17,849 nt of DNA from Selaginella moellendorffii. Taxonomy: Eukaryota; Plantae; Lycopodiophyta. The notes under the pieces are model-generated. The model saw only the letters and a list, made by a program, of their open reading frames with translations, was not told the DNA's origin and made no database searches. A program made the translations under genes and the position numbers. This document shows, piece after piece, positions 1 to 17,849 of this stretch. The stretch spans positions 61,893-79,741 of the forward strand of contig NW_003314470.1 in the NCBI RefSeq assembly GCF_000143415.4, given 5' to 3'. Numbering within the stretch: the first letter of the stretch is position 1; every line of letters starts with the position of its first letter.

Positions 1-720
1 TGGAGGTGTACAAGTGACCCTCAGCTCTGCAATGCATGCACATGGCCTCAAGTACGCAGCAATGCTGAAGGTGATGCACAAGTTTGGAATTCCTCCTCAC
101 AGGGTCAAGGTATACATTGTTACTACATCCGAACTTTACCCTGCAGCTGGCTATCAAAACTGGAGGAAGTCCAGGAACCTCGTGCTCCGAGATGAAAGAA
201 TCCTGCGGAGGCTAGTTGGGATCACTCAATACGTTCTGGATAGTGGAGTGTGAGTTGGGATGATTTCAGTGTTTTGCAATGAGTTTACCATTAAGCGCAA
301 AGCAGAATTCAGGAAATCGCGCATCTGATAGCAAAGGAGATGATGGCTGGATTGGGTACTGGAGATGCAAACCAGCAAATCACGTAGCAGCAGGAGACGA
401 CAATCAAAGATTGATATCAGATCCAGAAGCAGGAAAAGTATCATACTGGACGAAGAGACTGCAGAGCTCCCGAAACCACAGTCGGAACACACTTCTGTCA
501 TACCAAACGTGTTTGGAACGCCCCTTCCAGTTGCCCAGCAGTCACCCCGGTGAACTTCACCATCAACTCTGGATACTATTTACATAAGTTCAGAGCAATT
601 CTCTCCCCAGTACAAGTCCAAATTCAACTTCAAGCAGCAGGAGGACCACACAGCAGTCTGGATTTCCCTCTTAGATCTACGGAACCAAATAGATCTCAAG
701 CATGTTGACTCGGCTTTGAG
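1..720 (+). other. Coding-like fragment of unknown identity (possible host gene end or pseudogene)
   Basis: Short ORFs 14-253 and 365-553, with possible splice signals (GTATAC at 109, CTGCAG ending 146, GTGAGT near 250). No consistent splicing or recognisable domain found. Confidence 0.2.
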
Positions 721-1523
721 CCTAAATCATTTCTTTATCATTCAAAAACTGAAATGACAAAGAAAAAAAAAAAAAAAATCCATACAACTGCAACAAGCCA
801 CAAGCTCTCGCTTTCTTCACAATAAGATCAACAGCACTTATTGTATCATTAAATAATGTGAAGGCTTTTTCACTTGTCAATTTGTAAGTCTCTTTTTTTT
901 TGTGTTGATTATCAACTGTTTTGACCAGAACCAACGTTGTGTTCAGTATGTCAGTCACAATCTGAACATACATATTCACAAATGCTCGTTCCTGTTGTCA
1001 CCATTGCAACTGGGGCTGCTGCATGCACTCACCATAGTCACCGCTATGGTCTTGTATCACTTACCACTACCAACCAGCATCANNNNNNNNNNNNNNNNNN
1101 NNNNNNNNNNNNNNNNNNNNNNNNNNNNNNNNNNNNNNNNNNNNNNNNNNNNNNNNNNNNNNNNNNNNNNNNNNNNNNNNNNTCAAATGCATTTCCATAG
1201 CCATCAAGCTTAATAACCTAGCAGCCTAGGCAGCCTGGGATCTGAAAGTAAAGTCTTAATCAAACAAAAGAACTATGCATCTTGGTTTATAATGAGGTTG
1301 ATTTTAGAGTCTGGAAATGGCTGCTTTCAAAGAAGGCCTAGTAGATATATAAGCAATCTGCACACCAATGCTTGGCTTAAACTACGAAAATGTAGAGTTT
1401 CTATTTTATAGATTTTAACATATATAGCAGTGTGAGATATGAATATTTTGATTTGCTTGTATACATAAATGAATGGACAAGATTCAATCCAATTGTACTA
1501 ACATTAATATAATTACTTTGTAG

Positions 1524-1572
1524 TGTGTGTGTATATATGTATATATGTATACATACATACATACATACATAT
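1524..1572. repeat. (TG)/(TA)/(TACA)n microsatellite
   Basis: gtgtgtgtgtatatatgtatatatgtatacatacatacatacatacatat. Confidence 0.9.
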
Positions 1573-2409
1573 TGTAAGCCACAAATTTTTCCTTTCCAAT
1601 TTGCCAGCTCCTTGTCTATCCGACCAACATTGCCTTGGCTTATGCTAAGTTCCCTTGCCAAAGTTCTCGCCTATTGTACCAGCTTTTACTTGGTCCTACT
1701 TGGTTTCAGCTACTCACTGCACAAGCAACGGAGTGTTAACCATCCATCTACGGATTCCCAAATCTCTCCCAATCCCCCTCCCCGGGTTAGACTGGACTTA
1801 AGGTTCGGCTACACTCCCCGCAGGCACAAGCAGCCAAGCACACCAAGCCTCTAGGTTCCTAACACCCCTTGGTATAACAAGACTTGATCATGGGACCCTC
1901 TAAATCCCAAGCCTTGGGTGCAGCACTTGCTTCGGGACGTCGGGGCGAAACACCGTGGCCTAACGGCCCGGTATGGGTACCTCTACCCCCCCACTTCCAT
2001 CCCGAAGGGAAGGTCCAAGCCCCTAGGAAGGGCGAGGACTAATGAGCCGCATGGTACTCAAGTGGGGCACCACTCCACATGAGCCGGGAGCACCGCAATT
2101 GGTTTCCCTTTCGGGAGTGGGAGCTGCTCTTGAGCACTTCCTTGGATGGCCCCTTCGGCACCAACCAAGTCCATGCTCACTCCCACCCAAGGCCCCTCGG
2201 TCCCAGTCTCAACCTCAAGTCAGTTTGNNNNNNNNNNNNNNNNNNNNNNNNNNNNNNNNNNNNNNNNNNNNNNNNNNNNNNNNNNNNNNNNNNNNNNNNN
2301 NNNNNNNNNNNNNNNNNNNNNNNNNNNCCCCCTGCAGCCCCCCCCCCCCTGGGAGACGCACGCTTTGGGCTTTCACCCCTTGACCCGTATTAGTATTTGG
2401 ACTTAGTCT

Positions 2410-2660
2410 TTGGCTCGATCTCGGACTCGATTTCGGATCCGACTTCGGATTCGGTCTCGGACTCGATCTCGGACCTGATCTCGGACCCGACCTCGGACTC
2501 GACCTCGGACTCGGTCTCGGACCCGATTTCGGATCTCGGACTCGGTCTCGAACTCGGTCTCGAACTCGGTCCCCGAGTCAGCCTCGGACTCGATTCCGGA
2601 CTCTATATTGAACTCGGTCTCCGAGTCAGTCTTGGACTCGATCTTCGACTTGGTCCCATC
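2410..2660. repeat. (TCGGAC/TCGGTC)n-derived tandem repeat tract
   Basis: Degenerate hexamer and 12-mer units tcggactcgatc, tcggtctcggac; explains the low-complexity ORFs on both strands. Confidence 0.9.
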
Positions 2661-3977
2661 CGATGAACTCTTTGACATTTTGGTCATGCTTTCAGGGTTC
2701 CTTTAGCCTACGACACCTCAACGAGTTGTTTCCTTACAACTCCACCACCCATAGAAGAAGTTCAATGCCCACATCGAACGTCTCTTTTTTATCCTACGAC
2801 TTGTTGATCATGTCTCCGGGGGCATCCCCCCACTTAGTGGTGTGCCTAAGTTAGCCTCCCCGGCCAAGAGCCCATGACAATGGAATATAGGTGTCCCTAT
2901 ACTCCTCACCTCACCACGCCCTAGTATGGGGTCGGGACTTGAACCCAGCTTTGCTTTACTAGGGGGTTGGGACTCGAACCCAACTGTAAGCGACTAATTT
3001 TTCCATTCTACTTTAGTCACTTAACCACACCTCCGACCACTTGGAGGAGTCTCAATCACAACCTCCATAAGTCCTATTTCAGACTTGGGCTTGCTAGCCC
3101 CGAGAATGGCATCCCCGCCACTCAACTTTTGCACTTGGTCCAAGTGCTCCACGTGTCTGATCCCATGACCGACACTCAAAGGTACCACCGACATAGCAGC
3201 CCGTTACGCTAAGGCCATGCCCAATCACCTTTGCCACACTGGTAGTCCAATACCACTTGCATCACCGTCTTGGCTCTCCAAGACTAGGCAAACCTTCCGT
3301 GAGTGGTCATCTCAGATTCACTCCTTAGCATCCTTAGGATGCCCACCGACAAGGGGAATATCCTTCCCCAATATCCCTCTGTCAGTCCCCACTAAGTCCC
3401 TTTCTGCCCCTGGCCGTGTTTGCCGACACTGCCACTGGATCGAGGCCCACAGGCCCGACCACTAAGTCCCACGGTCCTCTGGGACTTCCTCACCACACGA
3501 CTGTGTCCTTGGTCACTACCCCAGAGGACTGCTCCTCTTCCTTTCCACAGTCTGGGCCTTTGGGACAACATTTCGGAACACCGTGGCCTTACGCGAGCCA
3601 CCTGGGTACTCTCCTCACCTTCTGCCCTTGGGTGCTCTAGCCATGGGCTTAGAGCGGGTTCTGTTGAGCCACACCAGGTATTCAAGTAGGTAGTGCCACC
3701 CACACTTGGACTGGGAGCATCGGCCAGTCGATCTCTCGGGGAACTAGAGCCGGCTCTTGAACACTTCACCAAGCTACCCCGCTTGTCGGTCTGTGTTCAC
3801 TCTAGTCTTGGACTTCCCAGTGGGCAGCTCATCACCCAACACTGGGTCCGGCCTTCCTGGGCCAAACTGGCCTTTCCTGGCCAAACTGGCTCCACTGCAG
3901 TCCTCCCCCTACTATACTTTTGGAGCTCACCAAACCCCCCAGGGTCTGGGAGACGAACGCTTTGGGCTTTCACCCTC

Positions 3978-4525
3978 TCAGACTCGAACTCGGACTCAGA
4001 CTCGGACTCGGACTCGGACTCGGACTCGGACTCGGACTCGGACTCGGGCTCGGTCTCGGCCTCGGCCTCGGTCTCGTTCTCGGTCCCGATCTTGGTCTTG
4101 GTCTCGGTCTCGGTCCCGGTCTCGGTCTCGACTTCGGACTCCATCTCGGACTCCATCTCGGACTCCATCTCGGACTCCATCTCGGGTCCATCTCGGACTC
4201 CATCTCGGGTCCATCTCGGACTCCATTTCGGGTCCATCTCGGACTCCATCTCGGGTCCATCTCGGACTCCATCTCGGACTCCATTTCGGGTCCATCTCGG
4301 GTCCACCTCGGACTCCATCTCAGACTCCATTTCGGGTCCATCTCGGGTCCACCTTAGACTCCATCTTGGGTCCATCTCGGACTCCACTTCGGACTCCAAC
4401 TCAGGTCCATCTCGGGTCCACCTCGGACTCCATCTTGGGTCCATCTCGGACTCCACTTCAGACTCCAACTCAGGTCCATCTCGGACTCCACTTCAGACTC
4501 CAACTCGAGTCCATCTCGGACACTT
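3978..4525. repeat. (TCGGAC)n microsatellite grading into (TCGGACTCCATC/TCGGGTCCATC)n minisatellite
   Basis: Pure hexamers ~3980-4045, then TCGGTC units to ~4130, then 12/11-bp units to ~4520. Confidence 0.95.
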
Positions 4526-4915
4526 CCACATGTCATGTGTTGGTCCTTTTGGGTCCCTTTTTGGAGCCTCGCTTTTTGCTCGCTTCGTGCTCGTTCCTTG
4601 AGCACTTCGTTGGGAGTTCCACTCCCGCTCTTGACTTTTCAAGTCGGAGCTTTTGGTCCAAACGTGTTACGCTCGTTTGGCTCTCGCTTCAGCCACTACC
4701 ATATGGCACCCTTTCCGGCTCCACTTTGGGGCCTAGGGATTTTGTGTCTCACACCGACCTCCATAGAATACGTCTACGGGTTCGACATCCCCGCAGGGAG
4801 TCGGGCGTAGCTCCCTATGCCTGGTCGACCTAGCTAACCCATGCTAATTAGCTTACCTTCGGCGCGCCTTCGGGTCTCAACATATGACATTGCTCAACTT
4901 CTCAAATTGATACTT

Positions 4916-5746
4916 TTAATTGAACTTTGCATAAGTACATAGAGTTCTGCCTTGCAGAAATTCCTCCACTAGATCTCGCGCATTCGCTAGGTTCTCCTCC
5001 GGTTCCCATGTTGCTTCACAGTGTGGAAATCCTTTCCACTTCACATGGAACTCTCTCACCTCGCGTCCTTGTCACTTGCTCTTGCGCGCATTGAGGATGG
5101 CGTCCACTTCGTATTCCTCTTCCCCTTGGATAACCTCAGGTAAAGGTCTTACTTGGTCCTTGCGAAGTGGATCCTCAAAATACGGCTTGAGTAAGTTGAC
5201 ATGGAACACAGGATGTATCTTCCCCATCTCTCGAAGAAGTCGGAGACAGTAAGCCACTTTACCGATTCGAGCCTCAATCTCGTAAGGCCCCGCGAACCTG
5301 CTTAAGGAACTCAAGATCAATTCATTTACAGGAATACATGCATTTTTACCTTTGGGTCAACTTTCGGCTGATCCCACTTGGTAGCCTGAGGTTCTTGGTG
5401 TTCAGCCACACCTTCTCCCCAGCTTGGAACTCTACGTCCCGGTGCTTCTGGTTCGCGTACTTGGTTTTCCTTTGTTGCGCCCGTTCCAAGGAATCCCTCA
5501 CTAGATTCCAAATGTTGAGTCTTTCCGCCGTGAATGTGTCCACTGCCACTCTTGAATAGTGTCTGATAAACTTTCGGTAGTAGTTGCATAGCCCCAAGAA
5601 CGCACTCAACTCATGTACATTCGATGGTCGCTCCCATTCCTAGATCACTTGGACCTTCTCCGGGTCCACCTTGAGCCCGTCTTGGCCCACCACATGCCCG
5701 AGAAACTTTACCTCTTGTTGAGCAAAGTCACATTTGCTCTCTTAAG
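4916..5746 (-). mobile_element. Ty3/gypsy chromovirus pol remnant (RT C-terminus, internal deletion, integrase C-terminus, chromodomain)
   Basis: Minus strand reads [28 protein letters not shown] and FLGLCNYYRKFI (RT/connection), then jumps to RAQQRKTKYANQKHRDVEFQAGEKVWL..KLTQRFAGPY..IHPVFHVNLLKPY (integrase C-term) and EYEVDAIL..FHVKWKGFPHCEATWEPEENL (chromodomain). In-frame stops present; RNase H and integrase core missing. Confidence 0.93.
5298..5349 (-). other. 52-bp GT-AG intron-like insertion in gypsy integrase
   Basis: Minus strand CAAAG|GTAAAA...AAGCAG|GTTCGCG; removal restores KLTQRFAGPY in frame. Confidence 0.7.
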
Positions 5747-6403
5747 CTCTATTTCGTTAAAGTGGGATTTATTCAGTAAAATGGGACTAGGTACAAATTT
5801 TCAAGTATTTGAAAATGACGTGAAATTATATGTTTTTTGTCCAGGGGCTAGACATATCTGGGGCATGGTGACTAGCGCGGTGACTTTGTGTCCAGACTGA
5901 GTCCATCTGGTTGTATAATAAATCTCATTGTCAAGGTGAACAAGCCGAATCTGAAGCTAAAGAAGAGTGATGGCATGCGCGCACACACTATTTGTTTGTT
6001 CATTGAGCGTGTGGTGAGCTTTCCAAGATGAACGTCATTCCTATTAGCCAGACATATAACTTAATGGTGAGAACATTTAGATATTATTCAATGTTATCCT
6101 TTTCTAACGAATCTAATTGTGAAGGTGTAGCAAGAGGCATTGCTAGTCTGGAGAAGTCATTTAACTCATTTGACCCTTAGTGTATTTTCATGAAACTAAA
6201 TAACATTCATATTATTAAGGAATTTCTCTAGTACCTTTTTTTTACGACATAGAGGCTTGCATTTCTTTCAAAGGTGATTTAGTAAAAGGCCTGAGGGCAC
6301 ATGCCATTCTATTTCTCAGACCGGTATTAAGATATACTAGTGCAAAGGGAAAAAGGTATTTGGTGATCAAGTAAATGGCATGAGGGCACACGCCATTATA
6401 AGC

Positions 6404-6661
6404 CTAAGCGCTAGTGGACACCTCCTTTTTGGTACTCTCAGCGGTACTATCATCCTTCTCCGGGTCAGTTGTTTTGCTTTGGATTGTTGTCTCTGACGTT
6501 ACTGGGGCGTTCTCGATAGTTGTTAATGTTGCCGTTTGTTCAGAAAAATGATCACCTGGAGTATAGTACGGGGAGTTTGGAAGATTTATATATTCTACAT
6601 CTTCACCTATCTCCTTCTCCGTCTCCTTTTCTGCCTCACTTACAGATTTTGTGCTTGCCAT
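6404..6661 (-). CDS. Small acidic/Thr-rich hypothetical protein (85 aa), probably disordered
   Basis: MASTKSVSEAEKETEKEIGEDVEYINLPNSPYYTPGDH...; coding-like composition within AT-rich flanks; bracketed by palindromes. No recognisable homology. Confidence 0.35.
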   Translation of the reverse strand: MASTKSVSEAEKETEKEIGEDVEYINLPNSPYYTPGDHFSEQTATLTTIENAPVTSETTIQSKTTDPEKDDSTAESTKKEVSTSA

Positions 6662-6868
6662 GAGAACGCTCTTCACCCTAAAATATGGAGTTCGTTGTGT
6701 TATAAAAGGAAACCAACACACACGCTACAAGGGAATGATGGTACATAAAGCACGTAAGCCCACAATATGGGTTTATGTGCCATTAATATGGGCCACACGC
6801 CATATTATTAGATTTATGCACGTGTGATTGGTAAATGCATATGTCACATCATCTCAGGCCACATGCCA

Positions 6869-8927
6869 TCACGCCTCCTCTGATTCAGATTCGGATTGTT
6901 CACCTTGAAATAAAATACATTAGAAACTTAGTAAAGGAATATTAATGAATCTCACCTTGAACCCGGGTTATGAATGCTCTTGCTGCATCTCTTGCATGGT
7001 CTGGCAAGGTGATGGTGGCACTCTGCTTCCGCATCCAACCATGCACAACATTATCCACCGATATGCTCATGCTGGGATCCCTTGGATTCAGCACCCATCT
7101 CTTTTCTAGGCAATCCTTCGTATATCCGGAACTTGGCTTGAACCACTCCACAGTTACATTGAAGGAGTTAGTTTCCGCGTCCTCCTCTACATCAGTGATG
7201 CAGTGCCCCACCCATATCATTTGTTTTTTATTACTTGGTCTGACAAGCACGACCATTCCTTTGCAGACCTGTACTGGATTGAATGCTGAATCCGGCTTCT
7301 TGTTCCTCGGCCCACAATAGTGATCCTCAACATCGTTATCTGTCACTGCATTTCCAGAGGACATTGTTCCGCTACTATCTAGTGCTCTGGGTTCTGGCCA
7401 AAAGGACTCTTCCAATTCTTCATATACAACCGGCCCATTTTGGATAGCAGATATAATCTTCTCCCAGTATTCGAGCAAAGGCTTGCACCTCTGAAAATAG
7501 GATTCTCCACCAAACACCAACCCCCTCTTCCAGAAGGCAATATGCTGTCTAATCCCGGCCACTATACTTTCCTGGTCTTTGAGTCCATCCGGGTGCATCG
7601 GCCGTGGGGAACCCTGAGGAATCATAGGTTCCCTAGTTATGGGATCTCTCTTGAAGAGTTCAATGCCGTCCACTGGCAGCCACGCTGTGTCCCATTCTCT
7701 CATCTTGTACCTCATCACTGGAGCACCGTCACACATGCTGAAATGAAACTGAAGAGGCTTGGAGTGGCCAATCAGCATTTCGGATCCGTCCCTGATGTAG
7801 CCTCTTACAAACCCCTTAAAGTCTGGAACCTCTGTCAGAAGTGCAGCTTCAACAGTGCCTTTGATGCAATTTTGGAATTCATCGTAGAGTTGTGGGAGGG
7901 TGAGGACATTGGATCGCCGGAGGGACTCTGCCAGGTGACTGAACATGGCATCGACGTCTTCATGAGTGTGCCCAACCATGAGAAAGCCAAGTGTAACCGT
8001 TTCAAATATGCCTTTGGCAACAAGCATCGCCAAGTACGCGAAGACGTACATGTTTTTGTTCTCACTGCCAGCATTGTCTGTTTGGAGTAGAAGATGGGGT
8101 GGAAGGCCACATCGGCCGCAAGAACTTCCTTGAGATTCTGCTTCGTTTGGATGAGGCTGTGCATTCACCGGGCGACCAGCCTCGTCGGAATGGCATGAGG
8201 CCTCACGTGATAACCCTACAATCTGACGGCCAACATATTCATTGGGATGGCATGGGGCCCCACGCGATACTGCAAGCCTTTGCTCCTCCTCTAGCTGAAC
8301 CCTGTATGGGGTTCGATCGACAAGGGCCTTATGCAAGGGTTGGCTGTTCAGCTCAGTCTGCGCACTTTGCAGAGACCTTAAGTGTTTTGCTAGGGACGCA
8401 ATCATCATGTTTGCACCCCCGCCACCCCATAGAGGTACAAAGAAGTTCCCATAGTTCTGGGCACCATGCCCATGAGCGATTATGCCAAACAGAGACACAG
8501 GCAGCTGCATGGATGAAGAGATTGCCTTGGGGGCAGGATTGAGTCGAGGTAAGCACGTCTTTTTCTGGTCCATTTTGTCGTGGATGATGCAGAGGTAAGA
8601 GTCAGGTCTCTCCATGGAGAGAATCTTGTTATGATAATATGCAGTCCTGCAGCTTCTCTGCTCGATGTTGTGGTCGAGCCGCCTTCTAACCAACGTCTCT
8701 CGCTCTTGAGCGCTGCAAGAATTCTTCGACAAAGCCATTTTGATAGCAGTGCACTCGTCACACTTTGAAAAGCTGGAGTACTTTCCTATACTCACATCCC
8801 TGAACCTGTTGCTCCACAATCTACTAAATCTAGATTGGCTCAGCTTCTTGTAGCCATTACTCTGGAGTTCCCGATTCACATCTTCCAATTCAAACCTCCA
8901 TCGCCATTTTCTGCCTTTTCGGTTCAT
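6869..8927 (-). CDS. DDD-type DNA transposase, Sola1/DUF7869-like, with C-terminal beta-rich domain
   Basis: 661-aa ORF (6942-8927) with FSKCDEC, IIHDKMDQKKTCLP (D1), LLLQTDNAGSENKN (D2, ~8076), FLMVGHTHEDVDAMFS (D3, ~7950-7975). Probable last intron 6904-6955 (52 bp GT-AG) and terminal exon GEQSESESEEA* ending 6869. Confidence 0.85.
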
Positions 8928-9303
8928 TGCTCAGATTCCTTTGGCTGCGCTTTAGGAAGGTGTACTTTCTTTTCCCATGAAGAGATGTTCTGTCATCAAT
9001 TGTAGTGGTGTTTGATTGTGAATCCTTCACATTCTCAAACACTAAGTGCCTCAATTTCCACCGCACAATGCTTCCAATAGTCAGACTATTTTCTTCTATG
9101 TCAACAACCTCTAAAATCGCAACTCCAATATCATCCCAGCCCAATTCTTGATTAGCAACCGCATCTCTTGGATCGACAACTGTGGCTAAGCCCTCAGCTA
9201 CCACCTCCCCCTCGGGGTTGTTTAGAAACACCTTTGCCTGAATCCATGTAGCACGGTTCTTAAGATCCACGGAGGGAACATACGTCGCACTTGCGGAGGC
9301 CAT
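8890..9303 (-). CDS. Probable N-terminal part of the transposase gene (frameshifted), with TNP1/EnSpm-accessory-like domain and NLS
   Basis: VFLNNPEGEVVAEG..DP..VANQELGWDDIGVAILEV..GSIVRW pattern resembles the CACTA TNP1-like domain; basic KRKY..KR..KRQK stretch; ATG preceded by a splice acceptor (TTTCAG ending 9305). Overlaps the transposase ORF in another frame. Confidence 0.55.
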   Translation of the reverse strand: MASASATYVPSVDLKNRATWIQAKVFLNNPEGEVVAEGLATVVDPRDAVANQELGWDDIGVAILEVVDIEENSLTIGSIVRWKLRHLVFENVKDSQSNTTTIDDRTSLHGKRKYTFLKRSQRNLSNEPKRQKMAMEV

Positions 9304-9583
9304 TCTGAAAGTGCAGAAAAGAAGTTAAGACCATACAAAAAATGATTGGAGAATGGCCTAAATCATAACATACCAAACAACCTCAATAGCATGAGGCCAC
9401 ATGCCATTATTCAAACATGCTATTGACACCCACGTGAAATTTCGCATTCACAAAATTGGCATGAGGCCTCATGCCATCTTGATAAACACACAGCTACAGG
9501 CAGGTAAAGAAACTATTGGCAATATGCTAGTGATGAACTTGCAAGCCCCAAGATGGCATGAGCCCTCATACCATTAGTGGTAC

Positions 9584-9750
9584 CGTAGCGCCGCTCGCAC
9601 CACCGCAACTGCTCGTAGCGCCGCTCGCACAAACTGCCACTCGCATAAACTGCCGCTCGCAATGGCGCTCGCAATGCCGCAACCGCTCGTAGACGCATAA
9701 ACCACAGCTCACAATGCCGCTTACACAAGCAGCGCTCACTGCGCTCAGCA
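9584..9750. repeat. GC-rich degenerate tandem repeat (gccgctcgca/cgtagcgccgctcgcac units)
   Basis: cgtagcgccgctcgcac at 9584 and 9614, with further ctcgca units; lies upstream of the transposase 5' end. Confidence 0.7.
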
Positions 9751-9813
9751 GAACCAAGAACACGGCGCACAAAAATGATAGACCTAGGAATGAGTTCGAG
9801 AATTCAAAAATAA

Positions 9814-11753
9814 CACACGCTTGAACGTCACATCAAATCCTCTGACAAACCAGATCTTATGATTCCTCTGACAAATTTCAAACTGAGTAGCTTCTAGACT
9901 TTGCTGTCGGATGTTGAACTTTGTCACATCATGTCCTTGCCTCGATCCAGCTGTGCCATGTCAGTGATTCGAACTTTGCCATGCCATGTCAGCGATCCGC
10001 GCCAAGATTATTCGCCGTGTAAAGGAATAATTATGCTGTGTGTGTACGTCCATTTATGGCAATATAAGGCCACACGCCATTCAAAGAATAATGCTAGTCG
10101 AGCATTTTTTGGTGCATTTTTGGGTTCAAAATTGCATGAGCCCACACGCTATAAAGTTTACCTGTACCAAAAATAGAAACAGCTTTATTTACTTGGGAAT
10201 TTAAGTGGTTGAGGCATTTTTAAATTTACAAACACATGCCCTACTTACATTCCTTTGGTTGCTTAAAATTCAAAAATATTATAAACCTTTCTTTTTGCAT
10301 TTTCAATGTTTTCAATTATGGTTTTTGATTTTCGCAGGACCAGCCTAGTAATCTATTTGCATTCTGTCATGTTTATAACTAGCTTTCGTTTGTCCCCTTC
10401 GCTAGCCTGAGATACATCTGCTCGGCATCTGCCTCTTACAGCATTTGCCCAGAAAGGGCATCTTTCTTCACGCAGCATTTGCCACATGTTTAGGGTTTAG
10501 GGTTTAGGGTTTAGGGTTTAGCAATTTAGTAGCTTGATAAACATGCAAATATAGAACTTGATGCAAAATCCTTTGATATGTCACAATGCCCCTAGGACCA
10601 TAAACACATTTCAATAGAGAGGGTCCTTTCATTTCATAACTCCTTACGTAGATCTTGGTGAAACCAGAGTTAGTGAAGTTAGTTTCTTGTGATCCCGCAT
10701 CTGATTGTGATGTTCCTTTGCAGTGTCGATGGAAAGGTCAATGCACACCAAACTGTAAAATCTTGGAGCAAAATAACGGTTGGATCTATGGCAAATGCCC
10801 CTGAAACATTGTAAGGCTCGTGTGGTCTCATGTGGTGTCCGATCGAGATGCTTCTTTGCAGGGTCATCAAGAAAGACATTGTATACCATTCTGTAAAATC
10901 TAGTTGCGATCTAACGGTTGGATCTCTAGAAAAATAAAAAAAAATCTCGCGCATGTCAGAATATTCTAGGAATATACTCCTATGTGCCCCTTAAAATGGC
11001 ATGCGGCCCCACGCCATTCAAAAGATAACGCCAGATGATGCCGAGCATTTTTTGGTGCATTTTTTGGGATCAAAATTGCATGAGCCCACACGCTTGAATG
11101 TCACATCAAATCCTCTGACAAACCAGATCTTATAATTCCTCTGACAAATTTCAAACTGAGTAGCTTCTAGACTTTGCTGTCGGATGTTGAACTTTGTCAC
11201 ATCATGTCCTTGCCTCGATCCAGCTGTGCCATGTCAGTGATTCAAACTTTGCCATGCCATGTCAGCGATCTGCGCCAAGATTATTCGCCGTGTAACTGCT
11301 CGGCATCTGCCTCTTACAGCATTTGCCCAGAAAGGGCATCTTTCTTCATGCAGCATTTGCCACATATTTAGGGAGGGTTTAGGGTTTAGCAATTCAGTAG
11401 CTTGATAAACATGCAAATACAGAACTTGATGCAAAATCCTTTGATATGTCACAATGCCCCTAGGACCATAAACACATTTCAATAGAGAGGGTCCTTTCAT
11501 TTCATAACGTAGATCTTGGTGAAACCAGAGTTAGTGAAGTTAGTTTCTTGTGATCCCGCATCTGATTGTGATGTCCCTTTGCAGTGTCGATGGAAAGGTC
11601 AATGCACACCAAACTGTAAAATCTTGGAGCAAAATAACAGTCGGATCTATGGCAAATGCCCCTGAAACATTGTAAGGCTCGTGTGGTCTCATGTGGTGTC
11701 CAATCGAGATGCTTCTTTGCAGGGTCATCAAGAAGGACATTGTATACCATTCT
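9814..11753. repeat. Rearranged segmental duplication (blocks A, B, C)
   Basis: A: 9814-10022 matches 11087-11295. B: 10418-10892 matches 11296-11753. C: ~10073-10150 matches ~11010-11094. Near-identical by eye. Confidence 0.92.
10489..10521 (+). repeat. Interstitial plant telomeric repeat (TTTAGGG)4+
   Basis: tttagggtttagggtttagggtttagggtttag; shorter version at 11367-11389 in the duplicate block. Confidence 0.9.
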
Positions 11754-11809
11754 TTATTTAGCTGAACATCTGGCATTTTTGGAAATACAAGATGCTTTAG
11801 AATATCCAA
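11234..11809 (-). pseudogene. Possible third cargo gene fragment (unknown), duplicated at 10418-10892
   Basis: Coding-like stretches MDILKHLVFPK..EWYTMSFL..DPTVILLQDF and DLRYEMKGPSLLKCVYGPRGIVTYQRILHQ, separated by an intron-like CTAAC...CAAG segment. No recognisable domain. Confidence 0.3.
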
Positions 11810-11859
11810 TCATGCATGGTATAAATATAGCGAGGGTATTAAATGATATCCCAATCATG

Positions 11860-12225
11860 ATCTTTCTTTTGGATTTCGCGTGCATGCAGTCCGAGGAATG
11901 ATGACGTTGCGGATTTCTTTTGGATTTCACGTCATGCATGCGTGCGGCGATCCAGAAATTAATGGTGGCGCCCAAGTCCGAGGAATGATGACGTTGCGGG
12001 ATTACCAACCGTCGTGACATTTCGCGTGTGTGAGGTTAGGTTTTGCATTTTGCTTCGTACTTGCGCTCGCACACTCGCGCTCGCATCGCGCTCCCACTCG
12101 CGATCACGCTCACATTTGCGCTCATCTACCTTCTTTACAGGTTTCTCGTGTGCATCAGCGTCCACTCGCGCTTGCATCACAGTCGCGCTCGCATCGCGCT
12201 CGTGTGCATCGGCGTCCACTTCAAG
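11860..12225. repeat. Short duplications and CG-rich repeats in the divergent intergenic region
   Basis: gtccgaggaatgatgacgttgcgg x2 (11889, 11976); cgcgctcgcatcgcgctc x2; cgtgtgcatc.gcgtccact x2. Confidence 0.7.
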
Positions 12226-13334
12226 ACACACCCAGTTTGTAACTTCGCCGCCAACTCTGCCACCCACTCCGCCACCCACACGCAGCCCACTTGGCGTCCC
12301 GGGAGATTTCAGCGCCACTCTCCAACTGTAAGTGGCAGAGTAGCCTTGCTGCTACGATCCGCTGCACACACAGTGCACATTCGCCAGCGAGTCCGGCCTC
12401 GATTGTCACGCCTCCATTCGGCTTCAAATGGTAAGTCTTTTAGGCCAAGTAGAAAATGGCATGAGGCCACATGCCATTCAGTAGCAACATTGGCATGCAC
12501 CGATTGGGCTCTCGAGTGCAGTCCAGTTACAGATGGCATATAGCCTCATGCCATCTTAGGATGCAGCCTCAAGACATCTGATGCAGTGGTGAATGGCATG
12601 TGGCCTCACGTTATTTCCAGCTGCTAGCTTTTCATCTGTCAGCTCTAATTGTTGTGCATTTCTAAACAGGCGAGGAATTGCGTTCTTCTTCCAGCCACTG
12701 TCAATGTGGATGTAGAGAAGGGGGAGGAGCTCACCAGTTGAACTTTCGGGATGGAAGGCGAGGATCTGAGGCTGTACAACACAGATGGTGGGAGAAAAGA
12801 ATGCATGGGGATCCTCATCCAAGTGACAGACACTCCATGTAGTTCCATGCAAGAATATGGACTGGCACTTGTGGTAGAGACAGCGTCCGCCTTCAAGATC
12901 CACCTTGCACATCCTAGCGGCTTCCCGGAGGGGGGCAGCGGCTATGAGGAATTCCTAGAGGGAACTAGGGAGAGGTTGTCCAGGAGGCCCACAATTTCAA
13001 AGACGCTGCAGGTCTATGAAGATCACATGGAATCCACCTCACCTACGGCGATGTTCAAAAACTATATTCCAACATTGAGCCGTTGAGAGTGACTCCAGTT
13101 TGCGAAGCGAAGGGGAAGGGGGTCGATCTGGAAACTACCCCGAAGCAGAAAAGGGTGGTCAAGCTCAAGCCGACGTCCGACTCTCCTGCTCCAAAAAAGA
13201 AGCTACTGGGTGATGCCATTGCCTCAGGTTCGAACACTACACCCACCAAAAAGAAGAGCTGCAAAGAGCAGAAAGAGCAAGAAGAGGCAGCAAAAATCGT
13301 CGCAGATAATAGTACTTGTTACTATTCCAACAAA

Positions 13335-13720
13335 GTATATACAATCGATGTGAGCCACATTGACATCCAAAGCAAATACAACCACAGGCTAGTATCTGAT
13401 GAGTGGGTGGAGAAACTGAAGCAGAAGATGCTGGCAAGTCCAGTAACACCCGACATCGCAGACGTGATCCCCTACTACCGAACAATGAAGGGCGAGACGA
13501 GGTTTCCAGACTTGATCAATAGGAAGGTGTTGGACGATCAGAACATCCGGTTCTATGCCGTCTCTGGGCAGCATTCTAGCTTGGTGATGCAAGAGATAGT
13601 TGTGGATATTATGGTGGGCGAGGAGGTGAAGAAAGTCTTCAAGACAAGAGTTGTCCGCCTGATAAAAGGCAACTCGCCCCTCCGATCTATCATATACATC
13701 TCCCACGCACAGAATGTCAA
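13335..13720 (+). other. ParB/Sulfiredoxin-like (GxH[R/S]) domain
   Basis: IDVSHI..YNHRLVSDEWVEKLKQKM..IADVIP..FYAVSGQHS..RVVRLI..IYISHAQN follows the ParB-N/DGQHR motif order (SGQH at 13563-13574). Confidence 0.6.
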
Positions 13721-14499
13721 GCAAGAAACGTGGTACAAATCAGGTCTGCACGAGACATTGGGACGAACACGGAAGCTCTGGGTTCAACTGAAGAAGCCAC
13801 AAAAACCAGGACAAGGACGTGCACTAGCAACTAGCGCCTGGTAGGTAAGCCTCGTTGCATGTGGCATAGCATGTGGCCTCACGCCATTTCCATTGTAGGA
13901 ATTCTCGAGTCTTCTCTCGAAAACACTGGGGGTCAATGACACACTCAGCATCTATAACATTCTACTTGCGACAAAAGTTGTTTTTGACAAATGGGTAGAT
14001 GTGCTGAGGAGGTACCATGACGGGGAGTTGCTAAACTCAATGGGTGTGGAGGACGGCCGGAAGCCCAATGATTTGAAGCTCAACGCCTTGCATTTCTCGC
14101 GGTCTCTAGACGACATCGACCTTCTGACAGTGGCTAATGCTCTTCTACGTGGTGAGGTAGTCTTCAACAAGACCAAAATGACTCCCGGCCATATTGTGAC
14201 ATACGAGGACTTGTGCACGACTCTGAGAGCTCGTGCGCTATTGAAGGATTGGATCTTCGAGCAAGTGGGCGTGGAGAGGGTGAGCATCGACACCACGCAA
14301 GAGATGATGGAAGAGCTGGAGTTGTCAAATGAAGACATCGACGAGTACGTGAAGGGGGCCCCCAAGTTCATCGATCTGCTGCGGGATGCCACGAAAAGTA
14401 AAGCTGAGAAGTTGGATCAGTATCCAAATTTCATTAAGAGGGATGTCGACCGCCGGCTTCAGAAACAGCTCGACCCCGCAGCAGAGGCCTATCGAGAAC

Positions 14500-15200
14500 C
14501 TTATCGGGTATACGTGAATTCGGATGAGGATCAAAGGTGGAGGAGCATCGTTTCCCACGGAGATGAGCAGGTCAAGAACATCTTTTGTGTGATGGACTTC
14601 ACAAACGAGGAGATCACTCATGCAAATGAAGTCAACTCCATTATTGACTTAATGGTGGGACTTGTGGAGGTGGAATCTTCAGTCCACTATATGATCTATG
14701 ACTCCGAATTCTATCACAAGTTCTGGAAGGCCTTGAACGAGGTGAAGGCTCGGTTGAAAGGCAAGGAGATGCGGGAGATCCATGGGATAATGGCTAAGAA
14801 GAAGATACTGACGAATGTCCGCATCTTCACACTCGCCCTTGTTATTGGTCCTGCAGCAGAGTGGGACTGGAGTGACTTCCCAGCTTCGTTTGACAAGGCC
14901 GATCGAATTGATCTAAGGGAGGTCAATTTACCTGTGCCTGAGGAACTGAAGACGGCTATGGAGCTTTCGAATCCAGAGAAAGCTCCAGGTGCAGCATGGG
15001 AAATGCTCAGCTGGGTCTTCAACGCAATAGCAGGTGGGTCACCTGCTTCCGACTCCAAGGGCAAATGCGTTGTCGAGTACAACTGCGGCGGACTATTCTT
15101 TCGAGCCGCACTACTCAAGGGTGTCCCGTGTGTTGCGGTGACAAACTCCATTGAAGAGGTGACTTCAATGGAGCATATAATTACAGTTGCCAAAGAAAAA
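14500..15200 (+). other. Degenerate beta-class N6A/N4C DNA methyltransferase-like fold
   Basis: NPEK...CVVEYNCGGLFFRAALLKGVPCVAV resembles P.qKP...VlDpF.GsGtt..Aa...gr..ig (motif I at the C-terminus); CVMDFT occupies the DPPY position. Confidence 0.4.
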
Positions 15201-17190
15201 CAGTATCTTCTCTGCGAACCTGGTGAGTACGCACTTTAAGTTTAAATGTTATCTCACAAGCTCTGTATGCAGGAGCGTGGCCACCCCCAGATGCTGAAAC
15301 GGCGTTAACAGCTACTGTTGAAGATACCCATGTTGGGCCGAGCTCACAACCTGCACAAGGTAAGGTCACGTGAGGCCTCACGCCATTTTGATTATAGATC
15401 GTTGTGAATATTCAGACACGAGGACTGAAAAGCGCACTGGTGGCGCGTCGAAGAAGGACAAACAGACAAGCAATAGGAAAAAAGGAGGTACAAATTATAT
15501 TTGCAATGGCGTGTGGTCTCATGCCATTCCTTGCAGGAGACACTTCTTCAAAGGCAAAACAGGCAAGCACCAGTCAAGCTCAAACTGACAGTGGTCATAA
15601 AAAGCGAAAGCACGTTGGACAGTCGTCGGGATCAGAGGCGTTTGATTCGAAAAGGAAGAAGGGCAACGAAAAGATGATAGGTAATGCCTCGCGGTTATGG
15701 CGTGTGTGCTCATGCCATTCATTGCAGATCAAGGGCTGAGTGAAAGGAGCCAGTCACCACCTCCTGACTCAGATTCCTATGGCGGACTCCCCTTCCCCAA
15801 TCTCAATGGAGAGGTACAATGGATGAGGGATGCTTTTCAAGTCAGGGCCACGTTTTTCTCATCTCGTCGTCTTCGAAGGGTGCAAGAACGTGCAGAAACC
15901 ATGTTAAGACAGTCGGGTGAGGATACGGTCCTAGGTCAAGCACTGAAATAGGCTATGGATGTCTTGTATTTTGAGATGGAGACTCGGCCAGATGATTTTC
16001 CCAAGATGGTCCTGGAAAAACAAGCCATCCAGCCTAAGCAGCCTATGGAAGAAATGCAGGAGGGGGATGAGGAGCCAGAGAAAGATAATGAGCAGGAAGA
16101 GCAGAAGGACGAAGAGGAGGACAAAGAAGAGGAGGACGAAGAAGAGGAGGATGAAGAGGACTTGGATGGTCCTCACAATGGTGACGATCACAATAACGAC
16201 GATGACGATGATGACGACGATGGCCAGCCTGAGGTGGCCAAAGAGCAGCAGAGGAAGGTCATACAAGACAAACCATCAGGTAAATAATAGTACATCCATT
16301 CCTAACCTTTTACCATTTCTAACATTGTCCATGTAGGTCGCAGAGCAAATGGTAAGTAGAGATTATTCAGTTGAATTAAGATACAAACTCTAGTCTTTAG
16401 TGTCGAGGAAGGATAGTGCCAAGCAAGGGTCGAAACGTATGTCCAATCCTTCAGAATCAGCAGTGCGCCCAAGTGATATTGGTCCTAGTTCCTCAATAGC
16501 AGTTGATGGTAAATACAGTATAGTCGATTCAATGTGCTAATGAGTTTGTTTTTAGTAGCCAGTAGGGAGGATACCATCTCAATCGAAGGGAGATATTTGG
16601 ACATGCATATGGATCCGCCAGTGGACTCTACTTGCCTGCAAGAGTCATCAGAGCTGGTGGAGGCTACTATCCATATCAACGCCAAGCAAGCTGACCACGC
16701 TCCACTTGATGCTGCCCATACCACTGAGTCAATCTTGTCCACGTATCCAACTGACGGTGACCAGGCGCCATTGGACCCGCATGAGGCCGCCCCAGCCGCC
16801 GAGCCGGTCATATCCTCATTTCCAACAGACTCAACGTGTGCCCAATCGTCTGACTACGCGCCGTTGGAACCTCCCTACACCGCCCCTGCTGCCTGTTCGG
16901 TCATGTCCACTTTGCCAACGGAGGCACCAGCTGAAATGGCGTGTGATCACACGCCATCGGAACCACCCCATGCCACTGTTGAGCCAGTTGTACCAGAGTC
17001 TACAGCTGAAATGGCATGTGCCCACACGCCATCGGATGCGATTGACCCCACATTGCAGAGGAGAGTATTTCCGCCCTTCACGTTTCCTCGACCAAAACCC
17101 TCTGAACGACCATTGGGAGCACCATTCGCTAATATTGTAGATGGTAAAATTGACTTGTACCATTTTTTATGCTGACGCATTTCATTTCAG

Positions 17191-17849
17191 AGTCACGGCG
17201 AAGGTACTGTATCGTTTTTGATCTGAACGGTGTCCTTTTCTCCCATGAGCGTGGCTCGTCCTCGAATGTCATTGCACCCTCCAAAGCCTGCAGTCGCAAG
17301 TTGGTCAAAAGAGACAGATTCACATTAATCACACGGGAGAAACTGTGGGATCTAATAATGACCATGCGACACTTAAAACAGAGGGCCGGGTTCAATTTGC
17401 AATTGGGAGTTTGGACATCCATGATGCGCCACAATGCATTAACGTTGCTACAGATGATGCACGATTAGACGCGAGTAATATTACCATTTGACTTTCTCCT
17501 AACGCAGGAGGATTGCTTGACTATGGTCCATGTGAGGGGTAGCAAGCCCATCTTCGTCAAGCCAGAGGCTGTAGTGATGAACTAGATTGCTAGGTCAAGT
17601 GAAATCCTCATCATCGATGACTCGCCGATTAAAACTGCAGCGAACACGCACACATATGCAGTGCACCCCATCTCTTGCAGTATGGAAACTAGGGAGAAGA
17701 AACCGTATGTTCTAGGGGACCTTGCAAAACGGCTTGGAGCGATGGTGATAGAGAACCGGCCAGTCCAGGAGGTGGCTGCAGAAATCAACCAAATGGCAGA
17801 TGGAACGGTATATCAGAAGCCATTTGATTGGACAGACACCAGTCATCAT
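17191..17849 (+). other. FCP1/NIF (HAD superfamily) phosphatase-like domain, two in-frame stops
   Basis: IVFDLNGVL, LGVWTS, FLLTQEDC, KPIFVK, ILIIDDSPIK..N motifs read through TAG 17466 and TAG 17583. Confidence 0.85.

What the first reader, a model, noticed from the sequence alone, without database searches (positions are those of the whole stretch)
5970..17032. Dispersed 22-bp palindrome ATGGCRTGWG-NN-CWCAYGCCAT (~23 copies)
Two 10-bp inverted half-sites surround a freely varying 2-bp centre (GC, GG, CC, GT, TG, AT), with unrelated flanks. Arms vary independently at the R/W/Y positions, which fits a dimeric protein binding site better than an RNA hairpin or MITE. Copies run through the whole element rather than only subterminally and cluster at 6286-6869, 9386-9574, 12456-12614 and 15365-15718. 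The A/G and C/T variants may be CpG decay of ATGGCGTG...CACGCCAT.
Basis: seen in the sequence. Interest (0 to 1): 0.85.

Follow-up and report, generated by a model that had tools for sequence, protein, structure and literature searches.

The report
Palindrome tags inside a plant transposon
A high-copy jumping gene, likely from a seed-free land plant, carries about twenty copies of one 22-letter mirror-image DNA word, mostly in its predicted introns and other non-coding parts; they are likely docking sites for a second protein that the element encodes, a design reported in seaweeds and here likely extended to land plants.

Summary
In detail: 19 full sites (up to 3 mismatches; 0.02 expected) plus 4 partial ones, always with a 2-bp centre, none in the 5.5 kb outside the element. 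They lie in a damaged copy of a high-copy two-gene DNA transposon (left end about 5744, right end beyond the window) inserted in a Ty3/gypsy element. It has a DUF7869 (Sola1-like) transposase on the minus strand and a divergent accessory gene with 10 predicted introns. Ten of 19 sites are intronic (1.6 expected); the four coding ones sit in poorly conserved linkers. The arms do not covary and have no target duplications, so this is neither an RNA hairpin nor a MITE. CpG decay explains only a few variants. The accessory protein has a probably degenerate N4/N6 methyltransferase fold (seen through a Selaginella homologue), an FCP1-like phosphatase domain and, by eye only, a ParB-like N-terminus. 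Best reading: family-specific docking sites for this protein, used for self-regulation or anti-silencing. Binding is untested. The gene layout is published for Ectocarpus Sola1-1_Ec32; the land-plant host, intronic palindromes and phosphatase fusion were not found in my searches.

The parts
5744..17849 (.). Two-gene DNA transposon, damaged copy of a high-copy family; probable left end at 5744-5745, right end beyond the window
   Evidence: an X4 contig matches from 5744 and has a different 359-letter flank; Ty3 contigs leave the window at 5747; 32,480 and 21,258 X1 contigs laid. The end rests on one contig plus the Ty3 break; TIR and TSD could not be tested.
6869..9304 (-). Transposase gene (DUF7869, DDE type; Sola1-like), predicted intron 6904-6955; this copy lacks about 460 bp at 8888/8889 and 244 bp at 9295/9297
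   Evidence: PF25273 E=2e-42; 125 homologues; invariant D117, D120, D284, GHTH-D326; deletions
9307..9583 (-). Predicted 5'-leader intron of the transposase gene with sites 9386, 9456, 9553; donor uncertain, because family contigs have 93 letters in place of 9576-9589
   Evidence: Sequence; joints. Not frame-constrained, so the weakest intron call.
12428..17849 (+). Accessory gene (ORF2): ATG 12428, 10 predicted GT-AG introns (12431-12669, 13845-13898, 15223-15272, 15360-15415, 15488-15536, 15681-15727, 16280-16336, 16352-16400, 16509-16555, 17144-17190); over 1,500 codons, open at the window end; broken in this copy by a frameshift near 13035 and five in-frame stops
   Evidence: 4 stops, all TAG, in the spliced frame from 13023, against 75 and 85 in the other phases, and one TGA at 12739; homologue P0174 is collinear across intron 2
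13308..13844 (+). Putative ParB/sulfiredoxin-like segment of ORF2 (motif FYAVSGQHS); by eye only
   Evidence: Sequence; motif resemblance recalled. Not confirmed.
13899..15222 (+). ORF2 exon 3: helical region, then an N4/N6 DNA-methyltransferase-like fold with degenerate motifs (MDFT where DPPY/SPPY is usual; YNCGG where FxGxG is usual)
   Evidence: homologues, 22-25% identity; Atlas model of homologue P0174; motif positions are my reading, canonical motifs recalled
17191..17849 (+). ORF2 last exon seen: NIF/FCP1-like HAD phosphatase domain, motif DLNGV (second Asp of DxDxT absent)
   Evidence: PF03031 24.3 bits, cut-off 21.8, E=2.9e-5, with two TAG read through
5970..5991 (.). Palindrome site (3 mismatches), inside an inverted duplicate of the transposase last exon
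   Evidence: (pair I1)
6286..6396 (.). Sites 6286-6307 and 6375-6396, downstream of the transposase
6782..6869 (.). Partial sites 6782-6803 and 6848-6869; other copies have a full site at the second place, and a deletion in this copy (size not fixed, possibly over 465 bp) removed one arm
   Evidence: loose end at 6856; X11 record 10
8190..8268 (.). Coding sites 8190-8211 and 8247-8268, 57 nt (19 codons) apart, in the length-variable linker before the QxDN motif of the transposase
   Evidence: (columns about 735-815)
9386..9574 (.). Sites 9386, 9456, 9553 in the predicted transposase leader intron
10059..11096 (.). Sites 10131, 10996 and partial sites 10059, 11075 in the duplicated intergenic block between the two genes
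12456..12614 (.). Sites 12456, 12533, 12593 in ORF2 intron 1
13866..13887 (.). Site in ORF2 intron 2 (54 nt)
15365..15718 (.). Sites 15365, 15506, 15697 in ORF2 introns 4, 5, 6 (56, 49, 47 nt)
16936..17032 (.). Coding sites 16936 and 17011, 75 nt (25 codons) apart, in a duplicated P/A/T/E-rich linker of ORF2
   Evidence: (family D16)
4938..5743 (-). Ty3/gypsy pol remnants flanking the element's left end; no palindrome sites
   Evidence: PF24626 SH3_Tf2-1 E=2e-14

Best explanation
The 22-bp palindrome is a repeated word of a two-gene DNA transposon, enriched in its predicted introns and non-coding DNA, and is likely the docking site for a dimer of the element's own accessory protein. Shown: fixed two-fold symmetry, no pairing signal, confinement to the element within the window, enrichment in introns, multiplication by local duplication, and presence in other family copies. 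Inferred: ORF2 (putative ParB-like domain, helical region, degenerate N4/N6 methyltransferase fold, FCP1-like domain) binds each site as a dimer, one subunit per arm. About twenty sites around both gene starts and through both gene bodies would let it mark the element as self and keep it transcribable or tune its transcription in a host that methylates CG and CHG, as VANC does for VANDAL. The methyltransferase fold probably no longer methylates. The FCP1-like domain is the candidate effector, possibly on RNA polymerase II, but may also be inactive.
For: 19 sites against 0.02 expected; spacer only 2 bp; no arm covariation and no TSDs. 10 of 19 sites in introns that make up 8.5% of the element (P=8e-7) and 4 of 19 in coding DNA against 11.2 expected; using only frame-defined ORF2 introns, 7 of 9 (P=2e-5), or 4 of 6 without intron 1 (P=8e-4). 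Coding sites fall in the least conserved linkers, at in-frame spacings. C5 is kept (36 of 38) while position 6 varies. 9 of 11 checkable sites are unchanged in family contigs and the other 2 are closer to consensus there. ORF2 homologue P0174: 8 of 10 Atlas structure rows come from clusters carrying N6_N4_Mtase, 3 of 10 from clusters carrying ParB_N. Published precedent: ParB+N4/N6-methyltransferase gene opposite the transposase in Sola1-1_Ec32 (PMC12477816); inverted-repeat arrays beside the ParB-like PAG3 (10.1101/2025.02.11.637652); VANC21 motifs in introns (PMC5735166). The copy's transitions fall in CG (26), CHG (19) and CHH (4) of the 49 listed, so it was probably methylated.
Against: No binding data. 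The ParB-like domain was not confirmed by any tool (model pLDDT 31). The methyltransferase fold rests on a 23%-identical homologue, with TM-scores by query of 0.36-0.41, only 1 of 10 rows meeting the bar for a name, and feature scores under 0.9; no Pfam or PDB profile hit supports it. Introns are predictions. Sites are not independent, since several arose by duplication, so the P values are optimistic. No clear protection from decay near sites: median distance 298 against 167 expected (P=0.03) but 8 against 11 within 150 bp (P=0.15), confounded by the long transposase exon, and 4 decays lie inside intron-1 sites. No related element with its DNA was available, so co-variation of motif and protein is untested.
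Confidence: 0.6

Rival explanations
1. The sites are bound by the transposase (its N-terminal SH3/Tudor-like and Cys-rich regions) for synapsis or autoregulation, like the subterminal motifs of Spm or Ac.
For: Four full or partial sites and one duplicate lie within about 1.1 kb of the left end; a full-length homologue shows a weak Transposase_23 match, E=0.023; a 2026 preprint abstract reports sequence-specific activation by a transposase (10.64898/2026.08.24.746577, search listing only).
Against: Sites are not concentrated at the end; the densest clusters are in the first introns of both genes and deep in ORF2, 6-11 kb from the left end.
Confidence: 0.2
2. The sites recruit a host transcription or chromatin factor (the arms contain an ATGGC core like YY1 sites; some centres resemble TCP sites), acting as intronic enhancers.
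For: Clusters lie in the first introns and the shared promoter region, which also holds telomere-type TTTAGGG runs. YY1 and TCP motifs are recalled, not tested.
Against: A 20-bp two-fold site with a fixed spacer is longer than usual plant factor sites (established knowledge); absent from the flanking 5.5 kb.
Confidence: 0.1
3. The palindrome works as an RNA hairpin or splicing signal, or it created the small introns (introner-like).
For: Five of 10 ORF2 introns hold a site; three end 9-11 nt before the AG, and the right arm contains a CTCAY branch-point-like word (consensus recalled). 4 of the 7 site-bearing segments folded have z of -1.7 or lower.
Against: No covariation; A-A and U-U oppositions in 10 of 19 at positions 9/14; 2 of the 4 site-bearing small introns fold no better than shuffles; 9 of 19 sites are exonic or intergenic; site-free introns have the same 47-57 nt size; no TSD or terminal structure.
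Confidence: 0.06
4. The copies are an independent MITE family or a neutral by-product of local duplications.
For: Several pairs do come from duplication (16936/17011, 8190/8247, 10059-10152/10996-11096, 5970/6848).
Against: No TSDs, flanks at background for 168 of 171 pairs; arms stay conserved while flanks diverge; strong avoidance of conserved coding DNA.
Confidence: 0.04

Closest known systems
Sola1-1_Ec32 of the brown alga Ectocarpus (PMC12477816; abstract, passages and supplement rows seen; figures not seen)
   Same: Giant DDE element with an accessory gene on the strand opposite the transposase, encoding ParB-like plus N4mC/N6mA methyltransferase domains, proposed to bind and modify its own element; its best match is a Physcomitrella Sola1 transposase, and Physcomitrium proteins are among our homologues; both begin with A at the left end.
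   Different: The paper's main text has no occurrence of 'palindrom'. Here the host is probably a land plant, the methyltransferase motifs look degenerate, an FCP1-like domain is fused on, and the palindromes are spread through introns.
Plavaka (EnSpm) elements of the red alga Bostrychia with PAG2/PAG3 (10.1101/2025.02.11.637652; passages seen; supplements not seen)
   Same: ParB-like accessory protein proposed to bind inverted repeats in its own element.
   Different: Other transposase group; repeats form tandem arrays beside PAG3 rather than single dispersed sites; effector is a 2OG oxygenase, with the methylase in a separate gene.
VANDAL21/VANC21 of Arabidopsis (PMC5735166; passages seen)
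   Same: Element-specific motif concentrated in introns, intergenic and terminal DNA, multiplied by local duplication; accessory protein acts against silencing (shown there by ChIP and EMSA).
   Different: Mutator-like element; 9-bp non-palindromic motif in same-orientation tandem arrays; no sign that ORF2 is related to VANC.
Bacterial ParB/parS (recalled; summarised in the Bostrychia passage)
   Same: Dimeric protein, long palindromic sites in several copies.
   Different: No ParA partner; ParB homology unconfirmed; no segregation role is plausible for a chromosomal insert.

Membership tests
Sola1 DNA transposons | DDE transposase homologous to curated Sola1 transposases | tested here: inconclusive
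   DUF7869 with invariant acidic residues and Physcomitrium homologues at 28%; no curated Sola1 sequence or profile was available, and no paper linked DUF7869 to a superfamily (0 papers). The Sola link came from an earlier scan note and the gene layout.
Sola1 DNA transposons | 4-bp AT-rich target duplication (AWWT in PMC3845634; ending in A in Sola1-1_Ec32) | tested here: inconclusive
   Only the left junction is in the window; both junctions seen are AT-rich but not AWWT.
Sola1 DNA transposons | Terminal inverted repeats | not testable with these tools
   Right end outside the window; no genome held; no inverted partner of the first 30 bp within the window.
ParB-methyltransferase accessory genes of algal transposons | Accessory gene on the strand opposite the transposase | tested here: met
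ParB-methyltransferase accessory genes of algal transposons | N-terminal ParB-like domain | tested here: inconclusive
   GQH motif by eye; blank; model unusable. These searches are too weak to exclude it.
ParB-methyltransferase accessory genes of algal transposons | N4mC/N6mA methyltransferase fold | tested here: inconclusive
   Supported through homologue P0174 and collinear alignment, at low scores; direct profile searches blank.
ParB-methyltransferase accessory genes of algal transposons | Intact catalytic (D/N/S)PP(Y/F) and FxGxG motifs | tested here: not met
   Aligned positions read MDFT and YNCGG; homologues ADLR/CDSA/LDAT and YGCGG/INTGG; canonical motifs recalled.
VANC/VANDAL anti-silencing system | Motif concentrated in introns and other non-coding DNA of the element | tested here: met
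VANC/VANDAL anti-silencing system | Mutator transposase and VANC-family protein | tested here: not met
   Transposase is DUF7869, no MULE hit; no VANC-type family hit on the ORF2 segments scanned
VANC/VANDAL anti-silencing system | Protein binds the motif and causes local hypomethylation | not testable with these tools
   Decay-distance proxy equivocal
MITE or introner | Target duplications and shared body between copies | tested here: not met
Structured RNA family | Compensatory pairing or Rfam match | tested here: not met
FCP1/SCP (NIF) phosphatases | PF03031 domain with DxDxT/V motif | tested here: inconclusive
   Domain above cut-off, but motif is DLNGV

The most novel reading that the evidence does not exclude
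A land-plant transposon lineage uses a parS/ParB-style clamp system: the accessory protein loads at palindromes tucked into introns, spreads over the whole element, and carries an FCP1-like phosphatase that resets RNA polymerase II or chromatin there, an anti-silencing route unrelated to VANC, with each family owning a private palindrome.
Probability: 0.2. Interest if true: 0.8.

Novelty: new variant of a known kind. Interest (0 to 1): 0.52.

Why it matters
ParB-like accessory genes of eukaryotic transposons have been proposed to bind their own element, but in the papers read no target word was defined or tested. This element offers a sharp 22-bp candidate site, a matrix of tolerated variants and a young, high-copy family, so the idea can be tested directly by EMSA or DAP-seq. 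If ORF2 binds and counters silencing, it is a second, independent anti-silencing system in land plants and a possible sequence-specific tool.

Tried and rejected
Genome-wide density: no genome held. Expression and splicing: no RNA holder listed; the one run guessed as RNA (X20) gave contigs across predicted intron 1 with no joint, so it is uninformative. Pattern scans: 10 metagenome stretches, each with one isolated match and no second site within 4 mismatches, taken as chance; 0 in viral contigs; no transposase relative in viral contigs. Motif-derived peptides in 171 stored proteins: none (strict patterns). ParB tests: blank; single-sequence folds had pLDDT 33 and 31 and the fold search was meaningless. 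Of 5 hits, P0172 and P0176 were dropped as repeat-driven chance hits; P0173-P0175 were kept. The cytochrome hit is a repeat artefact. Helical phasing: 12 short spacings show no 10.5-bp preference by eye. Rfam: none. The original Sola paper was not held.
Full report
Observation. The word is there. Six copies match the written consensus exactly and 19 match with up to three mismatches, against 0.02 expected and never more than 1 in 200 shuffles. A half-site matrix adds four partial sites at 6782, 6848, 10059 and 11075, and finds paired half-sites only with a 2-bp spacer (19 against 0 for the 13 other spacers tried; the matrix was trained on these sites). The centre prefers GC (10 of 19) and the base outside each arm prefers A (24 of 38). 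No site lies in the 5,543 non-N bases left of 5744 (P about 8e-4 if uniform).

The element. The sites lie in a two-gene DNA transposon. On the minus strand, 6869-9304 encodes a DUF7869 protein (E=2e-42) with 125 homologues among 7,989 candidates scored, the named ones from mosses, a liverwort and a mussel, and invariant HDKMD, QxDN and GHTHxD motifs (20 sequences). Runs holding only 3-4 million letters of contigs still cover it and X1 lays tens of thousands of variant contigs, so the family is high-copy; the tool gives no copy number. One X4 contig leaves the window at 5744 with another flank, and Ty3 contigs leave it at 5747, which places the probable left end inside a Ty3/gypsy pol remnant. 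The right end is outside the window and no genome is held. This copy differs from family contigs by about 0.7-1.5%; 74 of 100 differences in X1 are A>G or T>C, and of the 49 listed transitions that I classed, 26 are in CG, 19 in CHG and 4 in CHH context. It also has deletions of about 460 and 244 bp in the transposase and a frameshift in ORF2. The host is probably a seed-free land plant (TTTAGGG runs, CG and CHG decay, 47-57 nt introns, Selaginella and moss homologues); this is inference.

The accessory gene. A divergent plus-strand gene starts at 12428. With ten GT-AG introns the frame from 13023 to the window end has 4 stops, all TAG, against 75 and 85 in the other phases; the one at 15949 is C in family contigs. 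The search of 1.84 billion representatives with exon 3 gave 5 hits; 2 were repeat-driven and dropped, 3 are collinear homologues at 22-25%. P0174, named by its sources as a Selaginella moellendorffii protein, also matches the end of exon 2, which supports intron 2 independently of the site in it. In the Atlas, 8 of 10 structure neighbours of P0174 come from clusters carrying N6_N4_Mtase and 3 of 10 from clusters carrying ParB_N, at TM 0.36-0.41 by query, one row meeting the bar for a name. The catalytic and SAM-binding motifs look degenerate. The last exon scores as NIF/FCP1-like above the Pfam cut-off when two TAG codons are read through. A ParB-like segment upstream is my reading of the motif FYAVSGQHS; every tool test was blank or unusable.

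Where the sites sit. Ten of 19 are in predicted introns (8.5% of bases, 1.6 expected), 4 in coding DNA (11.2 expected), 5 in other non-coding DNA. One of those introns, the transposase leader intron, is not frame-constrained; on ORF2 introns alone the count is 7 of 9 (12.8% of bases, P=2e-5), or 4 of 6 without intron 1 (P=8e-4). Five of ten ORF2 introns carry a site, and each gene has three in its first intron. The two coding pairs lie in the length-variable linker of the transposase and a duplicated low-complexity linker of ORF2, 57 and 75 nt apart, so in frame. Several sites arose by local duplication, so the P values overstate independence.

DNA site, not RNA or MITE. Variable arm positions pair no more often than after shuffling (7 of 19 against 7.4; 7 of 19 against 8.2), 18 of 19 sites lack any flanking direct repeat, and flank identity equals background. 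Folding is mixed and Rfam is blank. CpG decay is a minor part: CA 22, TG 2 of 38 half-sites. Eleven of the 19 sites could be checked against contigs whose differences are all accounted for: 9 are identical and 2 (12533, 12593) are nearer the consensus in the family. Other copies have a full site at 6848 and signs of further sites near 9575 and 15574 (loose-end rows, not whole contigs). A test for less decay near sites was equivocal.

Mechanism. The best reading (0.6) is that ORF2 dimers dock on the palindromes and so mark the element as self, to keep or tune its transcription under host methylation. Binding, the binder's identity and the effect are all inferred. Rivals: transposase sites (0.2), host factor sites (0.1), RNA or splicing role (0.06), MITE or neutral duplication (0.04).

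Comparison with what is known. Earlier scan notes (unchecked leads) pointed to two papers, which I then read in passages. Sola1-1_Ec32 of Ectocarpus has a ParB plus N4/N6-methyltransferase gene opposite its transposase (PMC12477816). Bostrychia Plavaka elements have inverted-repeat arrays beside a ParB-like gene (10.1101/2025.02.11.637652; supplements closed and may describe the repeats). VANC21 binds a motif in VANDAL21 introns (PMC5735166). Iyer et al. 2011, cited there for similar green-algal proteins, was seen as a reference only; the original Sola paper was not held; Sola1 target preference comes from PMC3845634 (passages). PMC4455052, PMC5751038 and 10.1101/2021.09.26.461848 (passages) added nothing on this. 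Searches found no paper on such an element in land plants, on intronic palindromes in it, or on an FCP1-like fusion; none of the searches named FCP1, and the library lacks most subscription journals. It works like VANDAL/VANC in layout but is not a member; it is probably a member of the Sola1 ParB-methyltransferase kind, with transposase, TSD and ParB tests inconclusive and the catalytic-motif test not met.

Verdict. Real feature; new variant of a known kind; interest 0.52. The design is in print and recurs in this scan, but the defined site, its intronic placement and the phosphatase-like fusion in a plant make the proposed self-binding directly testable.

Noticed in passing
window 5931-5991 and 6848-6908: Inverted duplicate (47 nt, 85%) of the transposase's last exon, stop codon and adjacent half-site near the left end; present in family contigs.
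   Followed up: partly
window 6404-6724, minus strand: A 106-codon open frame with a splice-acceptor-like start near 6678; family contigs either skip 6348-6856 or carry 465 or more extra letters at 6854-6857. Possibly the last exon of a third small gene in one subfamily.
   Followed up: partly
window 9575-9590: Family contigs have 93 letters in place of 14 here, including a 14-bp palindromic spacer that appears to join two sites into a longer inverted repeat.
   Followed up: partly
window 9478-9552: One X4 contig differs at 13 listed places between sites 9456 and 9553 (5 rows not shown), which suggests a subfamily that keeps both sites while the spacer diverges.
   Followed up: partly
window 15574: An X11 contig joins here with an upstream AG-ending stretch that holds another site 9 nt before the AG, which suggests an extra exon-intron unit in other copies.
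   Followed up: no
window 9814-11756: The intergenic region is a block duplication (97-99% identity) with TTTAGGG runs at 10488-10521 and about 11375; telo-box-like (recalled).
   Followed up: no
window 9584-9750 and 12060-12210: Both predicted 5' leaders contain GC-rich CGCTCGCA-type repeats; the intergenic region has the least CpG loss (o/e 0.85 against 0.57 and 0.67).
   Followed up: no
window 12803-12890: One X1 contig replaces 86 bases with telomere-type repeats in both orientations, like a repaired break.
   Followed up: no
window 2414-2644 and 3976-4521: GACTCG-type tandem arrays in the nested retroelement DNA left of the transposon; two 100-N gaps at about 1083 and 2228.
   Followed up: no
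window 13845-13898: Two annotations of the Selaginella homologue differ by two residues at the place of intron 2 (P0174 against P0180), a hint that the intron position is shared.
   Followed up: no
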